Positions 1 to 64,000 of a DNA stretch of 64,000 bases are shown in pieces. Position 1 is the stretch's first letter. Each line of letters begins with the position of its first letter. The translations under genes were made by a program, and so were the position numbers. The notes beneath the pieces are model-generated. The model was not told where the DNA came from and did no database searches. It saw only the letters and a program-made list of their open reading frames with translations. Source of the stretch: Candidatus Altimarinota bacterium (GTDB lineage: Bacteria; Patescibacteriota; Gracilibacteria; 1-14-2-50-48-13); NCBI GenBank assembly GCA_046314355.1, contig JBKBWQ010000001.1:1056001-1120000 (forward strand). Direction: 5' to 3'.

Positions 1-9
1 TAAAATAAA

Positions 10-1293
10 TTAGATAAAGAAAAGTGTTGCTGCTCCTACTCCAAGAATAAAGAAGAAAGCAATCAAAATAGCATTACCAAATACTTTTCCTCCAAAAATC
101 TTAGCAATCATCATTTTGGTAAATGTATTTGTAATCATCGCAAGCACGATGGCTTTTGCTGCTACAGATGAAGAGATCGTTCCATTAAGTGCCTGCTGTG
201 AAGCCTTGACGGCTACAGGATCCATATCTGCGAGACCTGAGAGAAAACTTACAATATATGTTCCATTTTCGCTAAAATATCTTACTGCTACTTCTGATAT
301 AAAAGATACGAAAAGGAAAAATAATGCAAACTTAAGTGCAGGTAGAATCTGAAAAGGACTCACAAGAGTAGGTTCTTTGGCGAGCACCTTATGGCTATCC
401 ATATACTTTTTATTGTATAGAACAAACCCTCCAATAATCAGGATACTTGTGAGCATCATTGCTCCAATCGGAAGCAGTATCGTCGGGAGGAGATCAATAT
501 TAAAGGATGCTACCCAAAATACTACTCGAAGAAACATCATAGTTGATGCAACTATCGTTGCTATGACAAATGGAAATATTACATGAGTATTCTTTTTACT
601 CTGTTCTGCCATAGATGATGTGGTCGCAGTGGATGATGCGATTCCTCCAAGAGCTCCCATAAGGATTATACCTTGGCTCGATCCTATTGTTTTGCTCAGA
701 ATATACCCTACATAACTGATACCTGAAATAAGCACTACAACCTTCCAGATATCATAGAGATTTATGACATTCCATGGATCCAATGCCTGATTTGGCAGGA
801 TCGGTAAGATTACAAATAAGATAACGGCAAATTTAAGTGTATTATAGAGTTCCTTTCTCTCAATATTATTAAAGATATTTGAAAGATAGCTTTTGGAAGA
901 AAGGATAATTGTAGTACCAATACCCACGATTACTGCAAGTCCTGCATGATTGGTAAGACAAAGCACTCCGAGCAGAAAAGTAAGAAGTCCTGAAAGCTCT
1001 GATGTAATACCAGCATGCTTTTCTACATACAGACCATAGACATAGTAGGCAAATATAAAAAGTGCAAGTATAGAGATCCCTCCGATAATTAATGCTGGGA
1101 AATTAAATTCCATAGTCAAAAATCCAATAATTGCTCCAAAAAGAGCAAGAAGAATATGAGTTCTGACTCCACCGTAGAGTTTTCTAGGTATATGATCTTT
1201 TTCATATCCTCTCTGAACTATCTCTCGTTCAGTCCCGATAAGTCCTGCAAGAGCAGCTGCTGTAAAAAAATGAAGAAGTACCTGAAGATCCAT
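10..1293 (-). CDS. MgtC/SapB-family membrane protein with C-terminal DUF4010-like domain
   Basis: 427-aa polytopic protein; N-terminal 'LIGTERE...GGVRTH' MgtC motif, then 'GITSE', 'LPILPN', 'GGIASSTATT', 'GLADMD' typical of MgtC-DUF4010 proteins. Confidence 0.85.
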   Translation of the reverse strand: MDLQVLLHFFTAAALAGLIGTEREIVQRGYEKDHIPRKLYGGVRTHILLALFGAIIGFLTMEFNFPALIIGGISILALFIFAYYVYGLYVEKHAGITSELSGLLTFLLGVLCLTNHAGLAVIVGIGTTIILSSKSYLSNIFNNIERKELYNTLKFAVILFVILPILPNQALDPWNVINLYDIWKVVVLISGISYVGYILSKTIGSSQGIILMGALGGIASSTATTSSMAEQSKKNTHVIFPFVIATIVASTMMFLRVVFWVASFNIDLLPTILLPIGAMMLTSILIIGGFVLYNKKYMDSHKVLAKEPTLVSPFQILPALKFALFFLFVSFISEVAVRYFSENGTYIVSFLSGLADMDPVAVKASQQALNGTISSSVAAKAIVLAMITNTFTKMMIAKIFGGKVFGNAILIAFFFILGVGAATLFFI

Positions 1294-1356
1294 GAAAACA
1301 AAGAAAAAAACTATTCATCTCATTGTACCATAAAGTACTCTATAAAATCCTCTCTT

Positions 1357-2451
1357 TTATAAAAATTCTGCATACAATACTCCTTTCTTTTCTCCATGAA
1401 ATTCTTTCACAATTAATTGGAAATCTTCAAATCCTATTTCCATTGCTAGTTTTTCATATTCTATATAATCATCTTCTCTAAATTTATTTTTCACCTCAAA
1501 TGCCTGAGTTTTATTGAGTATAAAATCAATCTCTTTCCAATTTGTATGCATTGCGTACTCTAAGTGTCCATATTGCCGGAGCTGCAGAAATACCGCATTT
1601 TCAAATAGTGCTCCCTCATCTGGATGAGCAAACATCTTTAGAAGTCCTGTATCAAAAAAATATAGTTTTACCTGATCTGACTCTAGTCCTTGGTGTCTTC
1701 TTACAAGAAAAAACAGACCAGAGGCTTCAAGAAAATAGAGTATGGCTTCAAATTCTTCTTTCGTCATGTCTAGACTTAAAGATGCAAGTCCTATATCAAG
1801 AGGTTTTCCTACCCAGCGCAGTAAAAGAATAATAATACTTTTGATCTGCAAAGGAGAAATACCCGCTGTCTCCGCAAGTGTCCTTATTATTTTTCCTTCA
1901 ATCTCTTTTAAGCACATATCTTTTTCTTCGGGATTTTGTGATACTACTTCAGGCATACCTCCAAAAGTCATGTACTGCGTAAATAAAGCCTCAGCTGAAT
2001 ACATACTCTGCTTATTCAATATTTTGTTCCCATTAAGTAATTCTCGGAAGGAAAAAGGATGAAGCGTAAGAGATTCTACATTCAGAATATTCTCTGATAA
2101 TGGTGCTCTCGTAGCTGCAATGAAAGTCAAATTCTCCTTTTTATTTAAGAGAGTGTAGATCGAAGAAACATCTGCAAAATTATGAATATCATCTAACAAC
2201 ACAAGAAAATGGCGCGAACTTTGAAAGCCCACTTCTGATATTCTTTCAAGAAACAACAGTAATACCTCCCTGTCTTGTCTAGTCTTTAAAGAAAAGAACA
2301 CAACTTCCACTTTTTCTCGGTATAAGTCCATTATTATTTTCAGCAAAGTCGTTTTACCCACTCCCGGAAGACCATGAATAACTACAGACTTATTTGAAGA
2401 GAGGGATTTTTCAAGATATTTGAGAATATTCCGTTGAATGAAGGTCTGCAG
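1357..2451 (-). CDS. AAA_14-family ATPase with C-terminal DUF4143-like (PD-(D/E)xK-like) domain; start codon uncertain
   Basis: Frame stays open upstream of the listed ORF and completes Walker A HGLPGVGKT; Walker B LLDDIH; 'FGGMPEV', 'KLYFFDTGL', 'LFENAV', 'EIDFI...AFEVK'. The first plausible in-frame start is CTG at 2451. Confidence 0.8.
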   Translation of the reverse strand: MQTFIQRNILKYLEKSLSSNKSVVIHGLPGVGKTTLLKIIMDLYREKVEVVFFSLKTRQDREVLLLFLERISEVGFQSSRHFLVLLDDIHNFADVSSIYTLLNKKENLTFIAATRAPLSENILNVESLTLHPFSFRELLNGNKILNKQSMYSAEALFTQYMTFGGMPEVVSQNPEEKDMCLKEIEGKIIRTLAETAGISPLQIKSIIILLLRWVGKPLDIGLASLSLDMTKEEFEAILYFLEASGLFFLVRRHQGLESDQVKLYFFDTGLLKMFAHPDEGALFENAVFLQLRQYGHLEYAMHTNWKEIDFILNKTQAFEVKNKFREDDYIEYEKLAMEIGFEDFQLIVKEFHGEKKGVLYAEFL

Positions 2452-2617
2452 ATCATTACGAAAAAGAAATAATATAGATCATTGTACTTGATATAACAAA
2501 AATGAAAAGCTCTCTCATCCTTGAGTATATGAAGTGACAAATGTATAAGCTGTCATGAGTAAATTCTCGCTTATTGTAGGATTTTACATATAATTCACTA
2601 AAAATTAACCCTCCGGC

Positions 2618-3721
2618 ATGTTCAAAGTTAGGTATCCAGCATCTTTTCTACTGATGATAGTTCTATGTTGTTTTTCCTTTACATATATTCCTCATGCAAA
2701 TGCTATAATCATATTCTCAAATGATGTATTTAAGAACGATTCGGATACATTTATAATAGATGGTGATGGAAGCTCCTCCACTTCTGTAACTTTACAGTTT
2801 GGAAGCAATACGGATAACTATCTCTCATGGCAAATACCTGCAGATCAATTTTATCTCAGTAATGACCTCGCAGTAGCGGGTAATATTCATCTTGAAGGAA
2901 ATAGCGTCGTTTTAAACTCTACGAATGCAAATACTATTCCTGCTCATATTGTAGCATATCAAGATGGTACTAATAATGGAGAAATACGCTATAATACCGT
3001 CACCAACCAATGGGAAATTAGTAATAATGGAGGGAAATTTAACCCGATTTCAAATACCCGTTTATTATCTTATGTAGACGAAGAGTTTTCACGGGACCGA
3101 GCTAATATTACCTCAGATGGAAATCAGGTATGGGGAGACATGCAGTCCTTTGGGCTTGATGAAGCAAATAACTGCACGTTTAGTGTTCTAGATGATGAGG
3201 TAGGTGGTATCGGAAGAATTGCGACCTCTAATAATGCTATAAATAATTGTCTTGCCTATCATTCTAATGCAACAGGAAATGCCCAGCTTATATTTCAAAT
3301 AGATACTCTCTACAGTATCATTGCAAAAGTGCGACCATCGGAAGCGAATGCTAATACTAACTTTTTTGTAGGTATCAGTGATACTGCATCTGCTGCAAAT
3401 ATCCCAAATAATGGTATTTATTTCACAAATAGTGAAGGAAATTGGATAGGAGTTACTCGTGCAAACGGTATTTCTACTGAGATTGCATGTAATAAATCAA
3501 TTTCCACTTCAGAATTTTCTCTTGTTCGTATCAAAATTGATGCTTCAAATAGCATATCCTTCTATATAGACAGTGATCTTTCAGATACTGAAAATATGGA
3601 GCTTTGCGGTACTTCATCTACAAATATTCCTACAGAAAAACTCAGCTCTTTCCTTAAACTAGGATCTAACGCAACTAATAGATTTTTTGACATAGATTTC
3701 TACAGAGTATGGGCATATTAA
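2618..3721 (+). CDS. Secreted/surface beta-rich hypothetical protein
   Basis: Signal peptide ending 'PHANA'; N/S/T-rich, beta-like C-terminal region ending 'DIDFYRVWAY'. Confidence 0.65.
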   Translation: MFKVRYPASFLLMIVLCCFSFTYIPHANAIIIFSNDVFKNDSDTFIIDGDGSSSTSVTLQFGSNTDNYLSWQIPADQFYLSNDLAVAGNIHLEGNSVVLNSTNANTIPAHIVAYQDGTNNGEIRYNTVTNQWEISNNGGKFNPISNTRLLSYVDEEFSRDRANITSDGNQVWGDMQSFGLDEANNCTFSVLDDEVGGIGRIATSNNAINNCLAYHSNATGNAQLIFQIDTLYSIIAKVRPSEANANTNFFVGISDTASAANIPNNGIYFTNSEGNWIGVTRANGISTEIACNKSISTSEFSLVRIKIDASNSISFYIDSDLSDTENMELCGTSSTNIPTEKLSSFLKLGSNATNRFFDIDFYRVWAY

Positions 3722-3723
3722 TT

Positions 3724-3969
3724 TTATTCATGCCACTTCATCTTCATATAGACATTGCCAGCTTTCAGCTCTGAGAGCATTTGATCAAGACGCTTTTGCT
3801 TCGTCTCCTCACGTACTCCACGCGTTATCCAGCTTATATAATCATTTTGCTGATATGAAGGGCGTGCTTTGTAAAGATCTACTACTTTATGTTCAATAAG
3901 TGCTTTTTCAATGTATACAGGCACTTCATTAGGTTCTCTTTTGAGATTTTTCGAGACAGTAATTTTCAT
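3724..3969 (-). CDS. YdeI/OmpD-associated family protein
   Basis: 'RPSYQQNDYISWI...ETKQKRLDQMLSELKAG' pattern; likely start ATG 3969 (MKITVSK). Confidence 0.8.
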   Translation of the reverse strand: MKITVSKNLKREPNEVPVYIEKALIEHKVVDLYKARPSYQQNDYISWITRGVREETKQKRLDQMLSELKAGNVYMKMKWHE

Positions 3970-3973
3970 ATGT

Positions 3974-4870
3974 CTATGATGTAAGAATAGAAATAATCTC
4001 TTTTCTTGCCTTTTTTGATTCAGGAAAGAAGAGAAGCGGCCAGTTATGAACCATATAATGATATTCATGATAACCGATATTTACCTTCGCTACCTTACAT
4101 TTCTCAACAAATTTCCTGCAGTCTGGTAAACAGAGTTCATGGGTCCCTACAAAAAGATCAATCTGCGGGAGTCCTTTCATATTGCCATAAAGAGGACTCA
4201 CTAAGTAGTAAGATGCTTCTACATCACCAGCATACACTGATCCTATCTCTCTTGTACCAGGGATAGCAAGTATTGGATCCAAAGATTCTATTGGATACAT
4301 ATCAGGATTACTGACAGTCATATCCACAGATGGAGAAAGGGCAACAATTCTTGCAGGCTGGGCGATACTTCTTTCAGTGAGTAGCTGTGAAAGAGCAAGA
4401 GCAATAGAAGCTCCTGATGAATCTCCCATCAAAATCAGATTATTTTTATCGGATTCATGAAGGGTTTTTTCATATAACGGCACCAGTATTTCAAATACAT
4501 CCTTGTAAGAGTAGTCAGGAGCGAGAGGATACATGGGAAGAATAATCCTATATCCAGTATGGTTTATCAAGTATTTCAAAAATCTCCAGTGCAATTGGGA
4601 TATTTCCGCGACATAGCCTCCTCCATAGAGATAAAAGATCGTTTTAGAATATTTTTTATTCTTTGGTTCTAAAACAAAGTAAGTATGATTCTTTATTGTT
4701 TCTTTCTTCCATTGGATTGACCAGCTCACATCCAAGGGTGGCTCACATTTATGTATATCTTGAATAGCCTCAATACAATTCCACAGCTCAGATCCTGTCA
4801 ATTGATAGAGTCTATTATAGTGAATGAATTTTAGAAATGATTTTGTAAGACGGCTTTGGATACTTTCCAT
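3974..4870 (-). CDS. Alpha/beta hydrolase (HSL-type esterase/lipase)
   Basis: YGGGY oxyanion motif, GDSSG nucleophile elbow, C-terminal 'MVHNW' His. Confidence 0.88.
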   Translation of the reverse strand: MESIQSRLTKSFLKFIHYNRLYQLTGSELWNCIEAIQDIHKCEPPLDVSWSIQWKKETIKNHTYFVLEPKNKKYSKTIFYLYGGGYVAEISQLHWRFLKYLINHTGYRIILPMYPLAPDYSYKDVFEILVPLYEKTLHESDKNNLILMGDSSGASIALALSQLLTERSIAQPARIVALSPSVDMTVSNPDMYPIESLDPILAIPGTREIGSVYAGDVEASYYLVSPLYGNMKGLPQIDLFVGTHELCLPDCRKFVEKCKVAKVNIGYHEYHYMVHNWPLLFFPESKKARKEIISILTS

Positions 4871-4947
4871 AATATGAGGTTATTCTCAGATACATTAGTC
4901 TACTAATAAAAAGACTTCATGGCAAGAATGCCTCAAATATTGATTTA

Positions 4948-4987
4948 GAATGGCTTGCCATTCGTAGCTCCGTCGAGGAACGAAGAC
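4948..4987 (-). repeat. tRNA 3' trailer hairpin, shared with the tRNA-Leu trailer
   Basis: gccattcgtagct.cg...a.cgaaga.tgg occurs here and at 51479-51511, each abutting a tRNA CCA end. Confidence 0.65.
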
Positions 4988-5033
4988 TGGAGCCGCCACG
5001 GAGGATTGAACTCCGGGCCTCGTCCTTACCAAG
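4988..5033 (-). pseudogene. 3' half of the split host tRNA-Thr(GGT), left junction of the element
   Basis: Reverse complement CTTGGTAAGGACGAGGCCCGGAGTTCAATCCTCCGTGGCGGCTCCA contains the anticodon loop, T-arm, 3' acceptor strand and CCA; it pairs with the 5' half at 13632-13671. Confidence 0.92.
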
Positions 5034-5116
5034 TATAGAAGATAAAGAGAGAGTATAGATAGTGGCTCTGAAAGATACTAAGGATTAACTGAACATCAAA
5101 ATGTGTCATCGTGCTG

Positions 5117-5158
5117 GAGGACCACATCCAAGAATGAATGCATAGATGTTATCTTTTA
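5117..5158 (+). repeat. Secondary repeats at the element's left end (putative recombinase arm/core sites)
   Basis: GAGGACCACATCC (5117-5129) is identical to 13622-13634; ATGTTATCTTTTA (5146-5158) matches 13581-13593 at 12/13. Confidence 0.65.
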
Positions 5159-5299
5159 TGCAAAAATACTCAAGTTTTATTAAGAAGTGTTAGAATCAAG
5201 GGTAGTATTAATAACTACCATAATTGAATAGAGGAGCTACTTTTATGTTGTATCCTTCCTTTTTTCTTGCTACTATTCAACATATTTTTTATTCACTTT

Positions 5300-5491
5300 A
5301 TGGAATTTCTGCAAAACTTATTAAATGGTAACGAAGGAGTAATTGCCTTTTGCGGCATAATAATAACATTATTAGCTGGTGCTGGAGTTGTATGGTACTT
5401 GAAAAATAAACAAACTATAAAAAGTGGTAAAAAAAGTATAAATCAGCAAACCAATGTAGGAAATAATATAAATTCAGGAAATATTAAGTAA
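5300..5491 (+). CDS. 63-aa single-pass membrane protein with Q/N/S/G-rich C-terminal tail; putative effector of the adjacent defence operon
   Basis: ATG at 5300; hydrophobic segment VIAFCGIIITLLAGAGVVWYL; tail KQTIKSGKKSINQQTNVGNNINSGNIK; TAATG overlap with the next gene. Confidence 0.75.
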   Translation: MEFLQNLLNGNEGVIAFCGIIITLLAGAGVVWYLKNKQTIKSGKKSINQQTNVGNNINSGNIK

Positions 5492-6054
5492 TGATATTCT
5501 CAAAACAATCCTCAGTATCAGGCGAAGGTTCCTTGACTCAACAAACTCAACAAGGGGACAATTATAGTTATAATAATTGTACCTTTTCTGGCGATGTAAA
5601 ACACGAACAAGAGGATTATGGAATAATTCAAGAAATTTTAGTTTATGCTTTAAGCAATATATCTGAAGGAGAAAATCCAATTGATGGTTACCTAAAGCTT
5701 AGAGATAAGATACAGCTAAATTTTCCTTCAGAAGATGAGCAAAAAATAGTAAATCAATATTTGACATGTGCATATATAAAATATCCGGCAATACAAGAGC
5801 AAATCAAATTGGCAGGTCCAGAAGTTGAGATACAGCTTCAAACACATATCTTTAGATTATATAGAAAATTATTTAAGGAAGGAAAAAATAATATTGATAT
5901 ACTTGAAGAGCTTTTTGACAATTTTGTATTGGTTGGAAAAAAACAGAACCCTGCTTATACTCAGATTGCTCAAGCATTTGTATTATTCTTCTTTGATGAC
6001 TGTACAATTTTTGAAAAAACTCCTCAGGATCAGCAATTAACTTTAAGTATGTAG
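5491..6054 (+). CDS. ABC-three-component/Lamassu LmuA-like protein (CTD only) with N-terminal Q/N/S/G-rich motif
   Basis: C-terminal 'AFVLFFFDDCTIFEK' resembles the FFxxCxIFE end of ABC-3C C-terminal domains; sits upstream of the small middle component and the SMC-like ATPase. Confidence 0.75.
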   Translation: MIFSKQSSVSGEGSLTQQTQQGDNYSYNNCTFSGDVKHEQEDYGIIQEILVYALSNISEGENPIDGYLKLRDKIQLNFPSEDEQKIVNQYLTCAYIKYPAIQEQIKLAGPEVEIQLQTHIFRLYRKLFKEGKNNIDILEELFDNFVLVGKKQNPAYTQIAQAFVLFFFDDCTIFEKTPQDQQLTLSM

Positions 6055-6055
6055 T

Positions 6056-6292
6056 ATGCTTATTCCATCAAAACATGAAGCACTTTCAAATAATACTTTA
6101 GTACTAGGCGCTCTAGTACTAAAAAAGATTAAAAAAGATACTTTTAATATTGAAGATCTATTTCAAAATCTCATCAAGTCAAATCTCATTTCACTTGATG
6201 ATTATTACGATACCCTTTCTTTTTTATGGTGTGCTGATTTGATTGAAGTTAAAAAATTACAAATAATCTTAAAAGAGAATGTTATTGCATAA
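6056..6292 (+). CDS. ABC-three-component middle component (LmuC-like)
   Basis: 78 aa; 'MLIPSKH...LVLGA...L.FLW..DLI' pattern of short middle components; overlaps the ATPase start. Confidence 0.78.
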   Translation: MLIPSKHEALSNNTLVLGALVLKKIKKDTFNIEDLFQNLIKSNLISLDDYYDTLSFLWCADLIEVKKLQIILKENVIA

Positions 6293-8057
6293 ATTATATT
6301 TAGAACCACAAAGTTATTTTGAACCAATTGAGTTTAAATTGGGGTTTAATTTTATATATGCAAAGAAAGATCAAGCATCTGATAAAAAGAAATCACTAAA
6401 CGGAGTAGGAAAATCGTTATTATTAAACTTAATTGATTTTTGTCTACTTTCTTCAGAGACTGAGCATATTAAATCAGCAAAAAAGAATAATAACTTAGTA
6501 GGACACTATGTGGTACTAGAGTTTAGTGTTAATGGTGAGAATTATATTATTAAACGACCTTTCTATAAACCTAATCAATCTATTTTCTTTGGAAAGATTA
6601 ATGAAGAGTTATTAGAATATAAACACTCAGATGTACACAGAAACCTATCTCAGATGCTCTGTGATTTGATTTTTAAAACACCATATACAGGAAAATACTC
6701 AAATACATGGCTTAGAAAGTTGATGCCATTTTTCATGAAAATTCAATCAGGAAAAAATAAAGTTAACTTTAAGGATCCTATTAACTATCTGAGCTCAACA
6801 AAGGAAATGGAGCTTATTTCCTATCACTTATTTTTGTTAGGTATCGATAATAGCCTTTTTTTTAAGAACTTTGAAGTTATGTCCTTGCTTAAAGAAAAAA
6901 TACCCGCACTAGGGCAGGTAAAATCTTTGGTAACTGAATCATATGAGTTAGATGTTGATCAAGCTGAAAATGAAATCACAAAACTTAGGGGACAAATAAA
7001 AAAATTTGAAGATCAAATTGAAAAATTTAAACTAGCTAAACAGTATGAGAATGTTGAACAAGAAAGTAATGCTCTTACTGGGGAAATAAAGAAGTTACTT
7101 TTTGAGAACTATCAAACAAAGAAAAAAATTGAATCATATGAAGCAAGCTTTACTATTGATAACCATATCAATGTTACGAAAATTGCAAATGCATATAAGG
7201 ATTTAAATAAGCTATTAGCGGAAAATATTAAGAAGACACTAAATGAAGCAATTGCATTTCGTAAAAGCCTTGCTGAATCTAGAAAAGAATTTTTACGAGC
7301 AGAAATTAATGCTCTATTATTAGAATTGAAAGATAGAGAAGATCGTATGACAAAATTAGAGGAAGAAAGAGCTAGATTATTTCGTTTTCTTGATGCAGAC
7401 AAAGCAATTAATGAGTTGTCAGAAGCTTATTTAAATTTAGGTGAAAAGAAAACATACTTAGGAAAGATGGAAGGCACAATGAGAATTTATAGAGATCTCA
7501 AACGTGAAATTGCTGACCTAAATGCAAATGCTAATCAAATTTATGCAGAGATAGAAAGCCTCATGGATACTATTCAAATAACTTTAGATAGTTTTCGTTC
7601 ATTGTTCTTTGAAGTTCATGATGCTATATATACCGAAAACCCAGATCAGGCACAATTTATATTTAATACAAATCCTAAAAAAGACTCTAAATTAAATATT
7701 AACGTAGAATTACCCTCTGAGTTAGCATACGGAAAAAATAGAGGACGAACCTTAGTATATGATATCACCGTATTACTTCATCTAGTACAACAAAATATTA
7801 ATGCCCCTCATTTCTTAGTACATGACGGGATCTTTGATGGTATAGATAGATCACATTTTATTGCGCTCTATAATTATTTATCTACTAAGACCAAGGATTC
7901 TCAATTTCAATACATAATCACCTTTAATCAAGAAGGTACCGTAAAGGATCTAGATTTTGGTGAAGGTGCTGAAGAACTCACTACAAGACGCATTGAACAT
8001 GAAGCAATTATTACTTTGTCATCATCTAAACCTTTATTTGGGCATAAATGGAAGTAA
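6279..8057 (+). CDS. SMC/Rad50-like ABC ATPase, DUF2326-like (short Lamassu LmuB-like)
   Basis: Walker A NGVGKS followed by LIDFCL; long central coiled coil; signature-like 'YGKNRG'; Walker B/D-loop FLVHDGIFDGID; 'QYIITFN'; C-terminal 'LFG'. Confidence 0.88.
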   Translation: MLLHKLYLEPQSYFEPIEFKLGFNFIYAKKDQASDKKKSLNGVGKSLLLNLIDFCLLSSETEHIKSAKKNNNLVGHYVVLEFSVNGENYIIKRPFYKPNQSIFFGKINEELLEYKHSDVHRNLSQMLCDLIFKTPYTGKYSNTWLRKLMPFFMKIQSGKNKVNFKDPINYLSSTKEMELISYHLFLLGIDNSLFFKNFEVMSLLKEKIPALGQVKSLVTESYELDVDQAENEITKLRGQIKKFEDQIEKFKLAKQYENVEQESNALTGEIKKLLFENYQTKKKIESYEASFTIDNHINVTKIANAYKDLNKLLAENIKKTLNEAIAFRKSLAESRKEFLRAEINALLLELKDREDRMTKLEEERARLFRFLDADKAINELSEAYLNLGEKKTYLGKMEGTMRIYRDLKREIADLNANANQIYAEIESLMDTIQITLDSFRSLFFEVHDAIYTENPDQAQFIFNTNPKKDSKLNINVELPSELAYGKNRGRTLVYDITVLLHLVQQNINAPHFLVHDGIFDGIDRSHFIALYNYLSTKTKDSQFQYIITFNQEGTVKDLDFGEGAEELTTRRIEHEAIITLSSSKPLFGHKWK

Positions 8058-8147
8058 CAACATACTCTATGGATAGATTTCAGTATATTCCTTAATATAC
8101 AAGTTGAGATATTAATATTCAGTCATGTAAGAGAACAGTATATGAAA

Positions 8148-8897
8148 TTATTGTGTTATGATGCAGGCTCGTGTTGAACCGTAGACACACTCTTGCTTAA
8201 GGTAGTCATAATACATAGGGCGAACTACAAGTGCGTAGAGAATACTCAATGTGATAATGACGCCGCAAATAAATACCCATAATGGTACAACTCGTTTTTT
8301 GTTAATGACAGATATCTTCTTAATTAAATCCTGAGACTTTGCTTTTAATTGAGGTAGTAAAGGAGGTTGACTCTTCTCTTCAGCAATAGGAATATTATTT
8401 TTTGCATAGTATGGATGTCGTAGACAGAAAATACTTCCTATAACTATCGCTATGTTAATTGCTCCTATGGGTCCACCGCCAGTGATAACAGTCCGAATAC
8501 ATTGATAGGCTATACTTAGCTTTAGAAATATTCTACTTCTCTTTCTGGTTATAAAAACTCCAACAATATCTAAAACAAAGAATGCTGTAGTAATCACAAT
8601 AAAGGTTGTCTTTGAACTTTCAGATATTCCTTTAAGATTTTGAAAAAAGTAAAGTCCTACAGCAAGTGTTAATATTCCAGAAATAAGGTAGGCAATACTC
8701 GTAAAAGTAGCTATACCCGGTAGAGTATTTTCATCTATGATTTTCTCCTCTTCTTTCTTTTTCTGAAATTCTTGGTTAATTTTCGATGCTGTTTCTTGAT
8801 TATATTCTTCACCTTTCATTTCTTCTCCACATTTCTGGCAGTATTGGTACTCATAGCTCTGTACATTGCCGCAGTGTAAGCATTTTTCTTCTTTCAT
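8148..8897 (-). CDS. Zinc-ribbon-containing membrane protein
   Basis: N-terminal CxxC-x10-CxxC followed by about five hydrophobic segments. Confidence 0.65.
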   Translation of the reverse strand: MKEEKCLHCGNVQSYEYQYCQKCGEEMKGEEYNQETASKINQEFQKKKEEEKIIDENTLPGIATFTSIAYLISGILTLAVGLYFFQNLKGISESSKTTFIVITTAFFVLDIVGVFITRKRSRIFLKLSIAYQCIRTVITGGGPIGAINIAIVIGSIFCLRHPYYAKNNIPIAEEKSQPPLLPQLKAKSQDLIKKISVINKKRVVPLWVFICGVIITLSILYALVVRPMYYDYLKQECVYGSTRACIITQ

Positions 8898-8937
8898 AAA
8901 GTAGTTGATAAATAAGTAATTCAGCTAACCTATATTC

Positions 8938-9519
8938 CTAAAATAATTTCTGTGAATCATTTAAATTTGCTTCAAGAGCATCAGGTGACATATTGGCACG
9001 GAAATTCTCATCTTGCTTACACTTATGAGACGCATAGAGAAGATAAGCTCCTCCAAGTAAAAGAGTAATCAGTAGACCTATAGATTCTGTAATTCTTTGA
9101 TTTTCAAAAGAATCATTAAACTCTGAGTATGTACGTATGAGACCAAATATTCCTATCACGCACAGTACACACCATATAGCCTGAAGAACGAATGAAACAT
9201 TAGCCCATACATATCTTGTTCTGAAAAAACCTCGTGCTAATAATCCAAACACTACTGTAGCCGATAATGTTCCAATCATGTTCCAAACGTAAACTTCAAG
9301 TTTTGTGAGTATTCTCGAGGAAAGATCTACATTTTTAGGAAGAAAATTCCATTCTATTTGAACCTCTTTTCCTATATTAAAAAATATCCAAAGAAGGGAG
9401 AGAAAACTTATGATAGCAATTATCATATATACTATTCCCACTATTTTTGCCTCAATAGGAAGGGTCTTGAACTGTCTTCTCGCTGTTTTCGTTTCTGATG
9501 CTTTGAGGGTACTTGTCAT
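8938..9519 (-). CDS. Four-TM hypothetical membrane protein
   Basis: Likely ATG at 9519 (MTSTLK); four hydrophobic segments. Confidence 0.65.
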   Translation of the reverse strand: MTSTLKASETKTARRQFKTLPIEAKIVGIVYMIIAIISFLSLLWIFFNIGKEVQIEWNFLPKNVDLSSRILTKLEVYVWNMIGTLSATVVFGLLARGFFRTRYVWANVSFVLQAIWCVLCVIGIFGLIRTYSEFNDSFENQRITESIGLLITLLLGGAYLLYASHKCKQDENFRANMSPDALEANLNDSQKLF

Positions 9520-9564
9520 AAAAAAACCTGTAAGAAATAATATACAGGATTGGTAGGATAGCAA

Positions 9565-9718
9565 AAGCGGGACTACCTCGCCTGGCTACCCGTTCTTACT
9601 TTGCATTACACAAAGCAGTTTACGGCAGGGAGATAGCCCCACCTGTGGTGTAAACTGTTGTGTATGCACGGACGAATAATCGTCGTGAATGCGATTTGTA
9701 AGTAAAAACGGGTAGCAC
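9565..9718 (-). ncRNA. Structured RNA leader (attenuator or antisense-regulated RNA candidate)
   Basis: 17-bp outer stem (9585-9601 with 9700-9716), inner stems, and a third 15-bp pairing (9626-9640 with 9569-9584); the apparent mismatches are G-U pairs on the minus strand; begins just after a sigma70-like promoter. Confidence 0.6.
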
Positions 9719-9722
9719 AAAC

Positions 9723-9751
9723 ATAATACCGTCTAAGATGTATATCATCAA
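9723..9751 (-). promoter_or_regulatory. Sigma70-type promoter for the structured leader and membrane-protein genes
   Basis: TTGATG-N17-TATTAT on the minus strand. Confidence 0.65.
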
Positions 9752-9834
9752 GTCTAATATCAGAGTTGTTTTTTTACGGGGCTATACTAGTATCTATAAA
9801 GAAGTCACCGGCATGATTTTTAACGCCACTGAAT

Positions 9835-10191
9835 ATGTGTATTGCTCTAAAGAAAGATGATACGAAATGCAAAGGTAGCTCAATGCTGGGATCGGAATAT
9901 TGTTTCTTCCACAATCCGGATATTAGTAAGAAGGAAAGAAAGCAAGCTCAAGCCAAAGGAGGTAGAAATAGACGAAGTAAAGTAACATCGCCTCTGAAAC
10001 CTATGTCACTACATTCCTCAAAGGATGTAGCTCACCTACTCTCAGATACCATTAATCAAGTGCGAATAGGACAAATGGATGTCAAAGTGGCAAATTGCCT
10101 GGGAATATTAAGCAATCATCTTCTGAGAGCCTTCGAAGGAGTAGAGTTAGAAAGAAGAGTTCAAGCGTTGGAGAATTTACATACTTCATAA
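9835..10191 (+). CDS. Small CCCH zinc-finger protein of mobile elements
   Basis: C-x9-C-x11-C-x2-H ('CIALKKDDTKC...YCFFHNP'), basic 'AKGGRNRR', C-terminal 'ERRVQALE'. Confidence 0.65.
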   Translation: MCIALKKDDTKCKGSSMLGSEYCFFHNPDISKKERKQAQAKGGRNRRSKVTSPLKPMSLHSSKDVAHLLSDTINQVRIGQMDVKVANCLGILSNHLLRAFEGVELERRVQALENLHTS

Positions 10192-10196
10192 TCACT

Positions 10197-10412
10197 ATGT
10201 CTACAATCAGCACTCGTATTAAAAAACTTGAAAAAATAGTGGCAGACCAGTCCAAGAATAGGGTAGAAATCATCGAATATTACGCCTATAAGGTGCCTAT
10301 ATATTATGTTCACAAGAATATAGCTTACTCTTCTCTTGAAGAGTGTAGAGAGCAAAATAAAGCTGTTCTTCAGGGAGCCTCAGAGATCCTACTTATTAAT
10401 TTTGCCGATTAA
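10197..10412 (+). CDS. Small hypothetical protein
   Basis: ATG 6 nt after the previous stop; 'MSTISTRIKKLEK' start; ends 3 nt before the next ATG. Confidence 0.55.
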   Translation: MSTISTRIKKLEKIVADQSKNRVEIIEYYAYKVPIYYVHKNIAYSSLEECREQNKAVLQGASEILLINFAD

Positions 10413-10415
10413 AGT

Positions 10416-11456
10416 ATGAGTACCCCCACACCCCCATTACTAAGTAAGCCTCTGCATTATTATGAAGCAGAACACAAGACACTCATGGTTGCTTGGCATT
10501 TATTGAGAAATGGTATCGAAGATGAGTTCTATCAAGAAAGTTTTGTTCATCTTGAAAATCATACCTTTATGAGTGCCTCAGATATTGCTGAAGCTATCAG
10601 TAATCTTACCTCATACGGAGGAATTGAAGAGTTCAAGTACCAACTTTTTCCTGTAGGAGATAGGCAAACTCATTACCCTGAGGAGCATCTGGACCATACA
10701 AAACTCTATGAGCTCATAACTAATGAAAAGAACCCACAGCTGAATATATGGGAATCCTTCATCAAGGTAGATCATATAACCTTGTATACTATCAAAATTA
10801 ATAAGGAAGGACTTATTAATTATATGGAGCGTTATGTAGACCTATGGAGAGCAAATCGTTATAGGATCCATGGCAAGAATACTCTTTCTGCTGATATCCA
10901 ATTACGTTCTGTCTTAAAAGACATCTTTGTATATATAGACAGAAATAAGGCACAATACTATTTACCCATTGATGAAGAGATGCTCATTGATACCTTTGCG
11001 GTCCTTATTTTTCTTGAATATGAAGGAGCTATCACTATTCATACACTCCTCCAGAATCCTCAAGGAAAGCTCACAGCGCATATATCACGACGAGGGAATT
11101 TTTCTAAAAAAACATCTATTCACAATGGAAAAATCTACCATGGCTTTTCCATAGATACTCCAGGGCAAGAAAAAATACGTCTAACTTCACCATATAGGCT
11201 AATATATAAGGGCATTATTCGTTCACTTTTTAAGGATAAGCGCAGTACAGCACTAATTCACAATACGCTATCTAACGAATTATTCAGTATAGACATAGAA
11301 ACATTTATTAAATTATCAGGAGAGAATCCTTTAAATCTACGCAAGGATATTGATAAGTTTCAACATGACGTTAGAGAAAAGTTTAAAATCGCCGAACCAC
11401 TGATAAAAGTATCTCAAACTAACATTACCCTGAATAATAAATACTGGGGGTTTTAA
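10416..11456 (+). CDS. Hypothetical protein, possible C-terminal winged-helix DNA-binding domain
   Basis: 346-aa ORF in an operon with the upstream small genes; helix-then-hairpin pattern at the C-terminus (inferred). Confidence 0.55.
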   Translation: MSTPTPPLLSKPLHYYEAEHKTLMVAWHLLRNGIEDEFYQESFVHLENHTFMSASDIAEAISNLTSYGGIEEFKYQLFPVGDRQTHYPEEHLDHTKLYELITNEKNPQLNIWESFIKVDHITLYTIKINKEGLINYMERYVDLWRANRYRIHGKNTLSADIQLRSVLKDIFVYIDRNKAQYYLPIDEEMLIDTFAVLIFLEYEGAITIHTLLQNPQGKLTAHISRRGNFSKKTSIHNGKIYHGFSIDTPGQEKIRLTSPYRLIYKGIIRSLFKDKRSTALIHNTLSNELFSIDIETFIKLSGENPLNLRKDIDKFQHDVREKFKIAEPLIKVSQTNITLNNKYWGF

Positions 11457-11529
11457 AAAGGGGATATATTAGGGGATATTTAGTTTTTTTGAATGGAGTA
11501 TATTCCGCACAAGAAATAATATCACCTCT

Positions 11530-12570
11530 ATGAAACTGAATACTCTTATACAGCTTTTCCCTCAAGATGAGTGGGATAAATACCATGTAATGGTCACTCA
11601 GGGACAAACTCCTCTTTGGAAATACTGGGAAGAGTATGTTACGAGACAACTAGACTTGGGAGGTTCTATGCAAACACTTCAGAACGTCCGCAGTACAATG
11701 CAATTTATTGTAAGACACATGAATATATATAGCATTGAAGAATGTAATAATCAAAATACATTTGAAGATCGATTAATTGATGTGAAGAAGGAAAGAAGAC
11801 ACTCAGGAAGTACTACTAATACAATCTTGAAAAATATAAAAACATACTTTATATGGTTACGCAGAAGAGAATACATACTTGAAAATAAATTGGATTTAGT
11901 CCAGAAGTCTAAAACTGTGAAAAATGCACAAGTAGCCTTCTCAAAAGAACAAGTATTGTATATTCAAGAAGCGATATTGAATCAAACGCATACACCTTTA
12001 ATAACAATGCGTAATTTCCTATTTATAAAACTTCTTGCTCTAACAGGTGCACGCCCAAGTGAACTCCTTAACCTGAAAGCTTCATCACTAGAGAAAACGT
12101 CTATAGGAGATTACGTCTTAAAAATCACTGGAGTAAAACAGATTACAAAACCAAGAGTATATCATATCAAAGATCTTATCTTTGCCCAAATATTTGAAAG
12201 CTATATGAGTCATCGTGCCAAAATAGGTCGTAGTGATGAGGCATTATTTATATCGTCCTCTATGAAAGGACCGTGGACATATCAAGGATTACGAAAACTC
12301 TTTGCTAGTATTGCAAAAAAAGTAGGTTTTCAGGTGACTGCTTACGGTTTCAGAAGATATGTGGCAACAAATCTTCATACCCAAAGACTTCCAATTGAAA
12401 AAATTGCTCAGCACCTAGGACACACTCGTTTATCTACTACGATGCTGTATATCCAAAATAGTACTGAGCATACTTTAGAAGCAATGACTATGTTAGAATC
12501 GAATTTAATGAGTGCATCTCCACTGACTTTGCCATCTGCATATTCGAACAAGAAAGATAAATGGTTGTAG
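11530..12570 (+). CDS. Tyrosine recombinase/integrase (variant Y-x-x-R motif)
   Basis: TGARPSEL, AYGFRRYVAT, HLGH, TTMLY catalytic boxes; N-terminal SAM-like region. Confidence 0.9.
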   Translation: MKLNTLIQLFPQDEWDKYHVMVTQGQTPLWKYWEEYVTRQLDLGGSMQTLQNVRSTMQFIVRHMNIYSIEECNNQNTFEDRLIDVKKERRHSGSTTNTILKNIKTYFIWLRRREYILENKLDLVQKSKTVKNAQVAFSKEQVLYIQEAILNQTHTPLITMRNFLFIKLLALTGARPSELLNLKASSLEKTSIGDYVLKITGVKQITKPRVYHIKDLIFAQIFESYMSHRAKIGRSDEALFISSSMKGPWTYQGLRKLFASIAKKVGFQVTAYGFRRYVATNLHTQRLPIEKIAQHLGHTRLSTTMLYIQNSTEHTLEAMTMLESNLMSASPLTLPSAYSNKKDKWL

Positions 12571-13402
12571 TAGTGATCCTCGCATGCCCCATAAGTTTTG
12601 AAAGAGTATAAATATCACATCCTCCTTCCAGCATAAGTCTGGCAAAAGCATGGCGTAGTGTGTGAGCTGAGAAAGGTATCTTCAATCGTTCACGAATAAC
12701 TTTAATGTTATTTGTAATCGCTCTTTTCGTTATTCCTAGGTCTTTCTGTACCGCTGTAAAAAAGAAAATGGAACTCTTCTTCAGACGATTCCTGTCCTTT
12801 AGATATTCTTCTAGAATGCTACATAGCTTCATATTCATAGGTATCATTCGATCCTTTGATCCCTTCCCCTGATGAATAAAGATAGTTCTGCTTTCAAATG
12901 ATACATCATGCAGCTTCAAGTGAACCACTTCAGAGATTCGGAGACCTGCTAAAAGCATCAATGCAAGCATCGCCCTGTTCCTGAATTTCTCAAACTTATA
13001 CGGGTACTTCATATGATAAGACATATCAAGAATAAGTGTACTCTCCTCCTTCGTAAGAGTCTTTGGCAACCTCTGTTCCATCTTTGGGAGCTCTATATCC
13101 GCAAGGATATTTTTCTCTACGATACTCTCTTTCACTAGCCACTTAAAAAAGGCATTAAATCGCTTGTGGTAGTGTCGGAAGGTTGCGGAGGTCCATTTAC
13201 GCTCTAGTCGTCCATGAAAGAACCATGCCTCAAATAAAGGCTTTGTAAGTTCTTCAAGATAAACTACCTTTGTTGAGCTCACAAAGTAGCGAAAGATTTC
13301 TCTGTAGCTTTTAATTGTTTCAGGTGCATAATTCCGAATACATACGCAATACTGCAAGTAGCGCTCAAGCAGGTTTTTAAGATCTGTTTTTTGTCCGTAC
13401 AT
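12488..13402 (-). CDS. Tyrosine recombinase, XerC/XerD-like
   Basis: AGLRISEV, GKGSK, HTLRHAFA, LMGH, TTTIY; likely ATG at 13402. Confidence 0.93.
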   Translation of the reverse strand: MYGQKTDLKNLLERYLQYCVCIRNYAPETIKSYREIFRYFVSSTKVVYLEELTKPLFEAWFFHGRLERKWTSATFRHYHKRFNAFFKWLVKESIVEKNILADIELPKMEQRLPKTLTKEESTLILDMSYHMKYPYKFEKFRNRAMLALMLLAGLRISEVVHLKLHDVSFESRTIFIHQGKGSKDRMIPMNMKLCSILEEYLKDRNRLKKSSIFFFTAVQKDLGITKRAITNNIKVIRERLKIPFSAHTLRHAFARLMLEGGCDIYTLSKLMGHARITTTTIYLSCSNMQMAKSVEMHSLNSILT

Positions 13403-13445
13403 TAAAAAGAAGAGAAGAAATATAATCTTCACTCTTGAATAGACC

Positions 13446-13520
13446 TGGAGCCACCGGAGGGACTTGAACCCTCGACCTACCCCTTACCATGGGGTTGCTC
13501 TACCACTGAGCTACGACGGC
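13446..13520 (-). tRNA. tRNA-Thr(GGT), element-borne complete copy
   Basis: GCCGTCGTAGCTCAGTGGTAGAGCAACCCCATGGTAAGGGGTAGGTCGAGGGTTCAAGTCCCTCCGGTGGCTCCA folds as a cloverleaf; anticodon GGT; encoded CCA. Confidence 0.93.
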
Positions 13521-13552
13521 ATTTGATGCTTTCATGACTACTTACACAGGAG

Positions 13553-13581
13553 AGGATACTCTGGACTTAGTAAAAAGTCTA
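13553..13581 (-). promoter_or_regulatory. Putative promoter for the element tRNA and downstream integrase
   Basis: TAGACT-N17-TATCCT on the minus strand, about 30 nt upstream of the tRNA. Confidence 0.45.
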
Positions 13582-13631
13582 TGTTATCCTTTACCGCTAG
13601 CCATTATCCGAGAAATCAGCAGAGGACCACA

Positions 13632-13671
13632 TCCTTACCAAGGACGCGCTCTACCACTGAGCTATGACGGC
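13632..13671 (-). pseudogene. 5' half of the split host tRNA-Thr(GGT), right junction of the element
   Basis: Reverse complement GCCGTCATAGCTCAGTGGTAGAGCGCGTCCTTGGTAAGGA, followed by non-tRNA sequence. Confidence 0.92.
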
Positions 13672-13751
13672 AGACTATTTATAACAAAGTTATGAGCCAT
13701 ACACTTTGCCAAAATTACAAAGCAATTATACATGAATATATCCTTACTCTT

Positions 13752-14093
13752 CTATACAATTTTCCAAGAATGTAGTAGTTTTTCCCAGTATTTGACTATT
13801 ATCTCTCTATCTTGTTCAGGCAGCAGGCGAAAATCTTCCACTTCTTCAGGATGGATTTCCACTACAAGCGGGATGCGTCCCCAGTCACTTGCACTACTAG
13901 TCCATATAAAATCAGATGGAATAACACGATCTACAAGCAGAACTTCATAATTTTCTTCTAATAAAATTTTATGAGGATGGAATTCTTTAATGAATACTTC
14001 ATCTACCTCCTCATCAGTAGGAAGCCATACAGTATCGTAATCTCTGAAAGCAAAGATCGAAGGATCTGACATATCAATAAGAATATATTTCAT
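13752..14093 (-). CDS. Hypothetical protein
   Basis: 113-aa ORF with ATGA overlap to the upstream gene. Confidence 0.6.
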   Translation of the reverse strand: MKYILIDMSDPSIFAFRDYDTVWLPTDEEVDEVFIKEFHPHKILLEENYEVLLVDRVIPSDFIWTSSASDWGRIPLVVEIHPEEVEDFRLLPEQDREIIVKYWEKLLHSWKIV

Positions 14094-14635
14094 ACATTTT
14101 TTCGTAAAAATATTTTTAATTTCTCTAAAGCAAGTCGCTTCATAGAATACTTTCCCTTTTCCTCCAGGTCCATTTCTGCCCAGGTTTTATCAGCACCTTT
14201 AGGTATAAATATCGCATCCCAGCCAAATTCAGGAATACCTCTAGGTTCTTCTGCGATACGTCCCTGTCTCTCACCAATAAAAATTTCAAGTCTCTCTCCA
14301 TCATACAAACCAAAAATAGTCTGAGCTACTGCAGAGCGGTCATCAAAACTATGCAAAATCTTGCATAATCCGTCATTTCCCAAGTCCTGAAGGAATAACT
14401 TAATACTTGGACCTGGAAGTCTTCCTAATGCCTTAAATCGTAACCAGACGTCTTCTACAAGCACAGGAGACTGTACCTTCTCATAAGCCTGTTTTGCCTT
14501 ATAAAGAATACTCTCTTCAATAGACCAGGATTGTAACTCTTGAAGATCCATTTTGTAATGAGAGACTGGTATATCCAAAAATCTACTCAGAGTTTCTGCT
14601 TTTTTCTGATTGCCTGTAACGTAGGTGATATTCAT
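14090..14635 (-). CDS. Non-canonical purine NTP pyrophosphatase (Ham1/ITPase family)
   Basis: 'VTGNQKK', 'VLVED', 'LPGPSIK', 'FGWDAIF', 'TWAEM' Ham1 motifs. Confidence 0.92.
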   Translation of the reverse strand: MNITYVTGNQKKAETLSRFLDIPVSHYKMDLQELQSWSIEESILYKAKQAYEKVQSPVLVEDVWLRFKALGRLPGPSIKLFLQDLGNDGLCKILHSFDDRSAVAQTIFGLYDGERLEIFIGERQGRIAEEPRGIPEFGWDAIFIPKGADKTWAEMDLEEKGKYSMKRLALEKLKIFLRKNV

Positions 14636-14767
14636 AGATATGATAATTTGAAATTACTTTAAGCTGTATTTATTTAAATAACAATTTTTACATATAAAAT
14701 TTACTCTAAATCTTTGCTATATGATATAATTTTATAAGATTTATTCCCATTATTCTGACCAATTATA

Positions 14768-15940
14768 ATGAATTTTAACAATGCTGATGGTGACAAAGAA
14801 GATTTTTTAAAGAGCAAAAATATCCTAACTAATGAAAATTTAAACTCATCTAATCAACCAATAGATTTAACAATAGAAACTTTATCTAAATTATCAGATA
14901 TAGAACTTTCAAAGTTCTATTCAAATAATATGATCGTAGATCTTTTTAAGCATAATAATGCATTAGAAAATGATACAATGAAAGGAATAGATAGTACTTA
15001 TGTACTTGAAGAAGATATAAAATTACTTATTGAAAATGCTTATCATATATTTTTATACAATACGGAAAGTCTGGTAAGAACTTCTTTGCCGATCATAAAG
15101 CTGCATATACAAAATAATGAAAGTCGCGATCTCATATTTAGTGAACTAGAAATGCTTTATTACAATTTAAGTACAAGCTTATCTAATGTTTATAGTTTAT
15201 TTACAACTTTAAAAAATAGAGGAGTCATAAAAACGGAAGCTAGTGTAGGGGAAATGAATGGATATGATGATAAAATAAGAGAACACCTTAAACTTATTAA
15301 AAACAATGTAACCTTCATTGGAGAAGGATACTTACCAGGTTTATGGAAAAAATTACCATCTGAGATTGAAAAAGAGATTAGTGAAAAAGATCACGCAACC
15401 GTCACTGAATTGAAAAATCCAAAAAACCTAAGAATCGATAGCATATGGGGATTAGAAAAAAACTTCCCGAATCCATCTAAAAAAATTTTTGAGAAAGTTT
15501 TGTCATTTCGGGAAATTTCAAATGAGCAAAAGCAAGAATTAGTACTCCAGCTTATAAAGCAAAAAGAGAATGATACTTTGATAAGTGAAAACGATAAGGA
15601 TTTGGTATACTCTACTATTGAAAAAATTATCAATACACATGAAATACTCCCCTCAGAGGTAGATATAAATATTCGTCAAAGTGATGATGAATACTTCATT
15701 TTTTATCTGCATACGGGAGAATCACCCGATGAACTTTATGTTTTACAAAAAAATGGTATCTTCGAAAAAAATGATAGCTTTGATAATCAAAAGGGACAAC
15801 ATGGAAGAAGCAGCTGGAGTGAATCATGGACACATAAGGGAGAATATTTCAGTATGTCCGGTGATACTTCTCATGGCAATAAACCAAATCCTAATTACGC
15901 AAAAATTAAACCTTTAAGTAAATTCACCTTAAAAAATTAA
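14768..15940 (+). CDS. Hypothetical protein (very AT-rich orphan)
   Basis: 390-aa ORF; no recognisable motif. Confidence 0.6.
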   Translation: MNFNNADGDKEDFLKSKNILTNENLNSSNQPIDLTIETLSKLSDIELSKFYSNNMIVDLFKHNNALENDTMKGIDSTYVLEEDIKLLIENAYHIFLYNTESLVRTSLPIIKLHIQNNESRDLIFSELEMLYYNLSTSLSNVYSLFTTLKNRGVIKTEASVGEMNGYDDKIREHLKLIKNNVTFIGEGYLPGLWKKLPSEIEKEISEKDHATVTELKNPKNLRIDSIWGLEKNFPNPSKKIFEKVLSFREISNEQKQELVLQLIKQKENDTLISENDKDLVYSTIEKIINTHEILPSEVDINIRQSDDEYFIFYLHTGESPDELYVLQKNGIFEKNDSFDNQKGQHGRSSWSESWTHKGEYFSMSGDTSHGNKPNPNYAKIKPLSKFTLKN

Positions 15941-15949
15941 CTCTCAAGT

Positions 15950-15985
15950 AATAAAAAAGAGCTCATTTCTGAGCTCTTTTTTATT
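15950..15985. terminator. Bidirectional intrinsic terminator
   Basis: aataaaaaagagctca-tttc-tgagctcttttttatt between convergent genes. Confidence 0.85.
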
Positions 15986-18209
15986 ACTCCTCATTCACTT
16001 CTTCACTCTCTCCACAACTATCACACTTCACCATACCTTTCTTCTGCCATAGAGTCATACCTCCGCACTTTGTGCAAGGCTTCTCATAAGGCTTATTCCA
16101 TACTGCTTTCTTACAATCAGGATATCTTGAGCATGAGTAGAATAATTTACCTCGTTTGCTTTTTCTCTCCACCATATCTCCCTCCTTACATTCAGGACAT
16201 TTTACACCCGTTGCATTGACGATCGGTGCCGTAAAAGAACAGTCGGGATAATTGGAACATGCAAGGAACTCACCAAAGCGACCTTTCTTGACTATCAATG
16301 GAGATTCGCATTTCTCACATTTTTTATCCGCAAACTTCTGCTCAAGTTCTTTCTTTCTATCTTCCTCTTCTTTCATCGGCTTAATATTCTTACATTCAGG
16401 GTAATTGGAACATGCCATAAATTTTCCAAATCTTCCAAATTTTATAACCATATCATGTTCACATTTGTCACATTTTTCTCCTGTTTTTTCTTCAACTTTC
16501 TGTACTTCCTTTGTCTTTTCTTCCAAAGTCTTTGCAAAAGGCTTATAGAAGTCGTCTATAATAGTCTGCCATTTTACTTCTCCTTCAGAGATACGGTCAA
16601 AGTCTTCTTCAAGTTTTGCAGTAAACTTATAATCCACCTCCTGAGCAAAGTGCTCTACAAGAAGATCATTTACTACAAAGGCTATATCCGTTGGCCAAAG
16701 ATGTTTTTCTTTCTTTTCTACATAACCCTTATCAATAATCGTAGAGATTGTCGGAGCATACGTACTCGGTCTACCGATGCCTTCAGATTCTAGTTTCTTA
16801 ACAAGTGTTGCCTCAGTGTATCGTGCAGGTGGTTTTGTAAAACTTTGAATAGTATCAAACTTGTTCTTTGTACAGATCTCACCCTTATTCATTTTTGGAA
16901 GCAACCCTTCCTCTTCGTCATCTGTATCAGTACCTTCTATATATAGCTTCATAAAACCTGCAAAAAGGATTGCTGTTCCTTTTGCGATAAAAGCATGCTT
17001 TGGATGTCCCTGCGGGTTGAGAGTCACCGTTGTGTTCTCAAGCTCAGCAAGAGCCATCTGAGTAGCAAGAGTACGCTTCCAGATAAGAGAGTAGAGCTTG
17101 TACTGCTGAGGTTCGAGAAAGTCTTTTAACTGCTCTGGTGTCATTGCCAAATTTGTAGGTCGGATAGCTTCATGCGCTTCCTGTGCTCCTTTTGCTTTTG
17201 TCTTATATTTTCGTGGAGCTGAAAGGGCATACTCTTTGCCGTATATTTCAGTGATTACTTCCTTTGCCTGTGTAAGTGCTGTTTCGGCAAGGTTCACACT
17301 ATCCGTTCTCATATACGTAATAAGACCTTGTACTCCTGAACCAATATCAATACCTTCGTAGAGCTGCTGGGCGAGACGCATAGTCTGCTTTACACCAAAT
17401 CCATGTTTTCGGGATGCTTCCTGCTGAAGAGTAGAAGTAGTAAATGGAGCAGCAGGTGTTCTGCTTGCTGCTTTTGTTTTAACGTCAGCAACCTCATATT
17501 CTCCAACACCTGATAATAAATCAGAAATTGCTTTTGCTTCTTCCGCATTTCCTACCTTGATTTTCTTTCCATTCACAGTTTCAAGTTTTGCCTTAAACAT
17601 GTGACCATCCTTTGAAGAGAGTTCCACAATGATATTCCAGAATTCTTCAGGAACAAAGGCAAGTACCTCTCTTTCTTTTTCTACTATAAATCGTACTGCC
17701 ACACTCTGTACACGTCCTGCAGAGAGTCCTTTTCGTACTTTTTTCCAAAGAAAAGGGGAGAGTTTATAACCTACAAGTCTATCCAAGATACGTCTTGCCT
17801 GCTGTGCATCTACAAGGTGATCATTCAGTTTTCTAGGAGTTTTAATAGCATGCATGATTGCATCCTTTGTAATCTCATGGAATACAATTCTCTCATAATT
17901 ATCCTTTGATATCTTCAAAGCACCCATGAGATGCCATGCAATAGCTTCTCCTTCGCGGTCCTCATCGGTTGCGAGCAGGACTGTGTCAGAGTTCTTCATA
18001 GCTTCTTTGAGCTCCTTTACGGTTTTACTCTTTTCCTTACTCACCACATATTCAGGTTCATAATTTTTATCTACATCTACTCCAAGATTTTTTTCAGGCA
18101 AATCCCGTATATGCCCCATGGAGGCTTTCACAATATAAGAACTACCTAAAAATCTACTAATAGTTTTAGCTTTTGTAGGAGACTCAACGATTACAAGTGT
18201 TTTCTTCAC
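15984..18209 (-). CDS. topA: DNA topoisomerase I
   Basis: LVIVESPTKAKTI, ATDEDREGEAIAWH, SAGRVQS, LITYMRTDS, QEAHEAIRPT, C-terminal Zn ribbons. Confidence 0.98.
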   Translation of the reverse strand: MKKTLVIVESPTKAKTISRFLGSSYIVKASMGHIRDLPEKNLGVDVDKNYEPEYVVSKEKSKTVKELKEAMKNSDTVLLATDEDREGEAIAWHLMGALKISKDNYERIVFHEITKDAIMHAIKTPRKLNDHLVDAQQARRILDRLVGYKLSPFLWKKVRKGLSAGRVQSVAVRFIVEKEREVLAFVPEEFWNIIVELSSKDGHMFKAKLETVNGKKIKVGNAEEAKAISDLLSGVGEYEVADVKTKAASRTPAAPFTTSTLQQEASRKHGFGVKQTMRLAQQLYEGIDIGSGVQGLITYMRTDSVNLAETALTQAKEVITEIYGKEYALSAPRKYKTKAKGAQEAHEAIRPTNLAMTPEQLKDFLEPQQYKLYSLIWKRTLATQMALAELENTTVTLNPQGHPKHAFIAKGTAILFAGFMKLYIEGTDTDDEEEGLLPKMNKGEICTKNKFDTIQSFTKPPARYTEATLVKKLESEGIGRPSTYAPTISTIIDKGYVEKKEKHLWPTDIAFVVNDLLVEHFAQEVDYKFTAKLEEDFDRISEGEVKWQTIIDDFYKPFAKTLEEKTKEVQKVEEKTGEKCDKCEHDMVIKFGRFGKFMACSNYPECKNIKPMKEEEDRKKELEQKFADKKCEKCESPLIVKKGRFGEFLACSNYPDCSFTAPIVNATGVKCPECKEGDMVERKSKRGKLFYSCSRYPDCKKAVWNKPYEKPCTKCGGMTLWQKKGMVKCDSCGESEEVNEE

Positions 18210-18233
18210 GAGACAAAAATGTTATTAAAGTGT

Positions 18234-18857
18234 CTAGACAATACGTATTGCTCCGAAGTAAAGGAGTATTCCTATAGATCCAAAAAGTATGGCTGCAAGC
18301 ACAAATACTAAATAGACAGATTTGATTTTCCTTTCAATCCGAAGACTTTGAAAAGCTTCTGAGAGTTCTTTTTCTTTTACCTCCATGAGACTTTTGAGTT
18401 CAGCATTTTGATCCTCAAGAGTATCTTTTTCCTTTGAATATTCCAGGAGTGGAACGGTATTTTTAATTTCAAACTCAATTTTTCCAAGTCTGTAGTTCAG
18501 TATTTCTACTTCTCTCTGCTTTTTATCAAGCTCCTGCTTTGTATTATCATAGAGATTCTTAAATATCTGATTTTCAATATCTTTATAACTAGCAGAGCTC
18601 AGATCAATAGGAGCAACTGCTTTTTGTTCATGAGCTTTGCTCTCTGATACAATAGAAACCTGCTCTACATTCTGAACAAGAGTATTCTTAAGTGATTCCA
18701 GCTCATCCTTAGATAAGTAGACATGATGTCCTACTTTCTTAAAAGTAAGTTTTCCGGCACGTATATAACGGTCAACGGTACGCTCAGAGACCTGTAGAAA
18801 GTCAGATGCTTCTTTTCTGTCTACATTGTAGAGCGCTCTATCCTCAGTTCTAACCAT
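18234..18857 (-). CDS. Xis/MerR-type HTH + coiled-coil + C-terminal TM protein
   Basis: 'EASDFLQVSERTVDRYIRAGKL' HTH; coiled coil; terminal hydrophobic helix. Confidence 0.8.
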   Translation of the reverse strand: MVRTEDRALYNVDRKEASDFLQVSERTVDRYIRAGKLTFKKVGHHVYLSKDELESLKNTLVQNVEQVSIVSESKAHEQKAVAPIDLSSASYKDIENQIFKNLYDNTKQELDKKQREVEILNYRLGKIEFEIKNTVPLLEYSKEKDTLEDQNAELKSLMEVKEKELSEAFQSLRIERKIKSVYLVFVLAAILFGSIGILLYFGAIRIV

Positions 18858-18962
18858 AGCAAAGATTATAGGGTACAGTCTCCCCCTACGGTAAAGATTT
18901 TTAAAGTAAAATCAAGCTGATTGTTCTGGACAAAACAAATAAGTGCTATATCTGTCTACTTT

Positions 18963-19826
18963 CTATCGTCGTGTTAGCAGCCATGATACAAGGTATCCGC
19001 CGAATACTAGGAATGGAAGTACAAGAAAAGAGTAGACATGTCCATTAATAGGGACAGTCAGAAGTACGTTATAAATACCATGAAACAACACTGCAGCTAA
19101 AGCACCTTCTATTACAAGCTCTCTTGCATTTGCCCCTTTCCAGCCTTTGAGAGCTTCTGGACCTTTTAAAGTCCGGATCTGTGCACGAGTAACAGCAAAG
19201 ATAAAGTTTCTTGGGCGTATCCTTTTTATTAAGTCCCATATTCCCAAAGATATAGCACTACTAGTTATCACTAGAGGATTTGGAGCAATATAAGCTCTCG
19301 CATAGAGAAAACCAAATACTCCGGAGAAAAATGTATGTCCAAACATAGTTACTGCATTTCTGACCACGTAGAGTTCAAGTAAGTCTTTGCCTAGTCCATA
19401 CTGCTGAAAGCAAAGCCAGGAGTAAAAAATATTTTCTACAAAGGAGAATCCCAGCGCTGCGACGACTGCATAAATCACACCATCAGATAAATCATTTGTA
19501 CACTCTTTGCTTCTTTTCATGACTGCAAGTGCTCCGATATGTTTACACATTTCCTCCAAAAAAGCTGCCCAGAAGAGAGAAATAATAATACTTACTAAAG
19601 AACTGCCGAATAATGCATGCCAGCCAATTTGGGGTATCCATCCTGATAGAGACCTAAGTAAGAAGAAAGGAAGAGTCGCAGCACCTCCAGCTATAAAGGC
19701 CCAAAAGATGAGATTGTGCGGTTCTTCAGTACTATCTTTTCTCAGATAAAAAGCCATCCAGAGCATGGCGGGGAAAATATTGAGAAAAATACCTAAAAGA
19801 AGAAATATGAGGGAATACGTACTCAT
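18963..19826 (-). CDS. PrsW-family intramembrane glutamic protease
   Basis: EEMCK, ALGFSFVEN, H-x-x-F-S-G and HGIYN motifs. Confidence 0.9.
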   Translation of the reverse strand: MSTYSLIFLLLGIFLNIFPAMLWMAFYLRKDSTEEPHNLIFWAFIAGGAATLPFFLLRSLSGWIPQIGWHALFGSSLVSIIISLFWAAFLEEMCKHIGALAVMKRSKECTNDLSDGVIYAVVAALGFSFVENIFYSWLCFQQYGLGKDLLELYVVRNAVTMFGHTFFSGVFGFLYARAYIAPNPLVITSSAISLGIWDLIKRIRPRNFIFAVTRAQIRTLKGPEALKGWKGANARELVIEGALAAVLFHGIYNVLLTVPINGHVYSFLVLPFLVFGGYLVSWLLTRR

Positions 19827-20152
19827 AGAACAGTATGCTCGAGAAACTCATAACTATTCTCAAGAGATGTGTCTGAGGAGGAAGTAAAATCCTTAAGACG
19901 TTTAATAAATATTTTATAAATCCTTCTCTCAGTAAAAAGACTTCCGTAAAGTGCCTGACGGCATACAAGAAGGTCAAGATTGATCTGATTTTTTTCCTTA
20001 TCACGTACGTAGAATAAAGTCCGTACGTATATATTCCGGGCATGTAACGCTACCTGATCCCTTTCTAACCAAAGGAAGCCAAGCCGTACTACCAAGAGGA
20101 TTACCCCAATGATACACGGAAAGATGATAAGTAGTACAGTCTGGAAAGACAT
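19823..20152 (-). CDS. Hypothetical protein with N-terminal TM
   Basis: Fills the gap between mfd and the PrsW gene, with ATGA overlap. Confidence 0.6.
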   Translation of the reverse strand: MSFQTVLLIIFPCIIGVILLVVRLGFLWLERDQVALHARNIYVRTLFYVRDKEKNQINLDLLVCRQALYGSLFTERRIYKIFIKRLKDFTSSSDTSLENSYEFLEHTVL

Positions 20153-20164
20153 ATACGGTTTTGT

Positions 20165-23100
20165 TTATTTTTTGATAAGTTTTTTAGGGATTTCTCCTAA
20201 AGCCTGGAGACTATCCTTCAAAGCATTATACCACTCTTTTCCTAGATCATCAAGACTTACCTTAAGCCGGTCCCCTGAGATAAACCATTTGTTGTTAAAG
20301 TTCAGCAGACTAAATATATTTTCAGGCTTCATCTGTTTGTTCATAAGAAGATTTACTTCTCGAAGTCCGTGCGGCTGGTTAAATACGCGTACAGCATCCA
20401 CATTACCTCTTCGGGCATAGATCTTGAGATGTATTGCCTTAAAGAGATTCTGAACCTCCACAGGCATATTACCATAGTCTTCCTTGAGCTGTTCTTCCTG
20501 TGCTTCTAGTTCCTCAACGGTTTTGATCGAAGATAATCTCTGATAGACACTTATCTTTTCTTCATATTCATGGATATATGAGTCTGGAATATATGCAGTA
20601 AGCGGAAGCTCCACTGCGATATCCTTTTGTTCCTCCTGTTCTTCTTCATTCTCATTTGTGTTTCCGCCATTAGCTCTAAGTTCATCAAGCATTTGGTTGA
20701 GGAGCCGCACAAAGTGGCTCACACCTACACTATTCATCATTCCATGCTGGGATGAACCAAGTATCTCTCCAGCACCTCGTATCTCAAGATCCTTCATAGC
20801 AATCTGGAAGCCGCTTCCAAGTTCTGATGCCTCTACGATGGCACGAAGTCTTTTCTTTGCATCCATACTCAACGTACGGGATGAATAAAGAAGATATGTA
20901 TATGCCTGAGTTCTAGATCTTCCTACTCGTCCGCGCAGCTGGTAGAGCTGAGAGAGCCCAAAGTTATCTGCATTATTTACAATAAGTGTATTTGCATTCG
21001 GCAGGTCTATTCCATTTTCAATAATGGTCGAACTGATTAGCACATCGTATTCTTTTTCTTTAAAAGAAACGATACGTTTCTCAAGCATATGAGGCTCCAT
21101 CTGTCCGTGAGCGACTAAAAACCTTGCTTCCGGTATAAGAAGAGCAAGTTTTGCTGCAATCGCTTCAATGGTTCGAACCTTATTATGGAGGAAATAGACC
21201 TGACCTCCTCTTTTGATTTCTTTTAAAATCGCATCCCGTATAAGCCCATCCGAGAATTTACGAACCTCAGTAATAATCGGTAGTCTTCCAGGAGGAGGAG
21301 TCGTGATAGTCGTAATATCCCGAAGATTATTAAGACTCATATGAAGTGTACGCGGGATAGGAGTAGCAGTAAGTGTCAGTACGTCCACATTACATCTAAA
21401 CTCCTTCAGTCTTTCTTTTTGCTTTACTCCAAATCTCTGTTCCTCATCTACGATTACAAGCCCTAGATCCTTAAATTTTACATCTGACTGAATAAGACGG
21501 TGAGTACCGATCAGGATATCAATATTGCCTTTTTCTAGTTCTCGGAGAACTTCCTTTTGTTCGGCAGGGCTTCTAAATCGGCTAAGTAATTCAACACGAA
21601 TATTAAATCCGCTTAAACGTTTCACAAATGATTTGTAATGCTGATCTGCAAGGATAGTAATAGGAGAAATAAATGCTACCTGTTTTTTATTCTCTGCTGC
21701 CTTAAAAGCAGCTCTCAACGCTACCTCAGTCTTTCCAAAACCTACATCTCCACATACGAGACGATCCATTGGACGCTCCTTTTCCATATCACTTTTGACA
21801 TCATTGATAGCTTTAATCTGTCCAGGAGTCTCATCATAGGGGAAAGTACTTTCAAATTTTTCTTGCGCGACTGTATCCATACTAAAAGCAAATCCTTTTG
21901 CCATTTCACGCTTTGCGTATAATACCAGTAATTCCTTAGCTATTTTTTTCGCTTCTTTTTTTACTTTTTTTGTAAGAGTTTGCCATTCAGTAGAGTCTAG
22001 TCTTGTGAGTTTTGGCGGTTTTTCATCATTGGATATAAATTTGCTAATCTTATCCGCTTGATCTGTAGGAACAAATAGTTTGTCATTATCTGCATACTGA
22101 ATTTCAAGATATTCTTTAATGAGACCTCCTATTTCTTTTTTCTGAATACCAGTAAATCTTCCTATACCATGCTCAAGATGAACAATATAATCTCCAGGTT
22201 TCAGCGATGAGAGAAACTCAAATACCACATTGTGATTAGCATTGATTTTTTTCTTCTGCTTACTTGTAAATATTTCCCTATCTGTGAGCACTGAAAGCAT
22301 CTGCTCAGAATTCTGAAATGATCTTGGGATACTTTCATCGGGCAGAGCATCCCGAAAAAGAATTACTCCTTTACCGCGTTTGTATTGTTTAAAAAAATCC
22401 TTCCACTCTTCCACATACAAAATATCATTATCAAGAAAGAGTCTCTTGAGTTCCTCCTTATGCTTTGTATAAAGCACCATGCGCCAGTTGCGGATATAGC
22501 GCTCCTTAAGATCATTGAGGAAATCTGCAATAGAATAATATTTCAAAAGCGACAGATAGCGCAGATGCACAAAGTCTTCCTCTTCTTCTGGAAAAGAAGT
22601 GAGGGAAATTGTATGACTTCTAGATTTGAGTTTTTCAAGGCGCTCTTCGGCATTCAGTCCTGTCTCCTGAATACTGAACTGACTCATCTCAACTTCATCC
22701 GCCACAAGATATGTCTTTTCACCAATACAGTCCATTAAAAATGCATCAGCATTCTTAAACTGCATCGGAAAGATTTCATAAGTTTTCTTTTGATCAAGAA
22801 TCTTCTGTGATTCCTGTGAAAAAGTATATATCTCCTCAATACTTTCTCCAAAAAAAGATACCTTTATCGGATGTTCACTGTTGATTGGAAAAATACTTAA
22901 CACATCTCCAATATTACGGTACTGTCCCGGCTCCAAGAACTTATCTTCCACCTGCCTATATCCAGCTCTCACAAGCTGATCAAAAAAACGGTACTGAGAA
23001 ATCCCGTCACCAATCTTAAATCTTACAAGCTCTTCATCAATATGAGATTTACGAGGTACTTTTAAAAACAAAAACTCCGGAACTATGAGTGCAATACCTT

Positions 23101-23446
23101 CTTTTTTTCCTGCAATAAAATCTAGAAAACTAACAATTTCCTTTTGTACTGAAAAAGTATTCTCACTGATCCCGAAAACAAAAATCTCTTCAGAAAAGAA
23201 AAATTTAAGTGTCGTTAGTAATTCAGAAATTTCGTTTCTAGAATTAGCTATCCATAAAAGACGCTTTTCTTTAAGCTGCTCAAAGAGACTAGCAATAAAA
23301 AAAGCCTTCGAAAAAGGATTACCTGAACCAGCCACCTCTAAATGGCTACTCTTATGAAGTTGCTGAAGAACCTCTGCATGTAGGCCGAGAGATACAAGAT
23401 CCTTAAGAGGAGCGTGGGAAGATGACATGGATACTTTAAAAAACAA
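20165..23446 (-). CDS. mfd: Transcription-repair coupling factor
   Basis: CarD-like 'VHLEHGIG', [41 protein letters not shown] domain; start may be 23428. Confidence 0.97.
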
Positions 23447-23537
23447 ACAACTGACGCAAAAAAGGCGCCCACGTGCTTAACATACTTAGCCTACAGTATG
23501 TATAAACGAATTGCAAGAAATTATGAGGAATAAAATC

Positions 23538-23644
23538 AGTAAAGTAATTGAGTAAATAGTAATTAAGTCATTAAGGGTGTAGATGAAGACTTCGTTATGA
23601 GTCTTCACTTAATTACTAAGTGTCTCAATTACTTATTTACTCAA
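23538..23644. repeat. Palindromic AGTAA(TT)-type intergenic element
   Basis: ttgagtaaatagtaatt...aattacttatttactcaa arms around a tgaagact/agtcttca hairpin. Confidence 0.6.
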
Positions 23645-23654
23645 CCACTTGATC

Positions 23655-24794
23655 TTAGTTTCTAAGCGGCATAATCAAATGAAGATAACTACTGTCTACT
23701 TGTCCTTTTTCTGTGCAAGGAGCAAATACTGCAGCGCTTAGAGGCTGAACGCATGCAAGTTCTAGAGTATCGGTCCCGATATGATTGAGAAATTCAATTA
23801 CATACTGAGAATTAAGGGCAATCTTCATTCCTTCCCCCTGTACTTCCAGTAGAGGAATCGTCGTCTGCTCCTCACCAATCTCTGAAGCATCTGAATAAAT
23901 AGCAAGGATCTTTTCCTCAGGTTTAATATCAAATTTTACATTAAAATTATTTTCTTTCGCAAAAAGACTTACTCGTTTTAAACCTAGAAGAAATTCAGAT
24001 GAAGCAACTACCAAAGTTGTACGTTTTTCAGCTGGAATAATCTGCTTATAATCAGGGAATTCGCCTTCAATCAGACGGGAAGTCAGCTTTGTACCTCCGC
24101 ATTCAAAAAGCACCTGATTACGTGCCACATGCACTATAAGCTGCTGATTCTTAAGATCATCCTTTGTAAATACACGCATTACCTCGCCCAATGTCTTGGA
24201 AGGCACTATCATCTTCATAGATTCAAGATCATCAGATGTATGTACTAGCATCTTTTTCTGAGAAAGTCTAAAACTATCAGTGGATGCCAGAATAAGTTCT
24301 TTTTCTTTTACTGAAAAAAATACTCCTGCTAAAATAGGTCTTGTCGTGTTACTGCTTGCTGAGAAAAGCGTCTTTCCAAGAGAATCTATAAAATCTTTCC
24401 GATCAATTTGGAAGACAAAGTACTCCTCAACCTTTGGAATAATCGGAAATTCTTCAGCCGCAATTCCCTTAATCTTCGTATTTGAAGTTGGGGAAGTAAT
24501 AGACATCGCACTGCCTGCTGTGGTTTCTACATTGATCGTTGTATGTGCAGGCAAGAGTGTTACGTACTGCACAAGCAGCTTAGCTGGAATTGTAATCGTG
24601 CCTTCTTCCTGAATGTCTACATCGATGTACGTTTCAATGGAAATTTCCAGATCCGTTGCTGTCAAATACAAAACGCTCCCTTCCGCCTTGAGTAAAATAT
24701 TATCAAGTACGGGAAGAGTTGTGTGTGATGCTATTGCCTTTGAAACTGTCTGCAGTCCTTCAGCAAAAATTTCCTGTGTACATGAAAATTTCAT
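23655..24794 (-). CDS. dnaN: DNA polymerase III beta sliding clamp
   Basis: 'ATDLEI', 'STDSFRL', 'SRLIEGEFPDY', C-terminal 'LIMPLR'. Confidence 0.97.
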   Translation of the reverse strand: MKFSCTQEIFAEGLQTVSKAIASHTTLPVLDNILLKAEGSVLYLTATDLEISIETYIDVDIQEEGTITIPAKLLVQYVTLLPAHTTINVETTAGSAMSITSPTSNTKIKGIAAEEFPIIPKVEEYFVFQIDRKDFIDSLGKTLFSASSNTTRPILAGVFFSVKEKELILASTDSFRLSQKKMLVHTSDDLESMKMIVPSKTLGEVMRVFTKDDLKNQQLIVHVARNQVLFECGGTKLTSRLIEGEFPDYKQIIPAEKRTTLVVASSEFLLGLKRVSLFAKENNFNVKFDIKPEEKILAIYSDASEIGEEQTTIPLLEVQGEGMKIALNSQYVIEFLNHIGTDTLELACVQPLSAAVFAPCTEKGQVDSSYLHLIMPLRN

Positions 24795-24799
24795 ACCTT

Positions 24800-25390
24800 T
24801 ATCGAAAATGTTAATATCAAGTAACCCTTAGTCTACACATGTTTTTTATTATGTAAATTTAATAAATATAAAGAACTCGTAGTACTCGTAGCCATTGCGA
24901 ACATATAAAGAATAGTGTCATAATAGTACTATTTGTAAGTTGGCTCTAGTAAATACTTTATATAAATAAATAGCTCCTAGTCTAGACATTGAAAAACAGC
25001 AAAAAACATAGTGTTTGTATCAGAGAGTTTTTTTTGTATGCAGTTCTAATCTGCTCTCACACAAAGAAATCAGAGTCCGTTCATAACGATGTGCAGAGGA
25101 TGTGTATAACTTGTGTAGAAAAGAATGTCGATGTAGACAACAAAGGATTGAGCCTTGTCTATGCCTCATATCCAAAGAATTCGTTTATAGTGCTAGTCTA
25201 GATATAATGTAAAGCCGTTTTTTTGTGAATTGCTTTACATAAGTATACTACTATCAATGGTTACCTATGTGCATGTCAAGTTTTAGAGTTTTTAACAGAA
25301 AAGTGTACAGAGCAGAGTTATTGACAAATAGTCATTATAAAAAAAATCCCTGCTCGGGAGCAAGGATACGAAGATGATATTTTAAGAAAG
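24800..25390. other. Candidate replication origin region
   Basis: ~600-bp intergenic region upstream of dnaN; perfect TTATACACA (minus strand, 25101-25109) with 1-2-mismatch boxes nearby; AT-rich tracts. Confidence 0.4.
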
Positions 25391-25394
25391 CTAC

Positions 25395-25739
25395 CTATGC
25401 TTCTTCAAATTCTTCATCTTCAGTTTTGTCTGGATCATCAGTATTTACTGAATCATCATCCTGTTGTGTGTTAGTATTATCTTCTGTATTTGATTCATCA
25501 GACTCTGCTGAATCCTCTTGTTGTGTGTCTAGTTCGTCTGTAGAAATAGAAGACTGCGAGTCCTCATCACTTCCATCGTTTAGAGATGGAGGCTCATCAG
25601 CGGATTTATCATCTGCTTCAGAAGCTCCCTCTTGATCTTCAGTGATAGGTTGTTCTTCCACAACATCTGAAGAATCATTTGTTGATTCTTCTTTAATTAC
25701 TTCAGATTCTACTAAGTCTTTGTTTTCATTTTCAGCCAT
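25395..25739 (-). CDS. Highly acidic, disordered hypothetical protein
   Basis: 114 aa D/E/S-rich; AGGAGG upstream of the ATG on the minus strand. Confidence 0.65.
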   Translation of the reverse strand: MAENENKDLVESEVIKEESTNDSSDVVEEQPITEDQEGASEADDKSADEPPSLNDGSDEDSQSSISTDELDTQQEDSAESDESNTEDNTNTQQDDDSVNTDDPDKTEDEEFEEA

Positions 25740-25908
25740 TTATGGCCTCCTTTTTATAACAATAACGAACAAACAAAGTTATATTCTTTAGGATAAAACT
25801 TACAAGAGAATATGTATTTGTACATATATAAAGATGCAGAAGCAGTTAATACTAAGTATGATAGTATTGTGTTCTGTACAGTATTAACATGATAAAAATT
25901 AGTTTTAT

Positions 25909-26844
25909 CTATACTGCAAATTCAACTAACACAATCTCCGGTGGTACTCCAAGTCTCATAGGCAGTACGACTTCCCCAAGCCCAGATGTAACGAATATAG
26001 GATTATTATGTACTTTATACCATCCTCTATTAAATCCATATTTTGAAGGAATAATCTTATGATAGAGAAGGGGTACTCTTACCTGCCCGCCATGGGTATG
26101 ACCAGCAACTACTAGGTCTGCACAAGCATCAGGGAGCATATAAGATCCGTCTGGATTATGGATGAGTATAATCGTTGGGAGAACGCTTTTTTCTTTTGGC
26201 ACAATAGTAAAATCAGTCTCCCCCTCCCAAATATCACTAAGACCAATAAGGAGATATTGAGAACCTTGAATCTCTATTATTTGTTTTTTATTATCAATAA
26301 CATGGATATATTTAGACAGAGCTGCTCTGACAAGAGTGCTTGAAATAAAACCAGGCTCCTCTGCATCATGGTTGCCTGTGACTGCATAAATGGGGACTGT
26401 AATGTCTTTAAAAGGTACAAATAGCTTCGGAAGGTCTGCTTCCGTTGGTTCATAGATAAAATCTCCCGGTATAAGAACTAGATCTGGATTTAGTGCGTTA
26501 ATTTCTTTTACAATTCTTGTTAAAAACTTATCTCCTTTATACATACCTAAATGCATATCAGCACAGACTACTATGCGTAATAATGTGGTTTTTTTTGATC
26601 TCTTGGTACCAAGTGTCGTTTTTACTATTTTAATTCTGTATGGCTCTATAAAACGAGAATAAATACATAGAACTATCAGAAATAACGCACAAAATAGATA
26701 CAGCCAAGTGCAGTCAGATGTGAAGAAAAACACTACATTCAAAAATAGTATTGGAAATAGAAGATAGCTTCCGTAAAACACTATTCTAAGAATAATATGA
26801 AGATCTCTTTGTGGAAGCATCTGATAAAGCTTATGTCTTTTCAA
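25909..26844 (-). CDS. Membrane-anchored metallophosphoesterase (YkuE/YaeI-like)
   Basis: DMH, GDF, GNHD, HNPD, GHTHGGQ motifs; N-terminal TMs. Confidence 0.92.
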   Translation of the reverse strand: MKRHKLYQMLPQRDLHIILRIVFYGSYLLFPILFLNVVFFFTSDCTWLYLFCALFLIVLCIYSRFIEPYRIKIVKTTLGTKRSKKTTLLRIVVCADMHLGMYKGDKFLTRIVKEINALNPDLVLIPGDFIYEPTEADLPKLFVPFKDITVPIYAVTGNHDAEEPGFISSTLVRAALSKYIHVIDNKKQIIEIQGSQYLLIGLSDIWEGETDFTIVPKEKSVLPTIILIHNPDGSYMLPDACADLVVAGHTHGGQVRVPLLYHKIIPSKYGFNRGWYKVHNNPIFVTSGLGEVVLPMRLGVPPEIVLVEFAV

Positions 26845-26860
26845 TGCCGTAGGTTAAATG

Positions 26861-27559
26861 TTACTTTCCGAAGTTTCGCTTTGTACCATCATAATATTCA
26901 AGTGCTCTCTGAAATTCTTCTGCGGTAAGTCCAGGCCAGAATGTATCAGTGAAGTAAAGCTCTGAGTAGACACTCTGCCAAGGCATAAAACCTGATAATC
27001 TTTGTGCACCTCCAGTCCTAATTATAAGATCTACATCAGGCACATCTTTTGTAAAAAGATGCTGAGAAAAGACTTCTTCCGTAATTTTTTCAGGTGGATT
27101 CGCTAAAATATCTTCAATTGCATGAAGAATCTCATCACGACCACCATAGTTTATAGCTAAATAGACAGTATGCTTGGGATTGTCTAAATGCATAAGCTTC
27201 TCTGCTTTCTCAAGAGAATTTTGGACAGATTCAGGAAGTCCTCTTCTTCTGCCTAAGAATTTTAATGTTACTCCATATTTTTTCATTTTCTCAGCTCTAG
27301 TTGGAATACTCTCTATAAGTTTGAAAAGTATTGTCAGTTCCGTTGCGCTTCTTTTCTGCCAATTATCTGTAGATAGTGCCCACAAAGTAACATAGGGAAT
27401 ATTTTCTTTTACACACCAGCTAATTGCTTCTTCGGCAATCAATGCACCTTCTTTGTGTCCCGTAGTTGCAAACTTTCCCTGGCTCTTTGCCCAACGTCTA
27501 TTTCCATCCATGATAAATGCAATATGCGTAGGTTTTTTTGTTATCTGCGGCTGATCCAT
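26861..27559 (-). CDS. uppS: Undecaprenyl/polyprenyl diphosphate synthase
   Basis: HIAFIMDGNRRWA, NYGGRDEI, LIIRTGG.QRLSGF. Confidence 0.96.
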   Translation of the reverse strand: MDQPQITKKPTHIAFIMDGNRRWAKSQGKFATTGHKEGALIAEEAISWCVKENIPYVTLWALSTDNWQKRSATELTILFKLIESIPTRAEKMKKYGVTLKFLGRRRGLPESVQNSLEKAEKLMHLDNPKHTVYLAINYGGRDEILHAIEDILANPPEKITEEVFSQHLFTKDVPDVDLIIRTGGAQRLSGFMPWQSVYSELYFTDTFWPGLTAEEFQRALEYYDGTKRNFGK

Positions 27560-27647
27560 GGAATATCTAATAAACGAAACAAGATAATTACTTAAGGCTT
27601 TAGTGGAGAGATTTTATAATTCTAAAACAGTATTGTCAAATGAAGAC

Positions 27648-27800
27648 GGAGTTAGGGGCAAATTAAGTAATTAGTATAGTAATTTGGCTCATATTATTGG
27701 ACTCTTATCATTGGGCTGCAATAATTGAGCTCAATGATGTGCGCCCAATTATTGAGTCCAATTACTTAATTACCATTTACTCTCTTACTCTCTTACTCGA
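27648..27800. repeat. Composite palindromic intergenic repeat (13-14-nt units)
   Basis: Units such as ATAATTGAGCTCA and ATTATTGAGTCCA; 27760-27789 is the exact 30-bp reverse complement of 29704-29733. Confidence 0.8.
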
Positions 27801-27831
27801 GCCCTTTACTTTCCTCTCTGTACTTATATAA

Positions 27832-27858
27832 TTATCACGAACAGTACGAGAGTGCTAA
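27832..27858 (+). promoter_or_regulatory. CIRCE-like (HrcA) operator upstream of dnaJ
   Basis: TTATCACGA-N9-GAGTGCTAA versus consensus TTAGCACTC-N9-GAGTGCTAA; TATAAT at 27827-27832 overlaps its left edge. Confidence 0.6.
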
Positions 27859-27872
27859 TTTTAATTATATAG

Positions 27873-28991
27873 ATGTCTATGGCTGGAAAAGATTATTATG
27901 CAATTTTAGGAGTAGCAAAAGATAGTTCGGTAGATGATATAAAAAAAGCATATAGAAAACTTGCAATGAAATATCATCCTGATCAAGGAGGTGATCAAGA
28001 AAAATTTAAGGAAGTAAATGAAGCATATCAGGTTTTGGGGGATGATCAGAAAAGACGCCAGTATGACCAGTTTGGAAGTGCAGGAGCTCAGGGAGGATAT
28101 GGAGGTGGAGGTTTTGATTTTTCCGGATTTCAGAGCGGCGGATTCTCAGATATGGGAGATATTTTTGAAACTTTCTTTGGTGGAGGCTTTAGCACAGGCG
28201 GGAGAAGTCAGCAGAAAGCAGGACCTAGAAGAGGAGAAGATCTGCAAATGGAAATTGTCATTGATTTCATGAAGGCAGCTTTTGGTTCGGAAGAGACTGT
28301 AGATGTAGATAGAATGGAGGTTTGTGAGACATGTCAGGGTAAAGGGTATCCAAAGGATGCTAAGGTGGTCAATTGTACAAAGTGTCACGGCACAGGAGAA
28401 ATTCAGGTTTCTCAGCAGAGTTTCTTTGGAAATATTACTTCCACTAGAGCATGTGATGTCTGTCATGGAGAAGGAAAGATACCTGAGAAGAAGTGTGATA
28501 CATGTCATGCTGAAGGTAGAGTCAGGGTTACTCAGAAGTTAAAAGTAAAGATCCCTGCAGGTGTCAATGAAGGAACAACTATTAAGCTTGCTGGTAAAGG
28601 AGCTGCAGGAGTCAAAGGAGGACCAGCTGGAGATCTTTATATAGTTATTCATGTGAGGGAAAGTAGAAAGTTTGAACGGAACGGATATGATACTCATACA
28701 ACTGAAAGAATCCACATGCTTCAGGCTGTTCTCGGTGATGAGATAGAAATAGAGACAATCCATGGAGATAAGAAAGTGGTCATCCCAGCAGGTGTAGAAA
28801 CAGGAAAAACAATTAAACTCAAACGCCTCGGAGTACCTATGCTGAATTCCTCTGAAATAGGAGATCATTATATTCATATCGAAGTAGAGGTACCTAAAAA
28901 GCTCTCTAAAAAAGAACAAGAGCTCTATGAACAGTTAGCAGAGCTTGCAGGTAAAAAGATAAGTGTACAGAAGAGGAAGGGGTTTTTTTAG
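27873..28991 (+). CDS. dnaJ: Chaperone DnaJ
   Basis: J domain with HPD, G/F region, four CxxCxxxG repeats. Confidence 0.98.
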   Translation: MSMAGKDYYAILGVAKDSSVDDIKKAYRKLAMKYHPDQGGDQEKFKEVNEAYQVLGDDQKRRQYDQFGSAGAQGGYGGGGFDFSGFQSGGFSDMGDIFETFFGGGFSTGGRSQQKAGPRRGEDLQMEIVIDFMKAAFGSEETVDVDRMEVCETCQGKGYPKDAKVVNCTKCHGTGEIQVSQQSFFGNITSTRACDVCHGEGKIPEKKCDTCHAEGRVRVTQKLKVKIPAGVNEGTTIKLAGKGAAGVKGGPAGDLYIVIHVRESRKFERNGYDTHTTERIHMLQAVLGDEIEIETIHGDKKVVIPAGVETGKTIKLKRLGVPMLNSSEIGDHYIHIEVEVPKKLSKKEQELYEQLAELAGKKISVQKRKGFF

Positions 28992-28996
28992 GCTCA

Positions 28997-29072
28997 AGTA
29001 AGTGAGTAAGTGGTAAGTAAGTAATTAGGCTTATTTATTGGCTCTATAATTACTTACTTACTCAATTACTAA
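28997..29072. repeat. Palindromic AGTAA-type intergenic element
   Basis: Tandem (a)agtaa units mirrored by ttact units. Confidence 0.6.
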
Positions 29073-29142
29073 ATACTTCCTTTTCCTTGTCTTTGTTTTC
29101 ACCCATGCTATAGTTTGCCTATCATTTGTTTCTGGTATCTAT

Positions 29143-29694
29143 ATGGACATTCGCCTTTCTTGGGACCTCTTTGTTATCGTCTTTCTTTCCATTGTTCTTG
29201 CATATAGCTTTATCGTAGGACGTAAGCAGACAATAAAGATAATTATTGCTATTCATCTAGCATTTCTTGCTGTGGATAGTTTTTCATATTTTCTAAGTAG
29301 TTTTGGAATATACGGAGTGATGGCGAAGATGTTTAGTACTGATCTGCTTCTCACTGCTATTATCTTTAAATGTATTCTGTTCATAATACTCATTGTACTT
29401 CTGGCGAGACATCATGCTTTTGATGTAAATATAGATAACGATTCACAAATGTTTGGCGGATATTTTCTTTCCACAGCACTTATTGGTGCATTCACAGCAG
29501 CGCTCATGCTTGTGGTAATATTCTATTTTACCTCTGGATACACACTGTCGTTTTTGAATACCAACACAACTTCCAGCAGCTTGGTTGTAATACGAAACCA
29601 GTCATACCTGGCCAGATTCATTATAGACAATGCTCATATTTGGTTCTTCCTGCCTACGATGGCTCTATTGGCGCTTATGTTTAATAAGGAGTAG
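29143..29694 (+). CDS. Polytopic membrane protein, possibly CvpA-like
   Basis: Five hydrophobic segments; 'WDLFVIVF..IVLAYSFIVGR' start. Confidence 0.65.
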   Translation: MDIRLSWDLFVIVFLSIVLAYSFIVGRKQTIKIIIAIHLAFLAVDSFSYFLSSFGIYGVMAKMFSTDLLLTAIIFKCILFIILIVLLARHHAFDVNIDNDSQMFGGYFLSTALIGAFTAALMLVVIFYFTSGYTLSFLNTNTTSSSLVVIRNQSYLARFIIDNAHIWFFLPTMALLALMFNKE

Positions 29695-29703
29695 AGGGGC
29701 TCC

Positions 29704-29832
29704 AGTAAGAGAGTAAATGGTAATTAAGTAATTAGGACTTAGTAATTGGACTCAATAATTGAGCTCAATTATTCGAGCCTTAATTATGTGTGCCCAGTTA
29801 TCGAGCCCAATTACTTAATCACTCCCTTACTT
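29704..29832. repeat. Composite palindromic intergenic repeat
   Basis: Same family as 27648-27800 and 42646-42790. Confidence 0.8.
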
Positions 29833-29916
29833 TCCTCCTTCAATCCTCACTTTTCCTTGACTATCCACATCATTTTTTATAAGGTGTACACGCTTTCATT
29901 TTTGAAAGATGCTCTT

Positions 29917-29992
29917 GGGTCGGTAGCTCAGCCGGTAGAGCAGCGGCCTTTTAAGCCGATGGTCGCGGGTTCGAGCCCCGCCCGACCCACCA
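29917..29992 (+). tRNA. tRNA-Lys(TTT)
   Basis: GGGTCGGTAGCTCAGCCGGTAGAGCAGCGGCCTTTTAAGCCGATGGTCGCGGGTTCGAGCCCCGCCCGACCCACCA. Confidence 0.97.
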
Positions 29993-30134
29993 GAATTTTC
30001 TAGGAAAATTCAAGTAATTAGTAGGTAGTACTTAGTCTTTAGGAGGCTCTTTTTGTAATAATACACCGTAAGAAAATTCTCCTAAGTACTCAATACTCTC
30101 ACTATCACTCACACTCTACGCCCACAGAGCTTTT

Positions 30135-30478
30135 TTATAGCACTTCCAATTCAATCCCCACCACTCCATACTTCCGCTCATCCTTCACTGAGTAGTACTT
30201 TCTCATATCTTGTTCTACTTGTTCACCTGTAGTTCCTTTTTCCCACCCGGCCTTCTCTATTGGAAATAATTCAGGGAGTTTTTGAAAACTTACCGCAAAG
30301 ATGAGATTAATTATTTTCGTTCTGCAGTGATCCTGGTGCTCAGTGTGATTAGTGAAGATAATAATATCTTCTTTGTCCAGCAATGATCTTTTCTCATCAT
30401 TCAAACGTACTTCAATTGTTTTTATACCTTTATTTGAATAAAGGGGTCATTATGTAAAAACATCTCAATAGTCTTCAT
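30135..30478 (-). pseudogene. ASCH-domain RNA-binding protein, frameshifted near 30428
   Basis: MKTIEMFLHNDPFIQIK in one frame, GIKTIEVRLNDEKR...YGVVGIEL (ASCH GxKxxExR motif) in another. Confidence 0.75.
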
Positions 30479-30503
30479 AGATCTTACTGCTGTAAAGTTT
30501 TAA

Positions 30504-30528
30504 GATTCCGGGGCAGGTCCGGAATGAC
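30504..30528. repeat. REP-like palindrome (GATTCCGG...CCGGAATGAC)
   Basis: Short GC-rich hairpin with GTCA/TGAC foot just after the stop of the upstream minus-strand gene. Confidence 0.55.
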
Positions 30529-30530
30529 AG

Positions 30531-33251
30531 TTAAGACTGATTTCTCCTCTTAGCAGCCTCAATCATCTCGGCAACCTTATCTGGATCAATAGAACTCTTT
30601 GGAGCTGTCTCAGGGGATTTTGACGCCATTGGGGTACCTCCTGGTGCATAAGGTGATCCGCCTCCTCCGCCTTTTTTATCCTTCTTCTTCTTTTTCTCCT
30701 GCAGTTCTCTATCCTGAATAGCTTTAATTTCCAAATTGCGCTCCTCATAAGCTTTATGATCATCCGCACTCCACGAATACTGTTTCTTTGAAACTGCCAT
30801 CATGCTTGATATCTCTTCTTCTGTAAGTGTCTGGTACCTCTGTTCTACTGGTGCAAAGGCACGGATTTTTACTACACCCGTGACCCGGTTATTTTTGATT
30901 GATCGTGTATATAAAGTGTAAGGTTCAAGAGAGGTAAGCTGATGCTCTGTTACTTCTCCACCAAACTGTTTGGATATAATAGGAGAGTCTTCAAGTCCAA
31001 TACGCAAGGACATGATAGTACCTACGTTACCGAAGATAGCTGCCTTTAACTCTTCAGGAAGCTGTTTGATGTACTGGTGAGCAATAGTAAGACTTAGGCG
31101 GTATTTACGTGCTTCAGAAAGGATACTCTCAAATGTGGTAACGGATGATACAAAGTTCTGGAACTCGTCTATATAGAGACAAAAATCTTTTCGCTCTGCT
31201 TCAGGGATCTCTACACGCTTCATTGCGTCTACGAGAAGACGGCTTACAATCATACTACCTATAAGCTCTGAATTCTGTGGAGAAATACGTCCCTTTGAAA
31301 GATTTACGAGTAGTATTTTTTGCTTATTCATGATGAAATCAAAATTGAACCGGTTTCTCTTTGAAGCAAATACATATCTAATAATTGGATTATTAAAGAA
31401 TTTTTCTACTTTATTGAGTACGGCGACCACTGATTCATTCTGCATCTTTGGATCAAGGACATCAAACTGATTATGCCAAAAAGATATAACATGCTGATCT
31501 GTACAATGCGAAAGACACTTATCTCTGTATGCTTTAGATGTGATTAAAGCAGGGATTTCTACGAGGGTAGCTCCGGGTGTTTCTATGAGTGCTGCTAATG
31601 CATTATAAAGAATCTGTTCCATACGAGGTCCCCAAGAATTTGCAAACATCTTATGAAAAATTCCCAGGATTTCTGTGGCAAGGAGGTCTTTTCCTTTTTT
31701 ATCTACACTCAAGATGTTGAATGCAGGAGGATTTGCGAGGTCGCTTGGATCAAAATATGCCAGATCATTCTTCCGGGATTTTGGAATGAATCTCAGCACT
31801 TTCTCCACGAGATCTCCATGCGGATCAATCACAGCCACTCCTCTTCCCTTCAGGATATCTGCTACGATCATACTTTCCTGCAAAGTTGATTTTCCTGTAC
31901 CAGTCTGACCTATGACGTAGATATGTCTTCGTCTGTCATTATCATCAATAGTAAAAATCTGCTGTTTGCCATAGGATTCTGTTACTCCTATAGCTGATTT
32001 ATTTGGTATGACCACTGGCTGCATCATGAGAGGTACATTTGGCACAAGTACTATGTCCTCATCGTCATCTTTTTTCTGAGATTCATCCTGGGCATATTTT
32101 CTAGTTGTATCAGCACTATTTTCTAGAAAGTTTACATAAGGAGAATGTATCTGGGATCCAGCTGGCAAATGCCAGAGGAGAGAGAGTTCCTGCGTACTAA
32201 GGTAATCTATGGTATCAGAATCGAGTTTTCTTTTCTGAAAGAGATGTTTAATAAAACCAGTGGTATTCTTGATTGTATTTGGCTTTAGTGTATTTCCGTC
32301 TGGCTTGGAGAAGATAATGTATGTTTGTGTAACTTCTTTCATGAGTACTGGGCGGTATAGTGCTGCATCTGCAGTTCCATACAGAATACGTATGTTTGAA
32401 GAAAGAATAGGATATTTTGCTTTCTCTTTCATATTGGCTTCCTTTGGATCGTTCTCTACTTTGACTTCTGCTGGTTTTGAACTGAAAATATTGATGAAAT
32501 ATCCTATAAAACGAAAGGGAGCAGTAAGGAGTTTTTTCCAAAAAGGAGTTACAAGAGCTCTTCTTGCCATGATACGCTCACGACCTTTCCAGAAGGAATG
32601 TTTTTTATTATCAAGTGCGGTACCGACTTTTGCCCCTTCAGCTTTCCATTCTTTTCCTGCAGGACTCACTACATACTGTATCCAGATTTCTTCTCCTGGC
32701 TGGAGGGTGGAGATGGCGCTCGTAACTGCAGCGAGAGGATCGGTGGATGTATCACCTGTAGTCTGCATATCTGCAAAAAGTTTCAGTGGTAATGTATCTC
32801 CTGTTGCCAGATCCATAGTAACAGCATCGATCTTTGCAAAGGGAGCCTGAGCCATATAGTCCGTCACAGGGTCGATAACGATGCTTTTATATTTTCCTTT
32901 AAGTACATGAGTAAGACTATTTGTCATTTGTCCTTTTTCTGCCCAAATGAAAAAACGGATAGATCCGGAGGTTGCGAGTATCTCAAAACTTACGCGAGGC
33001 TGTACTTTGCCAGCATAGGTGTCTTTCCACTTTATTTTCTGAAGAAAGGCAGCAACATTCTGAAATATCTGCTCTGCGTCTTTGAAAGAATGTTCTTCAA
33101 ATTTAGAAATTCGCAGTTCAAGAAGATTATATTCTTTAGTTTTTTCAGTATCAGCTCTTTTTAATCGAATCTGAAGCTGGATATACTGTTCAAGTGCAAC
33201 TGCTGCAATGAAAAGGAAGAGGAGGAGAAAGAGAATGAGTTCAAATGACAT
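30531..33251 (-). CDS. VirD4/TraD (TrwB)-like FtsK-HerA ATPase with N-terminal membrane anchor
   Basis: RRRHIYVIGQTGTGKST, VIDPHGDL, LYIDEFQNF, SEARKYRLSLTIAHQYIKQL, IFGNVGT. Confidence 0.9.
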   Translation of the reverse strand: MSFELILFLLLFLFIAAVALEQYIQLQIRLKRADTEKTKEYNLLELRISKFEEHSFKDAEQIFQNVAAFLQKIKWKDTYAGKVQPRVSFEILATSGSIRFFIWAEKGQMTNSLTHVLKGKYKSIVIDPVTDYMAQAPFAKIDAVTMDLATGDTLPLKLFADMQTTGDTSTDPLAAVTSAISTLQPGEEIWIQYVVSPAGKEWKAEGAKVGTALDNKKHSFWKGRERIMARRALVTPFWKKLLTAPFRFIGYFINIFSSKPAEVKVENDPKEANMKEKAKYPILSSNIRILYGTADAALYRPVLMKEVTQTYIIFSKPDGNTLKPNTIKNTTGFIKHLFQKRKLDSDTIDYLSTQELSLLWHLPAGSQIHSPYVNFLENSADTTRKYAQDESQKKDDDEDIVLVPNVPLMMQPVVIPNKSAIGVTESYGKQQIFTIDDNDRRRHIYVIGQTGTGKSTLQESMIVADILKGRGVAVIDPHGDLVEKVLRFIPKSRKNDLAYFDPSDLANPPAFNILSVDKKGKDLLATEILGIFHKMFANSWGPRMEQILYNALAALIETPGATLVEIPALITSKAYRDKCLSHCTDQHVISFWHNQFDVLDPKMQNESVVAVLNKVEKFFNNPIIRYVFASKRNRFNFDFIMNKQKILLVNLSKGRISPQNSELIGSMIVSRLLVDAMKRVEIPEAERKDFCLYIDEFQNFVSSVTTFESILSEARKYRLSLTIAHQYIKQLPEELKAAIFGNVGTIMSLRIGLEDSPIISKQFGGEVTEHQLTSLEPYTLYTRSIKNNRVTGVVKIRAFAPVEQRYQTLTEEEISSMMAVSKKQYSWSADDHKAYEERNLEIKAIQDRELQEKKKKKDKKGGGGGSPYAPGGTPMASKSPETAPKSSIDPDKVAEMIEAAKRRNQS

Positions 33252-33550
33252 ATGTGTAGGTTTTCCAGTATGTTTTATATCTTGTACATACAGTATAACA
33301 GAGAATAGAGCCTAGGGAAATGCGTAACATCTGTAAAACTGTAGTTATATTGACAAACTCTATATTATGAATCTTTTATCTTTTGTAAATATATTACTGT
33401 TTCGTAAACATTTCTTATAGCTATGACTGCTTGGGTCAGTAAATTTAAAAAATATCTATAAGAAATAGGATTGAATAGATTCTCTAACTCATATTGCTCT
33501 CTTTTCGAGAAACAGGTAATCTCTGAAGTAGTCTATACTTTGCATATACC

Positions 33551-34822
33551 ATGTTCACTCAAAATATTCTTTCCAATAAAATCAGGGTTGTTACGGCCCC
33601 AGTCCCATCTGTCGACTCTGTAACAGTACTAGTACTCTTTGCTGCAGGATCACGCTATGAAGATCTTAAAATCAATGGTATAGCTCATTTTCTTGAGCAT
33701 ATGTTCTTTAAAGGAGCAAAGAAATACAAAACTCCAAAGGACGTTTCTCTAGCCGTAGATCGTCTTGGCGGAATGTTTAATGCTTTTACTGATAAAGAAT
33801 ATGTAGGATATTATATACGGCTTGCTTCTGAGCATACGGAGACTGCCTTTGATATTTTATCTGACATGCTTCTCTATCCTGCTTTCCCACATGAAGAAAT
33901 AAATAAAGAGCGCGGAGTAATTCTGGAAGAAATGAATATGTATCAAGATGCTCCTGCTCAGCAGATCTTTTGGGACTTTGAGAGACATTTACTAGGAGAT
34001 CAGCCTATAGGGTGGGATGAAATTGGTACAAAAGAATTGATCAATACTGTTACTCAGGATGATTTCAATGCGTATAAAGAGCACTTTTATACACCTGATA
34101 ATATGGTGGTAAGTGTTGCGGGAAATGTTACTTCTCAGCAGGTAAAAGAGTTAACAGAAAAATATTTTGGTTCGATGGAAGGCACCAAACAGAGAAGTTA
34201 TGTGCCCTTTGATGAATCTAAGATTCCAGAGAAAAAGGTATCGATCCGAGTAAAAGATACGGATCAGGCTCATCTTATGATAGGTATCAGAGGATGTACA
34301 CTCCACGATAAAGATAGAATGATACAAAAGCTTCTTTCAATTGCACTTGGAGGAAATTCGAGTTCTAGAATGTTCCAGCATCTTCGTGAAGAAAAAGGGC
34401 TTTGTTATTACATTCATACAGGCGGATCTTCTTATCATGATACAGGTACTTTTTATGCAAAAGCAGGCATAACGGTCAATAAAATTGAAGAAGCTCTTCC
34501 GGCAATTGCTGAAGAATTTAGAAAAATGCTTTCCGAGTATTCAATAACTCAGGAAGAACTTGATATTGCAAAAAGCTACTTTAAGGGAACATTAGTTTTA
34601 TCATTGGAAGATACAGAGAGCCTTGCGCATTACGCTGGGAAAGAATGGCTTTTGAAGGACAAGATTACAACTATTGATGAATTGAAGTCTCAGGTAGAAG
34701 CGATCACGCTTAATGATATTGCAGAATTTGTGAAAACCTGGTTTAAAAAACCTGAGTTTTATCTTTCTGTTATTGGTCCTTACGCAGGGAAAGAAGAGAC
34801 ATTCTATAATTGTATCAAGTAA
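33551..34822 (+). CDS. M16-family zinc peptidase
   Basis: Inverted zinc motif HFLEH; 'NAFT'; 'SSRMFQHLREEKGLCY'. Confidence 0.95.
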   Translation: MFTQNILSNKIRVVTAPVPSVDSVTVLVLFAAGSRYEDLKINGIAHFLEHMFFKGAKKYKTPKDVSLAVDRLGGMFNAFTDKEYVGYYIRLASEHTETAFDILSDMLLYPAFPHEEINKERGVILEEMNMYQDAPAQQIFWDFERHLLGDQPIGWDEIGTKELINTVTQDDFNAYKEHFYTPDNMVVSVAGNVTSQQVKELTEKYFGSMEGTKQRSYVPFDESKIPEKKVSIRVKDTDQAHLMIGIRGCTLHDKDRMIQKLLSIALGGNSSSRMFQHLREEKGLCYYIHTGGSSYHDTGTFYAKAGITVNKIEEALPAIAEEFRKMLSEYSITQEELDIAKSYFKGTLVLSLEDTESLAHYAGKEWLLKDKITTIDELKSQVEAITLNDIAEFVKTWFKKPEFYLSVIGPYAGKEETFYNCIK

Positions 34823-34824
34823 AT

Positions 34825-35991
34825 ATGCCAATCCGACTTTGTATTATAGATCAGGGTGAGATCTTTGGAGGAGCAGAATGTTTTGCTCTTGATCTTATCC
34901 GTATGCTGCCGAAAGATGTATACGAAGTACATGTATGCATCTCAAAAAATGCTCATTCAACCTACAAACAGGCATTAGAAGAGATGCATTTTGTGAAAGT
35001 ACATGAAATTACGATTCCTCAGCTGAGACCTCTTTCCTTGCCGAAAATTTTTCAATTTGTGCAGTCGTGCTTTTCACTTTTTCAGATTTTGAGAAAGACA
35101 AAGGCACAGATAATATATACAAATACTGTGAGGGCTCATTTGGTTGGATCTGTAGTAAGTCTTCTGAGAAATACTCCTCTGATTTGGGTCTTACATGATT
35201 TTACTTTTCCAAAAGCTTTTATAAAGCGGCTGATCTTTATCCCGAAAAAAGTGATAGGTGTATCAGAGGTTGTGCTGGAATATGTACAGGACACATGTGG
35301 ACAGAGATGGGATGATAAATTCGTAGTAATTCCCAATGGTGTTACTATAGAGAAGGTGCTGACTCCTTCTCTCGAGACGCTATCTGATTTAGAAAAGAAA
35401 CCTTTTATTTTTGAAGATTCAAAAAGATATATAGGTATCATTGGTAGGATTGATGTATGGAAAGGGCAAGATATCTTTTTGAAAGCAGCAAAAATTTTAA
35501 AGGAACAGTATCCACAGCATGAACATTTAGAATTTGTGGTTGTGGGTGGAATCACAGCTACAGATAAAGAAAGAAAGCAGTATGCAGAGAATTTGCAAAC
35601 ATATGCAAAAGAAAATGAATTATCGAATGTGACTTTTCTTGGACACCAGGATATTGAAAACATCCTTCCAAGACTGCATATACTGATTCAGGCTTCCACC
35701 GCTCCTGAACCCTTTGGAAGAACAGTTATTGAGGCATTTCAGGCTGGGATACCTGTGGTTGCTGCTAATATAGGTGCCTTAAAGAGTATAGTCGCGTATG
35801 GACAAAACGGACTTTCCTTTGAGCCTGGAAATCCCCAGGACTTAGCACAGAAGATAGCTTTACTATTAGAGGATAAGCATCTGTATAACACGGTAAAAGT
35901 GAATGCTGAGAGAGATGTACGTGCAAAATATAGTATGCAAAGAGTTCTTGATATGTTTATAGAAGTCCTACAAACGATAAGTGTCAAATAA
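34825..35991 (+). CDS. Glycosyltransferase family 4
   Basis: GGAE, IPNGV, GRIDVWKGQ, EPFGRTVIEA; likely ATG 34825. Confidence 0.92.
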   Translation: MPIRLCIIDQGEIFGGAECFALDLIRMLPKDVYEVHVCISKNAHSTYKQALEEMHFVKVHEITIPQLRPLSLPKIFQFVQSCFSLFQILRKTKAQIIYTNTVRAHLVGSVVSLLRNTPLIWVLHDFTFPKAFIKRLIFIPKKVIGVSEVVLEYVQDTCGQRWDDKFVVIPNGVTIEKVLTPSLETLSDLEKKPFIFEDSKRYIGIIGRIDVWKGQDIFLKAAKILKEQYPQHEHLEFVVVGGITATDKERKQYAENLQTYAKENELSNVTFLGHQDIENILPRLHILIQASTAPEPFGRTVIEAFQAGIPVVAANIGALKSIVAYGQNGLSFEPGNPQDLAQKIALLLEDKHLYNTVKVNAERDVRAKYSMQRVLDMFIEVLQTISVK

Positions 35992-36101
35992 CGTTTGCTG
36001 TAGCCATGATTCGGTATGCTTGGAATATGTGTATTTTTATGTTTTTTTATGGAAAGTTAGGCTACGTGCGAGTTAAAATGAATTAATTTAGATAAAATGG
36101 C

Positions 36102-36130
36102 TTGCAAACACTACATCTACTCCCTATAAT
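36102..36130 (+). promoter_or_regulatory. Sigma70 promoter of the HU gene
   Basis: TTGCAA-N17-TATAAT. Confidence 0.75.
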
Positions 36131-36169
36131 TCTTTTGCTATTAGGTTTTATTTTCTTATTTATCAACCT

Positions 36170-36442
36170 ATGACTAAGCAAGATCTCGTTGCTCACCTTG
36201 CAAACAAGGCTGGAGTTACAAAGAAGCAGGCTGGAGTAATGCTTGAGAGTTTTATGGATGCAGTTATGGCTGCTCTTAAGAAGGGTGATTCTCTTACTCT
36301 TACTGGATTCGGAACTTTCAAGGTAAGTAAGCGAGCTGCTCGACAGGGTGTAAATCCTCGAACACGACAGAAGATTAGTATTCCTGCAATGAAGGTTCCT
36401 GCTTTCAAAGCTGGTAAGAAATTCCGAGAGGTTGTTAAATAA
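36170..36442 (+). CDS. hup: Histone-like DNA-binding protein HU
   Basis: GFGTFKV..R.AR.GVNPRT...I.IPA..VPAFKAGK. Confidence 0.96.
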   Translation: MTKQDLVAHLANKAGVTKKQAGVMLESFMDAVMAALKKGDSLTLTGFGTFKVSKRAARQGVNPRTRQKISIPAMKVPAFKAGKKFREVVK

Positions 36443-36455
36443 GCTCTCCTAAATT

Positions 36456-36496
36456 AAAAAATCTCTATCACGTAAGCGTGATAGAGATTTTTTTTG
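36456..36496. terminator. Intrinsic terminator, probably bidirectional
   Basis: aaaaatctctatcacg-taag-cgtgatagagattttt plus T-run. Confidence 0.85.
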
Positions 36497-36507
36497 TTCA
36501 AATGAAA

Positions 36508-37395
36508 TTATGCTGCATTCTGAGGAGGTCTCTGCTGTGGCGCTCTCTCTTTTTGAGGCTGCTGTTGTGGTCTTGGATGATGAGGTTTTGGTGCTGCAGG
36601 AGCCTGAGGATGCTGTGGTCGAGGCTTATTCGTATTTTGTGGAGCTTCTTCCTTATCAATTTTTAAAATAGTTTTAAGTTCCTGAAACATGCCTCTCATA
36701 CGCTCTATCTGTTCTTTCCGTGAAGCTTTGAGTTCTCGGATTGCACTCTGCTCCATTTTAATATTATCTTCGTGGATCTGAATCTCTCTGTCTATTTCTC
36801 CTTCTTCTTCTTCAAATCTCTGCTTTAATTCTGCAAGAAGATCATCAGATGTCTTTTTAGATGCAGAATCATCACTATACCCGGAGGACGTTGTATCATC
36901 TACTGAAGTATCCGCTGTATTTTCTACTGGAGTATCTTGCCATCCAGTATCTACTGGTGTTTCTTCCACTGGCGCAGCTTCTTCCCAAGGATTTGCTGTA
37001 ACGGCTGGTGTTGCGTTATCTACAGGTGCCTCCCATGGATTTGAAGGAGCAGATGTCGGTGGTACCACTGCAGAATCCCAAGGATTCACAGCTGATTCAG
37101 CCGTAGGTGCTGCTGGTGCTTCCCATGGATTTACAGGCTGTGCTGCAGTAGCTGGATCTGCTATTGGATCAGTAAAAGCAGTTGTTCCAAATGGATTGCT
37201 GTCAGGAATAGCAGTAGGGGTATCTCCAGCTGGGCTGAATGATAGCCATGGTGGAGTTGTGCTGCTGTCATCAGCAGGTGGATTGATTCCCTGTGAAGAT
37301 CCTCCCTGTCCTTGTGCGCTAGCATCAGTAAAAGGATTTGATGACTGCTGTCCGCCTGGCTGTGCACCTTGATTTGTATTTTGATCCATATGCAA
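36508..37395 (-). CDS. Disordered protein with NPW/NPF repeats and a coiled coil
   Basis: P/A/S/T-rich region with 4 NPW and 2 NPF; coiled coil; Q/P-rich tail. Confidence 0.75.
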   Translation of the reverse strand: MHMDQNTNQGAQPGGQQSSNPFTDASAQGQGGSSQGINPPADDSSTTPPWLSFSPAGDTPTAIPDSNPFGTTAFTDPIADPATAAQPVNPWEAPAAPTAESAVNPWDSAVVPPTSAPSNPWEAPVDNATPAVTANPWEEAAPVEETPVDTGWQDTPVENTADTSVDDTTSSGYSDDSASKKTSDDLLAELKQRFEEEEGEIDREIQIHEDNIKMEQSAIRELKASRKEQIERMRGMFQELKTILKIDKEEAPQNTNKPRPQHPQAPAAPKPHHPRPQQQPQKERAPQQRPPQNAA

Positions 37396-37447
37396 ATTTA
37401 AAGTAGGTAAATTTAGGATTCATAGTATAATAGCATAGCTTTATTTT

Positions 37448-38785
37448 ATGGGCAACAAAATGCTACAGGAAAAAATTGCTACTGTATTAGAAAGGTATAC
37501 ATATAAAGATGCTTCAATTATTGTAGGTGTCTCAGGAGGTGTAGATTCGGTTGTATTGCTGAATCTGCTTTTTAAAATAGGGTATACAAATATTATAGTT
37601 GCACATATAAACCACTCATTGAGAGATGAAGCAGTAGATGATGCTTCTTTTGTAAAGAAGACTGCATTAGAAATGAATTATCGATATGAAGAAAAAATAG
37701 TAGATCTTAAGAAAATTGCTTTTCATACAAAAGATAGTCTTGAAAATTCTGGAAGAAAAATACGATACGCATTTTTTGAAGAGCTGCGTATTGCGTCAAA
37801 GGGATCTCTGATTCTAACTGCCCACCATGCTGATGATCTTTTAGAATCAAAAATGATGCATCTGCTAAGAGGAAGCGGACTGAGAGGTCTGGAAGGGATA
37901 AAACTTTACGATGAAAAGAGATATCTGCTTCGCCCATTGTTGCATATAAAGAAAGAAGAGTTGAAGGAATTCGCTCTTGCAAACGCTCTTACATGGAAAG
38001 AAGATCAGACAAATACTGATACTTCCTTTTTGAGAAATAAGATACGTCATGATGTGATACCTCTCTGTCAGAGTATAAATCCTGCTGTAGATAGTGTATT
38101 TGATAGATTGTCTCAGCAAGCTCTTGAGATTGAAGATTTTTTATACCAAGAATTACTTTCCCGCATTGGAAGCCTTGAAGATGAACAGTATGTTTTTAAA
38201 AATCTTACTGAGCTTCCTGCAGTATTATTAAAAGAATTTATTGTAAGGAAAATCAGAAATAATGATGCTGAATTTATTATCACTACTGCTCATATTGAGA
38301 ATGTATTTACTCAATTTCTTCGTATGACGTCTGGACATACAATATCCTTTTCACCGGCTCTAGAGTGTGCGCGAAGTTTTGAAACTGTGTATATTAGCCC
38401 TTATAGAGCTATAGATCCTTTAGTAGAAGACACTGTATTAGATTTTAATATTTTTCCTGATAGTTTTTCTTTTGGAGAGATAAACTGCAGCATCTCAGCT
38501 GCCCCTACTGAACTTCAGATACTCAAAGAAAGTGCCGAAGCAGGAATTCTTGTAAGATTTCCAAAGGAGGGAGATAGAGTACTGCTCTCACATGGAGAGA
38601 AGCAGTTTCATAAACCTCTAAAAAAATACTTTATAGAAAAGAAAATTCCTGTAGAGTTAAGACACAAAATTCCTGTGTTAATATCCCATAAAACAGGAGA
38701 AGTGATTGCTCTTCTAGGTCAGCAGTCACTTGTAGTAACAACACAACCATCTATTTATCTTAAATGTGAGCATGCACATCGATAA
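37448..38785 (+). CDS. tilS: tRNA(Ile)-lysidine synthetase
   Basis: SGGVDS PP-loop, TAHHADD, LLRPLL, RNKIRH. Confidence 0.95.
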   Translation: MGNKMLQEKIATVLERYTYKDASIIVGVSGGVDSVVLLNLLFKIGYTNIIVAHINHSLRDEAVDDASFVKKTALEMNYRYEEKIVDLKKIAFHTKDSLENSGRKIRYAFFEELRIASKGSLILTAHHADDLLESKMMHLLRGSGLRGLEGIKLYDEKRYLLRPLLHIKKEELKEFALANALTWKEDQTNTDTSFLRNKIRHDVIPLCQSINPAVDSVFDRLSQQALEIEDFLYQELLSRIGSLEDEQYVFKNLTELPAVLLKEFIVRKIRNNDAEFIITTAHIENVFTQFLRMTSGHTISFSPALECARSFETVYISPYRAIDPLVEDTVLDFNIFPDSFSFGEINCSISAAPTELQILKESAEAGILVRFPKEGDRVLLSHGEKQFHKPLKKYFIEKKIPVELRHKIPVLISHKTGEVIALLGQQSLVVTTQPSIYLKCEHAHR

Positions 38786-39902
38786 ACCTCTGTATGTAAA
38801 CGGCTACTTCCTATCCCAGCCTTTTACAGGCACCGGCATTGTGACTATTGAGCATTTGAAAAATATTCGTAAGCTCTCTCCTAAAAGGAAGATTATCCTA
38901 CTCTTTCTTGAAGGACAGGTAGAGCATCCAGAAGAATTCGGTAAGACTTTTTCCTGCGATGTTCACGTAATGAAGCTCTCTTATAAGATTCCAGGATTCT
39001 TGCGTCGATTCATTTGGGAATATATTGCGATTCCGAGATTCTTCAGAGATAAAACACAAAGTACTTATTTTAGTACTTTCCTGCATCCTATGATGTCTTT
39101 TCCTGGAAAAGGAAATACATTCGCTATGATACTTCATGATATCTTTCCCTGGAAATATTCCGCTTACTCCACAAAGGCTACAAGAAAGCTCTATAATTTT
39201 CTTATGAAAAGGACTATTACAAATCCGAAGTTAACTCTGATTACTGTTTCAAACACATCACGCAGAGATATTATTTCTTATTTTCATTTAAAGAAGCCTG
39301 TTGAGGTAATAGTAAATGGAGTTGATCATGTAAAAGAGTATCCTCTTGAATCTTACATAGAAGTACAGGAAAAGTTTCACATACGGCGACCGTATATTTT
39401 TTATATGGGCGGATATGATACAAGAAAACGTATTGTTTTACTGATAGAAGCTTTCAAGATGCTAAGAAAAGAACATGCTGAATTGTTGCTTGTGCTGGGT
39501 GGTAATATTCATTATCAATCAAATCTTTATACGGATATCAAGGAGCTGCTTGATGGCTTGCCAGGAGTGATTCATACAGGGTTTTTATCCGCTTCTGATA
39601 TGAAATCTCTTTATCATTATGCGGCAGTTGTTGCACATCCTACCGCTGATGAAGGGTTTAATGTGGCGATTGGAGAAGCATTGATGGAAAAAGTACCTGT
39701 GCTAGCATCAGATATTCCGGTGCACCAAGAACTTTGGGGAAAATGGATTGAGCTTGTAGACTTTACAGATACACAAAAAGTATGTAAATTACTTGAAGAA
39801 ATAATATACTCCTCTAATTACGTGAGAAAAGAAATGACTAGCGAAGATGAACAAATCTTTGCCTGGAAACACAGTGCAGAACAGCTACTTCGTTTACTCT
39901 AA
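38772..39902 (+). CDS. Glycosyltransferase family 4 (GT-B)
   Basis: TGTG, LHDI, ITVS, NGVD, EGFNVAIGEA, SDIPVH. Confidence 0.88.
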   Translation: MHIDKPLYVNGYFLSQPFTGTGIVTIEHLKNIRKLSPKRKIILLFLEGQVEHPEEFGKTFSCDVHVMKLSYKIPGFLRRFIWEYIAIPRFFRDKTQSTYFSTFLHPMMSFPGKGNTFAMILHDIFPWKYSAYSTKATRKLYNFLMKRTITNPKLTLITVSNTSRRDIISYFHLKKPVEVIVNGVDHVKEYPLESYIEVQEKFHIRRPYIFYMGGYDTRKRIVLLIEAFKMLRKEHAELLLVLGGNIHYQSNLYTDIKELLDGLPGVIHTGFLSASDMKSLYHYAAVVAHPTADEGFNVAIGEALMEKVPVLASDIPVHQELWGKWIELVDFTDTQKVCKLLEEIIYSSNYVRKEMTSEDEQIFAWKHSAEQLLRLL

Positions 39903-39903
39903 T

Positions 39904-40449
39904 ATGCACCAAAATATTCCTCAGCCGCGACCTCTTGATGTAACCTTTGAAGGAAAATTTCCTGATGAGACAGTATACTATGTCTTTGAGAAACACTGGA
40001 TATCAGAGCTGCCTGAGTTGCTTACGCTGATATTTTTTTATATTGTGCCTACTATTGCCGCAATAGTTATCTCCTTTCTTGTGGAGATGCGCTATATCCC
40101 TTTGGTTTGGCTTTTGGCATCTTTTTATCTTATTATAACAGGTCTTCTTCTTTTGATCCGATGGCTCAATGAAGCTCTAGATCTTTTTGTACTTACAGAT
40201 AAAAGACTGATAGACATTACGCAACGTGGCTTTCTAAGCAGACAGACTACTGCAGCAAATCTTTCTCAAATACAGCACGTAACATATAAGCAGCGAGGTG
40301 TTGTAGATACGGTATTGAACTTAGGATATGTGGATGTACTTACTGCAGGATCTAATCCAGATATGGCTCTCGAATATATAGAAAACCCTGCTCAGGTAGC
40401 AGATATAATTCTAGACTTCGCTGTTGAGAAAACAAAGATACACCAATAG
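39904..40449 (+). CDS. Bacterial PH-domain membrane protein
   Basis: Two TMs followed by 'LTDKRLIDI.Q.G', 'IQHV', 'G.V.V.TAG'. Confidence 0.75.
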   Translation: MHQNIPQPRPLDVTFEGKFPDETVYYVFEKHWISELPELLTLIFFYIVPTIAAIVISFLVEMRYIPLVWLLASFYLIITGLLLLIRWLNEALDLFVLTDKRLIDITQRGFLSRQTTAANLSQIQHVTYKQRGVVDTVLNLGYVDVLTAGSNPDMALEYIENPAQVADIILDFAVEKTKIHQ

Positions 40450-40568
40450 TGTTGTATTGAGCTTTATATGTATTATGAATAGCATGAAATTTGTTTATTC
40501 TGCTTCTTTTGTGGTACAATTATGTGAAACATACTAATTCTGTTCACTTCCTTAAAATCTTTTCTTGT

Positions 40569-41963
40569 ATGAATATCACATTTCATGGAGCTGCTCGTAT
40601 GGTTACCGGTTCAAAACATTTACTTGAGGTAGATGGTCTTCGTATTTTGCTGGATTGTGGAATGTTCCAGGGGCATGACGATGAGGTACGAGAATGGAAT
40701 ACAAAGCTGCCAGTAGACCCTAAAACACTTGATTATATTATACTTTCGCACGCTCATATAGATCATTCAGGTCTGATACCTTATTTTATCAAACAGGGAT
40801 TTAAAGGGCAGATCGTCTGTACCTTAGCAACAAAAGATCTTGTATCTATTATGCTTGAGGATAGCGGAAAAATTCAGGAACATGATGCTCAGTTCATGAA
40901 TGAGAAAATCGACCGTCATCATTTGGACAAACCAAAAATTGAACCTCTCTACAACGCTGCTGATGCCATTGCTTCAGTAAAATACTTTCTTGGTGTAAAC
41001 TACAACTCTCCATTCCAGCTCTCACCTAATGTCTCAGTAACCTTTCAGGATGCAGGACATATTCTAGGTTCTTCAATAGTTGAGATACGCGATAATACTC
41101 AAGGAAAAAAGCTTGTATTTACAGGAGATCTTGGACGAAAAGGACTGCCTATTCTGAAAGATCCAGTGCAGATTCAAGAAGCTGATTACCTGATCACTGA
41201 AAGTACTTACGGCAATCGTGTCCATGACACAGTGGCAGATATGGAAATCTCTATTAAAAAAGTGGTGGAAGAGACTGTAGCTAGAGGAGGAAAAATCATC
41301 ATCCCATCTTTCTCTGTAGGTCGAACTCAGGAGATAGTATATATTCTACACCTGCTATGGGAAAAGAAAGAGATACCTGCAATTCCTATCTATGTGGATT
41401 CACCGCTTTCAAAAAAAGCCACTGAGGTATTTCAGAGACATCCTGAATGTTATGATGTTGAAACATATCAGACATTTCTTATGGACTCAGTAAATCCTTT
41501 TGGATTTCAAAGTCTCACATATATCTCTGAAGTAGCAGAATCAATTGCGCTCAATGATCTTCATCAGCCTGCAATTATTATTTCCTCTTCTGGTATGTGT
41601 GAGAATGGAAGAATTCTTCACCACCTAAAGAAAAATCTTCCAAATCCGAATAATACAATCTTAATCGTAGGATATCAGGCTCAAGGTACTCTTGGTCGAA
41701 GACTTGTGGAAGGAGCTTCGCAAGTGACTATACATGGAAAAATGAGACCTGTGGAGGCAGACATTGTGGTACTTAACTCTTTTTCTGCACATGCGGATAA
41801 GGATGAACTTTTTGAATTCGCGACACATATTAAAGGTCTAAAAAAGGTCTTCCTAGTACATGGAGAAGATGCGCAGTCTTTACCGTTTGCGGAGCGCCTA
41901 AAAACTGAAGGTCACATCCCAGAAGTAGAGGTGCCTTTTAAGGGGCAAAAGTGTGAACTCTAG
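40569..41963 (+). CDS. MBL/beta-CASP RNA-processing ribonuclease
   Basis: VTGSKH, SHAHIDHSG, AGHILGS, ESTYG, FSAHAD, VHGE. Confidence 0.93.
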   Translation: MNITFHGAARMVTGSKHLLEVDGLRILLDCGMFQGHDDEVREWNTKLPVDPKTLDYIILSHAHIDHSGLIPYFIKQGFKGQIVCTLATKDLVSIMLEDSGKIQEHDAQFMNEKIDRHHLDKPKIEPLYNAADAIASVKYFLGVNYNSPFQLSPNVSVTFQDAGHILGSSIVEIRDNTQGKKLVFTGDLGRKGLPILKDPVQIQEADYLITESTYGNRVHDTVADMEISIKKVVEETVARGGKIIIPSFSVGRTQEIVYILHLLWEKKEIPAIPIYVDSPLSKKATEVFQRHPECYDVETYQTFLMDSVNPFGFQSLTYISEVAESIALNDLHQPAIIISSSGMCENGRILHHLKKNLPNPNNTILIVGYQAQGTLGRRLVEGASQVTIHGKMRPVEADIVVLNSFSAHADKDELFEFATHIKGLKKVFLVHGEDAQSLPFAERLKTEGHIPEVEVPFKGQKCEL

Positions 41964-42583
41964 TGATCAGAGCGTAGCTCATCAATGATTTCTTGGAGTC
42001 TTTTAAGGGAACGATGGACAATGATCCGGATGTTCCCTTCTTTGATTTTAAGTATTTTTGAAATCTCAGTATAAGAGAGGTCCTCAAGATACTTCATTGT
42101 AATGACGCTTTTCCCAGGTTCGGCGAGTTTTTTTAGTGCATCTTTGAGCAGATCTGTATTAAGTGTATGTGTCAATTCTTCCTCAGGAGCAGCAATATCT
42201 GTATGCTCAGAGTCAGGTACCTCGAGACTGTCATCAAGAGAGATAGTGATCTTTTTTGTCCGGTAGTAGTCAATAATCGTACGGTGAGCGATAGTAAACA
42301 ACCAGGATCTGAATTTACCCTCCTGATCTCCCTGAAATGAAGAGAGCTTTTCCCAAACCTTTATAAAAATGTCAGATGTAACATCGCTTGCATCCTCTTC
42401 TGCAACCTTAAAATAGACATACCTATAAATATCATTTATGGCTGAATCGTAGATATGTGCAAATGCATCTGCATCTCCTTGCTTTGCTTTAGAGATCCAG
42501 AGCATTAATTCACTCACTTCCTCTTTATCTTCTTGAACCTCTCCATGAGTAGAGGTGCGTAAATGTAAGGTTTGGTCGAGCAT
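41960..42583 (-). CDS. ECF sigma-70 factor
   Basis: Region 2 'FRSWLFTIAHR.IIDYYR'; region 4 'LSYTEISKIL...G....HR'. Confidence 0.92.
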   Translation of the reverse strand: MLDQTLHLRTSTHGEVQEDKEEVSELMLWISKAKQGDADAFAHIYDSAINDIYRYVYFKVAEEDASDVTSDIFIKVWEKLSSFQGDQEGKFRSWLFTIAHRTIIDYYRTKKITISLDDSLEVPDSEHTDIAAPEEELTHTLNTDLLKDALKKLAEPGKSVITMKYLEDLSYTEISKILKIKEGNIRIIVHRSLKRLQEIIDELRSDH

Positions 42584-42645
42584 GTACTATGAGTATTAGT
42601 ACCCTCATTATAGAAGTTTTTATTTGTTTGGGAAGGTGACATGGA

Positions 42646-42790
42646 AAGTAATTGGGAAATAAGTAATGAAGTCATTGGACTCTAATCATTGAACTCAATA
42701 ATTGGGCGCGCATAATTAAGCTCAATGATTAGAGCCCAATAATGTGCACCCAGTTATTGAGCTCCAATTCCTTAATTCCTCCCGTACTTT
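42646..42790. repeat. Composite palindromic intergenic repeat
   Basis: Array of 13-14-nt units (cattggactc, aattgggcgc, attaagctca, ttattgagctc) with agtaat/attcc arms. Confidence 0.78.
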
Positions 42791-42870
42791 TTACTCTCTC
42801 ACATTTCTGCTTCCATTTTTACTGATCTTCACTATACTTTTTACACGTCTTATTTTGTTTTGCGTGCCAT

Positions 42871-45396
42871 ATGTCCCAGCAAGAAGATCCAATACTACCA
42901 GAAGAAAATATTCCAAATGAAGAAATACCAATAAATGCTGCAATTCGTCCAAGAGAAATCATAAAGGAGATGCAGGAGTCATATCTTGACTATGCAATGA
43001 GTGTAATTGTCTCTCGTGCTCTTCCAGATATCCGTGATGGTATGAAACCGGTACAGAGAAGAATTCTTTATACTATGCACGCGATGAGCTTAAGTGCTGG
43101 TTCTAAGTATAAAAAGTCTGCCAGAGTAGTCGGAGACGTAATGGGTAAATTTCATCCGCATGGAGACAGCTCAGTATACGAGGCTATGGTAAGACTTGCA
43201 CAGCCTTTTGCTTTAAGATACCCACTAGTAGATGGACAGGGTAACTTTGGATCTATCGATGGAGATCCGGCAGCAGCACAGCGTTATACGGAGGTGCGTA
43301 TGACAAAGATTGCAGATGAAATGATTGCAGATATAGAAAAAGAAACAGTGCCATTCCGACCTAACTATGATGGATCAGAAGAAGAACCTATGGTGCTTCC
43401 AGGAAGATTCCCAAATCTTCTAGTAAACGGAAATATGGGTATCGCCGTAGGTATGGCTACAAATATGCCGCCGAATAATCTTGGAGAAGTGATAGATGCC
43501 ATTTGTCTTCTATTGGATAATCCAGAGGCAGGGGTAGATGAAATAATGGAAATTATTCAGGGACCAGACTTTCCTACATACGGTATTATTTATGATCGTG
43601 AACAGATCAAGACTGCCTATGCGACTGGAAGAGGAAGTATTCTTATGCGCTCAAGAGCACTGATTGAAGAGACAAAGTCAGGTAAACCTCAGATCGTAGT
43701 AACAGAGCTTCCATATCAGGTGAATAAGGCAAACATGGTTGAAAAAATAGCTATGCTTGTACGAGATAAAAAGATCGTAGGTATTACGGATATACGTGAT
43801 GAATCAAATAAAGAAGGTATCAGAGTAGTCATTGAGATGAAGAGAGATGCTCAGCCAAAGAAAATTCTCAATCAGCTGTATCAAATGACGCAGATGCAGA
43901 CAAGTTTCGGAGTGAACTTAATCTCTTTGATTGATGGTATTCAGCCGCAGCTTTTGAATATAAAGGATCTTTTAGAGCATTTTATTGCTCATAGAAAAAT
44001 AGTAATACGAAAGCGTACGGAGTATGAGCTTCGCCAAGCTGAGGATAGATATCATATATTGGCAGGTTTGAAGATTGCTCTTGATAATATCGATGAGGTA
44101 ATTCGGATTATCCGTGCTGCCGCAACTCAAGAACAGGCAAAGATTGACTTGATAGCATCATTTCAGCTTTCAGAAAGACAGGCAGATGCAATTCTTGCGA
44201 TGCAGCTTAGAAGACTTGCTGGTCTTGAAAGAAAGAAGATTGAGGATGAAATGAAGAGTCTCGAACTTATTATTGCAGAACTTAAATCAATCCTTGCAGA
44301 TGTTCAGAGAATTATTGAAATTATCCGAAAGGAATCTTTAGAGATTAAAGATAAGTATGGAGATGCTCGAAGAACTCAGGTGATTTCTTCTGCTCTTGGT
44401 AAGTTTAAACTTACGGATACTATTCCGGATGAAGAAGTAATCGTAACTCTTACAAAGGAAAACTATATTAAGCGTTTGCCGCTTAATACTTTCCATTCTC
44501 AAAAACGCGGAGGAAAAGGAGTAGTGGGAATGACTACGAAAGAAGAGGATGAGATACATATGATTGTATCCACAATGACGCATAATCAGCTTCTCTTCTT
44601 TACGAATACAGGACGAGTATTCAAACTTCCGGTCTATGAGATAGATCAGGCATCACGTCAAGCAAAGGGACAGGCGGTTGTAAATCTTCTCAATCTCCGA
44701 CCAGAGGAGAAAATAGTGAGTATTCTTGATATTGCAGAGAAAAAAGATGCAAAAAATCTTTTCATGTCCACAAAACTTGGAACAGTAAAGAAGACTGACC
44801 TTGAGGAGTTTAAGAATATTATGAGCAAGGGAATCATTGCCATAAAGATTAAGGAAGATGATGAGCTTCTTTGGGTAAAAGCTACAACTGGACAAGATGA
44901 AATTGTCATTATTACTGAAAAAGGACAGAGTATACGATTCTCAGAGGATGATGTAAGACCTATGGGGCGAGCTTCATCAGGAGTAAGAGGTATCAAACTT
45001 AAGGGTACGGATTCTGTTGTAGAGATGGATACTGTTACAAATGACAAGGGACATGTTCTCATCATTACTCAGAACGGTATGGGTAAAAAGACAAAGCTTG
45101 GTGAATACCGTCTCCAGACTCGAGGTGGTTCTGGTATCAAGACAGCTATGATTACTTCACGAACAGGATCAATACTTGGAGCAAAGGTAGTAACTCACGA
45201 TTCTACAGGAGATCTTCTTCTTATCTCTAGTAGAGGACAGATGCTTCGTATTAGTCTCAAAGATCTTCCTGAAAGAGGAAGAGTAACACAGGGTGTCTTT
45301 ATCATGAGATTTAGAGAGAAAGGTGATGTTGTGGCAAGCATGTCTATGGTTGCTAAGGATGAGACTCCTCCGCCAGATCCTGAAGATAACGAATAA
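42871..45396 (+). CDS. gyrA: DNA gyrase subunit A
   Basis: [29 protein letters not shown], GyrA-box QKRGGKG. Confidence 0.98.
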
Positions 45397-45419
45397 TATT
45401 CTTAATATCTCTACCTTCC

Positions 45420-46733
45420 ATGAAAATCCATTCTCGTATTGCAGGTGTAGGCGCATTTATCGGAAAAGTAGCCGGAAGGATACAGAAAATGCGCTCTCAT
45501 GTTGCAGAGCTGAAGCAGAAAAGAGAAAAACAGCATATCAAAGAGGTAGTTGCAGAACTACCTCGTTCAGAGGAAGATAAACCGCAATTTCCAGCACGGC
45601 TGCAGGTAGATATCACTGTTACAAGTGTGATCAAAGCTGCAGTGGCAATGATACTTGTGTTATTATTTTTCTACTTTCTCTATCTTATTGGAGACATTCT
45701 TGCGATCTTTCTTGTCTCTGCGCTCTTAGCTGCAGCGCTGAATCCTGTAGTAGACAGGTTGGAAAAGAACAAGGTTCCAAGAGGCATAGGTGTAGTTTTA
45801 AGCTATATTGTACTTCTCATTGTTGTTACGATAGTTGTCCTTGCAGTAGTACCGATGCTTGCTTCTCAAGGGGAGAAGCTTATACAGACACTTATTAGAT
45901 TCTTTCAAAATATTGCGAATGAAGGAGTATCAAGTATCCCAATACCTTTTCTTCCTTCCAGTACAGAAGGCTGGCTTATAGATCGTATCAATGAATTTAG
46001 ATCAAATATTAACGTTGATCTTATCTTCAATCAGATGCAGGACTGGCTTCTACAGAATCAGGGAGCAATAAAGGATAATCTTCAGCAGGTTGCAACAAAC
46101 TTTTTAGGGGTAGTAAACGGAGTATTTAACGGGCTTACAAATGTGGTGCTCGTCATGTTCTTTACTTATTTTCTTGTGGCGGATAAAGAGAATATTAAGA
46201 AATACTGCCTTGCGCTCTTCCCTTCTTCATATAGAGATTATTTAGGTATCAAGCTCCACGATATACAGTTTAAAGTTGGTGCATGGGTACGAGGGCAATT
46301 ACTTCTTGGATTTACTATAGGTCTCTCCACATATGTTGGACTTTGGATCCTATTTATTTTTGGTATAGATATTCCCTACAAGGAAACTTTAGCAATCATT
46401 GCAGGTCTTACGGAACTAATACCGGTTATAGGACCTATTATTGCTGCTATATTCGGTATACTAGTGGCTGCAAATGTAGGTACCGTACCAACAATAGCGG
46501 TACTTATCCTCTTTACGCTTATTCAGCAGCTTGAGAATAATATACTCGTTCCAGTAATCATGAATCATGCAGTAGGATTAAATCCAATAGTGATTATTAT
46601 CGGTATGACTGTTGGTGCAAAGTTCTTTGGATTATTTGGACTAATACTTGCTATTCCTTTAATTACGGTAATGTCACTCTTTGTAGATGACATTATTGCG
46701 AGAAACAGTATGCGTATTGATAGAAAATCCTAA
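45420..46733 (+). CDS. AI-2E family transporter
   Basis: 'WVRGQL', 'IPVIGP', 'QQLENNILVP', 'G.FGLILAIP'. Confidence 0.9.
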   Translation: MKIHSRIAGVGAFIGKVAGRIQKMRSHVAELKQKREKQHIKEVVAELPRSEEDKPQFPARLQVDITVTSVIKAAVAMILVLLFFYFLYLIGDILAIFLVSALLAAALNPVVDRLEKNKVPRGIGVVLSYIVLLIVVTIVVLAVVPMLASQGEKLIQTLIRFFQNIANEGVSSIPIPFLPSSTEGWLIDRINEFRSNINVDLIFNQMQDWLLQNQGAIKDNLQQVATNFLGVVNGVFNGLTNVVLVMFFTYFLVADKENIKKYCLALFPSSYRDYLGIKLHDIQFKVGAWVRGQLLLGFTIGLSTYVGLWILFIFGIDIPYKETLAIIAGLTELIPVIGPIIAAIFGILVAANVGTVPTIAVLILFTLIQQLENNILVPVIMNHAVGLNPIVIIIGMTVGAKFFGLFGLILAIPLITVMSLFVDDIIARNSMRIDRKS

Positions 46734-46799
46734 GTGAGATCTCTCCTTCTTTTGAAATCTGTTGTATACTATATATGACAGATTTTTTTAACGATAAAT

Positions 46800-46985
46800 A
46801 TGACTATCTATAATTTCAAATGCACAGAGTGTAATCATCAATTTGAGCACCTGGCACTCCCGCCAGTAAAAGAAGAACTTGCAATTGCCTGTCCTTCATG
46901 CGATAGCGAAAGTGTAAAAAAGTTACTCGCTCCAGCTACTCCGGAAAGTGAAATAGATAAAAAAACTTCTCCTGAAATTAAGTAA
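46800..46985 (+). CDS. FmdB-family zinc-ribbon protein
   Basis: MTIYNFKCxxC.HQFE...CPxC. Confidence 0.85.
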   Translation: MTIYNFKCTECNHQFEHLALPPVKEELAIACPSCDSESVKKLLAPATPESEIDKKTSPEIK

Positions 46986-47869
46986 TGAATAGTTCTCTTT
47001 TTGCATTACTAAAAACAGCTCAGGAAAGTCTAATGGATGCAGAGATATCTGAACCTGAGATCTCTGCTAAATTCTTGCTTGCAGGAGTAATAGGTATAGA
47101 GCCAAAAGAGCTTATTTTTTATGATAAAGATGTATCAGATGAACAACGTTTGATTTTTGAAGAATACATAAAAGAACGACTCACGGGTAGACCTGTTGCA
47201 TATATTTTAGGAAAACAGAATTTCAGAGGACTAGATTTCTTTGTAAATGAATCTGTGCTTATTCCTCGTCCTGAGACCGAAGAACTAGTGGACTTAGCAT
47301 TAGAGTATCAAGATCATGGTACTATAGCTATCGATTTAGGAACTGGCTCAGGAAATATACCTATCTGTCTTCAAAAAGAAGGAACATGGAAAAAGGTATA
47401 TGGATTAGAGATAAGCAAAGATGCTTTGAAGATGGCAGAATCCAATGCTACAAATCTTGATACCGTGGTAACTTTCAAAGAATGTGATGTGACTTCTAGA
47501 GAATTTAAAATACTTCTTGAAGATATTGTTTCAAATTATCAGCCTTCCTCACTTTGTATTACTGCAAATTTGCCCTATATCTCGTCTCAGGAGAGAGACG
47601 AACTTGAAAAGGACGTAAGAGACTTTGAACCTCACATCGCGCTTTTTGGCGGCGAAATAGGAGATGAAATGATACTAAGCACAACGAAGACTATCTGGGA
47701 TGTGTGCAGTAGTCATTCTCTGCCTTTTTTTATGATTCATGAGCTTGATGATCAGATGTCTCTAAGGGTAAAAGAAAAAGTTGAAGCAATAACAGGAAGT
47801 ACATGGCAGGTTAGAAAAGATATTCAAAGTAAGTCACGTTTTCTTGTATTCAATACAATAGTGCATTGA
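46985..47869 (+). CDS. prmC: Release-factor glutamine methyltransferase
   Basis: PVAYILG, VLIPRPETEELV, DLGTGSG, ANLPY, EPHIALFGG. Confidence 0.93.
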   Translation: MNSSLFALLKTAQESLMDAEISEPEISAKFLLAGVIGIEPKELIFYDKDVSDEQRLIFEEYIKERLTGRPVAYILGKQNFRGLDFFVNESVLIPRPETEELVDLALEYQDHGTIAIDLGTGSGNIPICLQKEGTWKKVYGLEISKDALKMAESNATNLDTVVTFKECDVTSREFKILLEDIVSNYQPSSLCITANLPYISSQERDELEKDVRDFEPHIALFGGEIGDEMILSTTKTIWDVCSSHSLPFFMIHELDDQMSLRVKEKVEAITGSTWQVRKDIQSKSRFLVFNTIVH

Positions 47870-47893
47870 CAGTGTTTTTAATCTCCCTACAAT
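47866..47893 (+). promoter_or_regulatory. Sigma70 promoter of the 481-aa gene
   Basis: TTGACA-N16-TACAAT. Confidence 0.65.
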
Positions 47894-47921
47894 ACTCCCA
47901 AATCTACAACCTAAACTTTCC

Positions 47922-49367
47922 ATGGCAGGCATAAAAGTAAACTCATCCTCAGAAGCTCACTATCCAGAGAAAAGATTTAACACTGTTTCAGGCGAGCATT
48001 TTGATATTCAACGTCAAAAGAAAGAGACGAATGAAAAGATTATCAATCTTCCTGATCCGTATGCAGTGACTTATTCAGGAAAGGGACGAGATAATGGTCT
48101 GATTCAAGTAATTGCCACTGATCCTACTAAGAATCCTCTACAAGGTGCACAGAGACCTGATGAAATTCTCGAGAAAAGTAGTAACGCAGTAGTAATTTAT
48201 CTTACTATTGAAAATGGTGTTCCTATGTTTAGGACAGCATATCGTGGAGATGATGGAAATGTACAGGTAAATCCAACTGCAGAAGGACCAACTACAAAAA
48301 AAGATATCTTAGAGCAGCTTTCAAAGGAAAATCTTGTGACAGAAGAGGTAAATGATAAACAAGGAAAGGCTTTTGTACGGGTAAAAATTAAAGTTGAAGG
48401 TGAAACAAAATTTGTAGTAGTGAGAGGGGAGCAGTATACGCTTTTAAGAGAGTATTTGCGCAACCGTAAAAAAGCTCAACAGCAGCCTGCCGAAGGAGAT
48501 ACTCATGTCATTTTTGAAAAAGAAAAGGAATCTGCTCCAGCAGATAAAACAGAAAATCCTGAGATAAAAAAAGCTGTACCAGACTCCGTTATTGATATTA
48601 CTCCGCATATAAATAAGAAGCATGAACAAAAAGCAGCAATAAAGGTAGATACAGTAAGTAATGAAAGCAAGATTACTCAATCTGCTCCAGAAAAAGCCAT
48701 AGAAGCTATCTCTGAGGGAGTATTCACTCCGGTATTAAAAGAGTTAGACAATATTACTGCTGAGGACTTAACTCTTGAGGGACGTACTAAATTTCTGAAA
48801 AAATTTAAAACTCAAAGAATGCTTGTGATTGCTGCCTTTGCATTGGATAGCTGGAAACTTGTAGTAAATAATAAAGATAAAGAAAAACTGGTGTTCAAGA
48901 AAATAAGCGAAAAATTTATAGAAAAGATGCGTGGACTCTTCCCTTCAGTGAAGGCTAAAGCCTTGGAAGCCACTATTATTAGCCAATGGAAGAGATTCCA
49001 GGCGTCTGTTTCAAATATTGCACAGAAATATCCTGTTATTCCTGATCCTAAAGTTGTACCATTTGTGCCAAAAATTCAGGAAGCATCTCACAGAGTTTCA
49101 GAAAATATTAAGATTATCAATGGTGTAGTTGTAAGAACACCGCAGCAGGATGAAAATAAGATTGTAGAAATGGCAGACGTAAAGGAGAGAAAAGAAGCGA
49201 AGAGAGCAGAAAAAATCATAGACTTTCAGAAAAAAGTACATGAAGGTACTGTAAAAAAGACTGCTCAGACAGTTGAAAATTCTAAATCTGAAAAACCTGC
49301 TGCACCAGCAAGTATCTGGGCAAAAGCAAAAGGATTTCTAGGAAAGGTCTTCAAGCGCGCAGCTTAA
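47922..49367 (+). CDS. Hypothetical protein with C-terminal amphipathic helix
   Basis: 481-aa K/E-rich ORF ending SIWAKAKGFLGKVFKRAA. Confidence 0.65.
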   Translation: MAGIKVNSSSEAHYPEKRFNTVSGEHFDIQRQKKETNEKIINLPDPYAVTYSGKGRDNGLIQVIATDPTKNPLQGAQRPDEILEKSSNAVVIYLTIENGVPMFRTAYRGDDGNVQVNPTAEGPTTKKDILEQLSKENLVTEEVNDKQGKAFVRVKIKVEGETKFVVVRGEQYTLLREYLRNRKKAQQQPAEGDTHVIFEKEKESAPADKTENPEIKKAVPDSVIDITPHINKKHEQKAAIKVDTVSNESKITQSAPEKAIEAISEGVFTPVLKELDNITAEDLTLEGRTKFLKKFKTQRMLVIAAFALDSWKLVVNNKDKEKLVFKKISEKFIEKMRGLFPSVKAKALEATIISQWKRFQASVSNIAQKYPVIPDPKVVPFVPKIQEASHRVSENIKIINGVVVRTPQQDENKIVEMADVKERKEAKRAEKIIDFQKKVHEGTVKKTAQTVENSKSEKPAAPASIWAKAKGFLGKVFKRAA

Positions 49368-49549
49368 AGATGAGTGCAGCCCGCAAATGGATTGGAGCCG
49401 TCATCAGTCTTTACGACTTCGACATCTCCGTCCTTTTCGCCGCACTCAGGGGTTGGACATGTAAGATCCACTCCTTCTTTATTGCACTGCACCATTATTC
49501 TAAAGAACTGATGCTTACAGCTTTTGCACGTAACTTTTAATAAAGCCAT
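49364..49549 (-). CDS. Small zinc-ribbon protein
   Basis: CxxC.H.F...CPxxxC pattern. Confidence 0.6.
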   Translation of the reverse strand: MALLKVTCKSCKHQFFRIMVQCNKEGVDLTCPTPECGEKDGDVEVVKTDDGSNPFAGCTHL

Positions 49550-49560
49550 AATTCTTAGTA

Positions 49561-49767
49561 TTATTCAGTAAAATCAATAGCTCCCACAGGACATTCCTGT
49601 TTTGTTTCCTCCAGCTGTTCTTCTGTAACCTCAGAAAAAGCCTTAGAATCCTTTATAAACGCCTTTCCGGTATCTTCTGCTAAATCATATACCTTTTCAC
49701 AAAGAGAAACGCACATACCGCATCCTATGCATAAATCTTGATCTACTTTGGTTTGCTTCTCAGTCAT
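49561..49767 (-). CDS. Ferredoxin (single 4Fe-4S cluster type)
   Basis: CIGCGMC...CPVGAI; own ATG at 49767. Confidence 0.88.
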   Translation of the reverse strand: MTEKQTKVDQDLCIGCGMCVSLCEKVYDLAEDTGKAFIKDSKAFSEVTEEQLEETKQECPVGAIDFTE

Positions 49768-49768
49768 A

Positions 49769-50436
49769 TTAATCTTTAAGTACTTTTTTAATAATAATAG
49801 CAATTCATCATCAGATTGCCATGTAGGTCCCAGCCGGTCAAGAAGAAGAGGCTTCACATTGGAATAGCTATTCAGGAGAAAGCGCAAAGCTCCTATAAGC
49901 CCTTCTTTGTCTTTATTGATACCTCGCGAATAACTCCGCAAAAGATCGTAAATGACGTGAGCTTCACATTGAGGCTGAAAGCTTCCGGATGGCTTGGCAA
50001 TGTATGCTTCAATAGTTGTACAGTTTTTTAGAAGTGCATCTAGCACCATGTACATTCCATCCAGCACCTTGTGCTTTCCCTCTTCGTAACGCACAAGAAT
50101 AGGCAGATGACTAAGAGGTACCTCCTGCACCCATAAATTAAATTCAGGATGTGCAGGTATCAGTTTCCTAAATGCATGCGGCATGTGATCAGCCTCCTCA
50201 ATAAGATATTTGTTCCATTCAGGAGTAACACCTGTGAGCCACAGGTCATCAATATTCATTGTTTTCTTCTGCCAGACAAGACTTGTGTCTGAAATATAAT
50301 CTCCAATCCAGTTGAGGTTTGTACCTGAATGGGCGAGAAGTTCAGTCACTAAAGCGTGATCCTGCTTTGCTGTAAGTGTTTTTTGGAAATGGAGTAGCTG
50401 TTGGAGATACTCTTTATCAGGGAAAGATGTGTCCAT
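49769..50436 (-). CDS. Hypothetical protein with weak ParB/Srx-like motif; reads in-frame into the ferredoxin in this sequence
   Basis: 'PILVR....KVLDG' motif; see the finding on a probable frameshift fusion. Confidence 0.55.
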
Positions 50437-50441
50437 ATGAA

Positions 50442-50924
50442 TTATTGTAATGATTTCAATTCTGCTAAAAACTGTTCTCTAGATAAGTGTACTAACTTTT
50501 TATCTTTCGCAAGAGAGGTGCTGGTTATTTCCTTACCAAACCACTCTGGAGGTACAAATAATTCAGCTTCTTCTTTTGTAGCAAACTCCATCTCAGCCCT
50601 AATCAATCCCTCATAGGTCATATTATAGATCTTTAGACTTGCTCCAGGTATATTCTCAATAATGTAGCTTGTACGGGATAGCCCTTTTGCACAAAGTACT
50701 TTTAGAGCTTCAAATTCATCCTTTGAAAGAGGAACTTTGTATTTTTCATCAGTGAATGCTTCCTGTGAAATCTTCCGCTCTAGTTCATATATCTCTCCTT
50801 TGCGCTGAATACGGATTTCAGATACCGAAGAGGTATAGAGAAAATATCTTTCATATTCAATAGAGTGAAGATGTGAGAGGTCTGGGAGTGTGGCTACTAG
50901 AAACTTTCGTTCGATTTCTGGCAT
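50442..50924 (-). CDS. CYTH-domain (triphosphate tunnel) protein
   Basis: EIERKFLV, AEMEF, PEWFGKEIT. Confidence 0.9.
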   Translation of the reverse strand: MPEIERKFLVATLPDLSHLHSIEYERYFLYTSSVSEIRIQRKGEIYELERKISQEAFTDEKYKVPLSKDEFEALKVLCAKGLSRTSYIIENIPGASLKIYNMTYEGLIRAEMEFATKEEAELFVPPEWFGKEITSTSLAKDKKLVHLSREQFLAELKSLQ

Positions 50925-51508
50925 GGGAGAATGTAGGTGACTTCAAAATATATGCTTTGCAAGAAATGCTTTCCCTGAAGGAGATTTTAAGTATTTCTCA
51001 AAAGAGAGTGCTTTTATTTTAGATGGAATAGCGCAATAGTAAATAATTTTCCATGGTTTAAGCGATTTTGTTGAAGTATTTCGACCAAAGTTATGGTCTT
51101 CAAAGCGTTGTTTTAGATTTTTTGTATATCCAGTATAGTGCTTTAGTTAAAATGTTAGGCTTTGGATTATATATACGTAGTACATATAGAATATTAATTA
51201 TTATCTGCCTTTATCTTAGAAAAAATTTATGTCTAAAACAAAATAAATATTCACAAACTGTTGTTAAGTTTTTAAAACACAAGCAATGAACCTTGAGTAG
51301 ATCCAAGATTCTTATTAATACATATGCGTACCAGAATATACCTATGCATAATGCTTGGGTGTCCCTCTACGCCACAAAACAACCAAAAACTTATAGTTCA
51401 GGTGTAGGCTACGAGGGACATTCTTCGCTGTATATTATAAAAATCTTCGTTTACGAAGATTCATTCCATTCTGGCTGTGCCATTCGTAGCTTCGTGAGAA
51501 GCGAAGAA

Positions 51509-51591
51509 TGGTGCCCAAGAGAGGACTCGAACCTCCACGCCGTAGGCACTGGCTTCTAAGACCAGCGTGTCTACCATTTCACCACCTGGGC
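51509..51591 (-). tRNA. tRNA-Leu(TAG)
   Basis: GCCCAGGTGGTGAAATGGTAGACACGCTGGTCTTAGAAGCCAGTGCCTACGGCGTGGAGGTTCGAGTCCTCTCTTGGGCACCA; long variable arm. Confidence 0.97.
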
Positions 51592-51630
51592 ACATTCCGC
51601 CATTGGCGGACTAGTTACTAATGACTATCA

Positions 51631-51674
51631 CTAGAATCTAGTAGCTCTTTAATTTCAGAGCTACTAGATTCTAG
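51631..51674. terminator. Perfect 18-bp hairpin downstream of secF
   Basis: ctagaatctagtagctct-N8-agagctactagattctag; no clear U-tract. Confidence 0.55.
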
Positions 51675-51684
51675 GGTATAACTA

Positions 51685-52647
51685 TTATTTTCTCAAGAGA
51701 TAATTCTTGAAAGTCACAAGCATAGGAGATGCAAGGAAGATTGATGAGTATGTACCGATGATTACACCGATAAATAGAGCGAAGATAAATGACTTAAGAG
51801 CATCAGGTCCTAGGATCAAAAGTGCTCCTAGTGTAATAAGTACAGTCATAGAAGTATGAAGACTTCGTGCCATTGTCTGCCAGATACTGTCTTCTGTGAT
51901 ACTTTCTATGGTCTCTCCTTTTTTCTGGCGAGCCATATTTTCTCGTACTCTATCAAACACTACGATCGTATCGTTTACTGAGTATCCAAGAATAGTAAGA
52001 AGAGCCGTGATGAAGTATGGTCCCATTTCGATATGAAAGAAGTGTCCAAGGAATACAAATACTCCAATCAACACGATAATATCATGTAAGAGTGCACCAA
52101 TAGTATTAATTCCAAATACCCATGGATTATAATTCTTTGGAAGCTTTCTAAAGGCGAATACAATGTAGAGAACGATTGCGATGACAGAGAGAAGAGTTGC
52201 CCAGATCGCTCTTTCTTTTAGTACTTGTCCTACGCTTGCACTGATAACCTGACTAGACTCTTTATCAGCACTATATTTTTCTGCAACTTTCTTTGTGAGA
52301 GCAGTTTCAAATTCAAGGTATTTTCCCTGCTCAGCTGCATTTGTAGGAACACGGTATCTAATATCCATATTCTTCTCACCTGCAGGTATCACAGTTGGAT
52401 TACCAATGTCTATTTTCTCATTGTCAGCTTTTCCATTGTTGAACTCAGTCTGAGCAGCTAATGTAAAATCCTTAATCTCAGAAGTGCTTGGCACAGTTCC
52501 TGGGAAACTATATTCTACTAGAATTCCTCCTGTAAAATGAAGACTTAGATTAAATCCCCAAAGTGCTGTTCCTAAGATGGAAAGTACTACGAGAACTGTA
52601 GAGATAGAATACCAGACTTTACGGTTTGCAACGATTGGGAATTTCAT
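51685..52647 (-). CDS. secF: Protein translocase subunit SecF
   Basis: FTGG, LLHD, GYSVNDTIVVFDRVRE, GTYSSIF. Confidence 0.96.
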   Translation of the reverse strand: MKFPIVANRKVWYSISTVLVVLSILGTALWGFNLSLHFTGGILVEYSFPGTVPSTSEIKDFTLAAQTEFNNGKADNEKIDIGNPTVIPAGEKNMDIRYRVPTNAAEQGKYLEFETALTKKVAEKYSADKESSQVISASVGQVLKERAIWATLLSVIAIVLYIVFAFRKLPKNYNPWVFGINTIGALLHDIIVLIGVFVFLGHFFHIEMGPYFITALLTILGYSVNDTIVVFDRVRENMARQKKGETIESITEDSIWQTMARSLHTSMTVLITLGALLILGPDALKSFIFALFIGVIIGTYSSIFLASPMLVTFKNYLLRK

Positions 52648-52729
52648 AATAAAAGTTAAATAGAATTCAAATAGTGGGTTCTTTACTGTATCTTATGTAA
52701 GATTTAGCTGTTCGCAAGAAAAAATGCAT

Positions 52730-54667
<1,938 letters not shown>

Positions 54668-54704
54668 TCAAAGAGAGCAAGTAAAGCTCACAGACCTTCT
54701 GGAC

Positions 54705-56072
54705 CTACAAAAAATAAAACATATAGAAAATAATTCCGGCAAGTATTGCAAAGCTTCCAAAGAGAAGCCTTCGATTCTTTGGATGAGCTTTCCATATCAG
54801 CAGTACTGTATGAAAAAGAAGGAAAGAAAGAATGATTTTCAAATTGAATGCTTGAGTGCCGATAGCCGCGAATAAGCTTGCTATATCTAAAGTTCCTAAA
54901 ATAAAAGGTTTATTGTTGAGGAAAAACTGCTCCCCGCTAACTGCCACAAGAAGATAAAACATACAAAGCCACTCAGTCATGTTTGGAAGCTCCTGTAGTA
55001 TGGCATGCTCAGAGGATACATGCAGAGGTGGATAGATATCGCTGTGAGCTATCTCTTCCCTTTTAAGTTTTTCAATATCTGCTTCTATAGCTTTTACCTG
55101 TTCCTTTTTTTCCTGATATCGGACAAAAGATGTCTTTAGCTCTTCAAAATTATCTGCACTTGGTGCTGCTGCTGTTTTCTTTGTTTGTGATGCAAGATTC
55201 TTTCCCATGGTCTCTAGTTCCCGCTGTCCCTGATTGAAGTTGCCAAAGATCATGTTCTGCTGAGGTTTAGGCTCTTCTATTACTACTGGCTTTACCGGTT
55301 CGGGATTCAGTCTTACCTTGATCTGTTCAATCTTTTTTAAGAGTTGTACTGTAGGAACCAGAACTTTTTTGATCTTATCTCTAGAAAACGCGTTATCAAT
55401 AGTATCCTCTATAAAGGAAAGTTCACGAAGCAGATATGCTAAAAAATCATATTTCTGATCTACGGTAGTATTAGGTCTGCCTAAAAGTACAGCAATGGTT
55501 GTATGAACGCTTTCAATATCTTCCTGATAATTTTTATCAAGCAGTAGAGGTTTTGTAGTTTCCTGAATATTTCTCAGTAGATCTTTAAAGTCTCTATCTA
55601 GCAGATTAGCTATCTGTGCTGATTCATCGATAGTAACTTTTTTCTCACTAAAGAACTTTTTAGTCTGGGATTTTAAATCCTGTGATTTCTTAAGGGAGTC
55701 ATATTTATCCTTAATTTTATCTGTCATTGCTTCAAACTGCATTCGGAGCGGCTGAAGCTCTCTATTTCCCTCTACAAGAATACTTACGGTGAGTCTATGT
55801 TCTTCCACGAGCTCTTTATAGGCATCCAGATCGGTAAGATGTTCTATTGTTCCTTCCATCTTTGTATCATCTTGCCTCACAGCCGAGAATGAAAAAAACT
55901 TCCTTCTGTCTAGAAGGTTGACGTTTGCGAGTGTAAATGTGTCTATGGATAGAATCTGCTTTACACCAGTGGTCTGAAATTTCTTTGCAATAGAATCCTT
56001 ACTCTCCCCTTCGATATAACCGATGCGGGTTTTTCCTGACTGGTCGAGGAGGATGTATTTAAATAGCTGCAT
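54705..56072 (-). CDS. Hypothetical protein: PilC-N-like start, coiled coil, C-terminal TMs
   Basis: 'MQLFKYILLDQSGKTRIGYIEGES' start; three C-terminal hydrophobic segments. Confidence 0.6.
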   Translation of the reverse strand: MQLFKYILLDQSGKTRIGYIEGESKDSIAKKFQTTGVKQILSIDTFTLANVNLLDRRKFFSFSAVRQDDTKMEGTIEHLTDLDAYKELVEEHRLTVSILVEGNRELQPLRMQFEAMTDKIKDKYDSLKKSQDLKSQTKKFFSEKKVTIDESAQIANLLDRDFKDLLRNIQETTKPLLLDKNYQEDIESVHTTIAVLLGRPNTTVDQKYDFLAYLLRELSFIEDTIDNAFSRDKIKKVLVPTVQLLKKIEQIKVRLNPEPVKPVVIEEPKPQQNMIFGNFNQGQRELETMGKNLASQTKKTAAAPSADNFEELKTSFVRYQEKKEQVKAIEADIEKLKREEIAHSDIYPPLHVSSEHAILQELPNMTEWLCMFYLLVAVSGEQFFLNNKPFILGTLDIASLFAAIGTQAFNLKIILSFLLFHTVLLIWKAHPKNRRLLFGSFAILAGIIFYMFYFL

Positions 56073-56149
56073 AAAAATAATGAGTTGCGGAGGGGGAGGA
56101 TTTCTTCTACAAGAAGAGAAAATATCATTCGTGCAAGTTTTGCCTTATA

Positions 56150-57343
56150 CTAGGAGATTTCTTCATTTTCATCAATACATTTCTCAATTATACCCTGTCC
56201 AAGTATTCTTTCTCCCTCTTGAAGTACTGCCACTTGTCCGGGTGTGATAGCAAAAACTCCTTCGAAGAACTCTAAAAGGTAATGTTCTCCATCAAGTAGA
56301 GGAGTAAGTACTCCTCTACTTGATGTCATACGGTACCTTATCTTTGCCTGAACTAATCTGTCTGCAGGTTTTTTTGAAATAAAGTGTACATTTTTTAACA
56401 AAAGTCTTTTCTGATACAAGGCACTTTTTGGTCCTACAATTACCTGATTTTTTAAATGATCTATTTTTACTACAAAATACGGCTCTGAAAGCCCACCTAT
56501 ATTCAGACCTTTTCTCTGGCCGATAGTGTAATAAATTGTACCCTCATGCTTCCCTACTGCTTTACCATCAGTAGTTACTATTTCTCCAGGCACTCGGTAC
56601 TCTTTTTCTAGGTTTCTTTCAAGAAATGAATGTGGAGTCTTCTCTCCAAAGAAGCAAAGCCCCTGACTTTCCTTATATGTTTTTTTATAAGCAGTAAGTC
56701 CTTCCCTTTCAGCAATATCACGCACTTTTGACTTCTCGTAAGTGCCTAAGGGTAGAATAACATGTGAGAGCTGTTCTTGAGATAATGCAGAAAGAAAGTA
56801 TGACTGATCCTTTGTTTTGTCTACTGCTTCATGGAGCTCATATTCTTCTGTAACATTATTGAATTGTATCTGAGAATAATGACCAGTAGCGATTTTAGTT
56901 GCACCTATCTTTTTTGCAAAATCAAGAAGCTCGCCGAATTTTATATATTTATTACACTCCGTACAGGGATTTGGAGTAAGCCCTTCTCGAAATCCCTCAA
57001 GATAGTAGTCTACTATATGTTCTTTAAAAGGAGCTTTAACATTATAAGTATAGAATGGAATATTTAAGAATTTACATATTTCACGTGAAAGCAGCAGGCT
57101 TTCATCAGAGCAGCATTTATTCTCTACAATCTTTTTGAAGCGATTAGGTACACGGGTATTTTCAGGACTAAGATCCTCAGCTCCTTCAAGTTTTTGAATC
57201 GTATTTATTGGGCAGATATCTTCTGTCCAGTACTGCATTTGTACTCCTACGCAGTTGTAACCTGCTTTAGTTAGCAGTAGTGCTGTAACTGACGAATCTA
57301 TTCCTCCAGACATTCCCACCACGACTATTTCTTTGTCTATCAC
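56150..57343 (-). CDS. mnmA: tRNA 2-thiouridylase
   Basis: MSGGIDSS, TPNPC..CN..IKF, ATGHY, KDQSYFL, ESQGLCF, YTIGQRKG, TPGQ. Confidence 0.96.
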   Translation of the reverse strand: MIDKEIVVVGMSGGIDSSVTALLLTKAGYNCVGVQMQYWTEDICPINTIQKLEGAEDLSPENTRVPNRFKKIVENKCCSDESLLLSREICKFLNIPFYTYNVKAPFKEHIVDYYLEGFREGLTPNPCTECNKYIKFGELLDFAKKIGATKIATGHYSQIQFNNVTEEYELHEAVDKTKDQSYFLSALSQEQLSHVILPLGTYEKSKVRDIAEREGLTAYKKTYKESQGLCFFGEKTPHSFLERNLEKEYRVPGEIVTTDGKAVGKHEGTIYYTIGQRKGLNIGGLSEPYFVVKIDHLKNQVIVGPKSALYQKRLLLKNVHFISKKPADRLVQAKIRYRMTSSRGVLTPLLDGEHYLLEFFEGVFAITPGQVAVLQEGERILGQGIIEKCIDENEEIS

Positions 57344-57824
57344 ATTAATCTATAAGCTATAAAACGATTATAGGATACTTTTTCTTTAAGAAATGTCTAG
57401 GGTGGTCCAATTGATGGTAGAATAGCATTTTATTCTTGTAATGTTTTTTATTGTTTTTCATTACTTAAATTAGGAATATGTAAGTAATAATATTGTCTAT
57501 ATTCCTACTTAAGAAATAAAGAAATTTAGTAGTAAAAATGTATAAATTTATAGAAGCATCTATGAATAGACATTAGAAAGATGTCTATATTTGTCTACCT
57601 TAGAGATATTCTTGATTTGTTTATAGTAAACAAATTATAGAAATAGACATAAGAATTACTACAAACAACAATGGACATTTTCTGTTAGAAGTAGACATAA
57701 AAAAATACAATTTTCTGAAAAAATATAGTGTATTTATTTTAGCCTAGTAATTGTCTATATTTTTTAAATTATTATTTGTAAATATGTTTACTGCAAATGT
57801 ATTTATTGGTGTCTACTTTGTCTA
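57334..57824. repeat. AT-rich intergenic region with a dense TGTCTA/TAGACA cluster
   Basis: 11 exact copies counted by eye in about 490 bp. Confidence 0.7.
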
Positions 57825-58697
57825 CTATTGATAGATTGCAACTGATAATAAATCAGGACTTTGATCTTGAGGGAAAGTTACCTTTCTTTTTATCTCAAGA
57901 TTGTTGTATCTACCAACAGTAGTGATAGTTTTATTAAAGGACGCTATGGTGTTAGCTGTATCTGATGAAATATGGAGATATATCTCTGGAGTAGACATGC
58001 TTGATGTGACTGGAGAGATTAAATTCGCAACCATATAATTTTCCTTATGTGTTGAAATGAAATCCCTAAGGCTTACCTGGCTCTTAGAGGTACCGGCTGA
58101 ATTCTTTTGATAAAAAATTGGAGCCTGACCTAGTGCAGTTGGAGTGTCTGGACAAGCCACATGAGCAGTGACCGTTTCATACTCTGTGCCATTTTTTCCC
58201 GTAAGTCGAAGCTCCATACACTCGTTGGCTGCAGACAAAGGTTTATAAGTGGTGGCAAGTGGTCCATCAATCCAGTAATTCAATGAGACATTACTTAAAT
58301 CTTTAATAGTATTTTTATCTTCAAAGAAAAGAGCAAACTGTCTTTTATTGTTACTTATTGGGACTGTAATCTTATTGTCGGGATCTTGGCTACTTCTATA
58401 TTCTATCTTATACCCAAGATTACTAGCGGAAGGGTAATTGATTTGGCTGCCCTGGAATAGCTGAGTACTTTCATAACCTTCACGGTGCATTTTTAGATCA
58501 TAAAGGGCAAGTTCAAAGGCGCTTTCAGAATTATAACCAGCCTGTACGCTCTGAGTGATATAACTGTTTATTCTAAATATACGGGTTACTAAAGCACTTA
58601 TACCTATTATTAGTATGAGCATCAGCGCAATGTATAGTAGTGAAAATGCAAGTGCAGATCCCTGTTTGTTGTTTGTGAACATAGATTTTATTTGCAT
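57825..58697 (-). CDS. PilX-like minor pilin
   Basis: 'KQGSAL' prepilin-like site, TM, 'A.Y.SESA.E.AL'. Confidence 0.7.
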   Translation of the reverse strand: MQIKSMFTNNKQGSALAFSLLYIALMLILIIGISALVTRIFRINSYITQSVQAGYNSESAFELALYDLKMHREGYESTQLFQGSQINYPSASNLGYKIEYRSSQDPDNKITVPISNNKRQFALFFEDKNTIKDLSNVSLNYWIDGPLATTYKPLSAANECMELRLTGKNGTEYETVTAHVACPDTPTALGQAPIFYQKNSAGTSKSQVSLRDFISTHKENYMVANLISPVTSSMSTPEIYLHISSDTANTIASFNKTITTVGRYNNLEIKRKVTFPQDQSPDLLSVAIYQ

Positions 58698-59335
58698 GAT
58701 TGTGAAAATTGTAATGGATCTTCAGGAGTACTAAAGGTCGTCTGTAGATAAGATGAAGTCTGTACATTATCTCCCCGCAGTTTTGGTACATACACTACTG
58801 TAGCGCTGAAGGTTAAGGCTGGGATATATTTACATCGTGAGAGGGAAGTACTTGGGCTTTTGATAAAGTGAGGGTTTGTCAGTACGAAATTATCACTTAT
58901 ATATGGCTCTGGTTCTTCATTATCAACTTTTCTGATAAGTGTATAGACATCCTTACCCTTAAGAGTTTCAGTGAGTTTTCTGTCTTTATAGTAAGTGTCT
59001 ATATCGCTGTTTTTCATTATCTCAAGAGTATAGACAATTCTTTTAGTACCGTCATTATTCTGCAAGGTGAACGAATTAAGAGCTTCGGCATTATTGGAAG
59101 TATTAATTTCGGTATTATTGGAAGTGTCAATTTTTAACTCATCAATATCTGTAGAGAGGGCATTGAGGATCTTTGAAGAATACAGTGTTAGCTCTCTGTT
59201 TACTTCAATTTGATGGGATATTTTCAGTACAGTCAGAAATCCCTGGGTGAGCATAGTGAAAATGAGAAGAAAAATCGCTATGCTTATGATGAGCTCCATT
59301 AGAGTAAATCCTTTTTTTATAGTCATGTGTATCAT
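58688..59335 (-). CDS. Type IV prepilin-like protein (PilW-like)
   Basis: KKGFTLMELIISIAI. Confidence 0.85.
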   Translation of the reverse strand: MIHMTIKKGFTLMELIISIAIFLLIFTMLTQGFLTVLKISHQIEVNRELTLYSSKILNALSTDIDELKIDTSNNTEINTSNNAEALNSFTLQNNDGTKRIVYTLEIMKNSDIDTYYKDRKLTETLKGKDVYTLIRKVDNEEPEPYISDNFVLTNPHFIKSPSTSLSRCKYIPALTFSATVVYVPKLRGDNVQTSSYLQTTFSTPEDPLQFSQSCK

Positions 59336-60030
59336 ATGGTAGTGCTCCAGCGTGTAAAAATCTTTTTAAGCTCAGATACTCTTAGTTCTCCTCCTTCAAG
59401 CCAAAAGGCTCTAGAGGTCACTTCAAGTATGTCATCGTTATTAAGGATATGTTGTGAAGTGCCTGCAGCAGGAAGATTGTAGTCTGAATGAGATTTAATC
59501 TCTAATGTTATGACTCTGCCGTAGTGTTTGAGAGATTTGTCAGTAGGAGTAGAAGTAGTGTGCTTTAGAATCTCTGATCCATCAGCAAGAGTTGTTTTTG
59601 CTAAGTATATTCCTGAAAGCAAGGCATTTTTTTGTGCAATATCTTTTAATGATGATGCAGATTCATATTCAGTACATTCTTTTGGAGCGAGACTGAGTTT
59701 CCATGGTGTATTTCCTGATAGATCAGGCTCCACAAGGATACAGACTTTTTTATTATTCTTAAGTCTCTGAGAAAAAATATCGTTTGTCTGCCACTTAGCA
59801 TCCGTTTCAGGCAGTGTCCAAGTGAGGTGTCCTATAAGATTTGCACCTCGTATGTTTTCCATGATTTCTATTCCTTCTCTTGCAATATTCGTTCCTTCAA
59901 AGCTGTGCAGTACATAAGTAGACATCTTTGTGGTAAAACTTACTAGTGCAAAGATAGCTGTAGATGCAAGCATGAATACAGTAATCGCAATCAATATATC
60001 TGGGAGGCTAAAGCCTTTTTTATAGATCAT
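59332..60030 (-). CDS. Type IV prepilin-like protein (PilV-like)
   Basis: KKGFSLPDILIA; 'AREGIE..ENIR'. Confidence 0.8.
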   Translation of the reverse strand: MIYKKGFSLPDILIAITVFMLASTAIFALVSFTTKMSTYVLHSFEGTNIAREGIEIMENIRGANLIGHLTWTLPETDAKWQTNDIFSQRLKNNKKVCILVEPDLSGNTPWKLSLAPKECTEYESASSLKDIAQKNALLSGIYLAKTTLADGSEILKHTTSTPTDKSLKHYGRVITLEIKSHSDYNLPAAGTSQHILNNDDILEVTSRAFWLEGGELRVSELKKIFTRWSTTI

Positions 60031-60632
60031 GAGAGTGGGAGTGAACGAAGAATGGAAGTGGCGGTATTGATCTCAATTTTTTCTTGCATGGTAGGGAAGC
60101 GGCTATTAGCAAAGGTTACCTGGATATTTTTTTCTGTAAGCACTTTTCCATTACTTTTATTTTTTACAACAATAGTATTTGATAATGGGAGAAAGTAGAT
60201 CTCTACTTTTTCAAGTGGGGCGCCTCCTACAGTAATCTCTTTGATAGTACTGTAGATATTTTTTTCTGAATCCTCTGAAGATAACACATTTCTTCCTATA
60301 GAAAGAGGAGTAAGCGAAGCATAATCTTTAGGATCAGAAGGGTTTGCTGCTGTGAATATACGTGCACCTTCTTTTAAATCCTTAGATAAAGAGAGACCAA
60401 ATACTTTGTAGTTAGAATCAAAGACACGCTCTGGTGCTGTAACTATTTCCTGATATCCTGTCTGAGCTTTAGTCTGCTGTTCGTAGAAAGTCTGAGAAAA
60501 GAATTTTACACTATTACTGAGTTTTGCCCGTTCACTGATGGGGGCGAGCTGAGGTACAACAAAAGCTGCAAGTAATGCAAGTATTGCGATGACTATCAGC
60601 AGCTCAATAAGTGTAAACCCTTTTTTCATCAT
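60027..60632 (-). CDS. Type IV prepilin-like protein (FimT/GspH-like)
   Basis: KKGFTLIELLIVIAI...VP. Confidence 0.88.
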   Translation of the reverse strand: MMKKGFTLIELLIVIAILALLAAFVVPQLAPISERAKLSNSVKFFSQTFYEQQTKAQTGYQEIVTAPERVFDSNYKVFGLSLSKDLKEGARIFTAANPSDPKDYASLTPLSIGRNVLSSEDSEKNIYSTIKEITVGGAPLEKVEIYFLPLSNTIVVKNKSNGKVLTEKNIQVTFANSRFPTMQEKIEINTATSILRSLPLS

Positions 60633-61738
60633 ACTGTGAAAGTAGCCATGAGATCAAAGATAGAACCGATTACGGTAAAGGCAAAGATTGCAATAAATAC
60701 TGCAACAACAATTAATGCTACCGGTTCTAGGATTGTAGTAATATTTCTAAGTTTGTACTCTAGTTCAAAGTTATATTGTACTGCGAGTTTCTTGAGCATA
60801 TCTTCAAGACTTGCTGAGCTTTCTCCGATACTGAGCAATTCGCTAAAGTCAGTAGGGAATAGTAAAGGTTCCTGAGGGATACTCTTTGATAGAGGCATAC
60901 CGTTTGTAACTTGTGTCTTTACTGCGATAAAAGCTTCCTGGTAAGGAAGTAGAGTCTGAGTCTTAATCAGGAGGTCTAGAGAGCGCATAAGTGGAAGTCC
61001 TGCTTCAAGCATAGTTGAGAGTGTCTGAGAAAGCATTATAAGACTACTCTTTCTTATGATATCTCCATAGATAGGTATCTTGAGATAGAGCATGTGGAGA
61101 TCAAACTTTGCACTTCTCTTTGTAAAGTACTTCTTAGCCAGTATGCCTAAAACACCAAGTGCTATAAGGATGAGCCACCAATAGCTTTGAAAAAATTGAG
61201 TAATATTTTGAATAAATTGTAGTGCAAAGGGAAGTTTTGCTCCCTGTGACTCAAATATCTGAGCGAGAGTCGGTACTACAAATACCATTACAATTATTAT
61301 TACAACGGCAAGAAGACAGAGAATAATGATAGGATAAAGCAGTGCGCTTATAACCTTTGATCTTAATTCGATGAATTTTTCAAGATCCTGTGAGATACGT
61401 GAGAGTGACTGATCGATGGTTCCAGTTTTTTCTCCAGCCTCAACGAGACCGATCTCTGTATCAGTAAATACTTGAGGGAAATTCTTCATACTCCATGAGA
61501 GAGAGTCTCCCTGGGCAATATGATCATGAAGGAATCTAATGATATCCGTTAACTTTTCATTATGTATCTTTTCTTCTGCGATTTCCATCGCTTTGAGGAT
61601 CGGTATACCGGAGAGAAGCAGGGTAGTGAGGATACGGAAAAAATTTGCTTTTTCGCGCAAGCTCACTCTAAGCGGCAGATACAGTATCTCCTGTACCTTT
61701 TGCTGCAATTCCGCAGATTTGTGTGAAATATTCTGCAT
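60629..61738 (-). CDS. pilC: Type IV pilus platform protein (T2SSF family)
   Basis: SGIPI, GEKTG, ALLYP, VVP, AGLP, GESS, ILEP; two T2SSF repeats; likely ATG 61738. Confidence 0.9.
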   Translation of the reverse strand: MQNISHKSAELQQKVQEILYLPLRVSLREKANFFRILTTLLLSGIPILKAMEIAEEKIHNEKLTDIIRFLHDHIAQGDSLSWSMKNFPQVFTDTEIGLVEAGEKTGTIDQSLSRISQDLEKFIELRSKVISALLYPIIILCLLAVVIIIVMVFVVPTLAQIFESQGAKLPFALQFIQNITQFFQSYWWLILIALGVLGILAKKYFTKRSAKFDLHMLYLKIPIYGDIIRKSSLIMLSQTLSTMLEAGLPLMRSLDLLIKTQTLLPYQEAFIAVKTQVTNGMPLSKSIPQEPLLFPTDFSELLSIGESSASLEDMLKKLAVQYNFELEYKLRNITTILEPVALIVVAVFIAIFAFTVIGSIFDLMATFTV

Positions 61739-61739
61739 A

Positions 61740-62273
61740 TTATTGTGCGAAGTAGGAAATAATAACGATGTCTGCCTGAGCAATAGCTTGACCTGTTTGG
61801 AGATTTACATTTTTTACCGCATAGAACTGATCTGCTTTTTCAAACTTTTCTAAAAACGTTTTGATGAGAGCTTTATCTGTAGCTCTGATTGTCATCGCTA
61901 TATCTCTTGTCTTCATACCTCCCTGGCTCATCTGGACTGGTCCAAAGCTTACACTTCCGATATCAACCTTTGCATCCTTTCGAACTGTCTCAAGAAAATC
62001 AATAAATGATTCTTGTCTAAAGGTAGCAGGGATCTTACTGATCATCTTTTGCTGATCTTCTTTCTTTACAGTATTAAATTCACTCAGCTCCTTTTCAAGT
62101 GTAGTGAGCTGTGTAGCCTTATCATTTAATTCCTCATTTGCTGTATTCTTTACATCTGTAGCAGACTGATATTCTCCATAGACAGAAGGAATATAGAAGA
62201 ATGCTAGAATAATAATAAGGATAGCAAGGAGTAAACCTACATTACTTTTTTTATTTTGAGTTGGTGTTTGCAT
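61740..62273 (-). CDS. PilO-like pilus alignment protein
   Basis: TM + coiled coil + alpha/beta domain, located between the PilN-like gene and pilC. Confidence 0.6.
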   Translation of the reverse strand: MQTPTQNKKSNVGLLLAILIIILAFFYIPSVYGEYQSATDVKNTANEELNDKATQLTTLEKELSEFNTVKKEDQQKMISKIPATFRQESFIDFLETVRKDAKVDIGSVSFGPVQMSQGGMKTRDIAMTIRATDKALIKTFLEKFEKADQFYAVKNVNLQTGQAIAQADIVIISYFAQ

Positions 62274-62811
62274 AGTTTGTGTTGAGAGAAAGAGTTATTG
62301 GAAAACTAAAGATGTCCTTACCTTGATCGTTTCTAGTATAAGAAATAGAAGAAAAATCAGGGGAAGAGAACTGCTTATAGCTCTTGAATGAACTAATAAG
62401 AGTTTTTACATCTATAAATGAAGGAGCGCTTTCTGCGGATATGAGAAAACTAACATTCTTAGCAGAAGGATCATCAGATTTTACCTGGGTCTGAATGCTC
62501 TTGAGTGAAGCGCCAGTGCCGAGTGCATCAAAAACTGCCTGAAAGTATCCAGAGTAGTTAATAGCGCTATGTTCAGCAAGGAAAATCTTATTTCTTTTAT
62601 ATTGTGTGAAATCCTTGTTGCTATTTATTGTAGCAATCTTATCGGAAGTTTCAGTAATCTTTTGATTAATATCATCTATACTTCTATGCGTAAAGAATAG
62701 AAGAATATGGATAATAAGGATTCCTAGAGCCACTACGGCAATAAGAATAAGTATTATCGAATTGGTTCTTTTTCTCCGGTTAAGGAGAGAGGTAAGTGAT
62801 GACTCATTCAT
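62251..62811 (-). CDS. PilN-like pilus alignment protein
   Basis: TM + coiled coil + domain ending 'FSFPITL'; operon position. Confidence 0.55.
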   Translation of the reverse strand: MNESSLTSLLNRRKRTNSIILILIAVVALGILIIHILLFFTHRSIDDINQKITETSDKIATINSNKDFTQYKRNKIFLAEHSAINYSGYFQAVFDALGTGASLKSIQTQVKSDDPSAKNVSFLISAESAPSFIDVKTLISSFKSYKQFSSPDFSSISYTRNDQGKDIFSFPITLSLNTNYANTNSK

Positions 62812-63302
62812 AGAATATGTTTATTTTTGTAGAAATCTATATATCTTACAATATATGGTTTGTTTGCGTCAAGTATATTTAATGAAACAAAATGAAATAT
62901 TCTTCGTTTACTTAAGCGAAGGAGAACAAATAAAGGAAAAGTGCAGTGAAATGATTGACACTACGACCCTCCTTCAATAGAATTAACTGCGTACTTTGAA
63001 ATTAGAAAGAACACGAGATACAAGAATAGTACGCGAACGCTTCCATTTAAAAGTCCTCAATTTTCAATAAGATCTTGTTCCTTGAAATAAAGAAAAAATT
63101 CGGTTTAGGATGCAATAATTCCTATGCTAAAGATGTAGTTTGAACTTTCATTAGTTCTTACGAATGTTACATAAGTTGCCTATTTTAGGTAGCTCTTCGT
63201 CAAATAAACGTACGAAGGGTACTTGCGACAGTACGATAAAGTACTTTTTAGTACTGTATTGATCGCCTTATAAAATGTTTTATCTATTATCTTTCACACG
63301 CT

Positions 63303-64000
63303 ATGGTGAATTCTATTGGATTCGCACGACGCGCTGTTGCGGGTGTCGCTACTGCTGCTATTTTAGCCACGCAGTTAGTTACGGCTCCATTCGCAGCTGC
63401 ACAGACTGCAGAGTTCTCTGACGTTCCTTCTGATCATTTCGCACATGACTATATCTACGAGCTTGTAGATATGGGAGTTGTTAGCGGAAATCCAGATGGT
63501 ACTTTCAGACCAAATGCATACCTTAACCGAGCTGAAATGGCAAAAATTGCTACAAAGCTTGCAACTATCTCTGGTGTTATTGCTGATGCAGATGATCTTT
63601 CCAACGCTCCAAGCTTTTCAGATGTTTCATCTGATGTTTGGTTCTACGGATACGTAAGTGCTGCCGCTAAAAACGGCATCTTCGAAGGATATCGTGATGC
63701 AGCTGGAAACCTTACAGGAATGTTCGGACCATCTGACACAGTTCTTCGATCTCAGGCTGCGAAAGTTCTTATGATCGCTGCTGGTGTGCCTACGAAGATG
63801 ACTCCTGCTGCACCTTTCGTGGATGTAAATCCATCTGATTGGTTCTACGGGTATGTTACTTCTGCATACAACTGGTCTATACTTGACGGATACAAGGATG
63901 CTGCCGGAAACCTTACTGGTTACTTCGGACCTGCAGACCCTGTAACTCGAGGACAGATCGCAAAGATTGGAGTTAATTCTCAGAGCCCAATTGACCGATA
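63303..64000 (+). CDS. S-layer homology (SLH) domain protein, truncated by the window edge and absent from the ORF track
   Basis: MVNSIGFARRAVAG signal peptide, then three SLH repeats (FSDVPSDHFA...GTFRPNAYLNRAE; FSDVSSDVWFY...FGPSDTVLRSQ; FVDVNPSDWFY...FGPADPVTRGQ). Confidence 0.92.
   Translation, partial: MVNSIGFARRAVAGVATAAILATQLVTAPFAAAQTAEFSDVPSDHFAHDYIYELVDMGVVSGNPDGTFRPNAYLNRAEMAKIATKLATISGVIADADDLSNAPSFSDVSSDVWFYGYVSAAAKNGIFEGYRDAAGNLTGMFGPSDTVLRSQAAKVLMIAAGVPTKMTPAAPFVDVNPSDWFYGYVTSAYNWSILDGYKDAAGNLTGYFGPADPVTRGQIAKIGVNSQSPIDR

What the first reader, a model, noticed from the sequence alone, without database searches (positions are those of the whole stretch)
4988..13671. Element destroys the host tRNA-Thr(GGT) and supplies a complete replacement tRNA instead of restoring it
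Seen: joining 13632-13671 to 4988-5022 (minus strand) rebuilds a full cloverleaf (acceptor GCCGTCA/TGGCGGC, anticodon stem CGTCC/GGACG). Only 11 bp around the anticodon loop are duplicated, so neither junction gives an intact gene. Inside the element, about 110 bp from the right junction, is a full tRNA with the same GGT anticodon but different stems (ACCCC/GGGGT; different T-arm). Known: most tRNA-targeting integrases carry the displaced 3' portion in attP and so regenerate the gene. Inference: this is complementation by a separate gene. It could let a minimal anticodon-loop att site work across hosts with different tRNA bodies, and makes imprecise loss of the element costly.
Basis: partly seen in the sequence, partly recalled or inferred. 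Interest (0 to 1): 0.78.

Follow-up and report, generated by a model that had tools for sequence, protein, structure and literature searches.

The report
Island splits tRNA-Thr, carries replacement
An 8.6-kb mobile defence island has cut this ultra-small bacterium's only threonine tRNA(GGT) gene in two and brings its own complete copy, a trick shown for mycobacterial phages in 2024 and seen here in a family of non-phage islands.

Summary
Host tRNA-Thr(GGT) is split in its anticodon loop: the 5' part is 13671-13632 and the 3' part 5022-4988, both on the minus strand. An 11-bp direct repeat (5023-5033 and 13632-13642) flanks an 8,609-bp insert. Joined in silico, the halves give a canonical tRNA; neither junction as it stands does.

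The insert holds a complete, different tRNA-Thr(GGT) (13446-13520), which is the only one ARAGORN finds in the genome. It also holds two tyrosine recombinases and a PDC-M68/ABC-3C-type defence cassette.

The layout is a family trait. 25 of 40 related Gracilibacteria/Peregrinibacteria loci show orphan 5' half, conserved spacer, whole tRNA, then integrase. In 4 further islands the distal 3' half matches the orphan and not the island's tRNA. The integrase is patchy, found in 14 of 201 class genomes. A same-family relative without it has an intact tRNA-Thr(GGT) just downstream of topA.

The principle is published as "tRNA-dependent lysogeny" of actinophages (PMC10865867). This scan also noted the same kind of CPR island on other DNA (e1-1560993). 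I found no report of a non-phage island with Xer-like recombinases and a fixed att-tRNA-int cassette.

No excision was seen, and expression was not tested.

The parts
4988..5022 (-). Displaced 3' part of host tRNA-Thr(GGT) 'A': end of anticodon stem, variable loop, T arm, acceptor 3' strand, CCA
   Evidence: Read directly. With the 5' part it folds into a canonical tRNA-Thr(GGT). Unique in the genome.
5023..5033 (.). Left copy of the 11-bp core TCCTTACCAAG (distal junction)
   Evidence: D18.
5117..5129 (-). Distal copy of the 13-nt motif GGATGTGGTCCTC, about 100 nt inside the distal core; probable recombinase-binding site (inferred)
   Evidence: Exactly 2 matches in the 64-kb window against 0.05 expected. 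A motif of the same form, at the same offset (-100 or -101), is found by pattern in 5 of 6 islands with a located distal end; the sixth (L116) shows a variant by eye.
5491..6054 (+). Cargo: 187-aa protein, weak match to PADLOC PDC-M68A
   Evidence: E 5.2e-6, 24.6 bits. No Pfam hit.
6056..6292 (+). Cargo: 78-aa protein resembling ABC-3C middle component MC6, below Pfam's cut-off
   Evidence: 24 bits against a cut-off of 27.2.
6279..8057 (+). Cargo: 592-aa DUF2326 / PDC-M68B / LmuB-like ABC-type ATPase
   Evidence: DUF2326, 74.5 bits. (PDC-M68B 229 bits; LmuB 59 bits).
8148..11456 (.). Four ORFs of unknown function: 8148-8897 (-), 8938-9564 (-), 9835-10191 (+), 10416-11456 (+)
   Evidence: No convincing family in Pfam, PADLOC, PHROGs or NCBIfam. 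No tblastn match in the 42 related loci.
11530..12570 (+). Second tyrosine recombinase (P0002, 346 aa), convergent with and overlapping the integrase gene
   Evidence: Pfam Phage_integrase, 73 bits. Homologues at 37-43% identity lie convergent to the integrase in 10 of the related loci listed.
12488..13432 (-). Xer-like tyrosine integrase (P0001; 314 aa as an ORF, likely start at Met-11)
   Evidence: Pfam Phage_integrase 118.8 bits plus a SAM-like N-domain. Catalytic R, H-x-x-R and H...Y are visible in the translation. The family sits next to tRNA-Thr(GGT) in relatives.
13446..13520 (-). Island-borne complete tRNA-Thr(GGT) 'B' with encoded CCA; the only tRNA-Thr(GGT) called in the genome
13521..13631 (-). 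Conserved 111-nt spacer of the island. It begins with the proximal motif copy (13622-13634, overlapping the core by 3 nt). It ends in a hairpin-like block just upstream of tRNA B.
   Evidence: Alignment of 26 loci; motif search.
13632..13671 (-). Orphan 5' part of host tRNA-Thr(GGT) 'A' (acceptor 5' strand, D arm, anticodon stem 5' strand and loop); includes the right core copy at 13632-13642

Best explanation
An 8,609-bp integrative island entered the anticodon loop of the host's single tRNA-Thr(GGT) gene by site-specific recombination. The enzyme is an Xer-like tyrosine integrase, probably working with a second convergent recombinase. The crossover lay in a core of about 11 bp.

The island's attachment site has no usable T arm or acceptor strand, so the host gene stays split. 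Between its attachment site and its integrase gene the island carries a complete tRNA-Thr(GGT) of a different sequence. That tRNA takes over decoding of ACC and ACU.

The rest of the island is cargo: a PDC-M68/ABC-3C-type candidate anti-phage system and unknown genes. It is not a prophage.

- Shown: the anatomy, its recurrence in a family, the sole-copy status of the island tRNA, and the patchy spread of the integrase.
- Inferred: that the island tRNA is expressed and needed, which recombinase acts, and that the island still moves.
For: **Anatomy.**
- The split halves rejoin in silico into a perfect tRNA, and no tRNA is found at either junction.
- The direct repeat is 11 bp.
- tRNA B is the only Thr(GGT) among 39 tRNAs in a 98%-complete genome.
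- ACC plus ACT account for about 50% of Thr codons.

**Recurrence in relatives.**
- Integrase homologues of 44-60% identity sit 14-133 bp downstream of an intact tRNA-Thr(GGT). An orphan 5' half lies 127-190 nt upstream of that tRNA's start. This holds in 25 of the 40 loci I scanned.
- All orphans break after GGTAAGG and continue with a conserved island motif.
- In L029, L114, L115 and L116 the distal 3' half pairs 7/7 (acceptor) and 5/5 (anticodon stem) with the orphan.
- For L114-L116 the distal half pairs only 2-3/5 with the island tRNA's anticodon stem. For L029 the island tRNA's stems differ by eye.
- In G201-G205 no other tRNA with this anticodon arm was found. Each genome had two tRNA-like pattern hits, both at the locus. 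The 10 other hits are not tRNAs.

**Mobility.**
- The integrase occurs in 14 of 201 class genomes and in 0 of 3 same-family genomes, with up to 4 matches in one genome.
- G002, a same-family genome without the integrase, has an intact tRNA-Thr(GGT) right after topA (67% identity to the window's TopA).

**Precedent.** The mechanism is demonstrated in actinophages (PMC10865867).
Against: - No empty site and no circular junction appeared. Only contigs could be laid, not raw reads, and contigs drop rare variants.
- No genome of the same genus was available, so there is no true isogenic empty site.
- Expression of tRNA B is untested. A simple sigma-70 scan found no promoter in 13380-13760, which is weak evidence either way.
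- tRNA-Thr(UGU) is present and might read all four ACN codons, which would make B less essential.
- In some relatives the orphan and the island tRNA share rare acceptor stems (L020, L050). L041's island tRNA equals the native tRNA of the related L040 outside the anticodon stem. The island tRNAs are therefore not always foreign.
- L050 and L054 look like one old insertion inherited vertically. The 25 loci are not 25 independent events.
- L032 is ambiguous: its distal 3' part is 100% identical to the island tRNA's over 46 nt.
Confidence: 0.85

Rival explanations
1. The island is an old, fixed relic, no longer mobile. Its tRNA has simply become the host's gene, and the recombinases are decaying or serve another purpose.
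For: No excision product was seen. L050 and L054 share a nearly identical spacer, tRNA and integrase together with related upstream flanks, as expected for vertical inheritance. Some loci have stop codons within the tblastn-matched integrase segment (L048 8, L040 2, L041 1).
Against: In the window both recombinase frames are open and keep their catalytic residues. The core repeat is exact. The unselected halves still pair perfectly: 7/7, 5/5 and 5/5. The same holds for the acceptor and anticodon stems in 4 other islands. The family is patchy and sometimes multi-copy.
Confidence: 0.2
2. Classical island: the junction next to the spacer (13599-13671) is still a working, if odd, tRNA. Under this view tRNA B is accessory cargo, for codon supply or as a shield against tRNA-cutting defences.
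For: Rfam scores the hybrid 34.4 bits, above the gathering score of 29. Its anticodon stem pairs (one G-U), and a stretch 20 nt further on pairs 6/7 with the acceptor strand.
Against: The alignment has no T arm and no CCA, while both real tRNAs here encode CCA. ARAGORN rejects it. By my estimate the 6/7 match has a chance probability of a few percent. In relatives the post-loop sequence is a conserved island motif and not a tRNA 3' half. B is the only normal Thr(GGT) gene.
Confidence: 0.05
3. Assembly artefact or chromosomal rearrangement: the two halves and tRNA B come from different strains, or from an inversion, and not from an insertion.
For: The genome is a metagenome assembly of 28 contigs with 3.4% contamination.
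Against: A second assembly of the run gives one 68.6-kb contig that is identical across both junctions. The halves lie in direct order with an exact 11-bp repeat. The same architecture, with both ends, recurs in 4 other genomes.
Confidence: 0.03

Closest known systems
tRNA-dependent lysogeny of actinobacteriophages (Fionnbharth/K4, Cluster L, Cain/K6, BrutonGaster and OneUp/CQ2, Mollymur/DL, Gaia/X; Guerrero-Bustamante & Hatfull, mBio 2024, PMC10865867)
   Same: A tyrosine integrase uses an attB inside a single-copy host tRNA gene. The common core is 8-17 bp (here 11 bp). No functional tRNA forms at either junction. The element encodes a tRNA with the same anticodon. Within one integrase family, members that carry a whole tRNA are mixed with members of other layouts (paper's Table 2; here).
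   Different: - The element here is an 8.6-kb island with defence cargo and no phage genes, so 'lysogeny' does not apply.
- The integrase is a roughly 300-aa Xer-like enzyme. It aligns end to end with XerD/XerC/XerA profiles and I saw no extra arm-binding domain. The paper describes lambda-like integrases with arm-type sites.
- A second convergent recombinase is conserved.
- The tRNA gene sits at a fixed place between att and int in 26 loci.
- The host phylum is Patescibacteria.
- The requirement for the tRNA is shown in the phages and only inferred here.
Classical tRNA-gene islands and prophages (as defined for the Islander database, PMC4383910; abstract seen in a search listing)
   Same: Integrase next to a tRNA gene, a crossover within the tRNA gene, and a displaced 3' fragment of the target marking the far end.
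   Different: The island does not regenerate the target. The repeat is 11 bp, whereas the paper's Table 2 lists cores of 33-52 bp for phages that rebuild the tRNA. An orphan 5' half remains.
Lj965 prophage of Lactobacillus johnsonii, and S. meliloti prophages similar to Mesorhizobium phage Lo5R7ANS
   Same: Cited as prophages that fail to rebuild the tRNA and carry a cognate tRNA. Lj965: discussion of PMC10865867. Rhizobial case: passages of PMC12429752.
   Different: Both are prophages of other phyla. I read only the citing passages, not the original papers.
Earlier notes of this scan (e1-1560993 and others)
   Same: e1-1560993 describes a 12-kb CPR defence island that splits tRNA-Thr at the anticodon loop and carries its own copy next to the integrase. 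It is most likely the same family.
   Different: It concerns another genome. These are AI notes and not publications; I did not see its sequence.

Membership tests
tRNA-dependent lysogeny (PMC10865867) | Tyrosine integrase whose attB overlaps a host tRNA gene | tested here: met
   Integrase domain. The insertion lies in the anticodon loop of tRNA-Thr(GGT).
tRNA-dependent lysogeny (PMC10865867) | Short common core (about 10 bp), so that no functional tRNA is rebuilt at a junction | tested here: met
   11-bp repeat. ARAGORN finds nothing at either junction. The Rfam hit of 34.4 bits lacks a T arm and CCA.
tRNA-dependent lysogeny (PMC10865867) | [quoted passage not shown] | tested here: met
   tRNA-Thr(GGT) at 13446-13520, inside the insert.
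tRNA-dependent lysogeny (PMC10865867) | The disrupted host tRNA is single-copy | tested here: met
   Whole-genome ARAGORN finds one Thr(GGT), the island's. The assembly is 98% complete, so a copy in unassembled DNA is not excluded.
tRNA-dependent lysogeny (PMC10865867) | [quoted passage not shown] | not testable with these tools
   Needs genetics. Indirect support only: about 50% of Thr codons are ACC or ACT.
tRNA-dependent lysogeny (PMC10865867) | The element is a temperate phage | tested here: not met
   PHROGs hits are integrases or families of unknown function. No close relative in IMG/VR (24% identity or less for near-full-length matches). The cargo is defence-type.
Classical tRNA-restoring genomic island | The island-borne 3' part regenerates the target tRNA at the integrase-proximal junction | tested here: not met
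Classical tRNA-restoring genomic island | A displaced target fragment marks the distal end | tested here: met
   3' part at 4988-5022.
XerC/XerD chromosome-dimer resolvases | Score above the curated family cut-off, and near-universal single-copy presence | tested here: not met
   XerD profile 182.9 bits against a cut-off of 329.6. Present in 14 of 201 class genomes. The genome has another recombinase, 30% identical, at C1:322067.
PDC-M68 / ABC-3C defence system (cargo) | ABC/SMC-like ATPase with a small middle component and an effector-like partner | tested here: inconclusive
   PDC-M68B 229 bits and DUF2326 74.5 bits are solid. PDC-M68A (24.6 bits) and MC6 (24 bits, below 27.2) are weak.
Recombinase-in-trio (RIT) elements (definition recalled, not from a call) | Three tandem, co-oriented tyrosine recombinase genes | tested here: not met
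   Only two recombinase genes, and they are convergent. The third 346-aa ORF (10416-11456) matches no family.

The most novel reading that the evidence does not exclude
The att-tRNA-int order may be a promoter-capture device. The island's tRNA always lies about 110 nt downstream of the crossover and in the same direction as the target. After integration it would then be transcribed from the host tRNA-Thr promoter as a precursor of orphan half, spacer and tRNA. The replacement would switch on exactly when the host gene is destroyed.

Over time the unselected halves would decay, or the orphan would recombine with the island tRNA. The island's tRNA would then become the lineage's native gene. Under this reading, tRNA-Thr genes in these bacteria are serially replaced by island copies. 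L040/L041, L032, L019 and L025 would be intermediate stages.
Probability: 0.3. Interest if true: 0.6.

Novelty: new variant of a known kind. Interest (0 to 1): 0.45.

Why it matters
- It extends a strategy shown so far only in temperate phages (2024) to small non-phage defence islands of ultra-small CPR bacteria. These islands use a simpler, Xer-like recombinase pair.
- It shows the strategy as the dominant layout of a whole integrase family, not as an oddity.
- Island finders that look for a regenerated tRNA plus a long repeat will misplace or miss such islands. Annotators will take the island's tRNA for the host's own.
- The compact att-tRNA-int cassette could be a starting point for integration tools in organisms that have no genetics.
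- The principle itself is not new.

Tried and rejected
- **Housekeeping Xer idea.** The many 55-62% identical roughly 298-aa homologues named XerD first suggested a host gene. That would have made B and the integrase host DNA. I rejected this on patchy distribution, sub-threshold Xer scores and the recurrent split architecture.
- **Empty site in close relatives.** No same-genus genome exists. DNA flanks matched only through the tRNA. The flank proteins other than TopA found nothing near G002's tRNA.
- **Metagenome contigs.** An exact 36-nt pattern from the host 3' part gave 0 hits. P0001 gave 0 close relatives.
- **Excision products.** Only contigs of three runs could be laid. No joints were listed. 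This says nothing about rare forms.
- **Second copy of B's 3' part.** Such a copy would mark a nested classical island. None was found in the genome.
- **RNA structure in the spacer.** RNAalifold on the MAFFT alignment recovered only the D and anticodon arms. The hairpin-like block before tRNA B was seen by eye only.
- **Promoter or terminator near B.** None found by the consensus scan.
- **Native versus foreign by identity.** G002 is 62/76 identical to A and 61/76 to B. G003 is 58/76 to both. This is uninformative.
- **Group I intron in L023.** Rfam gave no intron hit at E up to 1.
- **Transposon with target duplication.** I saw no terminal inverted repeats at the ends among the 25 longest pairs listed, and the island encodes tyrosine recombinases.
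- **Supplementary files** of PMC10865867 (att-site figures S1 and S2) could not be seen. They may bear on how similar the att anatomy is.


Full report
**1. Observation**

ARAGORN finds three tRNAs in the window. One is tRNA-Thr(GGT) at 13446-13520 on the minus strand.

Read on the minus strand, 13671-13632 is the first 40 nt of a tRNA-Thr(GGT): acceptor strand, D arm, anticodon stem and loop. Likewise 5022-4988 is the missing 35 nt: stem, variable loop, T arm, acceptor strand and CCA.

The only sequence shared by the two junctions is TCCTTACCAAG, at 5023-5033 and 13632-13642, with spacing 8,609 (D18).

Joined by script, the parts give a canonical 75-nt tRNA-Thr(GGT). The junctions as they stand give none. 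Both halves are unique in the genome.

Rfam scores the 5'-half junction at 34.4 bits (gathering score 29), but the alignment omits the T arm and no CCA follows. The other junction has no tRNA hit.

A second assembly of the probable source run holds the whole 3500-15000 stretch in one 68,575-nt contig without a difference.

**2. What lies between the halves**

| Coordinates | Strand | Content |
|---|---|---|
| 5491-6054 | + | Weak PDC-M68A-like protein |
| 6056-6292 | + | MC6-like 78-aa protein, below Pfam's cut-off |
| 6279-8057 | + | DUF2326 / PDC-M68B / LmuB-like ATPase |
| 8148-11456 | both | Four ORFs without a family |
| 11530-12570 | + | Tyrosine recombinase P0002 |
| 12488-13432 | - | Convergent, overlapping Xer-like tyrosine integrase P0001, with catalytic residues visible |
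| 13446-13520 | - | tRNA B |
| 13521-13631 | - | 111-nt spacer up to the core |

There are no phage structural or lysis genes. IMG/VR holds no relative above 24% identity over a near-full-length match; short partial matches reach 40%.

**3. Host gene or island gene?**

P0001 has hundreds of homologues of about 298 aa and 50-62% identity in Peregrinibacteria, Gracilibacteria and Patescibacteria, often named XerD. That raised the possibility that it and tRNA B are host genes. Three results speak against this.

- The family was found in only 14 of 201 sampled genomes of the class (E up to 1e-40, G000 included). It was found in 0 of 3 same-family genomes, with up to 4 matches in one genome.
- Its scores are far below the curated Xer cut-offs.
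- The genome has another recombinase, 30% identical, elsewhere.

**4. The layout is a family trait**

Of the 80 loci returned from GTDB genomes I scanned 40: L013-L048, L050, L051, L053 and L054. I left out L049, L052 and L055-L092, which were all partial or at most 50% identical over short stretches.

In 25 of the 40, an intact tRNA-Thr(GGT) lies 14-133 bp upstream of the integrase. An orphan tRNA-Thr 5' half starts 127-190 nt upstream of that tRNA, in the same direction.

The 15 others are as follows:

- L019 and L025: only core plus 3' half before the integrase.
- L023: two perfectly matching halves separated by about 205 nt.
- L036: an odd junction.
- L051: an orphan, with a tRNA 3.9 kb downstream.
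- L034 and L040: one intact tRNA-Thr(GGT) and no orphan.
- L037: the tRNA is 3.2 kb away.
- L039 and L053: truncated.
- L042 and L044-L047: more distant loci, mostly Bacteroidota (L045 Pseudomonadota), with other tRNAs or none.

Aligned, the 26 orphans (window included) are invariant up to GGTAAGG. They then switch to a conserved non-tRNA sequence of the form GG[AG]TGT..CCTC, followed by a hairpin-like block just before the intact tRNA.

**5. Both ends in relatives**

| Island | Approx. size | Distal 3' half vs orphan (acceptor / anticodon stem) | Distal half vs island tRNA |
|---|---|---|---|
| L029 | 5.4 kb | 7/7 / 5/5 | Stems differ by eye |
| L114 (= L013) | 10.0 kb | 7/7 / 5/5 | 3/5 anticodon stem |
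| L115 (= L014) | 8.0 kb | 7/7 / 5/5 | 3/5 anticodon stem |
| L116 (= L015) | 7.6 kb | 7/7 / 5/5 | 2/5 anticodon stem |

- L032/L118 is ambiguous. Its distal 3' part is 100% identical over 46 nt to the island tRNA's.
- L117's contig ended before any distal half.
- A second motif copy lies 100-101 nt inside the distal core in 5 of the 6 islands with a located end, by pattern. The sixth (L116) has a variant by eye.
- In the window the 13-mer GGATGTGGTCCTC occurs exactly twice, at 5117-5129 and 13622-13634, against 0.05 expected.
- The inferred attP is therefore: motif, about 88 nt, core, motif, about 100 nt, tRNA, integrase.

**6. Need for the island tRNA**

- B is the only Thr(GGT) among the 39 tRNAs of the genome. 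The other Thr tRNA has anticodon TGT.
- ACC and ACT are 11% and 39% of Thr codons in 601 long frames.
- In G201-G205 a pattern for this anticodon arm hit the orphan and the island tRNA plus 10 other places. None of those 10 is a tRNA. The pattern could miss an unusual copy, and these are MAGs.

**7. Empty site**

- No same-genus genome exists.
- In same-family G002, which lacks the integrase family, the single tRNA-Thr(GGT) is intact. It lies just downstream of topA (67% identity to the window's TopA), on the same strand.
- In the window the split gene lies 2.3 kb downstream of topA, with three genes between. The far flank is not syntenic.
- tRNA identity does not separate the split gene from B: G002 is 62/76 versus 61/76 identical.

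**8. Evolution within the family**

An integrase tree of 39 rows was built from 38 loci plus the window, leaving out the truncated L039 and L053. The state labels are mine.

- The split layout occurs in 26 of the 35 rows of the main clade, which holds the Patescibacteria loci plus two Pseudomonadota rows (L037, L045). The other states are nested inside it.
- Well-supported branches force at least 4 changes.
- L019's 46-nt 3' part equals that of L021's island tRNA.
- L025 lies 19.7 kb downstream of L023 on one chromosome.
- These two '3'-half' cases may be island tRNAs hit by a further insertion, and not classical sites. This reading was prompted by scan note e1-2208414.
- L040 has an intact tRNA exactly where the related L041 has its orphan. 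L041's island tRNA equals L040's tRNA outside the anticodon stem.
- Orphan and island tRNA are slightly more alike within a locus than between loci: 0.85 against 0.81 mean identity. Identical rare acceptor stems occur in L020 and L050.
- Island tRNAs are therefore sometimes taken from, or converted by, the host lineage.
- L050 and L054 look like one inherited insertion.

**9. Mechanism**

Shown:
- The insertion lies in the anticodon loop with an 11-bp core.
- No tRNA is rebuilt.
- The island carries a whole tRNA.

Inferred:
- P0001, possibly with P0002, catalyses the exchange. Homologues of P0002 lie convergent to the integrase in 10 listed relatives.
- The motif copies are binding sites.
- B decodes ACC and ACU.
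- Precise excision would restore the host gene, because its halves are undamaged.
- The fixed position and direction of B just downstream of the crossover suggests transcription from the host tRNA promoter. This is untested, and the promoter scan found nothing in the spacer.

**10. Comparison with what is known**

- 'tRNA-dependent lysogeny' (PMC10865867; I read the abstract and sections 5, 10 and 11) has the same logic. Cores are 8-17 bp, no tRNA is rebuilt, and a cognate phage tRNA is required. Related integrases either rebuild the gene or not.
- That paper's discussion cites prophage Lj965.
- PMC12429752 (passages read) cites a rhizobial prophage case.
- The term occurs in 23 papers of the library. 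I read two of them; the other titles and abstract starts listed suggest none on CPR or non-phage islands.
- 'Patescibacteria + integrase + tRNA-Thr' gave 0 papers.
- A search on genomic islands not restoring the tRNA gave 0 papers.
- The scan's own notes describe the same kind of island in another CPR genome (e1-1560993) and analogous islands in other phyla.

**11. Verdict**

The principle is already known. What is new is the setting: a non-phage defence island, an Xer-like recombinase pair, a hard-wired att-tRNA-int cassette, and a CPR host. Interest is moderate.

Noticed in passing
L023:5689-5971 (same 1.93-Mb chromosome as L025): The tRNA-Thr(GGT) next to this integrase copy is interrupted right after the anticodon by about 205 nt. 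The two flanking parts pair perfectly (7/7 acceptor, 5/5 anticodon stem, by eye). The insert follows a U and ends in G, as a group I intron would (recalled rule). Rfam gave no intron hit at E up to 1.
   Followed up: partly
L019:45-91 and L025:5940-5985: Only the core plus a tRNA 3' half precedes the integrase. L019's 46 nt equal the 3' part of L021's island tRNA. L025 lies 19.7 kb downstream of family member L023. Possibly island tRNAs split by a later insertion of a related island.
   Followed up: partly
L040:385-460 versus L041:5666-5868: Related genomes: L040 has one intact tRNA-Thr(GGT) where L041 has the orphan half. L041's island tRNA is identical to L040's tRNA except in the anticodon stem. 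This hints that island tRNAs are acquired from, or recombine with, the host gene.
   Followed up: partly
window 13521-13570 (minus strand) and the matching columns 118-160 of alignment A2: A hairpin-like conserved block (GTCCAGAG...CCCT...GGGA...CTCTCG in the consensus), with what look like compensating changes between loci, lies just upstream of the island tRNA. RNAalifold on the MAFFT alignment did not call it. It could be a processing signal, a terminator of the truncated host transcript, or a protein-binding site.
   Followed up: no
window 11530-12570 and 12488-13432: The two recombinase genes converge and overlap by 83 bp. The pairing of the two genes is conserved in relatives at varying distance. 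A two-recombinase integration module is unusual for small tRNA islands.
   Followed up: partly
L037 (MAG labelled Wenzhouxiangellaceae) and L045 (MAG labelled Rhodospirillales): Integrases of this otherwise Patescibacteria family (50% and 39% identity) turn up in MAGs labelled Pseudomonadota. L037 has a tRNA-Thr(GGT) with encoded CCA and a 94%-identical copy of its 3' part 2 kb away. This could be binning contamination or transfer.
   Followed up: no
G000 whole genome: Only 39 tRNA genes were called, nearly all single-copy. tRNA-Ile(GAT) and tRNA-Ala(TGC) lie 88 kb apart, not together as in a usual rRNA operon spacer.
   Followed up: no
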